DNA from: a virus | DNA: 64,000 nucleotides | Direction: 5' to 3' (one strand) | Virus record (IMG/VR): IMGVR_UViG_3300002029_000005 | Shown here: positions 1-64,000 of the stretch, in pieces | Position numbering within the stretch: the stretch's first letter is position 1 | Layout of the letters: each line of letters begins with the position of its first letter | Position numbers and translations under genes: made by a program | Notes under the pieces: model-generated | What the model was told of the DNA's origin: nothing | The model's input: only the letters and a program-made list of their open reading frames with translations | Database searches by the model: none

Positions 1-208
1 CAGGTACTAATACCGTGCAATCCCGACTAACTCTGCCGATACTTAATGTATCGACTATTGTTTTATTGGGAGCGTTGCCGGTGCGGAGTCACCTTTCCTA
101 CTTATGCCTTGGGGTTTCCTTGGCCTTTGGCTTTATGGCTTTTGCTGAGCCTCTACTATTGGCACCGTGTGCGTTGTTCGCAGTTATCGCTATTCTTTGC
201 AAGCCTCG

Positions 209-559
209 CTAATCCGCAATAGACCTATCTCTATCCCGTTCCAGAATCATAATCAATCGCTCTATTCGCATTTGATTAGCTCTATCATCCTTGGTGCTTT
301 CAGATAACTTTTCCGTCAACTGCTTTAACCGTTCATTGGTAATATTGAGCGCATTATTTGTCTTGTTCTGCTCTTTAGCGATGGCCGAAATGCGCTGATC
401 TTGAGATTCGTTTTTCTGATCTTGGTTTTCTATCTTCTCGTTTGCATGTATTTGCTGTTGTTGCATCGTGACAAAAAGCACCACCACGGAAACGACAGTC
501 AATATTTGCTTCCACCATTTCTGTACAACATCCATCTCTGATACCTGCTGCATGTTCAT
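209..559 (-). CDS. Small membrane protein (one N-terminal TM segment plus coiled coil), holin/XhlA-like architecture
   Basis: WWKQILTVVSVVVLFVT hydrophobic stretch followed by a heptad-rich tail; function not assignable. Confidence 0.45.
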   Translation of the reverse strand: MNMQQVSEMDVVQKWWKQILTVVSVVVLFVTMQQQQIHANEKIENQDQKNESQDQRISAIAKEQNKTNNALNITNERLKQLTEKLSESTKDDRANQMRIERLIMILERDRDRSIAD

Positions 560-654
560 TTTCTTACGTCCTTACGAGATTGTACTTTTGCTTAGTTCCC
601 GTATTTTACACTCAGTTCATTTGTTTTTAACTTGTATTTTTTTACAGTTAAAGA

Positions 655-1212
655 TCATCTAATGTGCTTATTAGGCGGAGTTGTGATGTGATCTTGAACG
701 TTATCTTCCAACCGAATTACCTTTTCAATCACCTCGTCAATTCTGCGCCGCTTGTTTATTTCGAGATTATCAATTCGCTCATTAATCGGATCTTTTATTT
801 CCAGCGAAATGCGCCTGTTTAACTGATCTTCAAGCGCCTGCAATGCAGCCGTCAACGCGTCGTCAAGCGCCTTTATCGCCGCTGCTTGGCCTTGAAATCT
901 TGCATCCAATGAATCCGAATCTAACGCCCCGGCCACTTGTGCGCTTAGCTTGTTTATAAGCTGCAAGTTGCTAGCGTTCTGCTCTCGTAAATGATTGTCG
1001 GATGATTCCCGAGAACTTATTTCACGATCCATTTGCTCGGAAATAGTATTGACTTGAGCAGATAGGGCGGGCAGGTTGTATAAATCATCAGCTTGATTTC
1101 GCTGTTGTTGCTCGCCACCCTTGAACATCAACCCGACAACACCGCCAACAACTCCAAGCAAGACCGCGCCACCAATGTACATTACTGCGTTATTTTTTTG
1201 TTCGTCTGCCAC
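655..1212 (-). CDS. Membrane-anchored coiled-coil protein
   Basis: N-terminal TM (YIGGAVLLGVVGGVVGLMF) then long helical region; 185 aa. Confidence 0.55.
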   Translation of the reverse strand: MADEQKNNAVMYIGGAVLLGVVGGVVGLMFKGGEQQQRNQADDLYNLPALSAQVNTISEQMDREISSRESSDNHLREQNASNLQLINKLSAQVAGALDSDSLDARFQGQAAAIKALDDALTAALQALEDQLNRRISLEIKDPINERIDNLEINKRRRIDEVIEKVIRLEDNVQDHITTPPNKHIR

Positions 1213-1268
1213 TCTCTTTACCTTGCCGCGCCGTACCTCCCGCGTGCTTATTTATTGATTAACTCTAA

Positions 1269-4200
1269 TTAAATCACCCATGACTCCAGCTCCCATAGAT
1301 TGCCATTCCATGCATGTGCTACTACAGTCCTAAGTCTCCATAGCCTACCTTTGTACGTGAACGAAGTAACCTCAAATGCACCACCCTGTGAAAAATCAAC
1401 ATTGAACCAAGCAAGATTTTTCACAACCGCGTTAAATGTCCTTTCCGATGGCGCCGTCATATTTGCGCTTGTTTGGTGCCAGTATGATAATGCGTCGGTT
1501 AACGTTTCATCCGTACCATCAACAGTTGTAAGCGTAACCTGTCTGTGTGTTGAACCAAACATAAATAGTAAGTTTGGCAGCTCTGCAAAAGTGTGTTCTT
1601 CATTGTCATTGGTGTTTACTCTGGTATATGTGTAATCAGCAAGCGCGGGTGTTTCAGTAAGCGTAATGCTGCAATCAGCACCGTCTGACTGTATAACCAA
1701 CTCACCTTCGGCTGATAGATTTCCATGACAAGAAGCAGCGTGTGCGTCCGCATCCGTAAACTGCCCTGCTTCAACGAACGCTTGACCGCCCGTTGGCTGT
1801 AGTTTTATAAGCCACGAAAGCTCATCATAAACCGTGTATGTCTCCGTACCGCTTGGGGTGTTCACAGTCAACGTTCGTGGCGTGATGATTTCTGTGCCTG
1901 TGGGTATGACAAAACCAAGTGCAGCATCACGCCAGATACGCCAGCCAACCAGCTTTGTTTGATTGTTTCCTGCTGCGACGGTATCCCATGTAACGTTGTT
2001 ATCCAATGTTGCCGGGAATTCAGACGTTACTATTTCATTCGTGTTTGGGTAAACTGCGTGCCTGGTTCTTGTGCCTGCCTCAACACGCGCCCAGACAGTA
2101 GCACGTTCGCTTAGTGTTGCGTACTGGTGTATAGCTTCGATCAAATCACCCTCTTGAAGCTCGATACCCATATCAATTACAGATGAATTCAGAATAGGGT
2201 GAGACACGTCTTTAACTTCGCGTATCTTGAGTAATCCATTAAATCCAGCGGCTTGTGTTTCAGTGATTGTTATCACTGCATCGTCACTGCCTGCGTTAAC
2301 TAACACCGTTCCGTTAACAGGGTCTACAATATCGACCGTTCCCACGTCTATAGTTGGGTTGTTGCTTATCTGTCTATTTGGGTTTAAGTCCAAATTCAAT
2401 ACAGTCGGAATTCCCTCATAAGCCGTTGCTGTCGCCGAACCACCTATGGTTCCTGCGCCACCCGCTAACGTTATCGTTCTTGGTGTCGCAAGCTCAAACC
2501 CTTCCGGCACAACAAATCCATTTTCCGCGTACGCCAATAATCTAGCCGTCCACAATTTTCGGGTTCCATTGTTAATGCCAATAAATTCTACTTCACCGGT
2601 TTCCGCATTAACCACGCTGCCGCGAATATATCCAGCATCATGCCATTGAAAGTAAAAATCCTTGCGTGTGCCGTCAGCATTGCGCGCGTTTGCTGGAGCC
2701 TGCTCTACTTTTGTATGGCTTCCGGCGCTGTCGGATATTTCCAACTCAATCAAATCAACAGTTCTTAAATCAACGCCGAAAACGTGACTTACCCATGTAG
2801 ATCCTGAGCCTACGTCTTGGCCATTGAATTCATGCTTTTTAACGACTTGCAACCCGCTATAAGTAGCGTCTGAGCTTCCGATTTTAGTTACAGTTTCCGC
2901 ATCAATCCTTATGAACTTGTGCCACTTGTAATCATTCGCGGCGATGGTCATTGCGGGCTGATCGATATTTAGAGGCGCTGTGCTAGCGTCGTTTCTTCGT
3001 ATGTAATACGTCGAATGCGTTGGCGGCATATCGAGCGTGCCGTCGCCATAGCTAGCATCTAGCACGTTAAAACTCAGCGTTTCGGTTGCGCCACCATCAG
3101 CCGGTAATGTCTCTGTGTGAATACCCTGGCCGATTCGATTTAGATAACCTGTGACCGCATCGGCTATCGAGTAATCGCCGGTTGTCGCCCCCTCATTAAA
3201 GACGTATTTGGCTTGCTCATCGCTAATGAATATTATTTCGTTATCGGCAAATGTTTCATTGTCCGTATCACCCAATGTATCGAACGTTCTGCTTGTGCTT
3301 GAGGTTGCGCCGATATCGGTAAGCGTCACATGCGCTATACCGCCAACACGCTTAACCATCATGCGTGTTTTTTCAGGCAAGGTGAATTGTCTCTGATTGC
3401 CTGCCGAGTCATCGAACGCTATTGACTGACCCGTAAGATCAATCCAATTGATGTTTGCAGGCGCCATCACAAGCGATAAGTTCTGTGGTGCTTCGCCCGT
3501 CCAGACGTTTAGATACGAATCGTTGTCGTTCGTTAGATCGGCGATAGGGCTAAAAGCACGCAAGCCAGAACCATCAAGATACTGCAACCATTGCGCTATC
3601 GGCTTAACTCGCCCTATCACTTCGAGACTGTTGCTATTCCAGATTGCAGAATCCATCGGGTCTGGCACAGCAACCTCATTCGGTAAATATACCTCATAGC
3701 GCGCACCCGCAACTTCATCAAACGTATTTAGCGGCGCAATCGCGTAGTAGTAGCCCGCAGGAACTGTTTCACCTAATGGCAGCTCATCAATGCCGCCCTT
3801 GTAACGACCGACTACAATCATATTGGGCGCTTCATCATCCCACCATGCCACTGTCATCGGACTTGGCGGTGTTGTGTCTGCCGGTAACTTAACTAAGTAT
3901 TGGACGCCTTCAATCTCATTACTGACCCCCGCTGGCGCTGTAGCAAAATAGGTATTGGCCACGTTCAATGCGCCTAGCTGCAATTCGGTATAGTTGATTT
4001 CGGATATACCTTGCACCCAGCGACCAACTGGCGGATTATTGTCCGGTGTTACGCCTTCGGTTGCAGTGGAATCCCAAAAGTAACGCTCATCACCCACATC
4101 TGAGAAATCACCCTTATTTAAAGCATTAGAGTTAATGGCAGTAAGTGAAGATATGTTGTCGTAGTAACCCATATCACGGCTAGTTTGAACAGAACAATAG

Positions 4201-4943
4201 ACCGTATCAGCGTCATAACTGAGTGTTGCCTGTGCGTTTGGCGGGATACTAAACCCTGTCGAATTAGCGCCTTCTGATGGAGGGAAATTGCCCCGCTTAT
4301 ACTGTAGCGCGCGCGCCCCATCTAAGTTAATAGTCCTGCCAAACTCTCGCGATGTGTTCGTGATGTGCAGCAAATGTCTGTATGGTATTTTTTGCTCTGC
4401 CACATAGTCGCTATAGTTAAATATCGGATCAGTCTGAGCCAAATGCAACATTGATACAGGTGATTGGGCAACTGATCCTATCATTTCGAATCGATTGTCA
4501 AAGTTAGTCGGCAAAGCATTCCATGTATCGAAATCCACAGACACAATAGGCCGGTAGGATTGTAACTTGCCATCAGGATCGCGATATAGAACGGGAATCT
4601 TAGCGCTATATTCCGCCTCGTTGTAAACCAGAGCATCCTTATCAGCATCCGTTACAACCGCTTTAACATCAGGGTCAATCTCGTATCCACTTAAATCTTG
4701 CTTAGCCCTATAGACCCTTCCATCAACTTCGATTTGGTCTTGAGGGCCATCAGGAACCGGGGCATCTGCAATTGTTGGAAACACGCCTATGTTTTCAACT
4801 GATGTAATTCTAGTTAGTACATTAGTAACAACTATTCGCCGCCATGCCTTGACGCCGTTTTTTACACGAACCTCAAGGTTAGTATTATCAGTTGCAACAT
4901 CGCCTTCATCTAAAAGCGCTGGATTGTCGTTTGTGGTTGCCAT
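1269..4943 (-). CDS. Large modular virion protein, putative tail fibre or adhesin
   Basis: 1224 aa, T/D/G/A-rich beta-type composition; internal repeats (GFVVPEGFELATPRTITL / GFVIPTGTEIITPRTLTV; EGVQYLVKLP / AGARYEVYLP). Confidence 0.6.
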   Translation of the reverse strand: MATTNDNPALLDEGDVATDNTNLEVRVKNGVKAWRRIVVTNVLTRITSVENIGVFPTIADAPVPDGPQDQIEVDGRVYRAKQDLSGYEIDPDVKAVVTDADKDALVYNEAEYSAKIPVLYRDPDGKLQSYRPIVSVDFDTWNALPTNFDNRFEMIGSVAQSPVSMLHLAQTDPIFNYSDYVAEQKIPYRHLLHITNTSREFGRTINLDGARALQYKRGNFPPSEGANSTGFSIPPNAQATLSYDADTVYCSVQTSRDMGYYDNISSLTAINSNALNKGDFSDVGDERYFWDSTATEGVTPDNNPPVGRWVQGISEINYTELQLGALNVANTYFATAPAGVSNEIEGVQYLVKLPADTTPPSPMTVAWWDDEAPNMIVVGRYKGGIDELPLGETVPAGYYYAIAPLNTFDEVAGARYEVYLPNEVAVPDPMDSAIWNSNSLEVIGRVKPIAQWLQYLDGSGLRAFSPIADLTNDNDSYLNVWTGEAPQNLSLVMAPANINWIDLTGQSIAFDDSAGNQRQFTLPEKTRMMVKRVGGIAHVTLTDIGATSSTSRTFDTLGDTDNETFADNEIIFISDEQAKYVFNEGATTGDYSIADAVTGYLNRIGQGIHTETLPADGGATETLSFNVLDASYGDGTLDMPPTHSTYYIRRNDASTAPLNIDQPAMTIAANDYKWHKFIRIDAETVTKIGSSDATYSGLQVVKKHEFNGQDVGSGSTWVSHVFGVDLRTVDLIELEISDSAGSHTKVEQAPANARNADGTRKDFYFQWHDAGYIRGSVVNAETGEVEFIGINNGTRKLWTARLLAYAENGFVVPEGFELATPRTITLAGGAGTIGGSATATAYEGIPTVLNLDLNPNRQISNNPTIDVGTVDIVDPVNGTVLVNAGSDDAVITITETQAAGFNGLLKIREVKDVSHPILNSSVIDMGIELQEGDLIEAIHQYATLSERATVWARVEAGTRTRHAVYPNTNEIVTSEFPATLDNNVTWDTVAAGNNQTKLVGWRIWRDAALGFVIPTGTEIITPRTLTVNTPSGTETYTVYDELSWLIKLQPTGGQAFVEAGQFTDADAHAASCHGNLSAEGELVIQSDGADCSITLTETPALADYTYTRVNTNDNEEHTFAELPNLLFMFGSTHRQVTLTTVDGTDETLTDALSYWHQTSANMTAPSERTFNAVVKNLAWFNVDFSQGGAFEVTSFTYKGRLWRLRTVVAHAWNGNLWELESWVI

Positions 4944-4969
4944 GTCCGTACCCTGTTATTTTCTTATAA

Positions 4970-5242
4970 TCAGTCAATATCTACATTCAAATGCAATGAC
5001 AGCGCATCCATTTTTCCGGCTTCCGTCGCCTTGAAAACAATCGTTTCGATCATTACTTGTTTTGCTCCACTGGCAATATCAATGTCAATGGCTTTGCCTG
5101 CATCAGATATTTTCTGGCTAGAAATTTCCAATAATCGACTCATCACCGTATCAACGTCAGGCTGTTGAGGCGGTAACACATCATCAGCAGGAGCGTCTAT
5201 CGTCGGATCTTCTGTTTGGTCGTGAATAGATTCGTTGTCCAT
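4970..5242 (-). CDS. Hypothetical protein
   Basis: 90-aa acidic ORF in co-oriented operon with GGAG RBS. Confidence 0.55.
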   Translation of the reverse strand: MDNESIHDQTEDPTIDAPADDVLPPQQPDVDTVMSRLLEISSQKISDAGKAIDIDIASGAKQVMIETIVFKATEAGKMDALSLHLNVDID

Positions 5243-5254
5243 TTTTATTCTCCC

Positions 5255-7978
5255 CTACGTGACCATTTGAGCGACTGAATCAAACAACGGGCCGCGCTCT
5301 AGCTGCGTTGGAATCTCTGGAAAATACTGCAATGGATCGTTTGGATCGGTTACCCAACCTCTCGGGTATGGGATGGGGTTTAGCATTGGTGTAAATACCT
5401 CCGACCTTCGGAATTGATTCCCTATCAATTGATCAAGATATATTTGATCACTTGGGTTTGCGTCTGGGTTCTCGCTAACCCAGCCAGCAAGATCCGATGT
5501 TGACGGCAAGTCGGCAACCGCGATTCTGTACGACACACCAAGCGGTGCAGCCGACTGTATTAAATTGTTTTTAATTACATTGTTGCGCGGCGGTGACAGT
5601 TCGTTGTTTGTTGCAAACGGACCATTAATTGTAATCAGTCTTGGGACTGTATTAAACGCTGGATTGGCCGGTACTGGCGTGTCAAATCCGAGCATTATGT
5701 TCCACTGAACATCAGCATTTTCAGTGCCTTGATAATAATGCGCTACCTGATTTCTAAATGCTGGATCAGTGCTATCTGGACCGAATTTATCTGTTCTGTG
5801 ATCCTCAACGCTAACATTGATACCGCGAGATTGTATTGATGTTGGCGTGCCGGTATAACCCGACCAATTCCTGTTATCCCAAACATTCCAGCGTGCGAAA
5901 TGATTAGCCCCATGGATGCGAATCGCACATCTTGCACTTGATACATCCTGAACATTGCCCGTAAATATATGTCTGTTGCCGTATCGACCAACTAAGGTTG
6001 ATTCACATTCGTCGATATAATTAGCATGGAACCAAAAATCATCATATTTTGCTGCAACTAGTTCTTCGTTCGCATTGTGTCCTTTAAAATGATTAAAAAA
6101 CACTCTCACTAACCGGCGTTCATTGCCTAGATACGAATCAAGAACCGGATCCCAAGCTGTCGCTGCCCATTCCGACCTTCCTGCATTTGAAGGGCTTGTT
6201 TCATGGCCGTCTGTTTCACACCAAACCATTGACGTACCAACAATGCTCGCTAGATTGCTTGGGTTGAATTGCTGCGATCTATTCTGAACACCTTGCGCTG
6301 TTGGGTCGAATGCGGGCGTACCGGTGTACAGACTGTACTGCAAACGGCAATTGATTAAACCGCCAAAATGGCCCGCATCGTTAGCTCCAGAGCCATCAGC
6401 GTCAGCAACGGTAACCCATCCTCCAACATTCTCTACCAGCATATCTGACATGAAGCAGCCTGGTCGGAAGTACCAATGCTGCCCTCTGTGACCGCCTGAG
6501 CTAGCAATCTTGAATCCCTCGAAACTCAACTGCGGAACCCATGATTTAAGCGACATATTCAGGTAACGCTCATGCCGGTTATTGCAGCGGACAACGATCC
6601 TTTTCTCAGCCGTGCCGCCTAGTTCGGTCCACTCTTTGTAATTATTTGCGTTTCCTGTGTCTCGAATGGTTAGCGTACCTGTGCCCATGTAAACCAACTC
6701 AACACCATTGAATCCAGCGGCATTCGGATCGATATTTCCAAGCGCCGTTTCAAGTTGCGCAACTGTTGAGAATTCGACACGATCAGCGCCGGGACTGACA
6801 AATGTAAAGCCTGACTGTCGGCCAACTGCTGATGTGTCAACAGCCGACATGTCAACTTCAACGCCTAAATACTCATCAAGTGAAGTGCCAGCCGGACTAA
6901 GCAGCCTAGAGCGAATCGATGATCCTATTTCGTGGTCTGTGCCTTCAACCGCAATATCTACTGTCTCGTCAGCAACTACGGTGGGAGGTAGCTGTAAAGA
7001 ATTATTGTTTAGCTGCGAAATATGATATCGGCCAACCTCTTGGCCGTTTTTCGTAACTCTAATATGCTGCGCATTTTCTGGCATAGCCGAGAGATCAACA
7101 GTAAACGTGTCGTCTTCAAGCTCGGTATGCTCTACGGTCTCCGTTGTGAAATTGGCTGGCGCGCCTATAGAGACACCGCCCGTTCCGGGAATGATCTCTG
7201 TTCTAACCTCTGTCGCGATATTGGCCGAATAGACCGGATCCCACTCGAAGCGCTGCAACATGCCGCCAGTCCCAATGACCAACTGAGCGTCGAATATTCC
7301 GTTTATTATGGTATTAGCCAGCGTATGTGAGAACGCAACCGTTATATAAAGCTCATGCGGCATTATTCTAGCTGCCTCGGTATACGCTGCTGTAACTTCC
7401 ATTTCGGTTGGACATGTATTGTCATCGCCCGTCCAGTAACTAACGCGATTAGCCGCATCACGCCTAATCGAGAAATATTTGTTTTCCCATGGAATCGCGG
7501 GTTGTGTCGTGCTTGCTGATCTCGGCGCACCAACAACATCACCTACAGGCGGATTGGGTCTTGGGTGTCTAATGCTAGGGACTGGATCGAATGTCCCGGT
7601 AAAATTCATATTCAAGGCAAACAAAGTACCGAACGCGCTAGCCCCACCGAACGGTGCAAAGGTGGCAAACTGCTGTCTTGTTCCACCCCCGTTATGAATA
7701 AGCGGCCTAGCTTCAGGGGAACACATTCCTATAAGCGCATTGCCCTCATCGCTCATATTCTTTTTAAGGAATGTAAAATTAAAAGGTGTATTGGCCGGAA
7801 TAGGGTCTTTTGAAATTGAACCTGCGTTTAATATTGAATCAGGCGGATCGACATCTTTCCAGATGTTATCGGAATAGGCCAACACACCGCCGCCGCTACC
7901 GCCGCCGCTCGCCTCACCTTTCTCTACTAGCACATTTCCCACTTTATTAAATCTCCCTCGCCCAAACAATGCACTCAA
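5255..7978 (-). CDS. Virion-associated beta-helix polysaccharide lyase, PL6 (alginate lyase / chondroitinase B)-like, with N-terminal modules
   Basis: NEELVAAKYDDFWFHANYIDECESTLVGRYGNRHIFTGN matches the PL6 E-x-I-S-x-K...L-x-x-R-H-G-N pattern with Lys and Arg 21 residues apart. Confidence 0.65.
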   Translation of the reverse strand: MSALFGRGRFNKVGNVLVEKGEASGGGSGGGVLAYSDNIWKDVDPPDSILNAGSISKDPIPANTPFNFTFLKKNMSDEGNALIGMCSPEARPLIHNGGGTRQQFATFAPFGGASAFGTLFALNMNFTGTFDPVPSIRHPRPNPPVGDVVGAPRSASTTQPAIPWENKYFSIRRDAANRVSYWTGDDNTCPTEMEVTAAYTEAARIMPHELYITVAFSHTLANTIINGIFDAQLVIGTGGMLQRFEWDPVYSANIATEVRTEIIPGTGGVSIGAPANFTTETVEHTELEDDTFTVDLSAMPENAQHIRVTKNGQEVGRYHISQLNNNSLQLPPTVVADETVDIAVEGTDHEIGSSIRSRLLSPAGTSLDEYLGVEVDMSAVDTSAVGRQSGFTFVSPGADRVEFSTVAQLETALGNIDPNAAGFNGVELVYMGTGTLTIRDTGNANNYKEWTELGGTAEKRIVVRCNNRHERYLNMSLKSWVPQLSFEGFKIASSGGHRGQHWYFRPGCFMSDMLVENVGGWVTVADADGSGANDAGHFGGLINCRLQYSLYTGTPAFDPTAQGVQNRSQQFNPSNLASIVGTSMVWCETDGHETSPSNAGRSEWAATAWDPVLDSYLGNERRLVRVFFNHFKGHNANEELVAAKYDDFWFHANYIDECESTLVGRYGNRHIFTGNVQDVSSARCAIRIHGANHFARWNVWDNRNWSGYTGTPTSIQSRGINVSVEDHRTDKFGPDSTDPAFRNQVAHYYQGTENADVQWNIMLGFDTPVPANPAFNTVPRLITINGPFATNNELSPPRNNVIKNNLIQSAAPLGVSYRIAVADLPSTSDLAGWVSENPDANPSDQIYLDQLIGNQFRRSEVFTPMLNPIPYPRGWVTDPNDPLQYFPEIPTQLERGPLFDSVAQMVT

Positions 7979-8324
7979 ACGATTCCAGATCTGCCGACGA
8001 ATTTAACCGTTCTATTTCAACCGAATCGCCAACCGATAGACTATTTGAACCGTCAATTACGATAAGCTGACCGACCGTAGTAACGTTAATATCAGTTACT
8101 CCGCCACTGGTCACGTTAGTTCCATTGATTCGCAAACGTATAGTGCATGTTCCTACAAGCGACTTGACGTATATCTGGTATATCTCGCCATCGAAACCAA
8201 CATAAGAACGCAGTCTCAAAACTCTATCGCCGACAATTTCGCCTTCCGCAGAAACCAGCGTCCAATCAGACAACTTAATCAAATCTGATTCGATGGATTC
8301 TATTCTCTCGTCGATTGTTTTCAT
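7947..8324 (-). CDS. Hypothetical virion protein (beta-rich)
   Basis: 125 aa in tail-accessory operon, coupled to the upstream ORF. Confidence 0.55.
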   Translation of the reverse strand: MKTIDERIESIESDLIKLSDWTLVSAEGEIVGDRVLRLRSYVGFDGEIYQIYVKSLVGTCTIRLRINGTNVTSGGVTDINVTTVGQLIVIDGSNSLSVGDSVEIERLNSSADLESFECIVWAREI

Positions 8325-9174
8325 TATGTTGCGCTCGCTGTGCCGGAATAAGTGACTGTCGCCCCTTTTGCAGTCAAGCTTTGCAGCAATATCTCTTCTG
8401 GTGTGCCACTGTTTACACGTGCCGTTACCGTAACGCCATCACTCAACCTCTGACTGTGCATTTCGATAACAAAGCCAGTCAAATCCGCCATCGAGTCATA
8501 GTGCTCCATAACACCCCTAACCTGATCTATGTCAAGCCTGTTTCCATTGATTCTTAACGTAGGTGGGTACTGCCCGTTTAAATCTATTTCAGTCAGTCTG
8601 GCGCTGCCTGCTGATATCAATGAAAGCGAACTGTTCGGCAACCTGAGTGAGTCAACCATAGTGGTGAATAAGCGCAAGGTTTGAAGCGACGTGCACCCGT
8701 CTATCGAAAGATCAGCAAGCATCGTGTTGCTATGAACGTTGATTGTTGTTGCGTTAGACCATCCGTCTAAATATATTTTCTTGATATCATTGTTGTTGAT
8801 GGCTAATGTGGTTGCGTTCTCCATCACTGGAATATCTATCTCTGTGATACCAGCCGCACTCAAATCAATCTCTGTTGTTGAGTCGCTATAAGCATCAAGC
8901 GTTATTGTTTTCTCTGTTCCGTCGCCAACCAAATCATAGGTATCTATCAGGGATTCATCGGCCTCGCCTGATTGCCATATAGGGGTATTACCTTGACCTG
9001 TTGAAACAGATGATAGTGTTTTTGTGCCATTTAGACTTGATGTTATAGATATTTTTCGCCTCGACTGGCTTGCATCAGAAGCCCTGCCGATACGCCTCCC
9101 AGACGCGGTTATACCTTGTATCGCAGTCCGTCGATAGTAGAACTATCACCTACTGCCAGCGTGTCTAAAGTCAT
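8324..9174 (-). CDS. Leucine-rich-repeat protein, probably frameshifted near its N-terminus
   Basis: LRR-like repeats (TTLAINNNDIKKIYLDG, LADLSIDGCTSLQTLRL); frame is open to 9142 but the coupled ATG at 9174 is in another frame and stops at 9109. Confidence 0.55.
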
Positions 9175-10055
9175 AACAATCCAATGGCCTCATCTGCGGT
9201 TAGCGTGCCCTGATGCGCTCGCATTAAATATGCGCTCATATCATTACTAAAAACGTGATTGTCATTAACGACCTCCAGCCAATTATTATCAGCATCAAGC
9301 CGGAATAAATACGATCCCGTATCTTCGATAAGCACATAGAGTTCTGCGGTACTGGTATCCATTCCGGCAATATCTCCCATATCTACGCCAGACGATTCAA
9401 CCCAAGCACCAGAACCGGAAAGCACCTTTGACATGTCGGCTATCGACGCGGGAGGTACAAGCCCTCGAACACCCGCATCTGTCGTAGTTGCACCCTGATA
9501 TAAGGGAATCAAGCTAACCGCATCCTGATAGGTTGCCCCGCCAGTTAGTACAAATGATTGCTGACCAGCCTGCGGAGCTGGAACTATTCCAGACGAACCC
9601 GCCGCAAGAGCCGTCGCCGCAACCATGACTGCGACATCACCTATTTCAATACTTAAACCCCATGCCGCACCGTCATACATCCAAATCCCTTTTTTATTCG
9701 CCCCATCATCGGCAGACAATATTGCGAAATCGCCGTTAGCAATTGGATTGCCTTCGTTATCCGTTGTTGAAAATCCTGCGACTGTTTCAGATGTGCCCAC
9801 ATAAGTGCCTGTTAACGATTCGAGCGATGTTATTTTCGTTTGAAGTTCAGCAAACCCGCTCTGAACATCACCAGATGTAACATTGGCAATTGGCAGCAAC
9901 GGAATATTAGATGCCGGAATACCAGCCAGCCCGCTTATTGCAGCTAGACGCGTTTCTCCAGAAACCGAATCCAGTATGGGAATGCTGTCATCGGCCACTG
10001 TTGCCGCTTTGGCGGTATATATTCCCGACTCTAAAACCTGCATATGTGTAGGCAT
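9171..10055 (-). CDS. Tail fibre-like protein
   Basis: Repeated GIVPAP / GLVPPA...VLxGxG motifs typical of phage fibre shafts. Confidence 0.55.
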   Translation of the reverse strand: MPTHMQVLESGIYTAKAATVADDSIPILDSVSGETRLAAISGLAGIPASNIPLLPIANVTSGDVQSGFAELQTKITSLESLTGTYVGTSETVAGFSTTDNEGNPIANGDFAILSADDGANKKGIWMYDGAAWGLSIEIGDVAVMVAATALAAGSSGIVPAPQAGQQSFVLTGGATYQDAVSLIPLYQGATTTDAGVRGLVPPASIADMSKVLSGSGAWVESSGVDMGDIAGMDTSTAELYVLIEDTGSYLFRLDADNNWLEVVNDNHVFSNDMSAYLMRAHQGTLTADEAIGLL

Positions 10056-10265
10056 TTAATCACTCTTCACTTTGTTTATGACTGACTCGATAACAGAAAC
10101 GATATTCTCATAAGCTTTCGCGGTCGCATTATCTATTAACGCCATGTCTCGATTTTTTGCATCAGATGGATTTTGCGCATAGATAATTGCTGCTTTGTAT
10201 GCACTGGCGTGATTTTCTTGTGCAACCTCACCAAACCTTTTAGATAGCGTTTCTAAATCATTCAT
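10056..10265 (-). CDS. Hypothetical protein
   Basis: 69 aa, overlaps the upstream gene stop (ATGA). Confidence 0.5.
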   Translation of the reverse strand: MNDLETLSKRFGEVAQENHASAYKAAIIYAQNPSDAKNRDMALIDNATAKAYENIVSVIESVINKVKSD

Positions 10266-10879
10266 ACAGGATCGGTGTTTAGCGAACCGTCATCGGTAAC
10301 CGTTGTTTTATATTTCGTTCCGTTTGGCGATACATTGATGGTTCCCGCCGACGCTGTCGCGTACTCAATGTCAAGCGATGTTGTTCTACCCCTGCCTAGA
10401 ACAGACGCAAGCGTATCCGCCTCTACAACTCCGCCACCACCTCCAGCCGCGTCATTTTCAAAGTCACCCTCAACAAGACCACCACCAGAATTTATTTCGT
10501 AGGATGTTAGCTCGCCATTAAATTCGTGGAATAAGCGCGTTCCATCGCCAGCCCCTGGCGCTGATGCCGGACGAAAAACCGTTGTGTCGGCAAGATCATT
10601 AGCCCCTCTGTATATCCGTGGGTTTGCACTAGGCTCAAGAACCGTTAAATCGCCAGACGATTCCTGCAAGACCGTAAGCGTAATAACTTGGCCTAATGGA
10701 GACGTGTACACCAATTCATCACCAGCGTTAACGGTTGTTTGCGCCGCCAACCAAGTCATTATGTCTGCTTTGTTTGGTGTTTCTGTGTAGGGCAATACTG
10801 GCGCGGTAAAATCCGCAGCACTGAGCGCTATCGGCAGAAAGCTTGCATTGGTTTGTGCTGGAAAAGCTGCGAATGCCAT
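10262..10879 (-). CDS. Minor virion or fibre-associated protein
   Basis: C-terminal TLASVLGRG and SPNGTKYKTTVTDDGSL motifs seen in phage fibre modules. Confidence 0.5.
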   Translation of the reverse strand: MAFAAFPAQTNASFLPIALSAADFTAPVLPYTETPNKADIMTWLAAQTTVNAGDELVYTSPLGQVITLTVLQESSGDLTVLEPSANPRIYRGANDLADTTVFRPASAPGAGDGTRLFHEFNGELTSYEINSGGGLVEGDFENDAAGGGGGVVEADTLASVLGRGRTTSLDIEYATASAGTINVSPNGTKYKTTVTDDGSLNTDPV

Positions 10880-10882
10880 TAG

Positions 10883-11551
10883 TTACTCCAGATTGCCTGA
10901 TTTGTTGTTTTCATGTTCACTAATAAGAGCGTCGGATTCTGTCTCCATAACAATAGTCTTGATATCATCCGTTCCACGCACATCTACCGAATCCGAAATA
11001 GCGCTATCGGCAATAACAGGGTCGGGAATAACAGGAGCCATCCAATCACCGATATTCATTATTTGGCCCGGATTGAAATCCATATCAGGCTTCTCCCACC
11101 CGCCAATAATCGAGCATCCAATCGCAAACGTAGAACAGACCTCAGATGATCTTTCGTTCATCCCTTTGCGAAATCCTTTTTTTCGAATAGCTGACCACCA
11201 AACTTTTAGCAGCCCAAAATAGTCGTATTTTAATTTCCGCCTAGACCATAGATAATCAAACATCGCGTCTGTGTCTGTCGCCTCTTTTGGCCTCTTGACA
11301 AAAAACACGTTTGACTTCTCGTCTATTCGATCACTAAACCAACCCGACGCACGATCACAATTCCAGCCTCTAAACTCACGCATTTCAACGATCATTAAAC
11401 ATGTTTTTTCTGTGTCAATTTGAGTCAACACAGCAACGTGCGAAAATGACTGCCCTGTAAAAACACGGATTAGCTTAGATACAAACCCGTTACCCTGCAC
11501 CACGAGCATATCGCCCGTTTCTGCATGATCTCTGATATCTGAATAAAGCAA
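10883..11551 (-). CDS. Permuted papain-like NlpC/P60 (YiiX/YaeF-type) amidase
   Basis: GDML...SHVAV...YDYFGL...EVCSTF order (His before Cys) is diagnostic of permuted NlpC/P60. Confidence 0.75.
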   Translation of the reverse strand: MLYSDIRDHAETGDMLVVQGNGFVSKLIRVFTGQSFSHVAVLTQIDTEKTCLMIVEMREFRGWNCDRASGWFSDRIDEKSNVFFVKRPKEATDTDAMFDYLWSRRKLKYDYFGLLKVWWSAIRKKGFRKGMNERSSEVCSTFAIGCSIIGGWEKPDMDFNPGQIMNIGDWMAPVIPDPVIADSAISDSVDVRGTDDIKTIVMETESDALISEHENNKSGNLE

Positions 11552-11552
11552 G

Positions 11553-12056
11553 TTAATTTCCAGCCTTTTGCTTTTCGAACCACTTAAATGATTTTGTTAC
11601 CACCGCCCGATCTTTTACGTTGCTAAGCCATTCGCGCATTGTTTCAGCGTCTTTTCGAACATCCGGGTTGTAGCTCTTGGTTGATCTCGGATGCCCGATC
11701 AATTTCATATGGACAACTTTGTGCAGGGATATAAAGTTACTTGGCTCCGCAGCAAGCTCTGGACTTACCGAACACGGCTTGATGTGGTGCACATTGATAG
11801 GCGTTAAGCCTGTCGCCTCGCACTCTGGATGTTCCTTTGCATAAGCAAGCATTGCCCTGCGCACTTCTGGCTGCTCTCTAGCTGCTTTTGTCGCTTTTAC
11901 CGGGTGACGAATGACGCTCTTCCAAAAATCAGGATCAGCGCCTTTGCGCCAGATATGACCCATGTATTCGAACGCCATTGTGAAAATACTCTCTACGCTG
12001 AATTTAATATGAACCAAGCACCAGTCAAGTTGCTTGTGTATGTAGCCATAGCCCAA
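11553..12056 (-). CDS. HNH endonuclease
   Basis: CEATG...VHHIKP...AEPSNFISLHKVVHM HNH motif; real start may be downstream of the track start. Confidence 0.7.
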   Translation of the reverse strand: MGYGYIHKQLDWCLVHIKFSVESIFTMAFEYMGHIWRKGADPDFWKSVIRHPVKATKAAREQPEVRRAMLAYAKEHPECEATGLTPINVHHIKPCSVSPELAAEPSNFISLHKVVHMKLIGHPRSTKSYNPDVRKDAETMREWLSNVKDRAVVTKSFKWFEKQKAGN

Positions 12057-13744
12057 ACAGCCTGCTTAGCACCTAAAACATAATTAGGAACCACAACACC
12101 ACCGCTGTAAATTTGGTTCCCGTCCTGCTGCCTTATCGTAATGTCATCTACGCCAGCATTTAGAATTAATATCATTTGCTGCGCGTCTTCATCATTGGGC
12201 GTTAGCCCCTGAGAAACTGAAACGTCATGCAAGTTAACAAACCCATTGGGTGATGCATCAGTAACGACAGATGACGTTCTGGTGTTCGTTGTTACATTGG
12301 CTGACGATGCTCTTGATCTTCTAAACTCACCGCCAACAAGCATCACGTTTCCTTGTCTATTGAGCTGCGATCCGTTGCTTGGTGATGTGTGTGAAACGCT
12401 TGATAGAGCTGCACCTACTCCTGCCGAGTAACTTAAAACATCATCCGTATAAACCGTATTCTCAACATTGTCCGTTATGGCGTTAACTGCCCCGCGCTTA
12501 ATTACCTTATCAACCGTGAGCGTACCTGAATCACGGCGAACAATGTTAACCAGTGGCGTGCCGGGGCCGCCGATCGGCTCACCATTCACGTGCTCGATGT
12601 GCAAACTAGATGCATTGTTTGATATAACCGCTCCGTCGATAACATCCTCAACATGCATAAATCCGATCTTAATGTGCGAGTTTGGACCTACCTCCAAGCC
12701 TACTGGCGTAGGGTCCGGGTTTACGTTTGCATCAATGCTCCCGCCGATTATAGTCAATTCATCCATAGCACCGGCTGCGCCCGCTGGAACAGTTAAGCTA
12801 ATTACCGGCTTGTTCTTACCATCGTTAATATTTTTTGTTGCGGTGATCTCATTCATGGCAAAGTTTTTAGGCGACCCAACACCGCCGCCCGTATCCGCCG
12901 TATCAATCAGTAGCGCGTAATCGTCATATGAACTTAATTTGCAATCAGCAAAACCCGATTGCTCATTTGCACAATTACTGTATCCGGCTATAACATCAGG
13001 GAAAAAAGTCGTGCCATATATGGCAGATGTTATGGTCATCTGTTCAAAGCCTGTATCAACAATTGATTGCTGACCGTTTTCTCCAGCCTGGGCAAGGACT
13101 GAATCCGTATAACCGGCTATGGGTCTGAGCCTCACGGCAGCAACACCGTCGCCAACAAACTTCCTTCTCCCTTGACAAACTACTCGGCTAGAAAAATAAT
13201 AAATTGTAGGCAGTGAATAGTTGCGTATCGCTGGAACATAAATTCGGCCTCGCTGCACTTGTTGTTGTGACTCATCAAATGCGGCAAGCGAGTCAAATTC
13301 GTTATTATTTGGGATTGCGCCAAACTGCAAAACGTTAACGCGATCCTCGTTCATAACAACCCAACCATTGACGGATTGCTTATACCAGCCTAGCGTAGGT
13401 TCATCTTCAACGCAGATATACCTAGCCGCCCCGCCAATACTCGGAAGGGTATGAAACCGAGTTCTAGCGTGATCACCTACTTTCAGCCTTGCGCTACTAA
13501 TCAAATCATTAAATGAAAAGTAATCATAAGGCGTATATATAAGCCAGTTAGAACTAGGCCCGCCGTTGCCGTCAATCGGGTCCGTTGCTAGATCAGCCTC
13601 CGCATCAGAATCGCCAGTCGCATCCTTTTTCACCGCGTCCGTGTTAGCGATATAATTAACCGAGTTACTACCGAGCACGATAGAAACTCCCTTAACATAT
13701 GATGCAGCTAAATTAGCTTTCCATCGTGACAAGTGCCTACTCAC
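11993..13744 (-). CDS. Tailspike-like right-handed beta-helix protein (pectate lyase 3-like)
   Basis: RVNVLQFGAIPNN...DSLAAF helix-cap motif, then GDG...LRP and N/D/I-rich beta-helix rungs. Confidence 0.7.
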   Translation of the reverse strand: MSRHLSRWKANLAASYVKGVSIVLGSNSVNYIANTDAVKKDATGDSDAEADLATDPIDGNGGPSSNWLIYTPYDYFSFNDLISSARLKVGDHARTRFHTLPSIGGAARYICVEDEPTLGWYKQSVNGWVVMNEDRVNVLQFGAIPNNNEFDSLAAFDESQQQVQRGRIYVPAIRNYSLPTIYYFSSRVVCQGRRKFVGDGVAAVRLRPIAGYTDSVLAQAGENGQQSIVDTGFEQMTITSAIYGTTFFPDVIAGYSNCANEQSGFADCKLSSYDDYALLIDTADTGGGVGSPKNFAMNEITATKNINDGKNKPVISLTVPAGAAGAMDELTIIGGSIDANVNPDPTPVGLEVGPNSHIKIGFMHVEDVIDGAVISNNASSLHIEHVNGEPIGGPGTPLVNIVRRDSGTLTVDKVIKRGAVNAITDNVENTVYTDDVLSYSAGVGAALSSVSHTSPSNGSQLNRQGNVMLVGGEFRRSRASSANVTTNTRTSSVVTDASPNGFVNLHDVSVSQGLTPNDEDAQQMILILNAGVDDITIRQQDGNQIYSGGVVVPNYVLGAKQAVWAMATYTSNLTGAWFILNSA

Positions 13745-13781
13745 TTATTCGATTCCATTGACTTCAGGCTTGATAGTCAAA

Positions 13782-14297
13782 CTAACCCTGTGTAGCAGCA
13801 GCTTTAGTAAGTCTAACGACCGCCGACCCTGATGGACCTGCTACCATCCCCGCCAATAATTCACCCCACTCAAACGCAGTGACAATGCGCTCATTAGAGT
13901 CCAAAGCATCGATAGTTTTGTCATATACCGTTTCAATTTTCTCTGACTCACCCGGCAAGCGCTCATCGCACTCCAACCCGTCATTGATTATTTGACGTTT
14001 CACCGACACCCATGCCAACCCGGCTTTATCGATGGTCTTGCGACCCCCAGCGATAGCCTTAAGCGCTTCCGCATCGGGCCGCATTTCTTTGGTGTCTTCC
14101 TTAAGGTCAATCAAGTAATTAAAATCATCCGCAATCTTCGCCTCGGTTGGCGTACCCTGCACACAATCCACAACCATTTGCGCAACCGTATCTAGCCCCT
14201 GCTTAGCTTCGAATACCTCCTTTACTGTTTGAGGCGTTAATGATGCGCACGAGCTAAGCAACAACACTGCGAACAGTGCAGACAAAATTAATTTCAT
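13782..14297 (-). CDS. Lipoprotein directly after the endolysin; spanin candidate
   Basis: Signal peptide with lipobox LLSSC; position after lysozyme; weakly hydrophobic C-terminus. Confidence 0.5.
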   Translation of the reverse strand: MKLILSALFAVLLLSSCASLTPQTVKEVFEAKQGLDTVAQMVVDCVQGTPTEAKIADDFNYLIDLKEDTKEMRPDAEALKAIAGGRKTIDKAGLAWVSVKRQIINDGLECDERLPGESEKIETVYDKTIDALDSNERIVTAFEWGELLAGMVAGPSGSAVVRLTKAAATQG

Positions 14298-14329
14298 TTG
14301 GAGTTCCTGTGTTTGTTAGTTTCTTCTGG

Positions 14330-15166
14330 TCACGCTATTGCAACGGGACCATCACCAATGGCAACCATTCGCGATGCCAAGCGATTTGCGCGACCTTTAA
14401 CCTGTCTCGCGTACTTGCTGTCAAGCATTTCTGTCGCCGCCCTGTCCCAATCTCTCGCATCAATAGCAGCTCGCATTCTCTTAAACTTACGCAACCTAGT
14501 CATACCTAAGTTAAACATCATGTTTACCAGTATTAATTTAAGGTCATGCGGGAAGCTGTCGAACTTAGGAAACAAAACTCGCGTATCATCAATCTTCTCT
14601 TGAACGTCTTGCTGATAATATCTTTCAACCGTGTCTGCGCTAACGGGCGTTCCTATAGGCTCGCCATATTCGGGATCTTCTGGCGTTATCAAATGACCAA
14701 TGCCTAGCGTAGGATAACCCTCACTATCCCTGTATATTTCGTACTTGACGCCCTCATCACGCTCAAGCTCATGGCGGAGTTGCACCCTATCCAGTAAAGC
14801 TGGCGCAGGCGGGGTTGCAGTAATTTGCCTAGTTTCAGGCTGCGCTAGCCTGCGTGTGGTTTGTTCCTGAACCCCATTACCCGCGTTCGGTATTACTGGC
14901 GATACACCAGGCTCAACTACGCCAGCTTTGGCATCATCACCAAAGCCGCGCCCATTTGGATTTCGCGAACGCCACCAAGCCGCTCCACCGACGCCACCGG
15001 CAACATAAACCTTAACCTCTCGAACGTACTCTTCCAGAATCGCAGGCTCCCAAATCGCCCACACATTCCACGCAAGTTCATCCGGTAAAAATTCTATATA
15101 TTTGAGTACAGCAGCCCCAATAAGGCCACCGATGGCGCTCTTTGAAACTTCGAGTTTTGACGCCAT
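14330..15166 (-). CDS. Endolysin, GH24 (T4 lysozyme-like), with long N-terminal membrane-like extension
   Basis: E-x8-D-x5-T triad in DEGVKYEIYRDSEGYPTLGIGH; LVNMMFNLG; C-terminal QVKGRANRL. Confidence 0.85.
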   Translation of the reverse strand: MASKLEVSKSAIGGLIGAAVLKYIEFLPDELAWNVWAIWEPAILEEYVREVKVYVAGGVGGAAWWRSRNPNGRGFGDDAKAGVVEPGVSPVIPNAGNGVQEQTTRRLAQPETRQITATPPAPALLDRVQLRHELERDEGVKYEIYRDSEGYPTLGIGHLITPEDPEYGEPIGTPVSADTVERYYQQDVQEKIDDTRVLFPKFDSFPHDLKLILVNMMFNLGMTRLRKFKRMRAAIDARDWDRAATEMLDSKYARQVKGRANRLASRMVAIGDGPVAIA

Positions 15167-15356
15167 TTATTGATTGTGATTAGTATCGTACATCCGCAAT
15201 ATCCAGCCAAGACAACCACCACAATCGAAAAAATCAGGATAGCCATATCGTTTCGGTTGCTTGCATTTGGTTGTGTACCTAGCTCTAGCTTGAGCGTAGT
15301 ATTCCTTCGTGGTATGCATTTCGATGATCACTGTGATTTTCCGGTTCCTACAACGT

Positions 15357-15386
15357 AAAAAGCCGGTACTTATGCACCGGCCTTTT
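15357..15386. terminator. Intrinsic terminator-like hairpin, possibly bidirectional
   Basis: GCCGGT-8nt-ACCGGC flanked by an A-tract and a T-tract. Confidence 0.55.
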
Positions 15387-15412
15387 GTCACACTTCTGTT
15401 TTTTTCGCTTTG

Positions 15413-15736
15413 CTAGATATCAGCGATAGGAACTTTGCCTGTAGCCTGCGCAAGTTTATCTACTGACAAATCGGCAGAAGCCAACGTTGTGCCCATATCT
15501 TGACAACCAGACGCGACCACCAGGTAACTCGAATAGCCGGACACAATCGTGTAATTGCTGTCAAAGCCGTTAACGCCATCAGCATCCAAATCGGTCTGAC
15601 TTGAGCTATCAGCAACCACCTCGGCGGCAATAGCGATATCAACCAAGTCAAAATCTGGAACGTCAGCGCTCGCAACCGAGCCAAGCATTAGCAATCCAAA
15701 ACTGAAAAACAACAGAACTTTTAGGGATATTTTCAT
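15413..15736 (-). CDS. Secreted hypothetical protein
   Basis: Likely start MKISLKVLLFFSFGLLMLGSVASA (signal peptide ending ASA) inside track ORF 15413..15802; start coordinate approximate. Confidence 0.45.
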   Translation of the reverse strand: MKISLKVLLFFSFGLLMLGSVASADVPDFDLVDIAIAAEVVADSSSQTDLDADGVNGFDSNYTIVSGYSSYLVVASGCQDMGTTLASADLSVDKLAQATGKVPIADI

Positions 15737-15842
15737 TTGTGAACTCCAGAAACGAAAAAAGCCCGCGAAATGCGAGCCTTTCTTTGTGGGGTATTTACCC
15801 ACCTTACAGCGAAATCAATACTATACTCGCCGGGGAAAAATA

Positions 15843-16298
15843 TCAACCGCCAGCCAATCTGGATTGGCCGACCAGCCTATGGCTGTGATCAATCATTGCC
15901 ACTATTCTGCCGATTTCTTCTTTTACACCCTTGTCATCTATTTTGGTTTTGTGCTCCTTTGCGCGTATTGACGACCATGTTTCAGCCATTTTCACATAGG
16001 ACCACCTTTGCCCGTAATACCAATCAAGCAGCATCGTGTATTCAAAATTTTCGAGCAGCTGTATATGCCGGTTAGTTTCGAAAGCGCGCTCATGATTGAC
16101 CATTTCGCTTAACGTGCTTTCTTCGTAGTGATTGCTGCTATTGATTGCGAACGGCTGTGTATTTGGAAATCCGAGCTTGGGCATGCCGCGCTCCCGGCTC
16201 TCGCCAGTTACCCATACCCCCCACTCGTAAAGGAGATCAACTGTAATACCGTATTGGTCTCGCCAGTCGCCTGGTCGTATGCAATCCGTTTTTACCAT
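15843..16298 (-). CDS. Antitermination protein Q-like late regulator
   Basis: LLYEWGVWV...LLDWYY...SYVKMA pattern; position immediately upstream of the lysis genes. Confidence 0.55.
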   Translation of the reverse strand: MVKTDCIRPGDWRDQYGITVDLLYEWGVWVTGESRERGMPKLGFPNTQPFAINSSNHYEESTLSEMVNHERAFETNRHIQLLENFEYTMLLDWYYGQRWSYVKMAETWSSIRAKEHKTKIDDKGVKEEIGRIVAMIDHSHRLVGQSRLAGG

Positions 16299-16347
16299 TT
16301 CATTTTTTACTCGTTTGTTAACTTATCAGATCATGCGCTTTGCGCGA

Positions 16348-16593
16348 TTACGGGCTAGCAAATCCTACATCGATAGCAATTTTCACAACTTCGGCTCGGC
16401 GATAAGCGCCAAGCTTTTTATAAATTCTATTACACTGGCTTGCTAACGTACCTTCCTTGATTTTCATTACTTCACATATCTCAGGGAATGAATACCCGTT
16501 AACCAAGTAAACTAATATTTCTTTTTGCTTAACGCTCAAAATAGACTCAATGCTAACTTTGAGCATGCCGCATTTGTCGCAAACTTCTGTCAT
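16348..16593 (-). CDS. LuxR-type HTH regulator (DNA-binding domain only)
   Basis: LSVKQKEILVYLVNGYSFPEIC...IKEGTLASQCNRIYKKLG is the LuxR C-terminal signature. Confidence 0.8.
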   Translation of the reverse strand: MTEVCDKCGMLKVSIESILSVKQKEILVYLVNGYSFPEICEVMKIKEGTLASQCNRIYKKLGAYRRAEVVKIAIDVGFASP

Positions 16594-17030
16594 GTTCGAC
16601 TCTCAATCAGCGCTCTCAATTGCTCTATAGCAACGCCTGACTTTATAGCTTTCTGTGGAAACCTAAGCACCGACCAGTCCAACATAACGGCTTGATTGTA
16701 TTTATCGCAATCGTTCTCATAACCTTTTGCAGTTTGATGCCTGCCAAGCTTCATAGAGCCGTCTGCGTTTTTCCCATAACGCGTCACTCCCTCGACTTCT
16801 GCCGCTATCATTAGTTCAGGCCATGCAAAATCAAAACGCCATCGACGTTCATCAAAGAAACGATATTCAATCTCTGGATCGGGTAACTTATAGAGCTTAA
16901 TTTGATTAGCAAAGTAAAACTCATACTTTGAACGTTTAGCCGCTCGTTTTTCTCGCGTCACTTCAATAACGCGGCCATCGAATCGCGCTTGGTATTCGTC
17001 AATCTGCTTTTTTGACATCCAAAGCGTCAT
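16590..17030 (-). CDS. PD-(D/E)XK endonuclease (DUF559/Vsr-like)
   Basis: EYRF...RRWRFDFAWPELMIAAEVEG...YENDCDKYN...WSVLRF. Confidence 0.75.
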   Translation of the reverse strand: MTLWMSKKQIDEYQARFDGRVIEVTREKRAAKRSKYEFYFANQIKLYKLPDPEIEYRFFDERRWRFDFAWPELMIAAEVEGVTRYGKNADGSMKLGRHQTAKGYENDCDKYNQAVMLDWSVLRFPQKAIKSGVAIEQLRALIESRT

Positions 17031-17338
17031 GCAGCGCCCTTAATAGCTATCAAGCCCTTTTCATAGAACCTTGTCAGCGTTCTGACATTAGCTCTGCGCA
17101 AATAAAAATCCCTGCTTTCCTCAAAATCTTCATTAATAACGCGCCTGTCAATCACGTCATGACACGATGAGCATCCATAAGCGCTTGATAGGTCGGTTGG
17201 CTTATATCCCGCAATATCTGAAGGCTGATGACTTAGTACAACTGTTTCCGAGTTGTAGTTGCAGACTCCAGCGATGTTGTATGTACAGTCCTCGCCATTT
17301 GCAGACTCGCGTAACTTTTTAGATTTAATTACAGTCAC
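17027..17338 (-). CDS. DUF1364/YbcO-family putative nuclease
   Basis: KLRESANGEDCT...GVCNYNSETVVLSH...AYGCSSCHDVID. Confidence 0.8.
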   Translation of the reverse strand: MTVIKSKKLRESANGEDCTYNIAGVCNYNSETVVLSHQPSDIAGYKPTDLSSAYGCSSCHDVIDRRVINEDFEESRDFYLRRANVRTLTRFYEKGLIAIKGAA

Positions 17339-17703
17339 GCAAAAATCCTGTCCAATTTCTTTATTTTTTTACTTCTTCGTGGAAGTGGCTTTAAATCCAA
17401 ATGCTTCCATATCTTCCCTCTAACCACCCAATCAAGAAATATGTCGCGCAATTCTCTAGAATTACATGGGTGTCCATTTCTTCTGCTATTAGAATAGTGT
17501 CTATAGCAATATCCTTTATTATCTTCTAAATTGGTACAAGATATTGCAGAGCATTCTGCTCTTGGTTTATCGCTAAAGTTTCGGGTTAGCCTGATGTGAC
17601 AATCGCCGTGCGTCTTATATCTAACGTAATGCGTTGCGCACATTCCACGCGCCATGTGTTTTTTATTGCAACCATCGACATTACAAAGTCTCATTTTTTT
17701 CAC
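17335..17703 (-). CDS. Protein with two Cys/His zinc-finger repeats
   Basis: CNVDGC...GMCATHY and CSAISC...GYCYRHY; no HNH catalytic domain seen. Confidence 0.55.
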   Translation of the reverse strand: MKKMRLCNVDGCNKKHMARGMCATHYVRYKTHGDCHIRLTRNFSDKPRAECSAISCTNLEDNKGYCYRHYSNSRRNGHPCNSRELRDIFLDWVVRGKIWKHLDLKPLPRRSKKIKKLDRIFA

Positions 17704-17872
17704 CTTTCATAAAACACGACTTCACGGAGTGCCCATCAAAATACCAACAACACAACCAAAAGTAATTTCAGCCACAAAACACCAGCCCACCGCAAACACA
17801 ACGCCCTTGAAGCGCCCTAGTTCGTCGTATCCGCTTTGCCGCTCTATCTCGATTAGGTCATTGATATTCACC

Positions 17873-18208
17873 TCAGTTACCCCTTCGCTGATTCGCGCAC
17901 ATAGTCCGGTACAAATCAATCGTTGCCACAGCTCGCAACCGTTTGTTGTGTATCGTTAGAAAATTAATGTCCGTTTCTTCCATCAACTTTAAGTGCTCAT
18001 GATATTCAGGCGTGTTATGAGCTGCCTGTCGCTTAGCTTCCGCTGCATTCTCACTTGACGATTCAAATCCAGCCGCAACAACTGCCTTTCGATGTTCAGC
18101 AAGTAGATTTTGCCGCGCCTTTAATTTGGCGTGACTCTCATCTGTGGTTGCGAGATAGTTCAACGCCTCTTCAGCTTTGGTTTCGAGCGCTTGAATGTCC
18201 ATCACCAA
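17873..18208 (-). CDS. Hypothetical helical phage protein
   Basis: Coupled ORF in replication operon. Confidence 0.6.
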   Translation of the reverse strand: MVMDIQALETKAEEALNYLATTDESHAKLKARQNLLAEHRKAVVAAGFESSSENAAEAKRQAAHNTPEYHEHLKLMEETDINFLTIHNKRLRAVATIDLYRTMCANQRRGN

Positions 18209-18447
18209 GCCGTCCTAATATTCCCGCGCCTGCGAATTCGCTTACCGTCGCGCTGTTCATCGTGTTTAAGTAACTTCGCCTCACACTCCGCAATCGTATT
18301 CCCATAGAAATACATTTCGTATTTACGGCTGTATAACCCAAACTCGAATAATTCTTTGGGATAAACATTCGGACCGGCTTGCGACTTTGGCGGCTCCGTT
18401 GACTCGATAAAATGCTCGCTTTTATTTGGCCGCGTTCGCATGTTCAT
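18202..18447 (-). CDS. Hypothetical protein
   Basis: Coupled ORF in operon. Confidence 0.5.
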   Translation of the reverse strand: MNMRTRPNKSEHFIESTEPPKSQAGPNVYPKELFEFGLYSRKYEMYFYGNTIAECEAKLLKHDEQRDGKRIRRRGNIRTAW

Positions 18448-18450
18448 TCT

Positions 18451-18735
18451 TTATGGGGATTCCAGTATTTCAATAACGTCGCTGATATCGATATCTAGCA
18501 AATCGGCAATCGCCTTTAATTTCTCTATCTTTTCATCGCTCTCACAATCGGACTGGCCTGTTTTAGCGTCATATTGTTTAGCCGACTCTATCTGCTTTTT
18601 TAGAAACTCAACATCGCGCTCAAGTTGCGCTATACGCATCTCACGCGATAACTCGGTAGGCGGCCATGTTGTCGGCTGCATGGGTTGTTTCCAGTGGTCA
18701 TTCCAGTTATCCAAAATCATCGAAACTGTGCACAT
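18451..18735 (-). CDS. Hypothetical protein
   Basis: GGAGG RBS; co-oriented. Confidence 0.55.
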   Translation of the reverse strand: MCTVSMILDNWNDHWKQPMQPTTWPPTELSREMRIAQLERDVEFLKKQIESAKQYDAKTGQSDCESDEKIEKLKAIADLLDIDISDVIEILESP

Positions 18736-18740
18736 GATAT

Positions 18741-18968
18741 TTAGCCTCCTTTATAAAATTCTGAGCCAACACTTATGTTGTTGGGGTTTGGGTAGCTCAC
18801 TGACCACTGGTTTCCGTGGTGTCTTGCGTCTAGTTTCTTGCAGCCCATCAGTGCAAGTTCTTCAGCTCTATCGAAACACTCCGGCGCTTCACTAGCCGCG
18901 TAGTCCTTTAACTCGGCACCCTTGCTGTGTATGTGGCGCACAATGGCTTCTTGGTTTTTCACTTGCAA
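18741..18968 (-). CDS. Hypothetical protein
   Basis: Coupled ORF. Confidence 0.5.
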   Translation of the reverse strand: MQVKNQEAIVRHIHSKGAELKDYAASEAPECFDRAEELALMGCKKLDARHHGNQWSVSYPNPNNISVGSEFYKGG

Positions 18969-19147
18969 AGCTTCTCATGCAGCTCAATTAATTTATGACC
19001 TCTCGAATAACGCGGCTCCACGCTTGCACCTCGGCTCAAGTCCGATAACGAACTAACAGAAATACCCGTGCGTTCACTAAGCGCTGTTTTTGTTCCGACA
19101 ACACGAACAAGCTCGCATATGATTTTTTGCCAGTCTGGATTTCTCAT
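18959..19147 (-). CDS. Cro/XRE-like HTH protein
   Basis: TKTALSERTGISVSSLSDLSRG...EPRYSRG. Confidence 0.7.
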   Translation of the reverse strand: MRNPDWQKIICELVRVVGTKTALSERTGISVSSLSDLSRGASVEPRYSRGHKLIELHEKLCK

Positions 19148-19530
19148 AACATTTCCATCAATTTATCGTTTATATCTATAACAACGCGCTCTGAGACATT
19201 GAACGGGTAACGGATATGTTCGTTTTTCAAGACCGCAACTTCCATTAACAATTTCGCATGAGCAATAACTAGCGATTCGTATCCGTCATATAATCGGTTG
19301 TAGTCCGCATTTACTTGCTTTTCACGCGCCACCACTGCGAGCAGCATTTTCTCAAATCCCTGTATTCTGTTTCGCCCCTTTTCTGGAGAATCATTTGCAG
19401 CTCGGCTGTTATTTCTTGTGGCGTTTCGCACGTTGCCACTATGAATCTGGCTTGGCACATCAGACGGTCTCGATACTGCGCTTCGGGATACGTTAGATTC
19501 ATGCTGCATTGGCCTTCCTACCCCGCGCAT
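19144..19530 (-). CDS. Hypothetical protein
   Basis: Fills the gap between helicase and HTH gene; true start probably at the internal Met near 19506. Confidence 0.45.
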   Translation of the reverse strand: MRGVGRPMQHESNVSRSAVSRPSDVPSQIHSGNVRNATRNNSRAANDSPEKGRNRIQGFEKMLLAVVAREKQVNADYNRLYDGYESLVIAHAKLLMEVAVLKNEHIRYPFNVSERVVIDINDKLMEML

Positions 19531-20983
19531 ACGCTATGTTGCTACTCGTGATATATCGCTTTGTTGCATCACTAGGTGGTAGTGGTTTGCTGTCTAGCCC
19601 GTTAGGCCATTGTTTGTATTTACGTTTAAAAATAGCCATACACGCCTTTTCGTTTTTACCCGCACCAATAAGCTCTGAATAAAAACGCTGCATATCGTCA
19701 CGACTCGGCTCTGGTTTTGCTTTAACTTCGACTAGTTCGCCGTCAACATTAACCACGCCGTGTTCTTTTTCTGGTGCGAATTGACAGTTTGGGCAGGCGT
19801 GAACCCCTGGTGGTTTCATGTAACTGCATGACGTGCAGGGAACTGGTAACCGCTCGCCCTTCTCACGCTTATCGGCTTTTATTTCGGGCTTGCTTGAATC
19901 GTCCAGCTCAAACGACGTTATGTCGGTAGGAAATCCATGTCTCAGCGTATTGCCAGCATGGTCTAAAACTATTGCGTCGGTTTTGTTCTCAGCCGTTCGT
20001 AAAACCCTGCCCAATATTTGCCAGTGAAGCGATAACGATTTAGTAGGCCGCGCAACAATCAGGCATGACGTTTCTGGCGCGTCAAATCCTTTCGTGGTTA
20101 GTGCTACTGACGATAGTATTTCAATCTCACCATTTCGATAACGGTTGATTTTTTGAAACCTATCTTCAACCGCGTCCGGCTCATCTGGATAACCGTCAAC
20201 GTGAATCGCGTTAACGCCCGCTGCAACAAACTCAGCGACTAGGTGCTTGCTATGGGCAACGTTACAAGCAAACATGAGCGTGCGCCTGCCCTTACCATGC
20301 TTTAACCACGTCTGCACTATGTCAGCCACTAGCGCGTTGTCGTACTTCTCAGCCGCCGCACTCGCCTTGTAATCACCGCCCGATAGCGTCGTGCCTTTCA
20401 TGCTCGGCTGGCTTGGTGCGTAAACAGCGTAATCAGACAGATACCCATCGTCGATTAACCGCTGCATAGATACAGCCGACACTATCGCGTTGTAGAAATC
20501 ACCCATCCCCTTTGCAAACGGGGTTGCTGTTAAACCTAGCACTGGCGCGTTAGGGTATTTCTCAGACAACGATTCACGGACTTTGAACTGGCAATGGGCT
20601 TCGTCGTGAATTATCAAATCAACCTGATAATTATCAAAGCGATTCGATTTCAACCAGCCTGACAACGTGGCTTGACTGCATACCTGTGTGAGCTTTTGCG
20701 GGTTAGTACGTGCGTGCTGAGCCTGCATAACACCCACTGACAAACCGTAGTTATCAAATGCCAGTAACGCTTGCTGGACTAGCTCTAGCGTGTCGCAAAC
20801 AAACAGTGTGCGCTTGCCTTTTAATTCTGCTGACGAAATTAGCTCTGCTGCCGTGTAAGTTTTACCAGCACCAGTTGCCATTTGGACAACCACACGTCGT
20901 TCGTGGGGCGCAAGTCTTGCCAATATTGCACGTGTGTTGTTTATGCAATCGATTTGATATGGGCGTAGGTTAGTCATGCGCAT
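19499..20983 (-). CDS. SF2 DEAD/DEAH-box helicase with C-terminal zinc ribbon
   Basis: Walker A MATGAGKT, DEAH, GLTATP, motif VI QILGRVLR, CxxC...CxxC; start at Met near 20977-20983. Confidence 0.9.
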   Translation of the reverse strand: MRMTNLRPYQIDCINNTRAILARLAPHERRVVVQMATGAGKTYTAAELISSAELKGKRTLFVCDTLELVQQALLAFDNYGLSVGVMQAQHARTNPQKLTQVCSQATLSGWLKSNRFDNYQVDLIIHDEAHCQFKVRESLSEKYPNAPVLGLTATPFAKGMGDFYNAIVSAVSMQRLIDDGYLSDYAVYAPSQPSMKGTTLSGGDYKASAAAEKYDNALVADIVQTWLKHGKGRRTLMFACNVAHSKHLVAEFVAAGVNAIHVDGYPDEPDAVEDRFQKINRYRNGEIEILSSVALTTKGFDAPETSCLIVARPTKSLSLHWQILGRVLRTAENKTDAIVLDHAGNTLRHGFPTDITSFELDDSSKPEIKADKREKGERLPVPCTSCSYMKPPGVHACPNCQFAPEKEHGVVNVDGELVEVKAKPEPSRDDMQRFYSELIGAGKNEKACMAIFKRKYKQWPNGLDSKPLPPSDATKRYITSSNIAYARGRKANAA

Positions 20984-21638
20984 TACCTCGCGCAAAACTT
21001 ATGGGGGTCACGTTAGAGTCCGGATTTTCCGGACCTGTATTACTATTGTTATTTCTATTTATATTTATATTTAGGTCATCCAGATTATTTGACCTATGGT
21101 CCGACCTATGGTCTGATTCGTCTGAGAGGGGCTGAATTGGCGTCTCTGGGGGCTTTTCAATTGTTGTAAATGCCAGCGAAAAACTATTGCGCGTTGTTCG
21201 CTTCTTTTTCGGGTCGATATCCATCTCTTTATCGCGGTAATCACAGTGCGACTTTAGCGAGTGCCATGCTCTTTCTTTGAGCACGCAATTTGGCAATTTT
21301 CGCCAGTCAGATTGCCAGCCGATTACGTTAGACGGACTCTTTGGACTGTCGTATTTAATGGCTTTGGGTAAATATAAAAACGGCGCTTTAGCATCGAATT
21401 GAGCAATGCCAGCATCAACAAGTGACTGCATCATCCAGTCAATATCGTCTAGCTCCCAGACGCTTTGCTCTGCAATTCCATAACGCCCTATCGACGCACA
21501 GCACGGCAAAACACCGAAAACAGGCCCAGTGATTAGCCATTGAAAAAACGTTGTCGGATGCGGCGGCTGCGGGCCGAATGCAACTATCTTTGGATCGGTG
21601 TAAAATCCAGCGTATATGCGCTTGTATTGGATGCTCAT
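20970..21638 (-). CDS. Putative replication initiator
   Basis: YKRIYAGFYTDPKI N-terminus typical of phage initiators; internal DNA repeats and AT-rich tract; upstream of helicase. Confidence 0.55.
   Translation of the reverse strand: MSIQYKRIYAGFYTDPKIVAFGPQPPHPTTFFQWLITGPVFGVLPCCASIGRYGIAEQSVWELDDIDWMMQSLVDAGIAQFDAKAPFLYLPKAIKYDSPKSPSNVIGWQSDWRKLPNCVLKERAWHSLKSHCDYRDKEMDIDPKKKRTTRNSFSLAFTTIEKPPETPIQPLSDESDHRSDHRSNNLDDLNININRNNNSNTGPENPDSNVTPISFARGNAHD
21038..21113. repeat. Candidate replication origin (iterons plus AT-rich tract) inside the initiator gene
   Basis: GACCTATGGTC direct repeat at 21091-21101 and 21103-21113; TAGGTC/GACCTA inverted pair; AT-rich run 21038-21072. Confidence 0.5.
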
Positions 21639-22153
21639 GCTGCGGCCTCCACTTGGAAGCCGTGGCTAGCAATAATAAATCCATCGGGCATTTTGCTTAA
21701 CCTGTAAGCAGCGAAATTACTGCTATTGTCCTTGTTGTTTTTGGCAATGCCTGGGACTTGGCCTTTATCCAATCCCACGAGCTGCCGCGTAAACCACCCA
21801 CGAAACAAATTCAAGTCACCCAAAAACCATTGCTGCAAATACTTTTCTTGCTCATCGCTAAAGCCATAAAATATATGGCTGCCCCACCCTTCAATTACCT
21901 TTGTAAGCTCCGTTTTGGTTCCGCTTGGTCGGCCCGCCCGAAGGGTAAATTCACCTCCATATGCCTTTAAATATGAATTTTTTCTTATGCGGCAAGCTAC
22001 TCGAACCGCGTCCATGCTAAATATCATCAAATCACTATTGCGCATTTGGTCTTCAATTACTGGCGGCTCAGTGATTAACGCCTGCCCTAAATGCCGAGTT
22101 ATTTCTGGTATAAACCTATCGCTCCAGCCCTTGTCGGTCTGCCAATTGCTCAT
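21635..22153 (-). CDS. Conserved-type hypothetical phage protein (possible nuclease fold)
   Basis: 172 aa coupled ORF; ED...SDL...RVACRIR...GGEFTLR. Confidence 0.6.
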   Translation of the reverse strand: MSNWQTDKGWSDRFIPEITRHLGQALITEPPVIEDQMRNSDLMIFSMDAVRVACRIRKNSYLKAYGGEFTLRAGRPSGTKTELTKVIEGWGSHIFYGFSDEQEKYLQQWFLGDLNLFRGWFTRQLVGLDKGQVPGIAKNNKDNSSNFAAYRLSKMPDGFIIASHGFQVEAAA

Positions 22154-23313
22154 GCGAATTTCTCCGATTCGTTTCCGTACTGAGCAAAACCTTCTCTTTT
22201 TTCCCGTGAAAATATATCTATCCGCCCATCATGTGTGACACGCCTTATAACGTCATAAAATTCATCAGGCTTGCGCGAATGCTCTTTTCTGTCAGCTTTA
22301 AAACACGCATTGAATGCCTTTGTATCAGCGAACTCTGGTGCGCCTTTTCGCGCATAAAGACAAAATTCGCAATTGTATTGCGGCAAACCAAAAGGCTGCG
22401 GACCTCCATTTTTGTGCCAAACCATTGCTAAAACGTATTTCCAGCCCCAAGTATCTAAAAGCTCTATTGCTGGCGGTAGCCACTTCTGCGTTGTCCACAT
22501 AAACAAGTGGGCGTTATCAGAAGCGCATTCATTAACAAGCGAACCAAACTCCTCAAGTTCGCCTATTGTCATAGTTGGGTAATCAAAATCAACTTGATTG
22601 GGTCTTGCGTCCCTGTCGATTTTTTTCATATCCCAGGGCGGGTCTATAATAATCGTTGAATACTTATCTTTTGGCGGGGTCATTTTTACGGCTGCGACTT
22701 TCTTGTTTTCTTCGCGCCGTACAACCGCTTTTTCTTCGCGTATCTTCTTAGCTGCTGCCAATATTTCCTTTTCGCCTTTGGCAACTATCTCATTCTGTTC
22801 CTCTTTGGGTAGCTTGGCAACGTCTGCTGCTGCGCTTACTGATACCTTGCCGCTAGTTACTTTCTCTTGTAGTTCGTCAACACCTTCGTTTTGAACTTTC
22901 TTCGCGCTGTTAACTGTGCGCTCGGATACGTTTAGTTTTTCTGCGGCGTCACTTCTGGTATGCGACTGCAAATTTGCAGTTGCACCATGCTTAATATTTG
23001 CAGCGTCGGATTTATCAAGATTTGCAATACTTGCCGCAACCATTCCGCGCTGCGATTCATTCAAGTGCCTGCGGTGTAAGTTCAACGACAAAACAAAATC
23101 AAGCGGCGTGTCACCCTCATAATCCCGAGTTAGTAATTCAGTGTTGGTAATTTCGCAAGCTTCGGCACGATTGCGTCCGTCTAAAATTTTCCCCTCAAAT
23201 AACCAGATAGGTTCGCGCAATCCATGTCGCTCTATATCTTCGCAAAGACCGTCAAATTCAATTCCCTGAATAAGGGGAAATATTTTTGCTATCGGGTGCG
23301 CTTCGTAACTCAT
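22150..23313 (-). CDS. ParB-like N-terminal domain fused to an MT-A70 N6-adenine methyltransferase
   Basis: LCEDIERHGLREPI...ILDGRNR (ParB/Srx); TIIIDPPW, HLFMWTT, HSRKPDEFY, RIDIFSR (MT-A70). Confidence 0.85.
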   Translation of the reverse strand: MSYEAHPIAKIFPLIQGIEFDGLCEDIERHGLREPIWLFEGKILDGRNRAEACEITNTELLTRDYEGDTPLDFVLSLNLHRRHLNESQRGMVAASIANLDKSDAANIKHGATANLQSHTRSDAAEKLNVSERTVNSAKKVQNEGVDELQEKVTSGKVSVSAAADVAKLPKEEQNEIVAKGEKEILAAAKKIREEKAVVRREENKKVAAVKMTPPKDKYSTIIIDPPWDMKKIDRDARPNQVDFDYPTMTIGELEEFGSLVNECASDNAHLFMWTTQKWLPPAIELLDTWGWKYVLAMVWHKNGGPQPFGLPQYNCEFCLYARKGAPEFADTKAFNACFKADRKEHSRKPDEFYDVIRRVTHDGRIDIFSREKREGFAQYGNESEKFA

Positions 23314-23486
23314 ACACCACACTCCCGCGCAATCTCACGGACCGCGTTTGAATATTCGGTTGGCGTCAGGTCTGGTGACAGCTCTGCCTTGCGTTTCTCG
23401 TACTCTTCGTAATTCTCTCGCGGCATCGGGTTTGATTTATGTGACGGCTTATGCTTGCTTGTGGTACGCTTTGCTTCTACAGTCAT
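23310..23486 (-). CDS. Small hypothetical protein (58 aa, below the track cut-off)
   Basis: Hand translation MTVEAKRTT...REIARECGV*; RBS upstream; ATGA overlap with the methylase. Confidence 0.55.
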   Translation of the reverse strand: MTVEAKRTTSKHKPSHKSNPMPRENYEEYEKRKAELSPDLTPTEYSNAVREIARECGV

Positions 23487-23531
23487 ATTGCTTTTCCTGT
23501 TTCTCGACGGTTACGGGTTAAGTGTTCAACG

Positions 23532-23562
23532 AAAGGCCGGTGTTAGCGCACTGGCCTTTTTT
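23532..23562. terminator. Intrinsic terminator-like hairpin
   Basis: GGCCGGTG-TTAGCG-CACTGGCC with flanking AAA and TTTTTT. Confidence 0.65.
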
Positions 23563-23564
23563 GT

Positions 23565-24371
23565 TTATGCCGGTTGTATCGTTCCAATAAACGGCTCTAT
23601 TGCTAGAGAATCACTCAGCTTTGCTGCGAATTCGTCAGCTATTTCTAGCTTGTGCTTTTCATAGCTACGCACACGCAGCCTGAGCTTCACCTCATCGCTA
23701 TGACGATCTACCAGCGCAGATACACCAATGATGATTTCGCGCTCTGTAAAGCCGTCATAAGGGACTACTGACACAACTATATCGCTGGGTATCTCTGCGT
23801 TTTCTGCCTTAACATCGATTTTTTCTAGCGCGGATTTCTCCACACCAAAATCGCGTTCAGTGTTTGATTTGTTGCGAACGTTTTCAACGGTGATCTTTGT
23901 GAACACATCAACCAAGCTACCGGCCTGGGCAATGTAGTCATGCCAGTCACGTATCAAGTCGATTAGTTCTCTTTGGCTTAGCTTTGCCACGCCCTCTGAG
24001 CTTTCACCGATTTTTTGCAGCATGGCGTACACCGGTAATGGTTTAAGCGTGCAGGCGGCTGTATCGTCGCAATGACCGGCATCACCACCATCATCCAGCG
24101 CATTGAACATGGCATGTGCTTCGCAGGCATCTGAATCAATCGAGGTAATTCCGGTGTAAATGGTCGCGCTTGATCGTTCATTGACGTACTTAATAAACGC
24201 ATCAATTGAACTGGTTTTCATGGTGTAGCGTTCGCGGTATCGCGTTTCATTGAACGATTCGAGCGATTTCAGCTTTACACCTTCAGGCATAACAATCGGG
24301 CTTGGCTTCCCGGCATCAACAGGCCCGAAATTAGATTGCGCCTGTACGTATTTAATAAACTCAGTCAGCAT
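23565..24371 (-). CDS. DUF2303 (YfdQ-like) family protein
   Basis: SLESF...RYRERYTMKTSSIDAFIKYV; GHCDDTA; YDGFTEREI. Confidence 0.75.
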   Translation of the reverse strand: MLTEFIKYVQAQSNFGPVDAGKPSPIVMPEGVKLKSLESFNETRYRERYTMKTSSIDAFIKYVNERSSATIYTGITSIDSDACEAHAMFNALDDGGDAGHCDDTAACTLKPLPVYAMLQKIGESSEGVAKLSQRELIDLIRDWHDYIAQAGSLVDVFTKITVENVRNKSNTERDFGVEKSALEKIDVKAENAEIPSDIVVSVVPYDGFTEREIIIGVSALVDRHSDEVKLRLRVRSYEKHKLEIADEFAAKLSDSLAIEPFIGTIQPA

Positions 24372-24708
24372 GTTGCAGCTCTCCTTTGCCGATCATGTCC
24401 ATTTGATTTTCTGGAAATTGCGTCGGATTGTTACCCTCATTGACGTACATGATGGTCTCCTGGGTATCATCCTCTGCAATGCTTCCGCGCTTTTTTGGCC
24501 GCTTGTAAGCTAGCGTGTGCTCGATGCTGACTTGATCAGTAGACGAACCGGCTGGTTTGATTTTCAGTTTTAGCGTTACCTCTCCCTGTTTCTGTTGTCC
24601 AATGACCGCACCACAAACCTCTGTAAGCATGTGTGCAATTTTTTCCTCAGTAACGCCAGCTCCTAACTCACCAATGAATTGACTTACATCAGTCGGTTTT
24701 TGCGACAT
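24361..24708 (-). CDS. Conserved phage protein typically paired with DUF2303
   Basis: TDVSQFIGELGAG...KQGEVTLKLKIKP...EHTLAYKRPKKRG. Confidence 0.65.
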   Translation of the reverse strand: MSQKPTDVSQFIGELGAGVTEEKIAHMLTEVCGAVIGQQKQGEVTLKLKIKPAGSSTDQVSIEHTLAYKRPKKRGSIAEDDTQETIMYVNEGNNPTQFPENQMDMIGKGELQHAD

Positions 24709-24828
24709 AATTTATTTCCTGTATGATTAACCGGCCTACCATTGGCCCCGCGTCGTATGGCCGGATTAATCACGGCGCGGCTTTTCCATTTCTATTCGCC
24801 CTGCTGTTGTCGCAGCAATCGGCCTTTT

Positions 24829-25071
24829 TTATGCAACTTTCTTCGGCCTTATCGTTTTCCGGGGCGGCTTGTCGCCAAAAATATCCGGCCTGATCTGATA
24901 CCGGCTAAATCCCGTAATTCGCTCGCACGCTAAAACGTGGTGTGCTGGAATCTTTTTCCAGAAATTCGGCGCCTGATGGCTTATTCCCAAAGCTCTTGCG
25001 AGCGCATTGTTACCGCCGCCCGCTTCAAGAACCTGATCTCGCGTTACTTTTGTGTGTGATTTAGTAGTCAT
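24829..25071 (-). CDS. cro: Cro-like repressor (YdaS/Cro family)
   Basis: GGNNALARALGISHQAPNFW...LACERITGFSRYQIRPDIF; divergent from CI. Confidence 0.8.
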   Translation of the reverse strand: MTTKSHTKVTRDQVLEAGGGNNALARALGISHQAPNFWKKIPAHHVLACERITGFSRYQIRPDIFGDKPPRKTIRPKKVA

Positions 25072-25077
25072 TCTTGA

Positions 25078-25159
25078 ATGTTAGCGTGAACTAGCACACA
25101 AAGCAAGCATAACTAGCGCTATTAGGTGAGGGCGCTAGCTAGCCGGATACTGTTAATAT
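25078..25159. promoter_or_regulatory. OR-like region: leftward promoter for cro, rightward promoter for cI, 17-bp operator
   Basis: Minus strand TTGCTT-17-TAACAT (25106 to 25078); plus strand TGnTAATAT (25151-25159); operator AGCAAGCATAACTAGCG at 25102-25118. Confidence 0.6.
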
Positions 25160-25163
25160 CTTT

Positions 25164-25799
25164 GTGATGGAAGGCGTGAAAATCAGAATAAAGCAAGCGC
25201 GCAAAGCGTCTGAGCTAACGCAGCAGCAAATCGCGGATGCAATGTCATTGTCACGTCAACTTGTTTCGTTTTGGGAAAATCCAGCGCGACCAGAATTCCC
25301 ATCACTTGAACAGCTTCACATCATTGCAGCCAAATGTAGTACATCTGTAGTATGGTTAATAGTAGGTTCAGTTGAGTACACTGGTGATAACGAAACCAAT
25401 AGGAACGATGTTCCGTTATTGAACTGGAGTCACGCCGGACACGATAAACTGCCTATTTTTGACAATCACTTGGATGTTGTAAAGTTGCCTTGCCCTGCAC
25501 CACACAGTGAACACACGTACGCATTGACGGTTAACGGCAGGTCAATGGCTTCAACTAACCCCCTTGAAAAATCGTTTCCTGACGGCGTGGTTATCTACTG
25601 CGACCCATCCAGGGTGCAAGACGCCGCGAACGGCTCTTACGTGATTGCATACCTACCTTCAACACAAGAAATGATCTTTAAGCGTTATGGCAAGGACGGA
25701 GCAAATACGTGGCTTGAGTCAATAAATTCTGAATATCCAAAGATAACTGAGCCATTCGAAATACGAGCGCTAGTAATTGGAGCGTTTCAGAGCGTTTGA
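25164..25799 (+). CDS. cI: CI-like repressor (XRE HTH plus S24 peptidase)
   Basis: IKQARKASELTQQQIA...VSFWE HTH; YALTVNGRSM (Ser) and IFKRY (Lys) S24 motifs. Confidence 0.9.
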   Translation: MMEGVKIRIKQARKASELTQQQIADAMSLSRQLVSFWENPARPEFPSLEQLHIIAAKCSTSVVWLIVGSVEYTGDNETNRNDVPLLNWSHAGHDKLPIFDNHLDVVKLPCPAPHSEHTYALTVNGRSMASTNPLEKSFPDGVVIYCDPSRVQDAANGSYVIAYLPSTQEMIFKRYGKDGANTWLESINSEYPKITEPFEIRALVIGAFQSV

Positions 25800-25816
25800 T
25801 TTTTTTTACATTTAAT

Positions 25817-25857
25817 CGCTAGTATTACTTGCGCACGCTAGTATAACTTGCTATAGT
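25817..25857 (+). promoter_or_regulatory. OL-like region: two 17-bp operators overlapping a sigma70 promoter
   Basis: CGCTAGTATTACTTGCG (25817-33) and CGCTAGTATAACTTGCT (25836-52); TTGCGC-17-TATAGT. Confidence 0.7.
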
Positions 25858-25890
25858 TAACCCATCGAAGCAATCAACAGAGACCGAGCG

Positions 25891-26049
25891 ATGGACGCCA
25901 AGCAAACCAACAGAAACAACGAAACGCCAGAACAGAAGCGAGCACGCATTGCAGCAACCATGGCTGCAAACTGGAAAACAAAGCGTCCAGCCTACGCGGT
26001 TGATTTCGTCATACAGAACAAAGAGCGTGAACTGGGGCTGCGCAAATGA
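25891..26049 (+). CDS. Small basic protein, first gene of the CI-repressed operon (52 aa, not in track)
   Basis: Hand translation MDAKQTNRNNETPEQKRARIAATMAANWK...; ATGA overlap with next gene. Confidence 0.6.
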   Translation: MDAKQTNRNNETPEQKRARIAATMAANWKTKRPAYAVDFVIQNKERELGLRK

Positions 26050-26414
26050 GCGCCCTTGACCTAATGCCATGCGGCAACACAGCCATGCTTAACCAGCATG
26101 AGATAGCAGAAGCACAAGCACCAGTAGTACGTCAAAGCGCAATCGACAAAGCCGCCAAAACTGCACTGGAGTATTTCACCGACCATCCTTTTGCATGCCT
26201 TCAAGTGCTGCAGGATGAAATGCAAAGCTCTGCAAGCGGCGATGCTGATTACAACTACATCGAAGATTGGGTCGATTCAATGATGGCTAATCCAGAACAC
26301 GCAGCCGATTCGATCAAAGAACGTCAAGGCGATTACGTGATGCATGCGCTTCGTGAAGATGGTTTTACGTTTGATGATGCGTTGGTTGCTGTTGGAAATT
26401 TGGGGTTGTCATGA
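26046..26414 (+). CDS. Hypothetical protein
   Basis: Coupled ORF. Confidence 0.6.
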   Translation: MSALDLMPCGNTAMLNQHEIAEAQAPVVRQSAIDKAAKTALEYFTDHPFACLQVLQDEMQSSASGDADYNYIEDWVDSMMANPEHAADSIKERQGDYVMHALREDGFTFDDALVAVGNLGLS

Positions 26415-27198
26415 GCGCAAATATCAGATACGGCAGAAAGCGGTCTGGAATAGAGGCCGAATTACGTAAGAAAATCAAGAAATGGTCCGACACCATTACT
26501 GACGAATCAACGCGCAAACTGGCATTTGAAAATACTATCGTTACTGGCGGTTCAATTGCATCAATGCTATTGGGTGAGCCTGTCAACGATTATGACTTGT
26601 ACTTTCGTGACCAAAACACAGAGAGAACAAAATTAATCTTAAGGGCGTGTCTGAAGAACGTGTGAGCATATTTATTCCGTCTGATGGAATGCTAAAGCTA
26701 AAACGAAAAAAAGGTGAACGTTATCAGCCGTCGTTTTTATCTGAGAACGCAATAACGTTGACCAACAAGGTTCAGTTAATTACCCGGTTCTATGGCGAGC
26801 CAAATGAAATACACGATAACTATGATTTTGTACACGCAAAATGTTACTGGGATAACGGCATTGGCGAACTAATTTTGCCTGCGGAAGCGCTTGAGTGCAT
26901 GCTCAGTAGAACGTTGCGCTATGCCGGAAGCCTTTACCCGATAGCAAGCATATTCCGAACAAAAAAGTTCATTGAGCGTGGATGGCGAATTTCGGCTGGC
27001 GAGCAGTTGAAAATAATGTGGCAAATATCCGAAATAAATCTGCGCGACCCGGATGTTAAACGCGAGCAATTAACCGGTGTTGATTATGCGTACCTACATA
27101 TGCTTATCGACGCGCTAGTTAACGTAAAACCTGAAAAGCTCACAAGTAATTACGTTTGCGAAGTGATAGACCGAATATTTAATGGGTCTACATCATGA
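26411..27198 (+). pseudogene. Nucleotidyltransferase (polyA-polymerase/CCA-enzyme head-like) split into two ORFs
   Basis: IVTGGSIASMLLGEPVNDYDLYF motif in 26411..26665; remainder (AITL...QLITRFYG...YDFVH...RTKKFIERGW) in the -1 frame, 26647..27198. Confidence 0.6.
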
Positions 27199-27458
27199 GC
27201 GCCATCCCCAAATACGAAAACGGCCTAGTCAATACCGTGGCAAGGCCAGTGCGCTCAACGCAAAGCAGGATTGAGCGCAAGCACGCACGCGGCTATCGAT
27301 ACATCAAGCGCAATCGTGTGGTAGGTACGCGCTCTGTGCCGATGTGGCTTGATTTGCTGGCTGGATTGATACTCCTTACCGGGCTATCCATTGCGCTAAC
27401 AGAAGCAGTTTGCGAATGGTTATGGATGGCTGCAATTGATAGTTTGCCGCTGCCATGA
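27195..27458 (+). CDS. Small membrane protein
   Basis: Basic N-terminus, hydrophobic C-terminal helix. Confidence 0.55.
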   Translation: MSAIPKYENGLVNTVARPVRSTQSRIERKHARGYRYIKRNRVVGTRSVPMWLDLLAGLILLTGLSIALTEAVCEWLWMAAIDSLPLP

Positions 27459-27805
27459 GCATTAATCGAGACACGCCGCTGGTTAAAACGAAGATTCACC
27501 GCGAGCATGAAACCACCTTGACGCTTGGCGAGGTAGCCGCCGCGTTTGTGGAAATGGATTCATCTGCTCAGGCAGGCTTTTTTTCGATAATCGCGCAGCA
27601 CGTAAACAAATGGAAATGCGGCATGGGTTCATTTGCCATGCAGCTTCAGTACGTCACAGAAAGCACTCATCTATCCGATGGCGGTAGAGAAGTGATGAGA
27701 GCAATTGGCGAGTATTGCGACTCTGAGTCGTTCCCCAAAAATGAATTTGATTTGCCTTTTACAACCGACCTAAACGAAAACGATATGGAGTCCAAACCAC
27801 AATGA
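27455..27805 (+). CDS. Hypothetical protein
   Basis: Coupled ORF. Confidence 0.55.
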   Translation: MSINRDTPLVKTKIHREHETTLTLGEVAAAFVEMDSSAQAGFFSIIAQHVNKWKCGMGSFAMQLQYVTESTHLSDGGREVMRAIGEYCDSESFPKNEFDLPFTTDLNENDMESKPQ

Positions 27806-28770
27806 GTACAGCAGAACACGAAGTAATAACCGATGATTCAACAGCCATTGCGGAAACGCAGGCAACACCATTGCAGCAAGCACCGCAAGTTGGTTCTGTT
27901 TCACCTCTCGCCATGATGCTGGAATCCGGCGAGCATAGCCTAGAAAAGATCGAGCGGCTATGGGAGATCAACAAAGAATGGGAAGGGCGCGAAGCGCGAA
28001 AAGCTTACGTAAACGCTAAGGCGCGAATCAGGGAAGAACTAAAACCGATTGCCAAGAATCGAAAAAATAGCCACTTGGGTAGCGAGTATGCCGACATAGA
28101 CGCAATGCTTGATGGTGTTGGTCCTATTGCTGGCAAGCACGGCGTTGATGTTGATTTTGCTTATGATCAGGAATCAATTTCCGGTTCTGTAATCACATCA
28201 TGCTCAGCAACTCATGATGGCGGGCACACCGAAACTAGGAAAGCTACTTTTCCAATCATGGATCCAATAAGAGGGCAAAAAGGCAACGCGACCAATGAAT
28301 GTCAAATGGTAGGTGTGTCTATGACCTATGGGCGGCGCTATTCGTTTTCTGCTCTATTCGCAGTTGCTTGTGGTAATGATAATGATGGAAATGGCGGCAC
28401 ACCTCAGAATCAACAGCGGAATAAAACACCAAAAACCTACAACGTTGCCCCGCTGGTACGCGCTATCGATAAAAAGGATGGATTCGCCATCATCGATATC
28501 ATGGTTGAACTGGACGCTAACGGGCAAACAGAAATATTCAACAGCTTCAAACCCGGCGAAGTTAGCAAGCGAAAAGCCGATGCACGCAAACTGATGGCAG
28601 ATGCGCAAGCACAAATCAAGGAAGCGCTGAAACAGTTAACCCAGTGCATGAACCGCGATGACGAGCACGGAGCACTCGAAATTCTTGGGGAAACGAATAT
28701 TAAATACATTACGCCACGCGCATCGGAAGCTTTGAATAAATGGATTAACGGGACACGGAGCGAATCATGA
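27802..28770 (+). CDS. erf: ERF-family single-strand annealing protein
   Basis: AKNRKNSHLGSEYADIDAML, HDGGH, GVSMTYGRRYSFSALFAV...DNDG. Confidence 0.8.
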   Translation: MSTAEHEVITDDSTAIAETQATPLQQAPQVGSVSPLAMMLESGEHSLEKIERLWEINKEWEGREARKAYVNAKARIREELKPIAKNRKNSHLGSEYADIDAMLDGVGPIAGKHGVDVDFAYDQESISGSVITSCSATHDGGHTETRKATFPIMDPIRGQKGNATNECQMVGVSMTYGRRYSFSALFAVACGNDNDGNGGTPQNQQRNKTPKTYNVAPLVRAIDKKDGFAIIDIMVELDANGQTEIFNSFKPGEVSKRKADARKLMADAQAQIKEALKQLTQCMNRDDEHGALEILGETNIKYITPRASEALNKWINGTRSES

Positions 28771-29888
28771 GCGACAAGTTACAAACAAAAGCACCAGCCG
28801 AAACCGCTGCAAGCATGGCCGAACTTCAGGCTCTATCAGACACGCTGCCTGACTTTCTGGCTAAGCACGATAAGCCTTTACCTGATTGCACCACTGATGA
28901 TGGCATGGAGAGCGCAAAAGCCAGCCAGAAAGCGCTGAAAGGCATCCGTGATGCTGCAACCGAACACCATGAAAAGGCAAAAGCGTTTTACCTGAAAAAT
29001 GGCCGAATAGTTGATGCCATGAAAAACGACATTATCGCCAAAGCTGAACCCATAGAGGCGAAATACAAGGCCGCTATCAAGGTGGTACGCGATGAAGAAA
29101 AGCGCATTGAAGCTGAACGCATTCAAAAGCTAAAAGATGCCGAGGAAGCCATGCAGAAGCGCTTTGATGAAATCAACGCCATGCATCAGGCCATAACGCT
29201 GGACGATATCAACGCTGCAATTGAAAAGCTGAACAATCTGGATTTGCAGGCTTTCCAAGACCGCGCCGATGAAGCTATAGAGAAGTCCGAACAGGCGCTT
29301 GAATGGCTCACTAAGCGCAAGGCTGAGCTTGAAGAACAAAAAGCAGAATCAGACCGCATTGAGGCCGAGCGCGAAAAGCTGCGCAAAGAACAGGAAGCCA
29401 TCGAAGCCGAACGAAAAGCGGAAGCCGACAAGCTACAGGCTGAAAAAGACAAGCTCGCACAAGAGCGTCAAGCACTGGCAGATGAAAAGGAAAAACAGGA
29501 ACGAGCCGCATTAGTCGCAGAGGAACAACGCAAAGCACAAATTGCCGCCGACAAGCGTGCGGAAGATCAACGCAAGCAGGCAGAGATAGACAAAAAGGAA
29601 GCCGCTGAGAAAGCCGCACAAGTCGAGCGCGAGCGTATAGAAAACGAACGTGTAGCAGCCGAGAAAAAGGAAGCGGCGGAAAAGGCGGAGGCCGAGCGCA
29701 TAGCTCGCAATGCGCCGGATGCCGAAAAGCTCGACAAGTGGCTCACCTTGCTTAGCGGCATGAAAATGCCTGATATGTCCACTACCGAGGGTAACGATGC
29801 TGTCGAGAAAATTGAATTTGAGTTTGTCAAATTCATTGTTGCGGCCAAATCGCACTATCAAAGCTTAAAAACAAATAAGGCGGCGTGA
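28767..29888 (+). CDS. Long coiled-coil protein
   Basis: E/K/A/Q/R-rich heptads; KAFYLKNGRIVD segment (DUF1351-like); common beside SSAPs. Confidence 0.65.
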   Translation: MSDKLQTKAPAETAASMAELQALSDTLPDFLAKHDKPLPDCTTDDGMESAKASQKALKGIRDAATEHHEKAKAFYLKNGRIVDAMKNDIIAKAEPIEAKYKAAIKVVRDEEKRIEAERIQKLKDAEEAMQKRFDEINAMHQAITLDDINAAIEKLNNLDLQAFQDRADEAIEKSEQALEWLTKRKAELEEQKAESDRIEAEREKLRKEQEAIEAERKAEADKLQAEKDKLAQERQALADEKEKQERAALVAEEQRKAQIAADKRAEDQRKQAEIDKKEAAEKAAQVERERIENERVAAEKKEAAEKAEAERIARNAPDAEKLDKWLTLLSGMKMPDMSTTEGNDAVEKIEFEFVKFIVAAKSHYQSLKTNKAA

Positions 29889-30169
29889 TGTTATTTTTAC
29901 GTAGGCGAATCCGTGAGTCTGTAATCGTTAATGAAACAATTTGCATTCAATACATAGGCTTTGTTGGTGATTCCGCAATAATCAAAATAACCGACCCAAA
30001 CACCCCGACGCAGAACACATTGCTAAGCAAAAGTGAGTTATTTGAACTAGCACCGAATATGCACATATTGCACGGTGGGATGAAACGAGGGAAATGCCTA
30101 CTACTGGGATTTGATATGCCGAATGATGTTCAGATAGATCGGGCTGAGGTATTGGAGGCAAGGGTATGA
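29885..30169 (+). CDS. csrA: Tandem CsrA/RsmA-like translational regulator
   Basis: N-half MLFLRRRIRESVIV...IGFVGD..IIKITDP and C-half GGMKRG...LGFDMPNDVQIDRAEV both align to CsrA. Confidence 0.7.
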   Translation: MMLFLRRRIRESVIVNETICIQYIGFVGDSAIIKITDPNTPTQNTLLSKSELFELAPNMHILHGGMKRGKCLLLGFDMPNDVQIDRAEVLEARV

Positions 30170-30402
30170 GCGATCAAATAAAACTAGGCGATGAATCCGC
30201 TTTCCCTATAACGGGAAATTCCGCATCCGTTCCAACTTACTATGGCATGACAAAACGCGAATACTTCGCGGCGGCTGCGCTAACTGGTCTCTGTGCCAAT
30301 CCCGATGTTTACGGAACAAAATTACATAATGGCTTTGATCTTGAAGCGGCTGCTATAGCTAGCGCAGATGCGACACTTGCAAGGCTTGGAGAAAACGAAT
30401 GA
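30166..30402 (+). CDS. Conserved small phage protein
   Basis: AFPI...GMTKREYFAAAALTGLCAN motif, widespread in phages. Confidence 0.7.
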   Translation: MSDQIKLGDESAFPITGNSASVPTYYGMTKREYFAAAALTGLCANPDVYGTKLHNGFDLEAAAIASADATLARLGENE

Positions 30403-30746
30403 AATCAGCAAAACAATCACTAGCCGATCTTGATGCCGAGCACGCAAAGAAACGCGAAGCATTAAAAGCCGAGGCGGAATCGGAAGAACAGCGGTTAGAA
30501 GATGAGAGAAAAGCCGCTGAACTTGAATTGAAATTGCACGACAAGAAAAAAGCAATGGATGCTCTTGTGGCGCTAGACACGCATGGAATTTTGAAGATCG
30601 ATGGCGAGTATATAGTTATCGATTGCGGCGAAAAATCGTTTTCTCTTGAATGTGTTGAAAAGTTCGAGTCTATGGGTTCTGGATGGCATAGACGTGATGG
30701 CAAGTCGAAAGTCGCATGGTCAGCCACCGTAACAGTGCCTTTATAG
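30399..30746 (+). CDS. Hypothetical protein
   Basis: Coupled ORF. Confidence 0.5.
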   Translation: MKSAKQSLADLDAEHAKKREALKAEAESEEQRLEDERKAAELELKLHDKKKAMDALVALDTHGILKIDGEYIVIDCGEKSFSLECVEKFESMGSGWHRRDGKSKVAWSATVTVPL

Positions 30747-31075
30747 AGAACGGCGGCAATTGGAAAAAGCCGGAAAGCTGTTACAAGAAGCTTGTCGAAT
30801 TGCGTGAAATTTATTTGCGCAAACTAAAGTCAAAAGCAGATCGAAAGCAGCGCATCAACGATGCTATTGGCGAACTAGAAAAACGGTATCCCCATTGCAC
30901 GGTATCGGAATACGCAAATGATGTTCGCGTAACCTCCCCTAATGGCGCTGAATGCAACTTTGATGTTGGGGTTGATTCGATAGAGCTGTCTGTACATGCA
31001 TCGCCGCCCATCATTCCAAACGATCTAAAACAGGCTGTAGCTGATTTGATTCTGGAGAAAGGAGAAACCGAATGA
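30716..31075 (+). CDS. Hypothetical protein
   Basis: Coupled to the LexA-like gene; start uncertain. Confidence 0.45.
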   Translation: MVSHRNSAFIENGGNWKKPESCYKKLVELREIYLRKLKSKADRKQRINDAIGELEKRYPHCTVSEYANDVRVTSPNGAECNFDVGVDSIELSVHASPPIIPNDLKQAVADLILEKGETE

Positions 31076-31308
31076 ACGCAAAGAAGCTAACAGACCGACA
31101 AAGCGAAGTGCTGAGTTTCATCGAAGATGCTATTGGTCAATGGGGCTATCCGCCAACAGTAGTTGAGCTTTGCTATGCATTCGGATGGAAATCACCAAAC
31201 GCCGCCGTAGATCACTTAAGAGCATTAGAGCGCAAGGGGTTCATTGAGCGCGATAGAAATACGGCTCGCGGTTTGCGGGTATTGATATCGGCTGAGAGCG
31301 CAGCATGA
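31072..31308 (+). CDS. LexA DNA-binding domain-only protein
   Basis: LTDRQSEVLSFI...GYPPTVVELC..FGWKSPNAAVDHLRALERKGFIER...ARGL; no protease domain. Confidence 0.85.
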   Translation: MNAKKLTDRQSEVLSFIEDAIGQWGYPPTVVELCYAFGWKSPNAAVDHLRALERKGFIERDRNTARGLRVLISAESAA

Positions 31309-31505
31309 GCACTGAAACATTTACTGCAAAATTTATCCGTGAAGGCGAAAGCCAATTTGGTGAATATGTGCAAATTGAATACAACGGCATTAAAGCATTC
31401 CTGTCTCGCGACAAGATCGAGAGAATGAAAAAACAGGGTGACAGAATTACCGTCACTATTCCTTATGGTCTTTATATGAGCAAATTCGAAAATGGCAAAC
31501 TTTAA
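31305..31505 (+). CDS. Hypothetical protein
   Basis: Coupled ORF. Confidence 0.5.
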   Translation: MSTETFTAKFIREGESQFGEYVQIEYNGIKAFLSRDKIERMKKQGDRITVTIPYGLYMSKFENGKL

Positions 31506-31878
31506 CCCAATAATATGCGTCGATTTCGACGGCGTAATTCACTCTTATAGTTCAGGCTGGAAAGGTGTCGATGTGGTAGCCGATGAACCTGTACCCGGCG
31601 CATTTGATTGGCTTATCGATCTACTCGAAAACTACGGGCCTGACGGAACGCCAAAGCCGGTTATCTACAGTTCTCGATCTAAAGAACCAGCAGGCGTAAA
31701 AGCGATGCAGGAATGGTTTGCTATCCATGGATTCCCACAAGATTTGCTGTCTAAACTGGAATTCCCAACGCAAAAGCCGCCTGCATTTCTGACGATAGAT
31801 GATCGCGCTATATGCTTTAGCGGAACATTCCCATCATCTAACGAAATGGTTAACTTTAAGCCGTGGAATAAAGCATGA
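31492..31878 (+). CDS. HAD-superfamily phosphatase-like protein
   Basis: ICVDFDGVIHSY motif I, IYSSR, KPPAFLTIDDRA. Confidence 0.8.
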   Translation: MANFNPIICVDFDGVIHSYSSGWKGVDVVADEPVPGAFDWLIDLLENYGPDGTPKPVIYSSRSKEPAGVKAMQEWFAIHGFPQDLLSKLEFPTQKPPAFLTIDDRAICFSGTFPSSNEMVNFKPWNKA

Positions 31879-32129
31879 TCTACGTATACAAACTGCCTGA
31901 AAAGCTCGCCGATGGTCACTGTTTTTCTGGTGGGAATCCAATAACATTTTGGAATATTGACTGGATGAATTCCATAGAGGAAATGCATTTTCCTGACGGC
32001 GTTACGCCAACTCGCGATGACTTTATTGCAGACATAAAAAGCAAGAACTATGCGCAGGATCATACTGGGAAATTACTGTGTGTCGATTCTGTAGGCGAGC
32101 TTACAATGATGATTGATTGCAGCGAATGA
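31875..32129 (+). CDS. Hypothetical protein
   Basis: Coupled ORF. Confidence 0.5.
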   Translation: MIYVYKLPEKLADGHCFSGGNPITFWNIDWMNSIEEMHFPDGVTPTRDDFIADIKSKNYAQDHTGKLLCVDSVGELTMMIDCSE

Positions 32130-32359
32130 GCAGCGAACAAACAATACAAGGCGGCTTCAAGGTAGGCAAATACTACCGCCACAGTGGTGGTAGCGTTATG
32201 CATGTAATTGGCGGTTTGAAAACTACGTTATACGGCTGGACGTTGGTTGCGGAACAACATGGAAATGCCGATTTAACTACTGTCGGTCAAGATGAAGCTA
32301 ATACGGTCAATTGGTCTGAGATATCTGAAGCTGAATGGATGGCAGGGTTTCCTGAATGA
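32126..32359 (+). CDS. Hypothetical protein
   Basis: MSSEQ start overlapping the previous stop. Confidence 0.5.
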   Translation: MSSEQTIQGGFKVGKYYRHSGGSVMHVIGGLKTTLYGWTLVAEQHGNADLTTVGQDEANTVNWSEISEAEWMAGFPE

Positions 32360-32422
32360 TAACGGCTTTCACATACTATCGATTTAAACCGGCAGACCGC
32401 ATGCTGTACTTGTGGACCGTGA

Positions 32423-32824
32423 TTGCTGATGTGGCCATGGTTGAGTTTGTTGGGAGGCTGTATTTTGGAGCAAATTGAACAATCAATAAAAGCTTTACAC
32501 AAGCAGATACCGGCATCAACACCATGCAAGAGCGGTTGTAGTGATTGCTGCGGTCCTGTACCGGTATCCGCGCACGAAGCCGAGGCGCTAGGTGTAAGCG
32601 GCTCCATGACGCCAGTAAAGCCAGGAACAATGACATGCGCATTCTGGGATAACGGATGCACTGTGTACGAAAACCGGCCTTTCATGTGTCGTTTGTTTGG
32701 TTCGTGCATTGATGACGTGAGACTAAAATGCCCTCATGGGTCGCGACCTTTATTGCCACTGAATAGAAATGATGCTGACCGCCTTGCTGGCGAATACATG
32801 CGATTAACTTACACGGAGTCATAG
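32423..32824 (+). CDS. YkgJ-family cysteine-cluster protein
   Basis: CKSGCSDCC...CAF...CTVYENRPFMCRLF; true start uncertain. Confidence 0.75.
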   Translation: MLMWPWLSLLGGCILEQIEQSIKALHKQIPASTPCKSGCSDCCGPVPVSAHEAEALGVSGSMTPVKPGTMTCAFWDNGCTVYENRPFMCRLFGSCIDDVRLKCPHGSRPLLPLNRNDADRLAGEYMRLTYTES

Positions 32825-32828
32825 CGAT

Positions 32829-33017
32829 ATGAACTTGTACGACATACAGACAAAGCTAAAAATGCGCAACGATAAAGATCCTGCCAATCACTATATATTA
32901 GAAATCGAGGACGAAGCTGTCGAGATAGCAGTGATGCCAAAGAACTGCAAAGACCAACAGAATTACATTGAGTTTGAGTCAGAGGTTGAAATGGTTCAAT
33001 GGCTTAACGAATCATAA
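32829..33017 (+). CDS. Hypothetical protein
   Basis: Co-oriented small ORF. Confidence 0.5.
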   Translation: MNLYDIQTKLKMRNDKDPANHYILEIEDEAVEIAVMPKNCKDQQNYIEFESEVEMVQWLNES

Positions 33018-33027
33018 AGGAGAAGTG

Positions 33028-33345
33028 ATGCGACACGATGAGATATGGTTGCGAGATAATGACCCGGAAGAGAATGAAAATTTTAAAGGCGTGATATTTT
33101 CCAGCTTTGAAGATATTCAAGAGTACGCTAAAAAATATTCTGAACACATGGAGCCAAAATCGTTGCTATTCCTTTTAAATGAAATACTCAACGGCGGCTT
33201 GCAGCTTCGCAAGCCTGGTGAGAGAAACACGCTCGATTGGTGGTACTCAGATGGCTCCAATGCTGAAGGCAACGGCCTTGATTCGCTGGTTCTCGAAGTT
33301 CAAAACAGAGCGGCTAACGCACAGGAATTTAAAAACAATGGCTAA
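33028..33345 (+). CDS. Hypothetical protein
   Basis: AAGGAG RBS before MRHDEIW (track ORF 32968..33345). Confidence 0.5.
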   Translation: MRHDEIWLRDNDPEENENFKGVIFSSFEDIQEYAKKYSEHMEPKSLLFLLNEILNGGLQLRKPGERNTLDWWYSDGSNAEGNGLDSLVLEVQNRAANAQEFKNNG

Positions 33346-33427
33346 AAAACGCTTAAACAATAACATCGAACAACCAATGCTGATATGGCATCGCTGATTG
33401 GGCATATAAGGCAGAACGGGTGAGATT

Positions 33428-33631
33428 ATGAGTGATGAAACAAAAAACGATGACGACCTATTGAAATCCAAAGAGGTCGCTGATTTATGGAGAATAAAAG
33501 TCACCACCTTGCGCAATTGGGTATGTGACCCAAACCACACAGCGCCGAAAGGTTTTAAGATTGGCAATAGCCGTGTGTGGCGGCGAAAAGTGGTTAACGA
33601 CTATGTTTCAGAAATGGAATCCGCTGCGTGA
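33428..33631 (+). CDS. xis: AlpA/excisionase-like HTH protein
   Basis: LLKSKEVADLWRIKVTTLRNWV...PKGFKIGNSRVWRR; adjacent to the integrase. Confidence 0.8.
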   Translation: MSDETKNDDDLLKSKEVADLWRIKVTTLRNWVCDPNHTAPKGFKIGNSRVWRRKVVNDYVSEMESAA

Positions 33632-34797
33632 AGTCGCATTGCGTCAACCTGATCGGACCACCATTGCATCAGCTCGATACGTTGGCTCATGTATTCGCCG
33701 CGATTGTATGCCGCTCGGATGGTGTTCTTGTCAAGGTGCGCCAATTGAATCTCAATCACATCAGCTCTAAACAAATCAGATTCGTTTGCCATGGTGCTAA
33801 AACTGGAACGGAAGCCATGAGGCGTATGTCGATAACCCTGATACCCAAGATACTTAAGGGCGTTATTCAGTGCATTTTCGCTTATGACTGGACTTTTGCC
33901 CGTCATGGATGGGAATAGGTGTTCACCGTGGCCGCTATAGTCGCGAAGATTTTCAAGTATGGATACAGTCGAATCAGTCAAAGGTATGTAGTGATCACGC
34001 GGTTTTTTCATTCTCGCCTTATCGATATGCCACATGCGCCCTTCAATATCTATCTCAGCCCACAACGAGCCTCTGAATTCACTGGAGCGCAAGAACACGT
34101 AAGGCAACAAGCGCAAAGCCAGGCCAATGATGATATTACGATCAAATCCCTGAATTTTTCGCAACAAAACGCCGAACTCTGCCGGGTCCACAATTGCAGC
34201 GTACTGCACCGGCTTGGATTTTTTCAACGCGCCCTTCAGATCACGGCAAGGGTCGCTCGGTATATGCCCAACCGCTACCGCATAGCGCATGATTTGACTG
34301 GTTACCGTAAGCAGTCTATGCGCTGTCTCAATGCTGCCTCGCGACTCTACAACCCGCAATACATGAAGAACATCAGGCGGAGTGATCTTGGTTACTTCAA
34401 GCTCACCAATAACCGGCGTAAGGTCTTTAAGTATGCGCAGCTTAACTGTGCGTCTGTGGCTATCGCTCCATTGCTGAATAGCCAACCATTCGTCGGCAAT
34501 CGCTTTGAACGAAAGGTCATTGCCAACGTGTTTTTTAACCTGCTTCGCGTGGCTCGGATCAACACCCCGATCAAGTTGTTCTTTTGCAGCAAACAAACCG
34601 ATTCGAGCCTGCTTTAATGAAACGCCAGGGTAGACCCCCAGTGACAGAGTGCGCCGTTTTTTTGCATACCGATAGTCATAGCGCCAGTATTTGCCGGAAG
34701 GTAGTACATGCAGGTACAGACCATTGCCGTCGCGCAGCTTTGCGGCCTTGCCATCGTATTGGATTTTTCGCAATTGAGAATCAAGTAGTTTTGACAT
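33601..34797 (-). CDS. int: Tyrosine integrase, P4-like (Arm-DNA-binding domain plus catalytic domain)
   Basis: LRDGNGLYLHV...GKYWRYDY; FLRSSE (R), MKK (K), HGFRSSF (HxxR), LAH, AYNR (Y). Confidence 0.95.
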   Translation of the reverse strand: MSKLLDSQLRKIQYDGKAAKLRDGNGLYLHVLPSGKYWRYDYRYAKKRRTLSLGVYPGVSLKQARIGLFAAKEQLDRGVDPSHAKQVKKHVGNDLSFKAIADEWLAIQQWSDSHRRTVKLRILKDLTPVIGELEVTKITPPDVLHVLRVVESRGSIETAHRLLTVTSQIMRYAVAVGHIPSDPCRDLKGALKKSKPVQYAAIVDPAEFGVLLRKIQGFDRNIIIGLALRLLPYVFLRSSEFRGSLWAEIDIEGRMWHIDKARMKKPRDHYIPLTDSTVSILENLRDYSGHGEHLFPSMTGKSPVISENALNNALKYLGYQGYRHTPHGFRSSFSTMANESDLFRADVIEIQLAHLDKNTIRAAYNRGEYMSQRIELMQWWSDQVDAMRLHAADSISET

Positions 34798-34952
34798 GTG
34801 ACGGAACGATTTTCCAAAATATACCGCCCTTATACCGTCATCGGGCGATTATGCACAAGTGGATTAAATTGCACCAAATGATATTAAATGTCTTGTATTT
34901 AAGGATTTGGAGTGTAAAGAATGATACTCTGCTAAATTCAATTACAGTCAAA

Positions 34953-34969
34953 TGGCGGAGAGAGAGGGA
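34953..34969 (-). mobile_element. attP core: 3' end of a tRNA-Ser
   Basis: Minus strand reads TCCCTCTCTCTCCGCCA, the T-arm/acceptor 3' end of GGAGAG-type tRNA-Ser; isolated fragment upstream of int. Confidence 0.75.
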
Positions 34970-35074
34970 GCCACTTATGTTGCAATATCACTTTTTATTT
35001 CAATTGGATATATTCACACCGCCAAGCTATATACCGTCGCAGTTCCGTCATACTAAAAATGCGGGATTCGCATC

Positions 35075-35533
35075 ATGAATCTGGCACCATCTTGCAAGAT
35101 ACCGCTCAGCAATGGTGGCTGCGCGATTGTGGACGCCTGCGATTACGAATTTCTGAATCAATGGATTTGGCGAAAATCTTCTGAAGGCTACGCGATACGC
35201 ACCATAAAAATTGATGGAAAACAGCACGTACGCCGGATGCACCGCATTGTTGCAGATGCACCCGATACTGTTCCGGTCGATCATAAAAACCGAAATCGAC
35301 TCGACAATCGCCGTGAAAATCTGCGCCACTCCAATTCCAAGCAAAACGCCATAAATCGCAGTCCTACCAAAGGCCGAAAGTATCGAGGCGTATACAAGCG
35401 CGGTAATCGGTTTGATGCACGCATCAACGTCAATGGCAAGCTTCTGCACTTGGGTACATTTGCGACCGATACAGAAGCCGCCAAAGCGTTCGACCAGGCC
35501 GCAATAAAACATCGCGGGATGATGCCATGTTGA
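35075..35533 (+). CDS. HNH-AP2 homing endonuclease
   Basis: VDHKNRNRLDNRRENLR (HNH) plus KYRGVY...FDARI...HLGTF...AAKAFD (AP2). Confidence 0.9.
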   Translation: MNLAPSCKIPLSNGGCAIVDACDYEFLNQWIWRKSSEGYAIRTIKIDGKQHVRRMHRIVADAPDTVPVDHKNRNRLDNRRENLRHSNSKQNAINRSPTKGRKYRGVYKRGNRFDARINVNGKLLHLGTFATDTEAAKAFDQAAIKHRGMMPC

Positions 35534-35555
35534 ATTTTGAACGGCAGCGAGCAGC

Positions 35556-36104
35556 ATGAAACAGCTCTACTACGGCAAAATACCTGTGCCCTGGACTGTC
35601 TCATGGTCCGGTGAAAACAGATTCTTTGTTGCGCCCGAGAAGCGATTGCAGGACAACCTAGCCCTGATGCAAATTAGCGAGCGCGGTGCCGGAAAACCGA
35701 TATTCGGCAAACCTCATATGAACCGTCAGCGCCAATGTGTTTACGAGTGCCGGTGTGATCTGTGCGGAAAGCCAATCAAGAGCGCCACAAAAGTTTCGCT
35801 GTCACACGCTCGCTCAGTGGCTCACAGCTACCATGGCGGCGATGTTCTCCAAGTTGAACCACTATTGCACAAACATTGCGCAGCGATCTGCATTGATCTC
35901 TGCCCATCCCTGAAAGCCGATATAAAAAATGACCGGCTTAATATCTTCCATGTGACAAAGCACGATGTGCAGATCGCTTGGTTAAAGCCTGAATCGCTAT
36001 CTGACGTTGGCACCAACTCACCCGTTCCAGTTTTGGGCCATGCAAAAGTGTGGCTGCAAAAGTACAAGCGCAAGCCGATTAAATGGCTTGGTGTGCATCA
36101 ATAG
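35556..36104 (+). CDS. Conserved Cys/His-rich hypothetical protein
   Basis: PVPW...RQRQC...CDLCG...EPLLHKHCA...LCPSL. Confidence 0.65.
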   Translation: MKQLYYGKIPVPWTVSWSGENRFFVAPEKRLQDNLALMQISERGAGKPIFGKPHMNRQRQCVYECRCDLCGKPIKSATKVSLSHARSVAHSYHGGDVLQVEPLLHKHCAAICIDLCPSLKADIKNDRLNIFHVTKHDVQIAWLKPESLSDVGTNSPVPVLGHAKVWLQKYKRKPIKWLGVHQ

Positions 36105-36113
36105 GAGAAAATA

Positions 36114-36827
36114 ATGAACATAACTATCGAAGGCAAAAAAGCAATTGCGCCCTGCGTTTTCACAAAAGCGGCGTTTGAATCCGAACTTTTTAAACGGGGC
36201 TACTTTCCAGAACTGAATATTCACGCTGAGCGATGGCGCACACCACTGCTATGGTGCTGGGTCAAGCCAGTAGTGATGTACGAAGATGCCGCAAAACTGG
36301 TTGACGTGAAAGCATGGCAGCGACCAGACGGAACGATGATTCTCAACAGACAGCCAATCGACGAACACATCGCCAAACGCTACGGCAGCACGCACACACG
36401 CTGCAACTGTGGCACGATCTACCGGAGCAATGCGTACTGCAAGCCGTGTGCAGATCGAAAGCGTACAGAGCAGTACAACGCGCTTGAGGCCATCACCTAC
36501 AAATCGCTATCTGATGTTGATTTCCCGATTGTCAGCGAAGATGGCGGCACCTGGATATTTGACCAGGGAATGCTTGAGGACCATTTAAGCAAATTTCCAA
36601 ACACTCAATTTCTGGATGCAGAACCCGGCACGCTATCCAATCTTGAATATGATCATTGGGGCGATGACCTGCCAGAAGATTATGACGAATTCAGCCTGCC
36701 TGATACGGTTCGCACTGCACTGGAAGCGCTCAACACAGCCATAGATGAGCACAACAAGAGCGGTAATCCTGTTGCCTACTGGCAGGGTAAGCGGCGTATT
36801 GTGTTTGATATAGCAAAAGTTGCATGA
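36114..36827 (+). CDS. Hypothetical protein with a zinc finger
   Basis: CNCG...YCKPC; 237 aa. Confidence 0.6.
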   Translation: MNITIEGKKAIAPCVFTKAAFESELFKRGYFPELNIHAERWRTPLLWCWVKPVVMYEDAAKLVDVKAWQRPDGTMILNRQPIDEHIAKRYGSTHTRCNCGTIYRSNAYCKPCADRKRTEQYNALEAITYKSLSDVDFPIVSEDGGTWIFDQGMLEDHLSKFPNTQFLDAEPGTLSNLEYDHWGDDLPEDYDEFSLPDTVRTALEALNTAIDEHNKSGNPVAYWQGKRRIVFDIAKVA

Positions 36828-36833
36828 GTATCC

Positions 36834-37094
36834 ATGCCTAAGTTATGCGATTTGGTGATTATCCACTGGCAAGACAGCCGGGGAACAACAAGCCACTGGG
36901 AGCGCCTGAGCGACTACAGGCGCGATTCATTCTGCAAGGTGGTGACAGTAGGGTTTCTGGTTAAACACGGCAAGAACACAACTAGGGTGGCTCAGAGCCT
37001 TGCTGATGAAGGGCCGGATATGCAGGTTACGGGAATAATGGTCATTCCTACGTCTTGCATTACGAGTATTGAGAAATTGTCTGAGTGCGGTTAG
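36834..37094 (+). CDS. Conserved small phage protein
   Basis: VIIHWQDS...VVTVGFL...IPTSCI pattern. Confidence 0.65.
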   Translation: MPKLCDLVIIHWQDSRGTTSHWERLSDYRRDSFCKVVTVGFLVKHGKNTTRVAQSLADEGPDMQVTGIMVIPTSCITSIEKLSECG

Positions 37095-37201
37095 TGGATA
37101 TTGCCTGAATTTACCGAGGCGTAAACAGATAAAACAGTATCCTAGCCGCCACAATGCATAGGCACGCCAGGAGGCAATAGGCTATTCCGGTTAGCACGCG
37201 G

Positions 37202-37630
37202 TCAATTCTCCTTTATGACTGGCTCATCTTCATCACGATATTCGCCTTGCCATAATTCTGCGCAGGTTAGTAGTAGTTGCGGCTCTCCAAAATATTCTAT
37301 TGGCATACCCAACGCCGCGACATCTGCTTTCAGATCGGAGGTCATTTTTTTTATCTTTTCATGGTCAGGGTATCTAATAGGCGCGATCTCTAATGACCTA
37401 ACAACTATTTGAATATCCTTGTGTGCTATTAACGCTTCGCGGTCGTCATGTACATACCGTTGCTTAATCCTTAAATGCGGCAATACCGGATTATCGTTTC
37501 CGTAAATATAACCCGGTTTTAGCTTATATTCGTCGTCGTAGGCAACGCCATCAATAAAACCCGTATCGTTATCATCAAACAGCATCACTGCCCATCCAAA
37601 ATGTATAAAAGCGCTTACCTCTATGCCCAT
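37202..37630 (-). CDS. Hypothetical protein (last gene of the leftward early block)
   Basis: AAGGAG RBS; co-oriented operon. Confidence 0.55.
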   Translation of the reverse strand: MGIEVSAFIHFGWAVMLFDDNDTGFIDGVAYDDEYKLKPGYIYGNDNPVLPHLRIKQRYVHDDREALIAHKDIQIVVRSLEIAPIRYPDHEKIKKMTSDLKADVAALGMPIEYFGEPQLLLTCAELWQGEYRDEDEPVIKEN

Positions 37631-37645
37631 CTTTTATTTACTCCT

Positions 37646-37903
37646 TTATGTAATTGGTGATTCCGGCAGCGCCATCCAATGCGTTACCGGATTCTCTGTG
37701 TTTATTGTGTTGTTTGGGTGTGAATCATTAATCAGATCATATTCACAATAACTAGACCAGTGCCAGCCAATATTTTCATCTGTTTCATAATATGCAACTG
37801 CCTGTGTTCCGTTCTTTGTGACAATCAGAACTTCATTCAGATGCCCATCTTTTCGATACTTATCTGGCAACCTTTGATCAACAGGAATCCAATCCGACGT
37901 CAT
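37646..37903 (-). CDS. DUF551-family protein
   Basis: WIPVDQRLP...VTHWMALPE. Confidence 0.8.
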   Translation of the reverse strand: MTSDWIPVDQRLPDKYRKDGHLNEVLIVTKNGTQAVAYYETDENIGWHWSSYCEYDLINDSHPNNTINTENPVTHWMALPESPIT

Positions 37904-37911
37904 GGCTACTC

Positions 37912-38241
37912 CTATGCGTTAAAGCCGATGTATTCCATCAAGCTATTTCTACTCGTACCACTGGCTTCGATATCTTCACCGTGGTCCCACACAAACCGTT
38001 TGTTAATATCGATAGCAAAAAACCACGCTGGCGTATCAGTCGCCTCAGATTTTGCGGTTAGGTGGTCTTGATATCTCTGAACCTCATTACTTGCGTGTTC
38101 AACGCACGCAAGTTCAATAGCTGTTTTTATACGGTGAGCTAGAAACTGCATATCAAATTCAGAATTTTCCAAATCACGCGCAAGCGACACATGATCAACC
38201 ATGTCAGCAGCTACGCCTTGAATAATATTGTCAATCATCAA
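37912..38241 (-). CDS. Hypothetical protein
   Basis: Coupled ORF with RBS. Confidence 0.55.
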   Translation of the reverse strand: MMIDNIIQGVAADMVDHVSLARDLENSEFDMQFLAHRIKTAIELACVEHASNEVQRYQDHLTAKSEATDTPAWFFAIDINKRFVWDHGEDIEASGTSRNSLMEYIGFNA

Positions 38242-38866
38242 TGCGCTCCTTTGTGATTTCAGTTACAACAGGCTCGTTAACCGGCTGCATCCTTCGATTT
38301 ACAATACTGACATTGAAGCCACCGCCACCATCGTAAGTTGTCCAGCCATAACCTTCGTGTATATGACTGAAGCAATGCACCTTTGGTTTGACTCGCTTTA
38401 CAGCCGCTAACAACTCTTCACAACCTGCATTAACACCTTCGTCTGTTTTGTCCATACAGCCAATAGGAGGGCCATGCGTAACGAGCACATCAGTATCATC
38501 AGGAATGTTGTCCCATGCTTTCTTCATCTGCATGCCTCTTGGCTTCATCCAGTGCCAGCTATAAAACTCTGGCGTCCAAGGCGACCCATAAAACTTAACT
38601 CCATCGATTATCAATGAAGCGTCACAAAGATATTTAACTCCGTGATCGGCACACATAATTTCTGCATGATGGAATGGCTCGTCGTGATTGCCTGAAATCA
38701 GTATTTTATGCTCATGCGATTGTTCGCTCATCCATTTTATGAACTTTGGAAATTCCGCAAATGTATCTCTGCCTGTAAAGTCACCAGTGTGAATCAAAAC
38801 ATCACCATCTGGAACCTGCACAGCCATATGCATCGAATGAGTGCAGCCAAGCATTACTAGTTTCAA
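38231..38866 (-). CDS. Metallophosphoesterase (MPPED/calcineurin-like)
   Basis: GCTHS, HTGD, SGNHD, VTHGPP, FSHIHE motifs. Confidence 0.9.
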   Translation of the reverse strand: MKLVMLGCTHSMHMAVQVPDGDVLIHTGDFTGRDTFAEFPKFIKWMSEQSHEHKILISGNHDEPFHHAEIMCADHGVKYLCDASLIIDGVKFYGSPWTPEFYSWHWMKPRGMQMKKAWDNIPDDTDVLVTHGPPIGCMDKTDEGVNAGCEELLAAVKRVKPKVHCFSHIHEGYGWTTYDGGGGFNVSIVNRRMQPVNEPVVTEITKERIDD

Positions 38867-38886
38867 ACTAAATCACTCCTATGCGT

Positions 38887-41800
38887 TCAGGCGTATTGTT
38901 TTCTGGCGCGTGCTTTCTCACCTTTGCCCTTTCGGGTTTTGCGCTTAGCTGATTGGCCGTACCGATCTTGATAGGCTTCCTGATGGGCTAGGCGCTGCTC
39001 ACTCTCGAATTGCTTGCGCTGTTCGTCTGTTAGTTCTTCGTATGCTAGTTTTTGCATGTGCTTTCCTTTAGTGGCTTGAGGGTTTCTCGGGTGCAATATC
39101 TGGATGCAATTTGCCCCGCTGTGTTAGTTCGTGCAGATAGCCTTGCAGCTCTGCGTCGATCAATTCCATTTTTTTCATATCGTTCTCAGTTGGCTCTGCG
39201 CCATCGTCCATAATGCCCATTATGGAACCGTACAAATGCTGTGCGCCACCAAAGAACGCATCACGTAACTGCTTCTCTTGCGCTGGAACCATGCCGTTCG
39301 GGTAAGCTGTTAGTTTTAAACCAATCCAGCCAGCCTCTATCAGCTTGCCCTGATCGGCAGCTTGTTTCGCAACTTCATCTGCAACGGCTCTCACTTTTTC
39401 GCGCTTATTCATGGATTCTCCATTGCGTTAATGCGCTTTTCCACAGCGCTCTTGATTTCTGGCAGCTTATCGACTGTCAACATGATATCCGCGTCTGCCA
39501 ATTCTTCATTCGTGCAGCGAGCTAGCAACGTAACTTTGTACGTTGACGGCAATAGACTTTCTATCTTGGTTAGATGCTGCTCGATTTCAGAGTGCAGCAG
39601 GTTTAAATCAACACTCAATCTATATTCTCCTTTGTAAATTAAAGCCGGTTACGCATCCGGCGACCTTTCGCAGTCCGAATCAGATAGATATCTTTTGCAC
39701 TGACTTCACGCCGTGATATTTATTCGCCCGTATTTATTAGGCCCGTCACGGTTCGGCTAGGATTCTGCTTTATTTCTTGTCTATTTCAGATGTGCAGGCA
39801 ACGCAATCAGGGCACAGTAGCTCGCCATCAATTCGCTGCCAGCCATGTTTCTTTAAATACTTCATAGCTTCTGTTTTTGTTTCGATGTATTCACCACCAG
39901 ACCATGCAATAGCATCTACTTCGGCTTGAGCGCATCCATGCGTATCACAATAGGCCGTAACCTGATTTATCAATGCCACCTAGCTACTCCCTAACGTTCA
40001 ACGACATTGCCGGATTCGATGCTTGCAATCTGACTGCCTACTGAGCTATTGGATTTCGTAGTAGTGGTCGGTTCTCCACTCCACGGCTCGTCTTTATGCT
40101 CGTTCATTTCGGCTAGTTGCTGAAGCACAACAACTGCATAATCAGCAAGCCTAAAATCTGGAACGCTGCAAGCGCTATCAATGCTGTGCCTATTTAACAA
40201 GTCTCGAAGTTCAATTTCAAATTCATTCCAATTGCCATGTTTTACCATTCTTTTTATGCTCCTTTATGTTCAGTTGCATTGCTGAAATACACCACACCAA
40301 ATAAGCGCCATGATGAATAACATTGCTCCGATGTATGCGGCGCCTATGTGTCCCGACTTTGGATTCCAGAACGGGTAGCCATTAAATTTGTAAGGTATTT
40401 TTATCATCCTATTGATTCTCCTTTGCTTTCAAACTGCCTGCCGCTTTGTACACGGTTCCAATGTCGGCTTGTGGGCCATAATTCAATAGACCAACAATCG
40501 CCATAGCAATCTCATTGTTCCATGCTGGCACATCGCCATATTCAGGATGTGAAACAACGGTGTGACCTTCCGCGCTGTACTTTTTAAACCACAAGGGTTT
40601 CATCGCATCAGCGCTTGCTTCTTCTGTTTCTAGTGCCATGTTATTGAGACTCCTTTGTGTCGGTTGCTTCAATTGTCGCAGCACAGTTATCGCAAAATAA
40701 CTTGTTGCCGTGACGACCTAATGAGACTATCGCAAGCTGCTCGCTTTCATCGAATTTATGACGGCACTTAAAACAGGTTTTTTGTATTTTTATTTTTGTT
40801 TTTAGTCGTGCTTTCTGGTAATCGCCGAATTTAAGCCAATCGCGCTTCACCCATTCAGGCTGAAATGTTGTTGTTCTCGTTTTCGTAAATGACTCCATCG
40901 GCATCTGCAATTACTCCTATGCGCGATCTATCATTTGACTCTTGTACTCGTCGGTGGCTATCTTGCCAAGCTCCACAAGCTCAAACGGGTCGGATGCTAA
41001 CAGCGGCTTTTCACTGCCTTCAAATAAAACAGAATTGCATAATGAACATACCGAGTAATCACCTTGGACATTCGGGTTGCTAGTCACTTTTACCCACTGA
41101 TGATTACAGGCTTGCGCCTTGACAGTGCAATAACATGTGCGGCCCACCTCGTATTTTATTTCATCGAATCCACCAGTTAGTAAAAACGACAGCAGCTTTT
41201 TCAGCACATCGTTTTCACGCTGTATCTGTGAGTAGTCCATAACCACGCTATTTAGTCTCCTTTGTAGCGGAACCTGATCGCAGCGCAACAGGTTGTTGAC
41301 CATCCCACGCTGCACCTGCACCTTTGCGACAACCACGGGCCCATGCAAGCCGAATCATTCTATGTATCCGCATAGACTTACCGGTGTAAATTCCATTTAT
41401 GTATAACGATTCCTCTGCTTGCGCTTTCAGCTCTGGATCATCTTTTGGCATTAACCAGTCAGTGGCCCGCTTAATATATTCTGCCTTTTCAGGTCTCAAC
41501 TTTTAGACTCCTTAACGTGATAAAGGTGATCGACCATTGTTTGGTCAAATCCATAGGTGTCTTTCATTTCCTGATTGATAAAGCCGTGTTCGTCTAGCTT
41601 CTTCATAACGTCCATCAGATACGCTTTTGAAACTTTAGTAGCGACGCTCACGACAACTTGATCACGCCAGTCAGCACCGAGTGTTGAAAAGTTTTCACCA
41701 ATCAACTGATCTATTTTGCTTGACACTCTATGTCTCCTTTATGTTGTTTGCGCCCATGAATTAGGCGCGTTTTGGTTTACGAATACTCGCTTTCCGCTTC

Positions 41801-42454
41801 GGTAAAAGTAGACCACCTTATTGTGCGTGTTTTTGTTTAACGCGCTATAAAGATTCACGCCGCTGGACGTTTGAGGATTCATGTATCGCCCGATGTAATT
41901 ACCTTTTGTGTATTTAGATGCAGGCAATTGCAATTACTCCTTTACGTTGACTTCAATACTTTCAGCGACCTGTTTGCCAATTTGCTTCGCCAATTCGTCT
42001 GCAAGCCTATCGCTTCGAGTAAAGCGGCCATCACTCAATATACTTTCTAATTGCTTTCGCACAATGATATTGAATTCCGATTTATGCAAATACTTTTTCA
42101 ATGCAACATTGACCCGCTCCTGTATCAAATCGTCAATATTCTGATCTAGGTAGTTTCGGGTTATGCCCAAATCGTTAGTGATAAATGTGCGTACTGCATT
42201 ACGCAGTTGGTCATCTGTTATTTGCATTATTGCTCCTATTCGTTAATTGCATCTAAAGCAGATTGAGCCTTTTTAAGCTCCGCTACTCTACTTTTCGCTT
42301 TCTCCATTTCACAATTCAAATCACGTTGCATCTGTTTGTGTAACTGAGTCCCGTTTCCCTTCCAATGCATGCTGTAATACCAAGATGAATCTATCATTTT
42401 TGCAAGTGTGCTTTGTTCTTGCTCAGTGATGTAAATGTCTTCATCAATGTTCAT
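38887..42454 (-). other. Array of about 12 small hypothetical early genes, each with an AAGGAG/AGGAG RBS right after the previous stop
   Basis: Track ORFs 39068..39412, 39409..39618, 39770..39979, 39991..40248, 40409..40684, 40641..40910, 40917..41348, 41248..41499, 41496..41726, 41739..41933, 41934..42227, 42236..42454; repeated CTCCT on the plus strand before each. Confidence 0.7.
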
Positions 42455-42558
42455 AGCTACTCCTTTACAAGTTTTCGTTTAGCCATTGCTGGCATTGTTC
42501 GCGTGTTCCGAAAATGCGCGTGATAGTTGACTTTGACGAATCCGCCAATTCAGCATCT

Positions 42559-42993
42559 TTAAACATGCTCTGACTTTGCCGCAAGCTCTGTCAGTCGCTC
42601 ATGTGCAGCCCAGCATGCCTCAGTGCAACTGGCTTGTCTGTTAAGTTCAACTACCTCGTCAAGATCAGCGTCGCTCATTTTCGGATACCACCTTTTGAAT
42701 AATTTTCGAAGATCATCCCAAGTAGTCACGCCAAAAGGCTTTTTAGGGCTTCTGTCGCGTCTTGGCATATGAACCGGCATCAGCTCTGCCTCACGCTTCC
42801 TTTCCTCTTTGAACGCTTCTTCTCTTGTTGAATACCACTTATGAACTGACAATATAGCGCCTTTAGGTGCAACACCTGTCCACAAGTGATTGACAAGTCT
42901 CTTGTCTGGATTGTTGGTCATCCCGACATATACAACCTCACCCTTGTAAACAATATCGTAAACACACGCCCTATTTGTTTTTTTGCTTCTCAT
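42559..42993 (-). CDS. GIY-YIG nuclease-domain protein
   Basis: VYDIVYKGEVVYVGMTNNPDKRLVNH...EAFKEE. Confidence 0.75.
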   Translation of the reverse strand: MRSKKTNRACVYDIVYKGEVVYVGMTNNPDKRLVNHLWTGVAPKGAILSVHKWYSTREEAFKEERKREAELMPVHMPRRDRSPKKPFGVTTWDDLRKLFKRWYPKMSDADLDEVVELNRQASCTEACWAAHERLTELAAKSEHV

Positions 42994-43135
42994 ATTCTCG
43001 CCTTATCAAGTTCGAAATTACCCAGCTCTGCGACCTGTCTTGATTATCGCAAATCCACTCCAGTTGCTTTTTAGCCTCCGGCGTAATGCGCAAACTCAAT
43101 GCAGTGGTTTTAGTTTGCTTTTTAGATTTCTTCAT
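42971..43135 (-). CDS. Ribbon-helix-helix (Arc/CopG-like) repressor, 54 aa, not in track
   Basis: Hand translation MKKSKKQTKTTALSLRITPEAKKQLEWICDNQDRSQSWVISNLIRREYEKQKNK*. Confidence 0.75.
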   Translation of the reverse strand: MKKSKKQTKTTALSLRITPEAKKQLEWICDNQDRSQSWVISNLIRREYEKQKNK

Positions 43136-43160
43136 ATCTGTAATTATTGCCTGTATATTG

Positions 43161-43206
43161 ATTGTATAGCAATTGTATTGACATAGTCAATTGATGTTGG
43201 TAAAGT
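43161..43206. promoter_or_regulatory. Back-to-back sigma70 promoters sharing a palindrome
   Basis: Plus: TTGACA(43178)-17-TAAAGT with extended TG; minus: TTGACT-18-TACAAT; palindrome ATTGAC-ATA-GTCAAT at 43177-43191. Confidence 0.7.
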
Positions 43207-43294
43207 AACTGTCAATTAGATAAATACGTAAATTAAGGATAGCCACGCTGCACCGAAAGCGAAAGGCTGTCATAAACGCCCAGAACAGAGCAAT

Positions 43295-43396
43295 TGAAAT
43301 GAGTCGAGTTAGCAACAGCTATGAAACACGAGCCGCCATATTTGCGGTGATGGCGACGGTCATCGTTCGCTGGTTTGAATCCAGCCATTTCAGCCA
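43295..43396 (+). ncRNA. Non-canonical tRNA-like RNA (102 nt)
   Basis: Perfect 7-bp acceptor TGAAATG/CATTTCA; T-arm GCTGG-TTTGAAT-CCAGC; discriminator G, encoded CCA; interior not a standard cloverleaf. Confidence 0.7.
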
Positions 43397-43413
43397 TTCA
43401 CGCTAACCCCACT

Positions 43414-43701
43414 ATGCCTGAAGCAATAGAACCACTAGAGCCAATAGATGAATTGGAGCTGGCAAAACAACTGCTGGTTGTGCTGTGGTGTAATCATGAT
43501 CGTGGTGGTATTTCAATGGGTAGAAGTCATGATTCAGTTGTGCTTGAAGCAGCAATGGCTTTGTTAGGTGAACCAGAAACACCGACAGCAATACCACACG
43601 GTCAATTGGTAAGCGATGCGCGTGATTATTTGTCTAGTAAGCGCGCTCTAAAATATCAGTCTGTATCTGATGATTCAGACACTCACGAACCATTCACGTA
43701 A
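43414..43701 (+). CDS. Hypothetical protein
   Basis: ATG at 43414; the track start at 43375 lies inside the tRNA-like RNA. Confidence 0.55.
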   Translation: MPEAIEPLEPIDELELAKQLLVVLWCNHDRGGISMGRSHDSVVLEAAMALLGEPETPTAIPHGQLVSDARDYLSSKRALKYQSVSDDSDTHEPFT

Positions 43702-43722
43702 CCCCCACTTGGTAGCTAGAAT

Positions 43723-44151
43723 ATGCGACAAGTAAAACGATGGAGATACTACTGCGACCACTGCAACAAAGCAGGCGGCAGCAAGTACCACATGGAACGC
43801 CACGAAAAGCGATGCACCGCTAACCCTGATCGTGAGTGTGGATTCTGTATCGAGTTTGGTGATGTTGTACAGCAGCCTGTTAGCGAGCTTATTGAAGTAT
43901 TTGAAGATGCTGGCGGCGGCACTGAAGGGCTAAAAAAGCTGCGAGAAGCTACAGCAAATTGCCCTGCTTGTATATTGGCAACTTTGCGTCAAGCGCCAAG
44001 GGTTGAGGTAGATTCTTTTGATGGAATGGGTGAGCATGGAACGATAGAGATATCAGCGATAACCGATTCAGGGTTTGACTGGAACAAAGAAAGCAAAGCT
44101 GCTTACGCCGAACTCAATGCCGCTCGAAATGAGCAGCAATATTATTATTAA
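43723..44151 (+). CDS. Zinc-binding hypothetical protein
   Basis: YYCDHC...HEKRC, CGFC, CPACI. Confidence 0.65.
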   Translation: MRQVKRWRYYCDHCNKAGGSKYHMERHEKRCTANPDRECGFCIEFGDVVQQPVSELIEVFEDAGGGTEGLKKLREATANCPACILATLRQAPRVEVDSFDGMGEHGTIEISAITDSGFDWNKESKAAYAELNAARNEQQYYY

Positions 44152-44177
44152 CGCATACCCCCACTTTGGACTGAGCA

Positions 44178-44417
44178 ATGATCACATTAAGCGATAGACG
44201 CAAACTTTACTCATGCGGAAACTACTCTCAACACGGCATGGGCGCTAGTGATTCTGCGAGTATCTTAGTGGCCGCTAACAGCTAACAGGAAGCGCTGGGC
44301 TTGGCAATTCAATATGCCAACAAGACTGAATTATTAAACGAAAATTGGAACGTTACACCTGTTGAGTTTGAGGACGATGGCAGCTTTATAATCGCTTCTG
44401 AATTTTCATCAACATAA
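44178..44417 (+). pseudogene. Small gene interrupted by an in-frame TAA
   Basis: Hand translation ...ILVAANS*QEALGLAIQYANKTELL...SST*; stop at 44283-44285. Confidence 0.55.
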
Positions 44418-44444
44418 CCCCAGCAATTACAGGAAATAGAACCA

Positions 44445-44750
44445 ATGACAGCAAAGAAAAAAGCACAGTCGAAAAAGAAATCGACTGCAAAGAAAAAGGC
44501 CAGCGCTAAAAAGCAGGCTAGTTCAACACACAACCATTACGGTCATACTGTTTCTGACTCTCATATTGAGGTTAAGCCTGAAGTGAAAATATCGGCTGAA
44601 CACTTAAACAGCGTGGACACGATCGCAGGCGCATTAAAGGCGAATGCCGAGGGCTTGAAGAGCTTGGCATCAGCGCTAGCCTTTGAGCAAGCGCCAGATA
44701 TTAATGTTACTGCGATGCGCTTTGAAGCTGCCACGCCGAATAATGATTAG
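44445..44750 (+). CDS. Protein with a histone-like Lys/Ala-rich N-terminus
   Basis: MTAKKKAQSKKKSTAKKKASAKK. Confidence 0.6.
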   Translation: MTAKKKAQSKKKSTAKKKASAKKQASSTHNHYGHTVSDSHIEVKPEVKISAEHLNSVDTIAGALKANAEGLKSLASALAFEQAPDINVTAMRFEAATPNND

Positions 44751-44895
44751 CGGTTACATAAAATCAGCTCTTCTAAAATGCCGGATAGCATGGGCAAACC
44801 GCAAAGCGGAAAAGGCCCGAGAGCGGCTTGTATTGGCTGAGGATGACTATAGACAGCGGTGTATAGAATTGGATGCGCTGGAACAATCACGTTAA
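44743..44895 (+). CDS. Hypothetical protein
   Basis: MISGYIKSALL start overlapping the previous gene end. Confidence 0.45.
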   Translation: MISGYIKSALLKCRIAWANRKAEKARERLVLAEDDYRQRCIELDALEQSR

Positions 44896-44913
44896 CCCCG
44901 GCCAGGACAGACT

Positions 44914-45237
44914 ATGCAGCACGACGAACAGTGGCTTGAGAAAGAGCATTTAATTGATGAGATTGGCGGCATTGATGCGCATACAAACATCACGCAAATG
45001 GAAGCGACCATTGCAAAGAAATATCAAGAACACATGCAGCGCCTTATGCCTGCCCATCAGTATCACGAAGATATGGGGCCGGTACTTTGGCATCGATTGC
45101 CTGTTGTAGAGCCTCCGCACGTAGGCTCAACGTTGGATGAGGGCTGGTTCGATGAGCCTGTTCATATACTCAGAAAAGGCGAAACCAATGCCGAGTATTA
45201 CACTCATTTTCAGCTAATCCACATACCTGAACATTAA
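44914..45237 (+). CDS. Hypothetical protein
   Basis: RBS and co-orientation. Confidence 0.55.
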   Translation: MQHDEQWLEKEHLIDEIGGIDAHTNITQMEATIAKKYQEHMQRLMPAHQYHEDMGPVLWHRLPVVEPPHVGSTLDEGWFDEPVHILRKGETNAEYYTHFQLIHIPEH

Positions 45238-45255
45238 CCCCCGGACGGGAACATA

Positions 45256-45504
45256 ATGCAGCACACTATTAAAGAAACCACTTACAGCGCTAGGAAATCA
45301 TCGGGTTCACATTACACGGTAGATCGACATATTGGCGACACGCAAATGCGTGATATTGCAATGGTTTCGACGATACCAAACTTCGAGCTTACCTATGGCG
45401 GTAAGGGGCATAAATGCACCAGCGTTAAGGATGCGGTAGAGAAGCTTGCGAAGCTTGATCATGGCTCAGAAGAGCATGACAATCACCTCAAGCAAGCGGC
45501 TTGA
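45256..45504 (+). CDS. Hypothetical protein
   Basis: RBS and co-orientation. Confidence 0.55.
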   Translation: MQHTIKETTYSARKSSGSHYTVDRHIGDTQMRDIAMVSTIPNFELTYGGKGHKCTSVKDAVEKLAKLDHGSEEHDNHLKQAA

Positions 45505-45538
45505 ACGCAACCCCCCCCTCTTTAAATAGGAGATAAGC

Positions 45539-45942
45539 ATGGCAGCATCGCCAAAGTACAAGATATTCTCATCTGATGATGAATACCGAGGTTCAGCAAA
45601 ATACGCAGAAGATGCGGCAGCTTTTGCGGGTAGTCTCGGTGTTGGCGCTACTATCAGGCTAGGTCATGCTAAATCAGATATTGTTGCAGTTATGGATGAT
45701 GAACTTGTAGACAGCGTTGATGAAACTGCCTGCGTGATCCATGACAAAGAAGATTTACGGAAGGCTCAATCTGAAGCGAAAAGAAAGCGTTTCAGCCAAG
45801 CCTTGTGGCTGGCTACCGGATATGCCAAACAGAGTTAGCACCTGATAGCAGCGTTTTGTCGGATGATGAGATCATGGAAAAGATCGAGAAAAACAGACAC
45901 CTTTTGCGCGTTGAAATTAACCGTATTTTTGAATCAACATAA
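45539..45942 (+). CDS. Hypothetical protein, probably frameshifted near 45780
   Basis: Track ORF ends at 45838; the -1 frame continues as ...ELAPDSSVLSDDEIMEKIEK...FEST* to 45942, followed by the CCC motif. Confidence 0.45.
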
Positions 45943-46174
45943 CCCATGATTAACACAACCTCCAGACAACGGACGAACGCATGACAGACCGAATACGAAC
46001 ACTGACAGTTATCTTAGACAAAGAAATGCGCACTGATGACGTGCAGTGCGTTGTCGATGCTATTCATATGGTTAAATATGTTAACTCGGAATTATGTAGC
46101 AGTTGCACAAGGACGTGCAGCTGCGAAAACGGAGGGTTTAGCCACTCAAGTAGTGGCTGGTGATTACCGCGTCC

Positions 46175-46579
46175 TTAATTTTTTGGATGTTTGCCTCGTG
46201 CAATGTCAATTCGCACATCCCTCATATCGGCGTACCTTCCGTAGCTACTCCAGTTAGCTTGCCCATTCGGTTTATCGTCGTGAGACCTAAACTCGATCCT
46301 GCCAGCAACACTCTGTCCAGCCCTGTCTGTTTTAAACGTATCGCTGTAAGTGATATCGAAAACACGTATTTCAGACAAGTCGCCATTAGCGTCGTCGGCA
46401 TCAATAAGCAGTTCCTCAGTAAACAACTCAATACGATCAACTACTTTGCTTTCCCCTACACCCACAACGTCCATGTTGTTACTATTTTTAGAAAGAAGAT
46501 TCCCATTCTTGGCGCTGTTCACTTTGGACAAATAGCAAATATCATAGATCGTTGCGCCACCCGCACTGTAAAAGGTCAC
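46175..46579 (-). CDS. Hypothetical protein
   Basis: 134 aa, convergent with the early operon. Confidence 0.45.
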   Translation of the reverse strand: MTFYSAGGATIYDICYLSKVNSAKNGNLLSKNSNNMDVVGVGESKVVDRIELFTEELLIDADDANGDLSEIRVFDITYSDTFKTDRAGQSVAGRIEFRSHDDKPNGQANWSSYGRYADMRDVRIDIARGKHPKN

Positions 46580-46601
46580 AGTAACGCACTAACACACCTT
46601 T

Positions 46602-47065
46602 GCTCTTAGGCTTTGCGTGTGGTAGGACACACGCAAAGCCTTTGAGCCGGAATCCGTAACGGGTGGGACGTGTTCCACCTGATAGGAGGACACCGTGTAG
46701 TGGTTACTACGGTTGCTATTTTAGCAAAAATCCCTCCATCAGGCCAGTCGACAACCCCATCACAACCAACTACAGGTACTCAATATGAGTGTTTGTGCGT
46801 GGCCCAAAGCGGTATATGTGCGTCAGTACGTACGGTTTCGCTTCGGGAGGTTGGAGATAGTAAGGCAGCACTGCCGTAGCTTTCCTAACCAAAATAGCGC
46901 CTATCAATTAGCGCTCTAATCGCTAAGAGATAGGAATTTTCAATGCGTTAGATAGCGCGGGTACTGCTGGACCTCCAATCCAGTGGAAGGAGGCGTGAGG
47001 TGATGCATAGTCAACCTCTTGCTAGGAAGGAGGCGTGAGGTGATGCATAGTCAACCTCTTGCTAG
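46602..47065. ncRNA. Long structured non-coding region (candidate ncRNA or leader)
   Basis: At least six hand-identified helices, including a perfect 13-bp stem and a three-way junction; no credible long ORF. Confidence 0.55.
46985..47064 (+). repeat. Exact 40-bp tandem duplication
   Basis: GGAAGGAGGCGTGAGGTGATGCATAGTCAACCTCTTGCTA x2. Confidence 0.95.
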
Positions 47066-47141
47066 AAGATGATTATGGCACATGGATCGTGCTAACAAGC
47101 ATTACCAATAATCATTTTTAATTATTTAGGAAAAGTAAAAT

Positions 47142-47315
47142 ATGGCAGTATCGAAGAAGCCTGCCCCGCTAAAGCCGGGGCAATCAGTTACGGACTCTGG
47201 AATTTACAGTGTACCGGGTCGGCGATCAACTCTTGTTAAGGGTGAGCCGGCACCGCCAACTCCCAAGAAAGGCCAGAAGTGGAGGCAGGTGGTAGACACC
47301 AACCCTGACAATTAG
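47142..47315 (+). CDS. YjzC-like small protein (57 aa, not in track)
   Basis: Hand translation ...LKPGQSVTDSGIY...STLVKGEPAPPTPKKGQKW... Confidence 0.7.
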   Translation: MAVSKKPAPLKPGQSVTDSGIYSVPGRRSTLVKGEPAPPTPKKGQKWRQVVDTNPDN

Positions 47316-47518
47316 TTAGGCGTTGCATTGTCCTGCAAGCTGTTTGAGGCAGCTTGCAGGTCTTTAGCTACAGATATTCGGTCGTGCTCAGAGTTCTGCA
47401 CGTCATGAACTATGAAGTGAAAACCATCTTTGTCGTGAATAAACTCGACAGTGTATTTTACCGGTTGCTTTTCAAGTTTTTTCGACCAAATTGAAGTAAC
47501 GTTGCTGTCCATAAACAT
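47312..47518 (-). CDS. Hypothetical protein
   Basis: 68 aa, convergent with the YjzC-like gene. Confidence 0.5.
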   Translation of the reverse strand: MFMDSNVTSIWSKKLEKQPVKYTVEFIHDKDGFHFIVHDVQNSEHDRISVAKDLQAASNSLQDNATPN

Positions 47519-47615
47519 GCTTTGGCTTATAACTACTTATTTTACAAGCATAGCTCATCCATCGCCGCGCAGCTATTAAGTAAGCCCAGTTTGCTGAAAA
47601 CAAAAGCATCAGAAT

Positions 47616-48059
47616 TTAAACTTGCTGCAAGCTGATCGAATACCTAGGCGTACCATCAGCCCTGCTAACTTCCTCAATATAGTTCTTAGCTAGAACAGAC
47701 CTAACGCCATCCTGCAACGTCGCTACAAGCTTACTGCGATCACCATCTTGAAGGTTTAACCCGCGCTTATCACACAATACATCGGCTATCTCTGGAATGC
47801 TCAGTGGTTCTGGTGATTCGCGCAGGGTGTCAACGATAGCTCTGCCACGTTCGCCAGATTCAAAGAACCGGTTTGCAGCGCGTTTACGAACTGGCTTGAT
47901 GTCCTTAACTTTATATTCGGGGTCGAATAGTAGTATGGCGCTATCGAGGGTGTGAATCTCGCCTTTAAGCTGGATCATTTGCTGGCGTAGTTGCTCTAAA
48001 TCACCACTCAACCGCGCACGCTTCTTTACTAATCCGCTTATAACGTAACTATCGCCCAA
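47616..48059 (-). CDS. Coiled-coil plus winged-helix-like hypothetical protein
   Basis: SYVISGLVKKRARLSG...LDSAILLFDP...LRESPEPLSIPEIA; GGAGA RBS before TTG. Confidence 0.65.
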   Translation of the reverse strand: MGDSYVISGLVKKRARLSGDLEQLRQQMIQLKGEIHTLDSAILLFDPEYKVKDIKPVRKRAANRFFESGERGRAIVDTLRESPEPLSIPEIADVLCDKRGLNLQDGDRSKLVATLQDGVRSVLAKNYIEEVSRADGTPRYSISLQQV

Positions 48060-48117
48060 TAAAAATCTCCGGTTGGTTTAGGTAGCTATATAATGGTGAT
48101 TAACCAAGCCGTTTTCT

Positions 48118-48552
48118 TTGTGCAACTGCTACATAATTCCGCACGAATGTATATTATGGCCTTATAAACTATATGGCGGATACGGGAAAACCACCTACCA
48201 GGGTTTTGTTACTGGAGCGCATAGAATTTCTTTGGCTTTATATCAATCTATAGACCTGCCTGTTAAATCTGTTTCGTGTCTACATAAATGTCCGACTGGA
48301 TCTAATCCCGCGTGCATAAATCCACTACACCTGTCTTGGGGTGACGCCAAAGAAAATATGCAAGATATGTTGCGCGAATCGAGAAATGTTCCGCTACTTG
48401 GTGAAGCAAACCCATCATCTGTATTGTGTGAATCTGATGTAATTAGCATACGTGAAGGTAATTGTTCAGCAATTGACGCTGCATTGGAGCATGGAGTTTC
48501 TGTTGGAACCATATACCATATACGTAGACGGAAAACGTGGAAACATTTGTGA
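48118..48552 (+). CDS. HNH (His-Me finger) endonuclease
   Basis: CILW...GYG...AHRIS...CLHKC...NPACINPLHLSWGDAKENMQD plus C-terminal HTH; start uncertain. Confidence 0.85.
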   Translation: MCNCYIIPHECILWPYKLYGGYGKTTYQGFVTGAHRISLALYQSIDLPVKSVSCLHKCPTGSNPACINPLHLSWGDAKENMQDMLRESRNVPLLGEANPSSVLCESDVISIREGNCSAIDAALEHGVSVGTIYHIRRRKTWKHL

Positions 48553-48601
48553 TGGCTTCGCGTGTGCGTGTTAGAGCTGTGTTTTGTGCAGCTTAATTTA
48601 A

Positions 48602-48735
48602 GGGTTGCGCCGAATGGCTCGGTGATGCTCTCCAGTAACGGCTTGGTTGCGCTGTCTAGTTGCCAGGTATCGAGCTGGCCGGGGCAGACTCTCGCGTAGC
48701 AAATAGGATGGTTCGATTCCATCTGCGATCCACCA
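48602..48735 (+). ncRNA. Non-canonical tRNA-like RNA (134 nt) with an alanine-type acceptor
   Basis: GGGTTGC/GCGATCC acceptor with G3.U70, discriminator A, encoded CCA; T-arm GATGG-TTCGATT-CCATC; ~55-nt extra arm. Confidence 0.75.
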
Positions 48736-48740
48736 AATAC

Positions 48741-48761
48741 AAAAGGCCGCATTACGCGGCC
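48741..48761. terminator. Hairpin between convergent transcripts
   Basis: GGCCGC-ATTAC-GCGGCC preceded by AAAA (U-tract on the minus strand). Confidence 0.55.
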
Positions 48762-48840
48762 AATTGCTCCTATCAAAGTATCGCTATCATCCAGCAAGTG
48801 AAAGCCACTGCGAACGCTAAATTAAAACAGGTTCTTAAGC

Positions 48841-49086
48841 TCATATCACGCAACCCTCTTGAACATTCGCCCAACACGCTCTAAATCGCCTGAGTCCACT
48901 AGCTGAGACTGCACGGTTTGGATGTTTTTGTCTCCCTTGATGCCATACTGCTTGGCTATCGAATAAGTGAGCTTCTCCAATTTCCCGCTGCGTAAATCTC
49001 CCGCAATTTGATTGCGTATAGCGTCGCGCCACGCGTAATCTGGCAGCTTGTATTGATGATTGTTTGCCGCTTTCGTTGAGTTGCAT
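48841..49086 (-). CDS. Hypothetical protein (possible HTH)
   Basis: Starts 2 nt after the upstream stop; FTQREIGEA segment. Confidence 0.4.
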   Translation of the reverse strand: MQLNESGKQSSIQAARLRVARRYTQSNCGRFTQREIGEAHLFDSQAVWHQGRQKHPNRAVSASGLRRFRACWANVQEGCVI

Positions 49087-49087
49087 A

Positions 49088-49855
49088 TTACGCCCTCCCG
49101 CCTGCTACAGCTTTCAGGTTTGGGGCTTGTGGCTTTTTTGATTTACTGGCTCCATTGTCGTCTTTTGCGCGCTGTGTTGTTGCATTAGCACCCATGAGAA
49201 GCCCTGCGACGAACGGTATAAGGTCCAAAAGAATACTGGCAAGTAAAGCGATACGGGTTGGCGTTATACCCACCACCGCCAAGCGACTGAATGCTTGCGC
49301 GACAGGCGAACCGTCACCAGCGTCTCGCGCCCGCTCTACCTGCTCGATGATGCGGCGATTATCACTGTGTAGCGATTGGATGTCTTTTGCCCAACTATCC
49401 CTTTTGCTGGCCCATCGAACAGCGTCCCGGCCATCGATTTGCGCCTGTTTTGCCACTATCGCGTCTTGGTTGGCTTTTAGCGCTGACTCCAGGGCCACAA
49501 TTTTTGGGCTGGTGTTAATCTGCCCCTGAATCGCTGTGCCGGTAGTATTGAGTATTGATAGGCTTGATGTGGATGCGCTGAATAACACAATTACCACCCA
49601 AACGACCAACCCCATAAAAGCAGCGAATCCTTGGTCATTGCGAAAAGCGTACCCAGTTAATAACCCGATAATCGGGCTGCTGAAAATGATACAGCAACCC
49701 AGAGCAAGCATCACAAAGCCGTCGTTGCCATGCCCCATGCTTTGCAAGAACCGTCCGGCCTGCATACTTGATACGAATAAAGGCGCGATGATACACACCG
49801 GCCACGTTAAAGACTTGAGGCCGATACCGACCTGCGCTATAGTTTGCGCGCTCAT
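49088..49855 (-). CDS. Membrane protein (3 TM, coiled coil, 1 TM)
   Basis: Hydrophobic segments at aa ~15-100 and ~200-222; GGAG RBS. Confidence 0.7.
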   Translation of the reverse strand: MSAQTIAQVGIGLKSLTWPVCIIAPLFVSSMQAGRFLQSMGHGNDGFVMLALGCCIIFSSPIIGLLTGYAFRNDQGFAAFMGLVVWVVIVLFSASTSSLSILNTTGTAIQGQINTSPKIVALESALKANQDAIVAKQAQIDGRDAVRWASKRDSWAKDIQSLHSDNRRIIEQVERARDAGDGSPVAQAFSRLAVVGITPTRIALLASILLDLIPFVAGLLMGANATTQRAKDDNGASKSKKPQAPNLKAVAGGRA

Positions 49856-50050
49856 AGATAGACTCCTTACAGTCTGTTGGATTGAGTCGTAAGCCGCTAC
49901 CCTGCTCTGTGTGCAACCACTTTGCAGGGGCTTACGTTACGGGCTTTGTGCCCGCCCTACCCTTAGCGCTTTTTGTGCCAAATTCTTTAGTATTTTAATT
50001 TCACCGCCTATACAGCCTTGTTTTTACTCAAAGTTTATGATAGGTGCATT

Positions 50051-52105
50051 CTAGGCCGTTAACTCAAACTCCCAACTAACCTGCGGCGATACCTGGCCAT
50101 TCCAGTTGGATTTAAACATACCACGATTGCCGTCAAATCGAGCGGCGCCACGAGGACCGCCATTGAACCCACGGTGGTGCATTATATTCTGGTAGCAGGC
50201 TGCAATATTCTGGTATTCATCCCGCACAATGCTGGATGCTGGCACCAGATTTCGTGAATCATTAATTGATCGCGTGTCGCTTCCGAACGTGCTTGTTGTG
50301 ATAGTTTCGGAAGTAGGGCTGCCAGATGGCTCCAGCTTGACAAAAACGATGCCATTAGCGTTGTAGCTCGCCATAGCGAGATTACGCTCACCTGTAACCG
50401 GCGATGAATGACCATTATCACCACTCGAACACCAACTGACCGCGCCATCTTTAACCCGGACGAACCGGGAAGGGTTGCCGACCATGAATATCCAATCATC
50501 ACCGGCCGTATCCAGTACCATGCAATCATGCTCTGACCACTCATGTACTAGCCGTGGATTCTCTAACGCAGTTGAACTGGGGTTTATCTCGTACGCCCAC
50601 CAGCGCCGAAAGTTATCATTTGCCACATTTCCATCAATGAGCGCTTGCATAACCAAAAAATACTTACCGGTCATTGATACCGTGCATAGGTTGTAATTGG
50701 CTGGTATCGTTATCAGGTTACTCATTCGATTATTAACGATGTCGTACACGCCACATTGCGAATTATCAGCAATAGGGATGTAGCGACCATCCAGCGACAT
50801 ATTGCCTTCATCAGTACCAATGGTTGTGCGATTGGATGGTGCATTTGTTTGGAACCCGAAATCAGCCATGTCTCTAATTACCTGCTGATTCGTACCGTCT
50901 GCATTTGCGCTTCGTAAAACGGTATTGTCAAAATGGAATCCATACGACTTATTGTCACTTTGTGAAAACGTGCTTTTTGAAAATGGGTGATTTCGTACTA
51001 CGTTGAGCGTTTCAGCATCCATTACAGCGGATGCCACCTTTAAGAAATCACCGTTTCCGCTATAGGTGTCATTGCGGTTTGAGTAACCGTGTGTTGGGTC
51101 GTTGTTCTGGTAATTCTGCGAAAACTCACCCTGCACCGAAACCCTGCGAAATCTAACTTTTGGGTGTAATTGAATAAAATTTCCGCTCTTTGGCAATACA
51201 GCGTTTTGTGAATCTGAAGGCGCTCCAAGCGTTGATACGAAATCCGGGCCTAAGTGATTGCTCGTTACAGCCACCTCATCTATATCAACGAACTTAGTAG
51301 CCAATCCCAAGCCGTCTGCAACATCCTGCGAGCTTCCCCATGTCAATGTAGCGTTATCAACATTCGGCACGCTCCATGTGTAAACATTTATTTTCCCTTC
51401 GCTTGTCTCAAACTGTATATTGTTTCCGACGTTATCGCTCAAGCCTTCAATGTTCTGAGTTAGCCTAGTTCCATCGAGCTTAACCCAATCGAGCCTTATA
51501 GTGACTTGAGTTCCTGCCGTTGGCGGCAAGGATGCAAGCGTCTGTGTGTTGTGGTCATATATAGCAAAACTAGCTTCTGATGCAGCTTGATCGAATTCGC
51601 TACTTGCAAATGATGTGTATGTGTAGAACTTGCTCTTAATTCCAGACCCATCGTCATAATTAAGCGTGACGTGAAGTATTCCAGCGTTTTCAGGCAATTC
51701 ACTTATATTAAACCCCGTTGCATTTTGCAGGGCACCGGTATCATGATGATCACTTAAACCCTCTTGCGAACCCACGAGAATAGCGACAGGAATGTTTGAC
51801 GGATTACTAATGCCGAATATTTGAGAGCTTCCTGTAAGCGCCGATTCGTTGGCTGGTGATACTATCGATGGCGCGGTGACAACTTCGCCTGAATCCGTAA
51901 TTTTTTCTCTTCTTATTACTGTGTTTCCGTCCTGCACGCCTTCAATATAAATATCTGCCGGTAGCGTTATGGCGTTATCGTCAAACGTGAATGTAAATCG
52001 CCCATTAGTGATAGTTAGTGTCGGGAGTACATCGACCCCGGCCACGGTTGCTGCTGTGAAATTATCCGCCGTTCCAAAGCTTACCGGCCCTGATATAGTG
52101 CCCAT
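50051..52105 (-). CDS. Virion protein with a C-terminal beta-propeller-like domain
   Basis: EGNMSLDGRY, TVSMTGKYFLV, RFDGNRGMFKSNW blade-like motifs; last gene of the tail operon. Confidence 0.55.
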   Translation of the reverse strand: MGTISGPVSFGTADNFTAATVAGVDVLPTLTITNGRFTFTFDDNAITLPADIYIEGVQDGNTVIRREKITDSGEVVTAPSIVSPANESALTGSSQIFGISNPSNIPVAILVGSQEGLSDHHDTGALQNATGFNISELPENAGILHVTLNYDDGSGIKSKFYTYTSFASSEFDQAASEASFAIYDHNTQTLASLPPTAGTQVTIRLDWVKLDGTRLTQNIEGLSDNVGNNIQFETSEGKINVYTWSVPNVDNATLTWGSSQDVADGLGLATKFVDIDEVAVTSNHLGPDFVSTLGAPSDSQNAVLPKSGNFIQLHPKVRFRRVSVQGEFSQNYQNNDPTHGYSNRNDTYSGNGDFLKVASAVMDAETLNVVRNHPFSKSTFSQSDNKSYGFHFDNTVLRSANADGTNQQVIRDMADFGFQTNAPSNRTTIGTDEGNMSLDGRYIPIADNSQCGVYDIVNNRMSNLITIPANYNLCTVSMTGKYFLVMQALIDGNVANDNFRRWWAYEINPSSTALENPRLVHEWSEHDCMVLDTAGDDWIFMVGNPSRFVRVKDGAVSWCSSGDNGHSSPVTGERNLAMASYNANGIVFVKLEPSGSPTSETITTSTFGSDTRSINDSRNLVPASSIVRDEYQNIAACYQNIMHHRGFNGGPRGAARFDGNRGMFKSNWNGQVSPQVSWEFELTA

Positions 52106-52107
52106 GG

Positions 52108-52338
52108 CTAACCAACCTCTACTGAATCAATGGAAAAATCAAACTTACCAACGGCGCCAGTTTCACCGCCATCGATCAATGATGATATCTTTGCACGCTC
52201 TTTACTTAAAGCATCAGCAATCACTTGACATGATTCAGGATTAATTCCTTCCTGCTCCGCACCTTCCTTAGCTAGCCATTGCGCGTGTTTAACTACCTTA
52301 TCAAGCGCTTTAAAGTCATCCAGTTTTGTGCGTGCCAT
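52108..52338 (-). CDS. Hypothetical protein
   Basis: Tail operon ORF. Confidence 0.55.
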   Translation of the reverse strand: MARTKLDDFKALDKVVKHAQWLAKEGAEQEGINPESCQVIADALSKERAKISSLIDGGETGAVGKFDFSIDSVEVG

Positions 52339-52345
52339 TAGCTTA

Positions 52346-52861
52346 TTATTCCTGTGATTGAGTTGCGTTTAACTTAGCGGTTAGTTGCTTTTTATTAGTT
52401 CTTCTGTATAACTCTACTTGGCGCACATTTTCATCGATAGCCGCGAGTATTGCGCCACTGGCCTCCCATGCCGTTGATTCGTCAACAGAAACATCGATAG
52501 CCATATCCTTGTATTGATCTTTGATTAAATCAAAGTCCTGTGCATCGCTAAGCTCTTGCGTTGGGAACGCTTGCCTATAGCGCCACGCATCGAACTGCTT
52601 TGCTGAATATGCCTGCGGGTTCTTTAGCTGTTCCAGTTTAACGAGCTGTTTCTCGATATCTTTTAGCTTTGCATAAGCCAAAGCCGCTGGATGCTGATTG
52701 GCAAGCCACTCGGATTCAAACCAACGTATTGTAGATAGATCTGTTTCGTCCGTTACATCACACGGACCAGCGCCCTTAGCAATAAAATTCTCCGCCGCAT
52801 AGCCTGTAGCTATAATCCAATGGATTTTTGAGTCATCTGGCGGATTTACTAATCTACCCAT
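52346..52861 (-). CDS. Hypothetical protein (possible fibre chaperone)
   Basis: Tail operon ORF, coupled. Confidence 0.55.
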   Translation of the reverse strand: MGRLVNPPDDSKIHWIIATGYAAENFIAKGAGPCDVTDETDLSTIRWFESEWLANQHPAALAYAKLKDIEKQLVKLEQLKNPQAYSAKQFDAWRYRQAFPTQELSDAQDFDLIKDQYKDMAIDVSVDESTAWEASGAILAAIDENVRQVELYRRTNKKQLTAKLNATQSQE

Positions 52862-53885
52862 TTTCTTCTTGTCCGCGTGTTCTGATATTCACATAAGCGC
52901 CATCATGCGATAACGCCCACTCCGTTGGTCCGCTCGGATTAAATCGACTCTTTGCGTAGAATATGACCTCGGCTTGATCGTAATCAAAATAAGATATAGA
53001 CCCGGTAGACATGCCTTTTACGTGCTGCTCGCCAGTCGATGCGCTATTTTCCGGGCTTCCTGTCAAATTCCCTTGATAGGATGTGATTTCTTCGCTGTCG
53101 TACGTTCCTGTTCCTTTGCGCCTGAGCTTTAGCATTAGGCCGATAACAGGCGCTTCGGTGATGCTCGATATGCTTCCGCCATATTCTCCTGAAAGAACGA
53201 AATCGTACTCAACAGCGAAGCGCTCACCTTTTCTAATTGACACCGGCAAAGTGCGCAGATACCACAACCGCCTATGCTGCTTAACGGTGAATGTATGTGT
53301 CGTTCCACCATCTATAAACTGTTTGGGTATTTCCTCAATATCGAGTGTCAAATCTGTTTTGCTGCCTCCGTTCTCGATAATTATCGGGTATTTTTTCTCA
53401 TATCGATTGTGATTTTCAACGTTTGAAATAATCACAAACCCACTGGGCGCTTTGCATATAATGCAGATATCCAGATAAGGGGCAACAAGATCATCAGGCG
53501 GCTGCTCGATAATGCTGCGACGAACAAATTCCCCCTCGTTCGTTCTGAATGGAAACCACTTCTCTTTATTGCCAGATGTTAGAACTCGGCTATTCCATAC
53601 TACATTTACATTGTTATCGACAACATCCAGCAGTCTTACCTGAACTGTAACCCCTTCGAATCCGTTGTCGCTCGCATTCAGGTTTGCGCTGTTTACATGC
53701 AAGGTTGTTTCGCTTGGAATCACCGCTGTCTGTGTTAATGGGTACGCGTAGAACATGCAAGAGCGTAAGCCGCCGCCTCGCGCTGACAACTTGCACGCGT
53801 AACTGCCATTAGGACCAAAGTTACCAAATTCGGCCCACGATGGCCTGCTACTTATATCTTGCGCTGGGTAGTACGGATGGCTCAT
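52854..53885 (-). CDS. Tail-associated beta-sandwich protein
   Basis: 343 aa following the hub protein. Confidence 0.55.
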   Translation of the reverse strand: MSHPYYPAQDISSRPSWAEFGNFGPNGSYACKLSARGGGLRSCMFYAYPLTQTAVIPSETTLHVNSANLNASDNGFEGVTVQVRLLDVVDNNVNVVWNSRVLTSGNKEKWFPFRTNEGEFVRRSIIEQPPDDLVAPYLDICIICKAPSGFVIISNVENHNRYEKKYPIIIENGGSKTDLTLDIEEIPKQFIDGGTTHTFTVKQHRRLWYLRTLPVSIRKGERFAVEYDFVLSGEYGGSISSITEAPVIGLMLKLRRKGTGTYDSEEITSYQGNLTGSPENSASTGEQHVKGMSTGSISYFDYDQAEVIFYAKSRFNPSGPTEWALSHDGAYVNIRTRGQEENG

Positions 53886-53887
53886 GG

Positions 53888-56800
53888 CTAAGGCATATTA
53901 AATATAAAGGGCGAACGCACATCTTGCGCGGGTTGCCCTGATGAATTCTCAACGTAAGGCGATATGCTCGGTTCATCACTGTAGTGCGATGGCGCGGTAA
54001 CACTCCATCTGCCATCTGCCTGTACGGCAGCGAGCAAAGCACCATCGTCATGCGCTATAAATATCTGCCTACCTTGCTCTACAAGAGTAGTGGCTCCTGA
54101 TATGGTTGGTCCGTTGATTGTGTTTCCATTAACCACGTTATCCACTGTCAGCGTCGGGGCGTTGCTACTACTTCCGCCGCCATCAGAGCTACCATCGCCT
54201 GTTGTTCCAGATACAGTTAGTGGTAATGATTTATTGCCACTAACTGACACGCTTCTCAGCTCAAACGCATATGACGTTTGCGGCATTAAATCAGTCATGT
54301 TGTAGCTATGGGTTCCAATTGCAACGGTTGTTAGGATAGCACCATCACGCGATACCTCGTATCCCGTTAAACCGTCCGTATTGCTTTCAGGCGGTTGCCA
54401 TGTCAGTTCACCATTGGTTTCGCTGAATATCGATATTTGCAGATTTCTTGGCTGCTGTACGGTTGTATCTGTAACACCACCTGCGCCGCTGCCAGTATTT
54501 GCATCACCAACATCACCATTGGTGGTTATTGTGGTCTCAATAGTGTTTGATATTTCACCGTCTGCGTTGACTGAGCGAACGCCTAGCGTATGCTCTGTTC
54601 CAGATGCAAAACCACTTGTAAAATACGATTTACCCGTTGATAGCTCAACAAGAACACCATCGACAAAAACCTCATAACCAGTGATATTAGTTGAATCGTC
54701 TGGAAACTCCCAAAACAATTCCACGGATGTGCGTGAATAAACCAGAGCGTTAACTTGTATGGGTGGCGATAAATTAAATCGGAGAAATTCAAATCCCTGG
54801 CTAACGGAATCAATGCTAAATGTAAATATTGACTGTCCGCTTTGTGCCACAGGAAATACTGGCAGTTGGTTCGGATCACCTGAGAAATACCAAAAGTGCT
54901 CGCCACGCTGCGAATTAACAAAATTCGGATCACCTAATCTCTCATCACCTAATTGCACGCCGTCGCGTGAGAAGATAGTATCTTCACCGCTGGTATTAAG
55001 CTCCCAAGTGACACGTGCTACAGGGTCGCGCCATAGATCACCATTCTTATACCTGCCCTCCGCTGGTCTGTCCGGCGAATTAAAAACACGAACACCTTCA
55101 CCGTCCCGATAAGCTTTTAACAGCCATTGATATGTCACGTACTCATTAGGCCAATCAACTAGCGTCCATTCACCGTTATTTCGAAGTATTCTGGCAATGG
55201 GGAATTGATCGGTAGATTCCAGTTGCGATTTCGTTATAAGAAAATCACCATAGTCTGCATTGCTTGGCGGCGTATCCCCAATGTGCAGTTTTATAACGCC
55301 ATCACGTTGGTTTGCAAATGCGCGATCCTCTGGAAGCAGTATTTTCTGCTGAACTTTCTCATTTGCAGGAATAAACTGAACCCTAGCGGCGGCTTCACGC
55401 ATATTCGCTATGGTGTAATTACTGTATCCTGATCGATAATTTCCATCCCGGACAACGATGCCGTTGGATTCGATAACTGGCGAATCCCTATCAACTTTGG
55501 CGTTGACTATTTCGCCGCCCATAGCCATTTCACCAGTCATGCACAGCACGTTAGAATCCGTTAAAATCGGCGATGGCCAGTTTCCATCCACCAACCACAA
55601 CAATCCGCCCGGACGCCCACCACCACCGCGAGAACGTAAAATATTCACGTCTTCATCATAGGTATCGAGATCGGGTTCAGCTGGTCCGCCGCTGGTTATG
55701 ATTTGGCCTGTACAGCTACCACCCCACGAAACAATCAATAGACCGCCGCCACCGCGCCCGCCCTTGAGTCCATTACGACCCAGTATCACTATTGGGCTTT
55801 TTGTCGGAGCTGGTTTGCCGTCGCCCTGAACTTGATTAACAAGCGGCCTGCGTTGCGCATCATGGAATGAGCTGCGACCAGAACCATCACCAGCACTGCC
55901 ACCCAAATCCAAAGGCAATCCAACCAATTTATCGTCATGGATAGCGATATCATAGACAGGTAATCGAGCGTAAAAGCCGGTTTTTACGTGGGATAATGGA
56001 ATTATTGATGATCGCCTTATCGGGCCTCTGGAAAAATGTTTAGTATTTTGAGCGCGCCCATCGTAATAGGTTTGCACGCTTCTGATAGTTCCATTTGCGA
56101 GAGTAGGGGCAAACAAAACCCCAGTATCGCCGACACGTTCTGGCGTGGATGATGTCGCGCCTTCTCCGCCCTCATAGTTGCTTCTACCTGAAACATCAAT
56201 GATCGTCCGATTAACAAAAGGCCCGTAAACATAGATACTTGGGTACAGCCCCTGGCCAGTTATATTTACATTTAATGCATTTGAAAACTCTAAGCCACTG
56301 CCATCTTCATCTGCATCAACATAATAATACTTGAGGCCCATTTGGAGCGTGATACTGCCTGTCGCCACACCATTATTAATCACTATACCTGGCAGCGTAG
56401 CTATATCTATACCGTCACGCCGGTATTCTTCAGCAGGTAGATTATGGTCATTTATCGTGCTCAACTGCGACTGCGCAATCTGCAACGTACCAACAACGGT
56501 ATATGTAGTTGTATTGGTAGATCTATTCAGCGACCACCCGACAACCATCACCGAGCGGTTAATTGTTTGCGCGCCTGCTGTTGTGTCATCTGGAATATAG
56601 TCGTATTTGATAGTGACTATTTCACCGATCTCTATGCCGTTTAAATGGCTCTCTACAGCAGTGCCAAGCTTTTCATAGAACAGCAGCTCGCCATACTGCT
56701 GACCTAGCTCTTTAATTTGAGCGTTAGAGTGCAGCCCCGCATGGATGCCTCGACGCTCAATAAACTCATTGTCCTCTGTTTTATTGTAATCAGCGGAGTC

Positions 56801-58069
56801 GAAATTAAGTATCGGTACATGAGAAAGGAATTGGTCTCTCTGCGCATCGTAATCCGTGCTGATATAGAGATAAGGTTTTAATTCTGTTTTTACATGTGTA
56901 AGTTCTATGCTTTGGGGATTAACTGTATTAGTCTCATCGAATACGATGCTTGTAGATGTAAGTGCATTTGGAAATACAGTGGTTAACCACTGGAATTCGC
57001 CACGGCCATTCACGGACAAAACAGCAGTCGGCGCTAATATCTCTTTCTCTATAAACGATTTGCAGTCAACGCCACCGGGATTTTGGAAGCTAAACGGAAA
57101 TCCGCTATACGCCTTAGCAAAGCTAGTACCATTAATTCTACTGCGATCTAATCCAGCGCTCCAGTGACTAGGGATCGTTTTGGTTCTATCATAAAATGTA
57201 CCTGTAATAAGCGCATAAACAAGCTCCGCCCTTTCCTCATGGATATAAACCCATTCATCAAGCGTTGGGAACTGTGCTTCATCTTCATTTATTGATACAA
57301 GCACAGCCCTTGACGTGGTTTGAAATCGCCCTCGAATACACCCGGTAAGCTTTACCCGCACACCATCAGGCTCAACGCCGGTGTAAGCGATTATCTCGCC
57401 CGTACTATCAACCCTTATATAGCCAACATTTTCGACATTCGGCTCAGATACGTATGAACTATTATGACGAATCATGCAGCTCCTTACACTTTCGATATCC
57501 CCAACTAGAGTTGTTATTGATATTTCGGACTGCGTTGCTGTTATTCCCTCACTAATGCGCCACTGCTTTGGAGCGAATATGGTTGTATCTAATCCACGAT
57601 TAACATCTATACATTGTATTGTCAGACCTCGTGTCGCACTCCATGAATGATTTTTAAATAGTGAAGTTATTAGAGGGTATCTTTCCGGGCACTGCGTACC
57701 GACCGGCCACTGGTATTCTGAAACCTTACTATTATTCGTACCGATACCCGATTGTGTCTTTTCCGATATCTCTAGCGATAGAGATTCATCAACATCTGCA
57801 AACGTGTAGACTGGATTGGTTGATGTTGCACTGCCGGATAGATGCCCTGCATTCTTACTGATAGCAGGAAGTCCACCAACTGCAATTCGCGCAGTCAGTA
57901 CCGATGCGCCAGCCGGAAGATAGTCGATTGAATCCTCGTGTGATACCAGCCATACAACACCGATATCATTGAACTCAATTCTTACGGCGTGCCAATTCTG
58001 CCTTGAGAACGCACGCGCTGGCGGTTCATCAAGCGGAATATGGACAACGTTGCTATTAACTACAGGCAT
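53888..58069 (-). CDS. Tail tip / baseplate hub protein with two C-terminal FN3 domains
   Basis: 1393 aa; RGRFQTT hub motif, G-rich shaft; FN3 repeats VELFWE...GYEVFVDG and ELTWQPP...GYEVSRDG. Confidence 0.75.
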   Translation of the reverse strand: MPVVNSNVVHIPLDEPPARAFSRQNWHAVRIEFNDIGVVWLVSHEDSIDYLPAGASVLTARIAVGGLPAISKNAGHLSGSATSTNPVYTFADVDESLSLEISEKTQSGIGTNNSKVSEYQWPVGTQCPERYPLITSLFKNHSWSATRGLTIQCIDVNRGLDTTIFAPKQWRISEGITATQSEISITTLVGDIESVRSCMIRHNSSYVSEPNVENVGYIRVDSTGEIIAYTGVEPDGVRVKLTGCIRGRFQTTSRAVLVSINEDEAQFPTLDEWVYIHEERAELVYALITGTFYDRTKTIPSHWSAGLDRSRINGTSFAKAYSGFPFSFQNPGGVDCKSFIEKEILAPTAVLSVNGRGEFQWLTTVFPNALTSTSIVFDETNTVNPQSIELTHVKTELKPYLYISTDYDAQRDQFLSHVPILNFDSADYNKTEDNEFIERRGIHAGLHSNAQIKELGQQYGELLFYEKLGTAVESHLNGIEIGEIVTIKYDYIPDDTTAGAQTINRSVMVVGWSLNRSTNTTTYTVVGTLQIAQSQLSTINDHNLPAEEYRRDGIDIATLPGIVINNGVATGSITLQMGLKYYYVDADEDGSGLEFSNALNVNITGQGLYPSIYVYGPFVNRTIIDVSGRSNYEGGEGATSSTPERVGDTGVLFAPTLANGTIRSVQTYYDGRAQNTKHFSRGPIRRSSIIPLSHVKTGFYARLPVYDIAIHDDKLVGLPLDLGGSAGDGSGRSSFHDAQRRPLVNQVQGDGKPAPTKSPIVILGRNGLKGGRGGGGLLIVSWGGSCTGQIITSGGPAEPDLDTYDEDVNILRSRGGGGRPGGLLWLVDGNWPSPILTDSNVLCMTGEMAMGGEIVNAKVDRDSPVIESNGIVVRDGNYRSGYSNYTIANMREAAARVQFIPANEKVQQKILLPEDRAFANQRDGVIKLHIGDTPPSNADYGDFLITKSQLESTDQFPIARILRNNGEWTLVDWPNEYVTYQWLLKAYRDGEGVRVFNSPDRPAEGRYKNGDLWRDPVARVTWELNTSGEDTIFSRDGVQLGDERLGDPNFVNSQRGEHFWYFSGDPNQLPVFPVAQSGQSIFTFSIDSVSQGFEFLRFNLSPPIQVNALVYSRTSVELFWEFPDDSTNITGYEVFVDGVLVELSTGKSYFTSGFASGTEHTLGVRSVNADGEISNTIETTITTNGDVGDANTGSGAGGVTDTTVQQPRNLQISIFSETNGELTWQPPESNTDGLTGYEVSRDGAILTTVAIGTHSYNMTDLMPQTSYAFELRSVSVSGNKSLPLTVSGTTGDGSSDGGGSSSNAPTLTVDNVVNGNTINGPTISGATTLVEQGRQIFIAHDDGALLAAVQADGRWSVTAPSHYSDEPSISPYVENSSGQPAQDVRSPFIFNMP

Positions 58070-58071
58070 TT

Positions 58072-59454
58072 TTACGCAGGATTAATATCGCATCCAACTG
58101 ACACGCTAAAATCATCTACCGCGACATCCTCAACGACCACGCCTGTTACAATGCGTCTATCTAATGGCGTTACGTTGGCGATCTTCGAGCCGAAGTTATG
58201 CGTCCACTGGTATGTATATTCATCGTCATTCTCACCATCTGGCGCATGACCCTCCCATCGAAAAGCCTGACCTTTAACGTACATGTCTGGAATTTCAATC
58301 CTAGCAACTCGTTTCGGCCTGTCGCCAGTGATCGCATCAACTGTCGTTCCAACAGTTGTTGCACTGCCAGTGTCATCAACAACCGTACTTCCGTTATCCG
58401 CAATAAATGAAGCTGCGTTTTCGCCATCAATCTTCCACACCTTAATGTAATCGATGACGCCTTTGTCGGTTGCTATCTTTTCACGGTCAAGTATGGCCGA
58501 TGCTGGCGGATACAGTCCCACGTCTTGCGGTCGCTTCTTTCCATTGGATGGAATATGGAACACCTCACCCGGCTCATCCATAACACCCGCGTTTAGCTCG
58601 CGAGTGATTTGAATGGCTTGCTGTACCTGTGGTATCCGAACACTATCATTGATGGTGTTTTTGCCATCGATATACCAGCGCAATATGTTTTTTGTCCACA
58701 ATAAGCCGATTGTGTGGAACCCAGTTTTAACATCCAGCCCATGGTCTGACAAAAGAATATTACCGCCGCCCTGATCTGGCGTATTACCGGCATCACCACC
58801 CAAAACTTTTTGCTGAATTCGGTTATGCGCATTCTGCACGGCTGAGTTTTCGTACTCGAATATGTCAACTTCAACACCGTTCGCAGCACTACCTTCATAA
58901 GCCAATGACTCGTTTGGAACCGCTGGCATTATCCAGACTGAGAATCTAAAACCCTGCGTTTTCATCTGTTCAAAAGAAACGCGTATTTCGAAATAGTGTC
59001 CAGGCCCAAACGTCACATTTGGCTTGCTATTATCAACAACCTGAGCTTCTAAATCATTATCATACCGACGCGACTGACCGATCATGTAAGGCGCGTACAG
59101 TCTATGATCACCCCATGGGTAATCCTTGCCCTGAAAGCTAAAATTATCGCGAGTGGGGTCATTTGCTTGCTCATGAGCGCCGCCAACGAATAACTGACCG
59201 CCTTGACGAAACACAAAGCTATCATTATCACCATTAACCCAACCAGCCCAACGCTTACCGGGAACACTGAAGGGGCTATCATTTCCGTTTTCGTCTTGCC
59301 CTGGATTCCCGGTGCGGTTTAATGCGTCGGTCATCAGGTCATATTCGAAGTTTGGCCCCGGACCCGGACCATCATCGGGGAAAACATCCTCCCATACAGG
59401 CGTAAACGTATGCTCTGACCCTGGCTGACCGTCATTAATTACTGGTTCTGACAT
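58072..59454 (-). CDS. GH16 glycoside hydrolase encoded in the tail operon
   Basis: Catalytic ExDxxE (GVEVDIFE); FHTIGLLWT...RWYIDG; IDYIKVW; VWEDVF N-terminus. Confidence 0.8.
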   Translation of the reverse strand: MSEPVINDGQPGSEHTFTPVWEDVFPDDGPGPGPNFEYDLMTDALNRTGNPGQDENGNDSPFSVPGKRWAGWVNGDNDSFVFRQGGQLFVGGAHEQANDPTRDNFSFQGKDYPWGDHRLYAPYMIGQSRRYDNDLEAQVVDNSKPNVTFGPGHYFEIRVSFEQMKTQGFRFSVWIMPAVPNESLAYEGSAANGVEVDIFEYENSAVQNAHNRIQQKVLGGDAGNTPDQGGGNILLSDHGLDVKTGFHTIGLLWTKNILRWYIDGKNTINDSVRIPQVQQAIQITRELNAGVMDEPGEVFHIPSNGKKRPQDVGLYPPASAILDREKIATDKGVIDYIKVWKIDGENAASFIADNGSTVVDDTGSATTVGTTVDAITGDRPKRVARIEIPDMYVKGQAFRWEGHAPDGENDDEYTYQWTHNFGSKIANVTPLDRRIVTGVVVEDVAVDDFSVSVGCDINPA

Positions 59455-59463
59455 ATTTTTTCC

Positions 59464-60222
59464 TTAGACGAATTCATACCAAAGACGCTGGATACCCCAA
59501 TCAGCGCCTATGTTTGACTGCACAACAGATATCTTGTTAATTCCGGCCTGTATATCCGAACGTGGTATATCAGTGAACGGTTGGTTAACTGTTGTAAGTG
59601 ATTTTGGAAGTTCTAATATCTGCCTTCCATTCAGAAATACACCTAACGGTATATCTCCGTAATTACGGTAATTTAGCCTGATGCGTGTAGTGTCCTGACC
59701 GCTATTTATGAAGCTGCCGGTCATCTTGTAGATATTGTCTCTGCCTGACCAGTCCGACCACCCATATATATCTGTATCGCTAAAATCATCGGTCATGGCA
59801 AAGTCAATACCGCCATCATCTTCGTATACTTTCAAAGACATCTGACGTGTGGATTTTTTACACGCAAATTCGCTAAATGATTCCGAATCATTTGTATACC
59901 GACACATGTACACACTGTTTAGCAATGGCTCTGTAACCGCGTAAACTTTCACAAGTTGATTGTCTTGAATAGACTCTACGCATTCGTTCCAGTTGGCCAT
60001 ATAGGTGTCATCGATAGCATCCTGTGTTAGCTGCAACGTTTTCCAGCGAGCCGTGAACGATGACTGGTATGACTTATGATCAATCGATTCAACAACTGGC
60101 GCGTTCCTGTCTCTTGTTATATTTGCGCCGTTACGACTAGGCCGTATAAAAAGGTATTGCGTAGTTCCGAGCCGGCTAGGCTCTAGCTCACCATGCGTGA
60201 CGATGTATTCGACAATAATCAT
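59464..60222 (-). CDS. Distal-tail-like protein with a C-terminal carbohydrate-binding-like module
   Basis: Directly follows the tape measure; IRLNYRNY...VFLNG...GINKI jelly-roll pattern. Confidence 0.5.
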   Translation of the reverse strand: MIIVEYIVTHGELEPSRLGTTQYLFIRPSRNGANITRDRNAPVVESIDHKSYQSSFTARWKTLQLTQDAIDDTYMANWNECVESIQDNQLVKVYAVTEPLLNSVYMCRYTNDSESFSEFACKKSTRQMSLKVYEDDGGIDFAMTDDFSDTDIYGWSDWSGRDNIYKMTGSFINSGQDTTRIRLNYRNYGDIPLGVFLNGRQILELPKSLTTVNQPFTDIPRSDIQAGINKISVVQSNIGADWGIQRLWYEFV

Positions 60223-63200
60223 GATTGATTCAACTGGTTCATGTTGTCGAAATTAAAGCCGCGACTATCTATCGTGATTTTCTTCGCTTCGGCTAAATCT
60301 TGTAGCCTTCGACCAAATCTTTCCTCTATCTTTGATTGATCAGCAACGTCATCAATATCACTAACGATCACTACGGGCTGAATGATCGGCGCGGCTTGCT
60401 GAGCAGATGCCTGTGCATTGCTGTCAACTGCATTATTAGTCGGCCCGGTATAACTTGCGCCACTACTCACGCTCACGCTGCCACCACTACCGCCACCGTA
60501 TTGAGTGGACTGAATTCTATCGATAACCTTGTCTGTTTCTAACTTTGCAACCAACGCCAAACCAAGTCCGGTGTACCAATTACCACCTGTTGCATAAGCG
60601 TTTATTATCGTCAGTAGCTGCGACACCCTGGCTTGATCTAATTGAGCACTTTTAGATTGCTCAAACTCGCGCCTTGCGGCTTCATCAGCAATAGCTGCTC
60701 TTTTGGCTGCATTTTCAGCGAGTATCTTGTTTTCTTCTGTTCCGTTTTGCTCGTCCGCCGCCTGCGCTTCATCAGCAGCCGTTTGAAGGCTTTGCGCTCG
60801 CTGCTGTGCTGCCTGAGCCTCTATCTGCTCCCGTTGCACCTCTGAGCTTAGGATTGCCTCTGCAAGCCCTGTAGCAATGCCTATTTCTTGCTCATACTTC
60901 GCTTGAACGCCAGCTAATCGACTTTGAAAGGATGCTTGCTCGGCCTGTTCTCGTGTCGCCTCACCAGCGCGCACAAGCTCTGTAAGCTTTTCTTGGTGCG
61001 CGGCCTCTAACCCTTCAAGCGTTGTTTGGTACTCAACCTGCGTGATTTGGCGCGACGCCAACAGCGCGTCAAGTTCGGCCCTGTTGTCGCCAAGTTCAAA
61101 CTCCAGTAATATCGATGGCGTTGCGTTACCAAGCGACGCAAGCGTGTCGCGTAGCTGTCGGTTAATGTCGCTGACTTGCGATGCATAGTTTGCTTCTAAA
61201 GTGGATAAATCTTGTGCGGCCTGCTCTGCGCTAACTTGGCGCGCCTGGTGGAATTCGTTTAATAGCGCAAGCTGTTCCTGATAAAGCCGGGTTGCTTCGC
61301 TTACGGTGTCAGCAGACCCTATTGTCGTGAACTCTAAACGGATTTCGTTATCAAGATTAGCGAGCGCTAGATTAATGCCGTCGATACGGTCCGGCACTTC
61401 CTGCGCGGCTTGCTGTAGAAGTTGGATATCTTGCGCATAAGATGCAAAGGGCGTTTCTACCCTGCGTTCAATCGCGTCGGTAAACTCTTTGATTTCATCT
61501 GCGCGCTCGCTGGCTTTTACATCACTGAGTGTTTGTCGTAGATTGGCCGCTGCTTCGTTATATAGCTCTAAACCGATAACGCCGCCATCAAGTGCAGTTT
61601 GCAGTGTGGCTAACTGATCGTTTAAGGCATTTCTGCGCGCTTGCTCTGGGAACGCTTCATCAAGCACCTTTTCAAGTTCTGTGGCTTGCTCTTTTGATCT
61701 GCGTATGGCTTCCGCGTTCTCGCCAAGCTTATCTATTTGTAACTGTATTGACGCGTTAGCTCTGTCAAATATATCTTCATCAATAACGCCAAGCTGCAAC
61801 GCCTCCTGCAAGCGCTTACCATACTCATCAAGCTTTGCCTGCTTTGCATCATCTGGCAGAAGCTTGTCAATTATTTCCTGCGCCGATTTAGCTCTAGCGC
61901 CAACAAGGTCAAAAGCGTCAGCCGCATCTGATGCCGACTGTAAGTCATAGGGCTGTACAGTGGCAGCTAGACTAACCTGCTGATCAATTAGCGATTTAAT
62001 GCGGTCTATTTCGTCGTAGGTATCTCTTATTGCTTCTTTGAAGCCTTCAATTTGGTTTTCATTAAAATATCTTTCGAAGAAGTTTATGCTGAAGCGCGAC
62101 TCCGTGGCGCTGACATCGATGCGCAACGCTTCGAGTGTTTTTTGCGCTGCCTCAAGCTGCGCATCACCTGCGCGTTTTGCGGCATCTGCATTATCAAAGT
62201 AAGTATTTGACAGCCTCTCGATTGACTCAGCCAGCGCATCGGCCTGCTTTTCGCCGTCACTTTGCCTTGTAACGAGATAAGCAACGCCCGCCGCTGCAAT
62301 TAGTGCCGCCCCAGCCGGACCGCCAACCAATGCTAACGCTGCTGAACCTGCGCGCTGTGCTGTAGCGAACGCTACTGCTGTGCCTGTAGCTGCGCGCTGC
62401 GCTAATGCCAAATTAGTAGTTGCCGCCGCTTGCGCGTTTATTGATCTCGTTACAGTAGCGCCGCTTGTTGCCCTAGCAGTTCGAGCCGCCGCTAAGTTAG
62501 ATGATGATAAAATCGCCGCCCGCTCAACATCAAGTAATTGCGCTTCGCTTGCAGATAGCGCTCTACTTGCCGCTGTAGATTCTGCCGTGGCCGCTGTGTT
62601 TGCGTTCCTGGCAAGCGCCAATTCACCCTCAACAAATGCAAGGCGCTGTATGCCTGTAAGCTCTAACGCACGCGCCTCGGCTGATGCTAGCCTTGTAGCG
62701 GCATCCTGCGCGTTAAATGCGGCAAGCTCAGCTTTTAAAACTAACTGGCTTTGAAGGGTGCGCGTTTCAGCAACATTAGCAACCGCCTGCGCTTCCGTTA
62801 GCTCAAGCTCTCGAACCCTGGATGCAATGACGGCTGTATTATCTTCGATGGCTGATGCAACGCGAGCATCCGCCGCCGCTTTTTCCGCAGCCGCTGCCTG
62901 TAATTGAGAAGCGGCATAGGTTTGAGAAGCCGCCGCATTGGCTACCAATCGTTCGCCAAGCCTGCCTAATGCCTGTAATGCTTGTGAACCAACAATGCCG
63001 CCAACGGCAATACCCGCTATCTGAGCACCGGTTATTATTTCATCCAAATTCTCACGAACAAATTCAAGTGATGATGCTAACGCCTGAGCACCACCAATAG
63101 CGCCCGCGCTCACTGGCTCTTCTAACGCCTGTACTAGTTGCGTGTATTCATTTCGGGTACGGTTGAATGTTTGTGTGATATTGCCGGAAAGGGAAGCCGC

Positions 63201-63878
63201 AACGCCTGCGTAGTTTTCAAGCGCTCGCTGCAATACGTCTTTGAAGAAATCGCTTGTGACCTGGCCATCATTAACCAGTTTACGGAACCCGCCACCAGCA
63301 ACACCTGCCGCCTTGTCAAGCTCTTGGAGTAGGCCGGGAAGCGCTTCAGTGACTTGGTTTAGTTCTTCTGCGCGCAAAGTTCCAGCCGATAAGCCTTGCG
63401 CTAACCCAAACATGGAGCGACCAAGATCAGCAGACGATGCACCGGTAGCAGCCTGCACATTGGCAAGCCCTATGGTGATATCGCGTGACTCTTGAAGCGA
63501 TAGGATGCCTGCCTTATACAATGGCAGTAGTTTTGAATAGCCAGTGGCAAGAGTGACGTATTCGGCGGATAATTCGCGAGCCGACTCACGCAAGAAATTT
63601 TGTTGACCGGCTAAATCACCTGTGAGATTCGACAGCCTGGAATTGATACCCTGCAATTCTGCAAGGTCATTGGTTAAGCCTCTAACGCCAGCCGCTACCG
63701 ATATACCAGCAACGGCACCACCAACGCCAACCAATGCGCGGCTAAGCAGCGTCATTTGCCTGTCGGCGCCATCGCCTGCGCGCTCAAGCCTGCCAAGCGA
63801 GCTTGTAAAGCTCTTAACTTTCGCCTCGCCTGAACGGCTATCTACGCCAATGGCTAGCGTGCTGGTTGCGCTGGTCAT
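60219..63878 (-). CDS. Tail tape measure protein
   Basis: 1219 aa, Ala-rich helical; tape_meas domain SMFGLAQGLSAGTLRAEELNQVTEALP. Confidence 0.9.
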   Translation of the reverse strand: MTSATSTLAIGVDSRSGEAKVKSFTSSLGRLERAGDGADRQMTLLSRALVGVGGAVAGISVAAGVRGLTNDLAELQGINSRLSNLTGDLAGQQNFLRESARELSAEYVTLATGYSKLLPLYKAGILSLQESRDITIGLANVQAATGASSADLGRSMFGLAQGLSAGTLRAEELNQVTEALPGLLQELDKAAGVAGGGFRKLVNDGQVTSDFFKDVLQRALENYAGVAASLSGNITQTFNRTRNEYTQLVQALEEPVSAGAIGGAQALASSLEFVRENLDEIITGAQIAGIAVGGIVGSQALQALGRLGERLVANAAASQTYAASQLQAAAAEKAAADARVASAIEDNTAVIASRVRELELTEAQAVANVAETRTLQSQLVLKAELAAFNAQDAATRLASAEARALELTGIQRLAFVEGELALARNANTAATAESTAASRALSASEAQLLDVERAAILSSSNLAAARTARATSGATVTRSINAQAAATTNLALAQRAATGTAVAFATAQRAGSAALALVGGPAGAALIAAAGVAYLVTRQSDGEKQADALAESIERLSNTYFDNADAAKRAGDAQLEAAQKTLEALRIDVSATESRFSINFFERYFNENQIEGFKEAIRDTYDEIDRIKSLIDQQVSLAATVQPYDLQSASDAADAFDLVGARAKSAQEIIDKLLPDDAKQAKLDEYGKRLQEALQLGVIDEDIFDRANASIQLQIDKLGENAEAIRRSKEQATELEKVLDEAFPEQARRNALNDQLATLQTALDGGVIGLELYNEAAANLRQTLSDVKASERADEIKEFTDAIERRVETPFASYAQDIQLLQQAAQEVPDRIDGINLALANLDNEIRLEFTTIGSADTVSEATRLYQEQLALLNEFHQARQVSAEQAAQDLSTLEANYASQVSDINRQLRDTLASLGNATPSILLEFELGDNRAELDALLASRQITQVEYQTTLEGLEAAHQEKLTELVRAGEATREQAEQASFQSRLAGVQAKYEQEIGIATGLAEAILSSEVQREQIEAQAAQQRAQSLQTAADEAQAADEQNGTEENKILAENAAKRAAIADEAARREFEQSKSAQLDQARVSQLLTIINAYATGGNWYTGLGLALVAKLETDKVIDRIQSTQYGGGSGGSVSVSSGASYTGPTNNAVDSNAQASAQQAAPIIQPVVIVSDIDDVADQSKIEERFGRRLQDLAEAKKITIDSRGFNFDNMNQLNQS

Positions 63879-64000
63879 TGCTTAAAAGGTTTCACCGTGT
63901 TACGTGTTATTTCCATCATGCGCATGGCGTCAATCAGGAATTCGAAGCTGTATGGCAGCGTAAAGCTGTCGTAATAGTTTTTTATGTCCGTGAAGTTAAC
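63875..64000 (-). CDS. Partial tail assembly chaperone (C-terminus)
   Basis: Open frame VNFTDIKNYYDSF...IDAMRMME...KQ*, stop overlapping the tape measure ATG. Confidence 0.55.
   Translation of the reverse strand, partial: VNFTDIKNYYDSFTLPYSFEFLIDAMRMMEITRNTVKPFKQ

Follow-up and report, generated by a model that had tools for sequence, protein, structure and literature searches.

Why would the early operon of a phage open with a sequence shaped like the top of a tRNA, down to the terminal CCA? The question is raised by an element of 102 nt, at positions 43295-43396 (+) of the IMG/VR record IMGVR_UViG_3300002029_000005, which was analysed as one stretch of 64,000 nt with a G+C content of ~46% (hereafter, the window). 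The element reproduces the acceptor/T half of a tRNA through to its CCA. Its orientation is that of the operon, it stops 17 nt ahead of a gene for a 95-aa protein, and none of the supported genes overlaps it.

The window reads as the genome of a temperate phage, uncultured and of marine origin. Besides a CI/LexA-type repressor and an integrase, it encodes an ERF recombinase and a CsrA-like gene, and the long minus-strand ORFs at both of its ends are taken to be virion genes. The features that define the setting of the element are as follows.

25164-25799: CI/LexA-type repressor
33601-34797: P4-type tyrosine integrase
42971-43135 (-): ribbon-helix-helix protein of the Arc/Mnt type, 54 aa (Pfam RHH_9 and PHROG Arc-like repressors)
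43190-43161 (-): promoter-like site of the Arc/Mnt-like gene, face to face with the plus-strand site
43178-43206 (+): sigma-70-type promoter-like site of the rightward operon, TTGACA-17-TAAAGT, TG-extended, 10/12 matches
43238-43271 (+): stable hairpin of the 5' leader, 5' of the tRNA-like domain, seen in every context fold that contains it
43299-43406 (+): ORF of 35 codons, from ATG 43299 to TAA 43404, in a frame that is open for 60 codons (43224-43403)
43394-43413 (+): copy 1 of a 20-nt repeat (family D4, 85% identity), which begins at the CCA, holds the TAACCCC junction motif and reaches the base before the start at 43414
43414-43701 (+): first conserved gene of the operon, 95 aa, of unknown function, its start set by aligning its two relatives
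43690-43709: copy 2 of the 20-nt repeat, in another reading frame than copy 1

An initial annotation of this DNA had placed the element about 90 nt behind a strong promoter, and a promoter-like site is indeed found there, with the -10 hexamer ending 89 nt before the element; from it we infer a transcript start near 43213. A search for homologues of the Arc-like protein returned none. The plus-strand operon is a series of small genes whose function is not known; the TAACCCC motif recurs at the ends of neighbouring genes, and the mRNA of the 95-aa gene is devoid of a Shine-Dalgarno sequence. Among the early genes that were scanned, Pfam matches comprise a peptidase S24/HTH repressor, ERF, CsrA, the integrase, a metallophosphoesterase and an HNH-AP2 protein, together with a borderline GIY-YIG match under the Pfam cut-off. 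The same scan of these genes revealed no tRNA-related enzyme with Pfam, and no defence-related partner with either Pfam or PHROG.

The element itself is composed of the following parts.

43295-43301 (+): 5' strand of an acceptor-type helix, TGAAATG, the last three bases of which are the ATG of the ORF (from the sequence and a pattern script)
43304-43331 (+): interior hairpin 1, bulged, 28 nt, in the place of the D-arm (present in the MFE and centroid structures; pair probabilities at the stem base 0.73-0.84)
43332-43348 (+): interior hairpin 2, with a 5-bp stem and the 7-nt loop CAUAUUU (pair probabilities 0.82-1.0)
43349-43364 (+): interior hairpin 3, with a 6-bp stem and a 4-nt loop, at the position of the variable arm of class II tRNAs (pair probabilities 0.99-1.0)
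43365-43368 (+): 4-nt linker GUUC between hairpin 3 and the T-arm
43369-43385 (+): T-arm mimic, made of GCTGG (43369-43373), the loop TTTGAAT (43374-43380) and CCAGC (43381-43385)
43386-43392 (+): 3' strand of the acceptor, CATTTCA, in perfect 7-bp pairing with 43295-43301
43393-43396 (+): discriminator G (43393), followed by the encoded CCA (43394-43396)

The upper half is thus as the initial annotation had described it: inspection of the sequence and the pattern script both place the 7-bp acceptor, the 5-bp T-stem with its TTTGAAT loop, G73 and the CCA at the positions given for them. The T stem abuts the 3' strand of the acceptor with 0 bases between them, all 12 acceptor/T pairs are of the Watson-Crick type, and the base at position -1 (43294) is U. 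The T-arm retains the equivalents of G53-C61, T54, T55, R57 and A58, and its loop deviates from the tRNA consensus at C56, here replaced by T. C56 is nearly invariant among tRNAs, where it belongs to the elbow.

The interior is another matter. It had been described as lacking a normal arrangement of D and anticodon arms, which is correct, and as forming one long bulged hairpin, which it does not: it folds into the three hairpins listed above, and the proposed CGCCAT/ATGGCG core has a pair probability of ~0 and costs 5.9 kcal/mol relative to the MFE structure. Hairpin 1, which follows a 2-nt linker of A and G (positions 8-9), has no equivalents of G18/G19, A14 or U8. Hairpin 2, the only 5-bp/7-nt interior hairpin of the element, has the geometry of an anticodon arm, yet it carries A33 and U37.

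The element is therefore not a decoding tRNA, as it has no usable anticodon. The initial annotation had anticipated both this conclusion, with tRNA likeness confined to the acceptor/T half, and the failure of standard scanners to see the element; both points hold. With default settings ARAGORN reports 0 tRNA genes and 0 tmRNAs in the window, and no Rfam family matches the element at gathering scores, nor does anything relevant appear in 43150-43750 at E up to 10. ARAGORN models the coordinates of the element only when its thresholds are lowered to 50%, with an invented 10-nt intron and beside junk models on both strands; at 70% it offers a junk model of a tmRNA with an unidentified tag on the opposite strand, and the relaxed modes (introns, mitochondrial, tmRNA) yield models of junk level only. 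Measured against the canonical tRNA family (RF00005), the element possesses the acceptor, T-arm and CCA but lacks the D-arm, U33, a purine at 37 and recognition by the scanners, and the assignment to this family was rejected.

The predicted fold of the isolated element is a five-way junction with an energy of -32.9 kcal/mol and z of -2.16, which 4 of 200 shuffled sequences equal. After correction for G+C, the element ranks within the top 2.5% for stability among the 102-nt windows of the 64 kb. The fold survives all six transcript contexts that were tested, from the bare element up to 43213-43720, with pair probabilities of 0.42-1.0 for the acceptor and 0.95-1.0 for the T stem. The thermodynamic signal is moderate: the element is structured, not extremely so. 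Elsewhere in the window, a region near 46600 is far more strongly structured than the element.

How is such a structure to be explained? The parts that are read by the enzymes of tRNA maturation are intact, namely a 12-bp coaxial acceptor/T helix, the T-loop, a purine discriminator and an encoded CCA. A perfect top half around an interior that is free of D-arm and anticodon signatures argues for selection on the top half rather than for a tRNA gene that decayed neutrally. RNase P requires no more of its substrate than an acceptor/T minihelix, and an encoded RCCA and a U at position -1 favour cleavage by the bacterial enzyme. Since the 12-bp helix, the T-loop, the RCCA and the U(-1) all serve RNase P, recognition by this enzyme is the minimal mechanism. 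The folding and pattern data suggest that the element is probably a functional tRNA-like RNA domain that acts in cis. In its specific form, which we tentatively place first while holding it with somewhat less than even confidence, our proposal is that it is a non-decoding mimic of the tRNA top half, cut by RNase P in the manner of the t-elements of plant mitochondria.

According to this proposal, a transcript starting at the site given above would contain a tRNA-like domain that folds independently, and the host RNase P would cleave it between U43294 and U43295, freeing a leader of 82 nt. Two continuations can be envisaged. The domain may be retained on the message, where it would provide a base-paired, protective 5' end; alternatively, the host 3' maturation machinery may trim the RNA to the CCA, whereby a stable small RNA would be released and the mRNA of the 95-aa gene would gain a new 5' end. 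Maturation to a separate RNA with a CCA terminus, as put forward in the initial annotation, is thus a plausible outcome. The net role would be that of a tRNA-type punctuation or processing signal at the head of the operon. Transcription, all cleavage steps and the effect on the message are what we infer from the arrangement of the parts. The signal would be a solitary one: the other gene junctions of the rightward operon are without tRNA-like folds, so the operon has no punctuation series, and a search for short acceptor/T minihelix copies elsewhere in the window found none.

The resemblance to a tRNA may, of course, be fortuitous. The region would then be a 5' leader with unremarkable structure, or else an early gene for a peptide of 35 aa (with the ATG at 43299), and its top half would be functionless; we regard this as less likely, albeit as the main rival of our proposal. 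The loss of C56 speaks for it, and so does the behaviour of the T-arm motif. The motif described for t-elements, GGTTCRANYCC, is matched by the element with one mismatch, and the window contains 11 such matches against 8.9 expected, i.e. the chance level; the 11-mer GGTTTGAATCC moreover recurs within a coding region, at 52712-52722.

The frequency of the whole pattern can be estimated with a search pattern that follows the standard definition of the tRNA top half and was not fitted to this sequence. The bare acceptor and T architecture is not rare in natural DNA, at ~3 per window: the pattern script finds 3 sites in the window without the NCCA requirement, and 3 in the reversed natural sequence, none of the latter with CCA. 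With NCCA, a single site remains over both strands of the 64 kb (128 kb of strand). First-order Markov shuffles yield 0.78 bare architectures per window and 0.01 with NCCA, and 300 shuffles produced 0 cases that obey the T-loop rule TTNRANN, even with the CCA not required. Multiplication of the natural rate of bare architectures by the base-composition odds of CCA and TTNRA gives a combined chance estimate of ~1e-4 to 4e-4 per window for the joint pattern, which in addition occurs on the correct strand and in the correct place. The observation is real and statistically unusual. On the other hand, ~250,000 windows were surveyed overall, and because they are so many, a few chance cases of such quality are expected somewhere among them.

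The possibility of a small gene deserves separate consideration. Its strongest point is the stop codon, TAA 43404, which lies inside the TAACCCC motif that also closes the neighbouring genes; the open frame of 60 codons is a further argument, to be read against the ~15% of plus-strand stops here that are preceded by at least 35 open codons. However, the codon score of the ORF, 0.05-0.07 per codon, equals that of the best frame of non-coding controls; only some 5% of true in-frame windows score lower, and the neighbouring genes reach 0.17-0.41. The ATG has no Shine-Dalgarno sequence ahead of it and is paired and buried in the acceptor helix. The hydrophobic run of the peptide comprises 12 residues between two arginines and is too short for a membrane helix, which takes about 18 or more. 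A full HMMER search of 1.84 billion representatives returned no homologue at E of 0.001 or better, and neither Pfam nor PHROG gave a match. On these grounds a small membrane peptide or type I toxin-like gene was rejected as a candidate, with the qualification that every coding test is low-powered at 35 residues. Judged by its sequence, the ORF is probably not translated and is unlikely to be a real gene.

In the comparison with relatives, a fortuitous structure gains from the fact that the collections searched contain no homologue that would show covariation. The early and tail regions match none of 50,697 phage records at the DNA level, and an exact 24-mer search of IMG/VR gave no match. The sole other copy is a metagenome fragment from JGI sample 3300000165, which starts inside the element and is identical over the 67 nt that it covers. 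The 95-aa protein has two relatives among 5.8 billion clusters, with 81% and 68% identity, and none in IMG/VR or the GTDB genomes, even when an alignment served as the query. In the contigs of these two relatives the leaders differ and the element is absent: L011/L012 (68% protein identity) have an intergenic region of 164 nt with a similar promoter and a shorter, different and well-folded leader (z of -3.1) without a T-arm, and in L013 (81%) the gene of the 95-aa type overlaps an upstream ORF of 240 aa. A likeness between the leaders of the window and L011 that was picked out by eye (AATGA..CGAGTTA..GC; TTAGC.AACA..ATGAA.CAC) was discarded, since it reaches only p of ~0.14-0.2 against shuffles. 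Of the other neighbours, the GIY-YIG protein has no relative in IMG/VR, and the 142-aa protein, of a widespread family, has 149, the best of them 49-58% identical; 14 genomic contexts of the latter family contain neither a tRNA nor a tRNA-like top half. The comparative support for the element is nil in the collections searched.

A different function of the same structure is conceivable in trans. The element would be excised as a stable 102-nt, CCA-ended RNA and would titrate a host factor that reads the acceptor end, which we consider improbable; the candidate targets would be EF-Tu, a synthetase, the CCA-adding enzyme, or a toxin or defence enzyme whose substrates are the 3' ends or acceptor stems of tRNAs. 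The structural evidence is the same as for action in cis, and the encoded CCA and the purine discriminator would be superfluous in a mere stabilising hairpin. A further top half of tRNA type, bearing G3-U70 and ACCA, occurs 5 kb downstream (48602-48735), and two such elements suggest a theme, but this one is itself a candidate, with a fold z of -0.46 and no match in Rfam or ARAGORN.

Several points speak against action in trans. The initial annotation had suggested a decoy for anticodon nucleases, or a modulator of a synthetase or of the stringent response. The element has no anticodon-loop mimic, its only candidate loop being CAUAUUU with A33 and U37, and anticodon nucleases are therefore unlikely targets. 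Charging is unlikely as well, because the acceptor has no G3-U70 and what we take to be only part of the Gln identity set. The early genes that were scanned include neither a tRNA-related enzyme nor a defence-related partner, and the functions suggested are not supported. Base pairing with a message fares no better, the best duplex with 43397-47000 having -38.2 kcal/mol versus -35.9 +/- 3.2 for shuffled queries, i.e. within ~1 SD. All decoy readings require the first steps of the cis-acting mechanism plus a target, and nothing in our data indicates a target, which leaves them unsupported. The most far-reaching version, to which we give little credence, is that of a stable, CCA-ended mimic without an anticodon, which would act as a sponge in trans for a host enzyme or a defence toxin that reads acceptor ends, maybe together with the alanine-type element at 48602-48735; if true, this would amount to a form of RNA-based counter-defence without described precedent among phages.

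It is quite improbable, finally, that the element has no present RNA function and descends from a tRNA gene or from a recombination site of tRNA origin, for example as a captured 3' part of a tRNA gene or as an att core for the P4-type integrase. Integrases of the P4 type often insert at tRNA gene 3' ends, and this temperate phage has such an enzyme; moreover, over its last two thirds, from 43332 to 43396, the element has the layout of an anticodon-type arm, a variable-type arm, a T-arm, the acceptor 3' strand and CCA. A fragment of a host tRNA is nevertheless disfavoured because T56 is unexpected in a genuine host tRNA, the integrase gene is 8.5 kb distant, the 21-mer from T-loop to acceptor is matched exactly in none of the genomes of 185,579 GTDB species, taken one per species (and in JGI metagenomes twice, both times by unrelated chance), and the 5' strand has a perfect 7-nt complement within range, for which we calculate a chance of ~0.5%; neutral decay, in turn, would not keep all 24 stem positions and yet wipe the interior. 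An att-site core from the 3' end of a host tRNA is likewise improbable, given the same distance and the lack of a 21-mer match in the species genomes searched.

We therefore return to the cis-acting, RNase P-cut domain and consider what it would mean. If the element is real, a temperate phage that infects marine bacteria would begin an early operon with a mimic of tRNA or with a processing signal of the tRNA type. Punctuation by tRNAs, as organelles have it, would then extend to phage gene expression, and the host RNase P would be seen to shape phage messages. The element would also add to a class that is invisible to routine annotation by ARAGORN and Rfam. It must be noted that the assignment is drawn from the pattern statistics and folding of one sequence, which has no relatives and shares its place with an open frame.

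Among known RNAs, the canonical and class II tRNAs share with the element a 7-bp acceptor followed by a 2-nt linker, an arm with a 5-bp stem and 7-nt loop, an extra hairpin and a short linker, as well as the 5-bp T stem with G53-C61, T54, T55, R57 and A58, and the discriminator with CCA. They differ from it by the D-arm, which the element does not have, and by its A33, U37, T56 and length of 102 nt. The tRNA-like domain of tmRNA is similar in that an acceptor formed by the two paired ends stacks on a T-arm, other structure takes the place of the D and anticodon arms, and the RNA ends in CCA. However, position 3-70 of the element is A-U, and the identity pair of alanine tRNA and tmRNA is therefore absent; with A3-U70 and G73 instead of G3-U70 and A73, 102 nt, no internal end of a tag frame, no predicted pseudoknots, and blank results from default ARAGORN and Rfam, the element was not accepted as a tmRNA.

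With regard to position in the genome, parallels are the C4 RNA of phages P1 and P7 and the CI RNA of P4, small RNAs with which early operons of the immunity type begin in these temperate phages. To our knowledge, these RNAs carry no T-arm mimic. Assignment of the element to the C4 antisense family (RF01695) or the P4 CI type was rejected, since Rfam gave nothing with E values of up to 10 and no duplex exceeded the shuffles. The C4 RNAs of P1 and P7 are counted among the substrates of RNase P in PMC3378863, which cites Hartmann et al. 1995 for this.

The nearest documented counterpart is provided by the t-elements of plant mitochondria, non-canonical tRNA-like folds with a T-arm motif that guide cuts by RNase P and RNase Z at mRNA ends (Forner et al. 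2007, PMC1920247), and that sometimes give rise to a stable small RNA which gains non-encoded C residues (PMC1920247). The element exhibits the features that define this class, i.e. a non-canonical tRNA-like fold within an mRNA precursor, an acceptor-type stem and the T-arm motif, the latter with the one mismatch mentioned above. It differs from t-elements in that it resides in a bacterial virus rather than in an organelle, its CCA is encoded, and its processing is predicted from the sequence; moreover, it is a five-way junction with three hairpins that are foreign to tRNA, and it occurs only once, where an operon begins.

Almost all gene junctions of the rightward early operon carry (T/A)AACCC(C) or ATACCCCC at the stop codon or shortly downstream of it (43394-45945 of the window, +). 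TAACCC serves as a stop codon at seven sites, and the frames closed by all seven are open for 35-116 codons; one of these stops (43821) is located within the gene for the 142-aa protein, in a different frame. The two copies of a 20-nt repeat (43394-43413 and 43690-43709, +) sit in different reading frames, which places the junction signal at the nucleotide level. On L011, a contig with a relative of the 95-aa gene, the junctions at 4553-4870 bear ATACCCCACTTAGG and TAAACCCCC, despite neighbouring genes unlike those of the window. The junction motif looks like a conserved linker or cassette boundary, or else an RNA signal.

The leader of L011 (4182-4302) has 8 nt between the end of the -10 hexamer and the ATG of a 12-codon mini-ORF, which is possibly leaderless. 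A second mini-ORF, of 6 codons, stops 4 nt upstream of the homologue of the 95-aa gene, and the leader fold is stable (z -3.1). No other 102-nt segments in the whole 64 kb approach the stability of those on both strands of 46539-46710 (GC-corrected z down to -5.8), which are centred on a 20-nt inverted repeat (46602-46647).

The frame of the 35-codon ORF that overlaps tRNA-like element no. 1 is open for 25 codons further upstream (43224-43298, +). This extension would be translated as an arginine/lysine-rich stretch; it lacks both a start codon (ATG, GTG or TTG) and any coding signal. The T-arm core 11-mer of the element, GGTTTGAATCC, recurs at 52712-52722 (-) within a long coding ORF, an illustration that a T-loop-like word by itself arises by chance. 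A second tRNA-like top half is found elsewhere:

48602-48735, plus strand, tRNA-like element no. 2, bearing the pairs G3-U70 and U5-G68, the T-loop TTCGATT and ACCA

Its T-loop matches GGTTCRANYCC exactly, and it lies between convergent genes, adjoining a minus-strand terminator-like hairpin (48741-48771). Neither ARAGORN nor Rfam gives a match to it, its 3' 26-mer was not found in IMG/VR, and its fold reaches a z of just -0.46. Chance may account for the wobble-rich 5' strand, and therefore a 3'-end fragment of a tRNA or tmRNA, of the attachment-site type, is a live alternative for this element.

The neighbour of the 95-aa gene has numerous relatives:

43723-44151, plus strand, gene encoding a 142-aa protein that has several CxxC pairs

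The source gene call is 119 aa long, starting 23 codons downstream of the start of the longest ORF. The protein has no family in Pfam or PHROG, and its 149 relatives come from metagenomes and phage contigs that differ widely in G+C. On high-G+C phage contigs, a repeated intergenic hairpin element of ~70-100 nt is present upstream of its homologues:

L002:2320-2400 and 2860-3000, hairpin element
L005:1975-2062, hairpin element
L006:2905-3000, hairpin element

The element is closed by CCTAAC...GTTAGG, and its opening TAA falls where the upstream coding stretch ends. We read this element as a REP-like long hairpin rather than a tRNA mimic.

The early genes include two of the homing-endonuclease type:

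42559-42993, minus strand, gene with a borderline GIY-YIG match (21.7 bits vs the 22.6 cut-off), directly downstream of the Arc-like gene
35075-35533, plus strand, HNH-AP2 gene, adjoining the integrase

At 43160-43222, promoter-like sites stand face to face and overlap the repeated GTCAATT(G/A) (near 43186 and 43211). The divergent Arc/Mnt-like repressor may use these repeats as its operators; the arrangement resembles the immI region of phage P22.

Follow-up and report, generated by a model that had tools for sequence, protein, structure and literature searches.

A 134-nt tRNA-like element with a complete alanine identity set in a temperate marine phage: a candidate non-decoding tRNA mimic

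We have analyzed a 134-nt tRNA-like element that is carried by a temperate marine phage at positions 48602-48735 (plus strand), 49 nt 3' of the stop codon of an HNH gene. The coordinates are those of the whole stretch of phage DNA that was studied, 64,000 nt in length and referred to here as the window. The top half of the element, which consists of an alanine-type acceptor stem and a T arm, is real and above chance. Its bottom half, the interior fold, is not supported and is no better than that of shuffled sequence. Judged on its sequence features, the element may be a phage gene for a non-decoding, alanine-chargeable tRNA-like mimic or decoy, a reading to which we assign a rough probability of 0.45, somewhat short of even odds.

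Layout and top half of the element

The layout was obtained by reading the sequence and with a purpose-built scanner whose pattern joins a T-loop motif on a 5-bp stem to a 7-bp acceptor and NCCA, with 0-1 extra base allowed. The acceptor 5' strand GGGTTGC (48602-48608, beginning with G1, G2 and G3) pairs with the 3' strand GCGAUCC (48725-48731) to give G1-C72, G2-C71, G3.U70, U4-A69, U5.G68, G6-C67 and C7-G66, with U70 at 48729. The 3' segment, which extends over 48725-48735 in all, continues with A73 (48732) and an encoded CCA (48733-48735). By sequence reading the alanine identity set is complete; G3.U70, A73 and CCA are all present, and the AlaRS identity claimed in the original prediction holds to this extent. 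The T arm, GAUGG-UUCGAUU-CCAUC, occupies 48707-48723 with a 5-bp stem and is preceded by the linker AAAUAG (48701-48706). One extra U (48724; "extra = 1" in the scanner output) lies at the junction of T stem and acceptor, creating either a 13-bp branch or a bulge; this base is able to pair with G48609, for an 8/5 arrangement, or with G48706, for a 7/6 arrangement. On the 5' side, G8 and the D-like hairpin CCGA-AUGGC-UCGG are read at 48609-48622. The hairpin itself (48610-48622) has 4 bp, the GG of its loop corresponds to G18/G19, and G48609 is the sole base linking it to the acceptor. Three features of canonical tRNA are therefore found here: the 7-bp acceptor stem, the discriminator base and a T arm with the T-loop consensus. 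The tRNA-type 12-bp coaxial acceptor/T branch with linker bases 8 and 9 is absent; U48724 is extra and only G48609 stands before the D-like stem. Every feature listed in the original prediction is present in the sequence where it had been placed.

On both strands of the 64-kb window the scanner matched exactly two sites, 48602-48735 and 43295-43396, compared with a mean of 0.02 in 200 shuffles, and it is because of this excess that we consider the top half to be real. Bare T-arm motifs occur in the window at the chance rate (6 observed versus 4.2 expected).

Interior, class tests and genomic setting

The D-like hairpin is followed by a weakly structured linker (48623-48645) with a CUCCAGU "loop", in which neither folding nor enumeration of arms gave a canonical anticodon arm. 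Next comes a bulged hairpin of 55 nt (48646-48700) that is predicted to be closed by GUUGCGC/GCGUAGC and occupies a P2-like position, ending 6 nt before the T arm as a P2-type helix of tmRNA would. The original prediction had called this a giant arm. The hairpin can indeed be folded, but its stability does not exceed that of shuffles (z = -0.54 for 48646-48700 alone). The same is true of the MFE of the whole element (z = -0.46 versus shuffled sequence), and the segment 48609-48645 gives z = -0.98 versus shuffles. A repeat search found an 8-nt direct repeat, GGTTGCGC, with copies at 48603-48610 and 48645-48652 and a spacing of 42. Owing to this repeat, the closing stem of the big arm nearly copies the acceptor stem, so that an alternative pairing is possible. 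In this inner register 48645-48651 pairs with 48724-48730 in perfect 7/5 geometry, but with a G.U at 2:71 and the tail CACCA; alanine identity and CCA spacing favour the outer register (48602/48731). The element holds no real tag frame, the only frame being GCU-CUC-CAG-UAA (48627-48638), which agrees with the earlier statement that it is too short for tmRNA and has no tag ORF. A coding role was considered and rejected, the overlapping frames being short or antisense to the HNH gene.

ARAGORN reported no tRNA or tmRNA gene in the whole window, with or without introns allowed, and thus no canonical tRNA. Mitochondrial and tmRNA modes were also tried, and a lowered threshold (ps80) produced only odd solutions in a different register with a 2-nt "anticodon". 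Rfam models at the gathering score gave nothing relevant in the window. No match to the element at E<=10 was obtained with RF00005, the tRNA-Sec model RF01852 or RF00023 when 156 nt were searched, and a 2.3-kb search likewise gave nothing relevant. The best sub-threshold matches were Plastid-ycf2, antisense to the T arm, and cyano_tmRNA with 7.6 bits over the T arm, the latter being the only match of the clan in 156 nt. These checks bear out the view that the element is not a known tRNA or tmRNA. Comparison by eye with the Rfam consensus showed that the unpaired D-loop analogue of tmRNA (..UGG..UCGAC) and the ..AC before its T stem are absent; at these sites the element has its closed hairpin and AAAUAG. 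It cannot be shown to belong to the tmRNA family. A split tmRNA was rejected as well, since no partner and no tag-type frame on the plus strand were found nearby. Rfam models for Y RNA-like (YrlA) RNAs had no match in the window at the gathering score and none on the element at E<=10. The two ends of the element form an acceptor stem ending in CCA, and not the long Ro-binding stem of a Y RNA.

The gene immediately upstream (48118-48552, plus strand) is homing-endonuclease-like, matching PHROG phrog_59 with E 8.6e-15 and five more HNH PHROGs, and the position claimed for the element downstream of an HNH gene is thereby confirmed. Its product has no match in a Pfam search and no homologue in a word-indexed search. 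The 49-nt spacer between gene and element folds into a small hairpin at 48574-48594 (plus strand), and a promoter scan found no sigma-70-like promoter in it. On the other side, beginning 9 nt past the CCA, lies the intrinsic terminator of a converging leftward operon (48745-48761, minus strand), in which GGCCGCG-UAA-UGCGGCC is followed by a U run and the hairpin has z = -3.4. The element thus closes a short rightward unit, toward which the leftward operon runs. A minus-strand frame ending in ..EQLAA-stop runs over this terminator; it lies on the wrong strand, and we regard it as coincidental.

The window also encodes a tyrosine-type integrase (33601-34797), a CI-like S24/HTH repressor (25164-25799), an Erf-type annealing protein, a helicase and tail genes, and the phage is temperate. 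The integrase is 14 kb from the element. No relatives of the phage were found in INPHARED or IMG/VR. The second scanner site (43295-43396, plus strand) is a companion tRNA-like element with U1-A72, G73, CCA and a cloverleaf-like fold. It occupies a leader that runs from a strong promoter to the first early ORF, and adjoins a GIY-YIG-like ORF. Elsewhere in the window, 10 kb from the element at 48602-48735, there is a metallophosphoesterase gene (38231-38866), a family that is present in 1 of 5 records with 131-137-nt elements.

Homologue searches and other phage alanine-type RNAs

Searches of IMG/VR, JGI metagenomes, GTDB genomes and INPHARED gave no homologue that shares the interior of the element. 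The only other copy of the element is on a 10-kb JGI contig from Botany Bay, BBAY59 (L334), which derives from the same phage and differs only at N joins. Blastn against the INPHARED phages matched only T-arm stretches of 20-30 nt in ordinary phage tRNAs, and an exact 26-mer from the element was absent from IMG/VR. Searches of IMG/VR with patterns of the architecture returned only one other tRNA-like element, L119, plus one chance match to a normal tRNA-Ala (L124). The combination of D-hairpin and T-loop gave 43 matches in the JGI metagenomes, all of them chance matches upstream of ordinary tRNAs. The 3'-end pattern with the extra base was sought in 185,579 GTDB species genomes and was found in two unrelated fragments only. 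Since the 3' half is not part of any tRNA or tmRNA gene in these genomes, the search argues against the element being an attP remnant. Where homologues of two neighbouring proteins (255 aa and 147 aa) occur, the context is unrelated and the element is absent.

Scanning IMG/VR for T loops with ..TCCACCA after them gave at least 120 sites, and 52 of the 120 sites listed are not called by ARAGORN. Some of these ARAGORN-negative sites, together with sites from further scans, are complete small genes (48-137 nt) in which a 7-bp acceptor is paired and G3.U70, A73 and CCA are present, but no anticodon arm. On sequence criteria, then, anticodon-less alanine-type tRNA-like genes are common in viral contigs. 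The element conforms to the same informal class: it is phage-borne and ARAGORN-negative, with a 7-bp acceptor carrying G3.U70, an A73, a CCA and a T arm, and is without an anticodon arm. Most of the other mimics score as tmRNA (21-68 bits), whereas the element at 48602-48735 does not. With RF00023, four are above the gathering score (L099, 67.6 bits; L024, 61; L063, 56.2; L178, 51.7) and five are significant below it (L029, 46.2; L044, 43.5; L002, 32; L119, 29.2 with E 5e-8; L173, 21.5 bits).

The 131-nt RNA of L119 (4156-4286, minus strand) has the same G8, 4-bp stem and AUGGC loop at the same offset as the element, and is the sole IMG/VR match to this pattern. An alignment of the two with MAFFT and RNAalifold was misaligned. 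Others of comparable length are a 137-nt family (L131, L291 and L307) and the 135-nt L308, in which the acceptor is followed by a 14-nt D-analogue, a 7-bp long-range stem closing two hairpins, and the T arm; a few compensatory changes back this layout. A complete provirus is the source of L291, and the phage carrying L308 is also complete, with direct terminal repeats. L131 has an HNH gene whose end lies 24 nt before the RNA, compared with 49 nt here; the two HNH proteins have no detectable similarity, and an upstream HNH gene is not a general feature of the other mimics examined. A further Botany Bay contig, L002, has a homologue of the neighbouring 255-aa gene (43% identity) and, elsewhere on the contig, a 52-nt alanine-type element. 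A covariance model built from the 137-nt family matched 48602-48735 and nothing else in the window (21.7 bits, rough E 0.04). As the acceptor and T arm contribute most of this score, which an ordinary tRNA-Ala exceeds, the match indicates class and not family.

The element is close in length to L119, L131 and L308, but its interior has no sequence similarity to that of any mimic found (L099, L024, L063, L178, L029, L044, L002, L173, L119, L131/L291/L307 and L308), and its extra-base geometry recurs in none of the others examined, except partly in L002. It is about twice the usual mimic size and is not recognisable as tmRNA; its branch has 13 bp or a bulge, and its D-like stem is a true one. 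We would accordingly describe it, from these sequence comparisons, as a probable large and atypical variant of the phage anticodon-less alanine-type tRNA-like RNAs.

Possible function and comparison with known systems

RNase P, the CCA end-repair enzyme, AlaRS and EF-Tu all read the top half of tRNA, and AlaRS requires only an acceptor helix with G3.U70. The element encodes the top-half features that these enzymes read, together with the GG of the D-like loop, which in tRNA forms the elbow with the T loop. As a mimic it would be transcribed with, or just after, the HNH gene, common transcription being suggested by the lack of a promoter-like site in the spacer. RNase P would then cut at G48602, the 3' end would be trimmed to the encoded CCA, and the host AlaRS would charge the RNA with alanine. 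Lacking an anticodon arm, the RNA would be unable to decode. Most likely it would instead compete for, or act as a decoy of, host factors with affinity for the top half of tRNA or tmRNA. The target with the best precedent would be SmpB, whose titration would interfere with trans-translation, as has been proposed for the tmRNA of phage DS6A that consists only of a tRNA-like domain (TLD); we give the trans-translation mechanism specifically under half of the weight of the functional-mimic reading. A second option would be a sponge for host toxins that target the acceptor ends of tRNA.

Several observations argue for a mimic. The element has the position of a stand-alone RNA gene, between a gene stop and a strong terminator hairpin, and it is the second such element in a phage with no canonical tRNA. 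Its AUGGC D-like loop recurs in L119, which itself appears tmRNA-like by RF00023, and ARAGORN-negative alanine-type mimics are present in phage contigs, including 131-137-nt ones in complete phage genomes. The above-chance top half, the complete alanine set and the canonical T loop point the same way, as do the 52-nt element of L002, the match to the model of the 137-nt family, the absence of the 3' half from tRNA and tmRNA genes of the 185,579 species genomes, and the published inhibition of tmRNA by a DS6A-like TLD. Other observations argue against a mimic. The extra base breaks the 12-bp geometry common to tRNA and tmRNA, the interior is like that of shuffles, no promoter was seen, and Rfam is silent even though it detects DS6A and other minis. 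Moreover no homologue sharing this interior was found, and the 8-nt repeat is possibly a rearrangement scar.

Such a scar would be expected if the element were the non-functional relic of an ancestral tRNA-like or tmRNA-like phage gene that was rearranged by duplication or insertion beside a homing endonuclease, its intact top half reflecting recency and not selection. We regard this as unlikely, while giving it real weight. It accords with the two copies of GGTTGCGC 42 nt apart and the inner stem that nearly copies the acceptor stem, with an interior indistinguishable from random folding, with the extra base at the T/acceptor junction, and with a singleton for which all covariance models fail and no promoter is seen; in addition, both tRNA-like elements of the phage adjoin homing-endonuclease-like genes, which promote local rearrangement. 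However, none of the 12 helix pairs has been lost, the T loop, A73 and CCA are likewise preserved, the same phage has another intact top half, the D-like AUGGC hairpin recurs in L119, and an 8-nt repeat is estimated to occur by chance within 134 nt about 1 time in 8. Nor is the element a freshly split tRNA, since its 5' half is unlike that of canonical tRNA. A role in cis is distinctly less probable. The HNH transcript would then carry the element at its 3' end as a tRNA-like signal for processing or stability, cut by RNase P or RNase Z in the manner of mascRNA-type or plant-virus tRNA-like ends, and no trans-acting RNA would result. Its location 49 nt past the stop of an HNH gene on the same strand, where no separate promoter was seen, is what such a signal would show, and there are parallels in the companion element, whose place is again a leader, with a strong promoter on one side and the first early ORF on the other, and in the 137-nt alanine-type element of L131, 24 nt past an HNH gene. 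Processing, though, would need neither G3.U70, A73 nor an encoded CCA, and among the other elements examined an upstream HNH gene is not general.

The two remaining explanations have little to recommend them. Chance resemblance is very improbable, as is an attP-type fragment from the 3' end of a host tRNA or tmRNA that happens to have a complement upstream. The phage is temperate, as its integrase (33601-34797) and CI-like repressor indicate, and a real 3' fragment would, by our estimate, meet with a 7-nt complement inside 175 nt in about 8% of cases; yet the full motif was expected 0.02 times per window and observed twice, the integrase is 14 kb away, no host gene with such a 3' end was found among the 185,579 species genomes, and the D-like hairpin is also present. 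The original prediction had further offered a decoding tRNA, one that misreads Trp codons as Ala through the CCA loop; tRNAs whose anticodon loop has 8 nt or whose variable arm is giant belong to the same explanation, which we consider hardly credible. The loop CUCCAGU does have U33 and a purine at 37, and ARAGORN at ps80 proposes odd solutions. These solutions are in the other register with a 2-nt "anticodon", however, and ARAGORN (default and with introns) and the Rfam tRNA and tRNA-Sec models find nothing. The arm around the loop CTCCAGT has only 3 of 5 pairs, and among all candidate arms enumerated in 48609-48707 none combines a 5-bp stem with a 7-nt loop, U33 and R37, so that the mis-decoder was abandoned.

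A broader proposal, which we put forward as a long shot, is that the element and L119, and perhaps L131 and L308 at 135-137 nt, constitute an undescribed family of alanine-tRNA mimics of ~130-140 nt that is distinct from tmRNA and has a true D-like stem and a big arm replacing the anticodon arm. The phage, which is without ordinary tRNA, would then possess a two-mimic system together with the serine-like mimic at 43295-43396, and the duplicated GGUUGCGC strand might allow the element to alternate between two folds. Possible roles of such a family are as decoys for host defences that target tRNA ends, or as non-ribosomal donors of alanine.

Little has been described of phage RNAs reduced to the chargeable half of tRNA: the literature offers a single phage case, DS6A, and one experiment with a molecule like it. 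If the element is expressed and alanylated, such mimics would not be restricted to recognisable tmRNA derivatives, and a temperate phage could bear two different mimics and no true tRNA. The mimic reading, if true, would open to test how phages interfere with ribosome rescue, tRNA-binding enzymes or host defences directed at tRNA. If it is instead a relic, the element would be a record of the erosion of tRNA-type genes in homing-endonuclease neighbourhoods.

Among known systems, the order of acceptor, D region, helix and T arm resembles by analogy the TLD of tmRNA with P2 closed into a hairpin. The element differs from that domain in its closed D-like stem, 23-nt extra linker and extra base, and in having no conserved TLD sequence motifs. 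The layout also matches that of a tRNA with a long variable arm, which the TLD reportedly mimics.

The closest counterpart comes from Mycobacterium phage DS6A, whose genome carries a TLD-only, CDS-less tmRNA (tmID 11587; Mao et al. 2009, as given in PMC4131195 and PMC11915505). According to these two papers, a molecule similar to this TLD strongly inhibits tmRNA, perhaps by titrating SmpB. We located the DS6A gene at JN698994:28478-28560; in a 156-nt search RF00023 detects it with 34.7 bits (E 7e-13), whereas in the same set-up the element has no match at E<=10. The suggestion in the original prediction of a mini tmRNA-like domain or SmpB decoy therefore retains a published precedent in DS6A and loses its tmRNA membership. 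Both RNAs are phage-encoded and combine a G3.U70 acceptor and A73 with a T arm, have neither tag frame nor anticodon, and possess a helix ending a few nt before the T arm; DS6A, like the phage studied here, is temperate and has an HNH gene. They differ in length (83 nt in DS6A, 134 nt here), in the D region (an unpaired D-loop analogue, CAAUGGUGGUCGAC, in DS6A versus a closed 4-bp D-like hairpin plus the 23-nt linker), in the acceptor/T branch (12 bp in DS6A versus one with an extra base) and in the CCA, which is encoded in the element and not in DS6A. Reduced tmRNAs are also described for jakobid mitochondria and, as CDS-less forms of ~65 bp, for plastids (Jacob et al. 2004; PMC11915505). As presented there, these are tmRNA-derived and have lost the mRNA-like region while keeping the tRNA-like part; unlike the element, they are organellar, are recognisable tmRNA homologues and co-occur with SmpB.

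The tRNA-Sec and allo-tRNA molecules have 13-bp 8/5 branches, or 12-bp branches of 8/4 and 9/3, and long variable arms (PMC5389517). The element is like them in its possible non-7/5 acceptor/T branch and in the long arm before its T arm. These RNAs decode with a proper anticodon arm, however, which the element does not have, and RF01852 does not match it; the extra base is the one feature behind the analogy drawn in the original prediction, which we have not retained. Species 1 RNA of T4 (rnaC, 139 nt) is a stable RNA of unknown role from a tRNA cluster beside segB (PMC3014915). It shares with the element a size of ~135-140 nt, paired ends, a tRNA-type T arm near the 3' end and an adjoining homing-endonuclease gene. 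Its annotated gene differs in lacking a 7-bp acceptor with G3.U70 as well as A73 and an encoded CCA. The interior of rnaC is strongly folded (z = -4.6), and the two RNAs have no sequence similarity; rnaC is a looser analogue than the TLD-only RNA of DS6A.

A companion tRNA-like element and homing-endonuclease-type genes

In tRNA-like element no. 1 (window 43295-43396, +), the acceptor is a perfect 7-bp helix (U1-A72, G2-C71), the T arm is GCUGG-UUUGAAU-CCAGC, and the 3' end carries G73 followed by CCA. The MFE fold is a class-II-like cloverleaf (z = -2.2), with a predicted 6-bp variable arm and a predicted 5-bp arm bearing a 7-nt loop; since this loop is CAUAUUU, the latter arm has A33 and U37. 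The combination of G73 and an extended variable arm is characteristic of serine tRNAs. A promoter (TTGACA-17-TAAAGT) is located ~90 nt upstream, and the first early ORF begins 20 nt downstream.

A GIY-YIG-like ORF (42559-42993, -; Pfam E value 2.5e-4, below the cut-off) lies ~300 nt from element no. 1 and is transcribed divergently from it; thus both tRNA-like elements of the window adjoin homing-endonuclease-type genes. A separate ORF, resembling HNH_3 + AP2 homing endonucleases, is found at 35075-35533 (+).

Other features of the window and their homologues

A calcineurin-like metallophosphoesterase gene (38231-38866, -; Pfam E value 3e-11) is separated by 10 kb from element no. 2 (48602-48735), and its family was found in only one of the five other records with 131-137-nt elements. 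The terminator hairpin within 48735-48770, read on the minus strand, gives ..E-Q-L-A-A-stop, with the UAA within the hairpin loop. This tmRNA-tag-like ending is on the strand opposite to element no. 2 and was taken as coincidence.

A segment of ~50 nt (46083-46133) displays 90% identity to L332:4433-4483 and 81% to L333:121-163. These two contigs, otherwise unrelated, both harbour homologues (62-70% amino acid) of the 147-aa gene of the window (47616-48059), and the segment may be an operator or small-RNA element travelling with this gene. An integrase-bearing island in a bacterial contig (L001:9691-19292) is inserted at a tRNA-Met gene, the 3' end of which is repeated at ~19245-19292. The 255-aa membrane protein encoded in the window has a homologue, at 36% identity, in the product of the island's first gene.

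Alanine-type and tRNA-like-domain-only genes elsewhere

Four alanine-type tRNA-like RNAs of 135-137 nt (L131:1716-1852, -; L291:8268-8404, +; L307:10687-10823, -; L308:95-229, +) form one family, in which a long-range stem and a pair of hairpins inside it are conserved; GUUGCU is the loop of one of these hairpins. Neither the tmRNA nor the tRNA model of Rfam matches this family. The L291 and L308 elements are carried by complete phage genomes, and that of L131 is flanked by an HNH-type gene on each side.

Genes resembling a tRNA-Ala without the anticodon arm (L173:206-264, -; L054:4020-4080, -; L002:1315-1366, +) span 52-61 nt, arranged as acceptor, D arm, T arm and ACCA. For the L054 gene, the tRNA model gives 44 bits; this gene belongs to a phage tRNA cluster in which a full tmRNA is present as well.

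Genes consisting only of the tmRNA tRNA-like domain (TLD) occur at six IMG/VR loci (L099:655-732, L024:175-254, L063:8793-8854 and L178:495-629, all -; L029:4155-4236 and L044:4915-4997, both +). They are 62-135 nt long, and ARAGORN calls none of them. Their scores of 43-68 bits on the Rfam tmRNA model indicate that, among the matches listed, the TLD-only form published for Mycobacterium phage DS6A is frequent in uncultivated phages.
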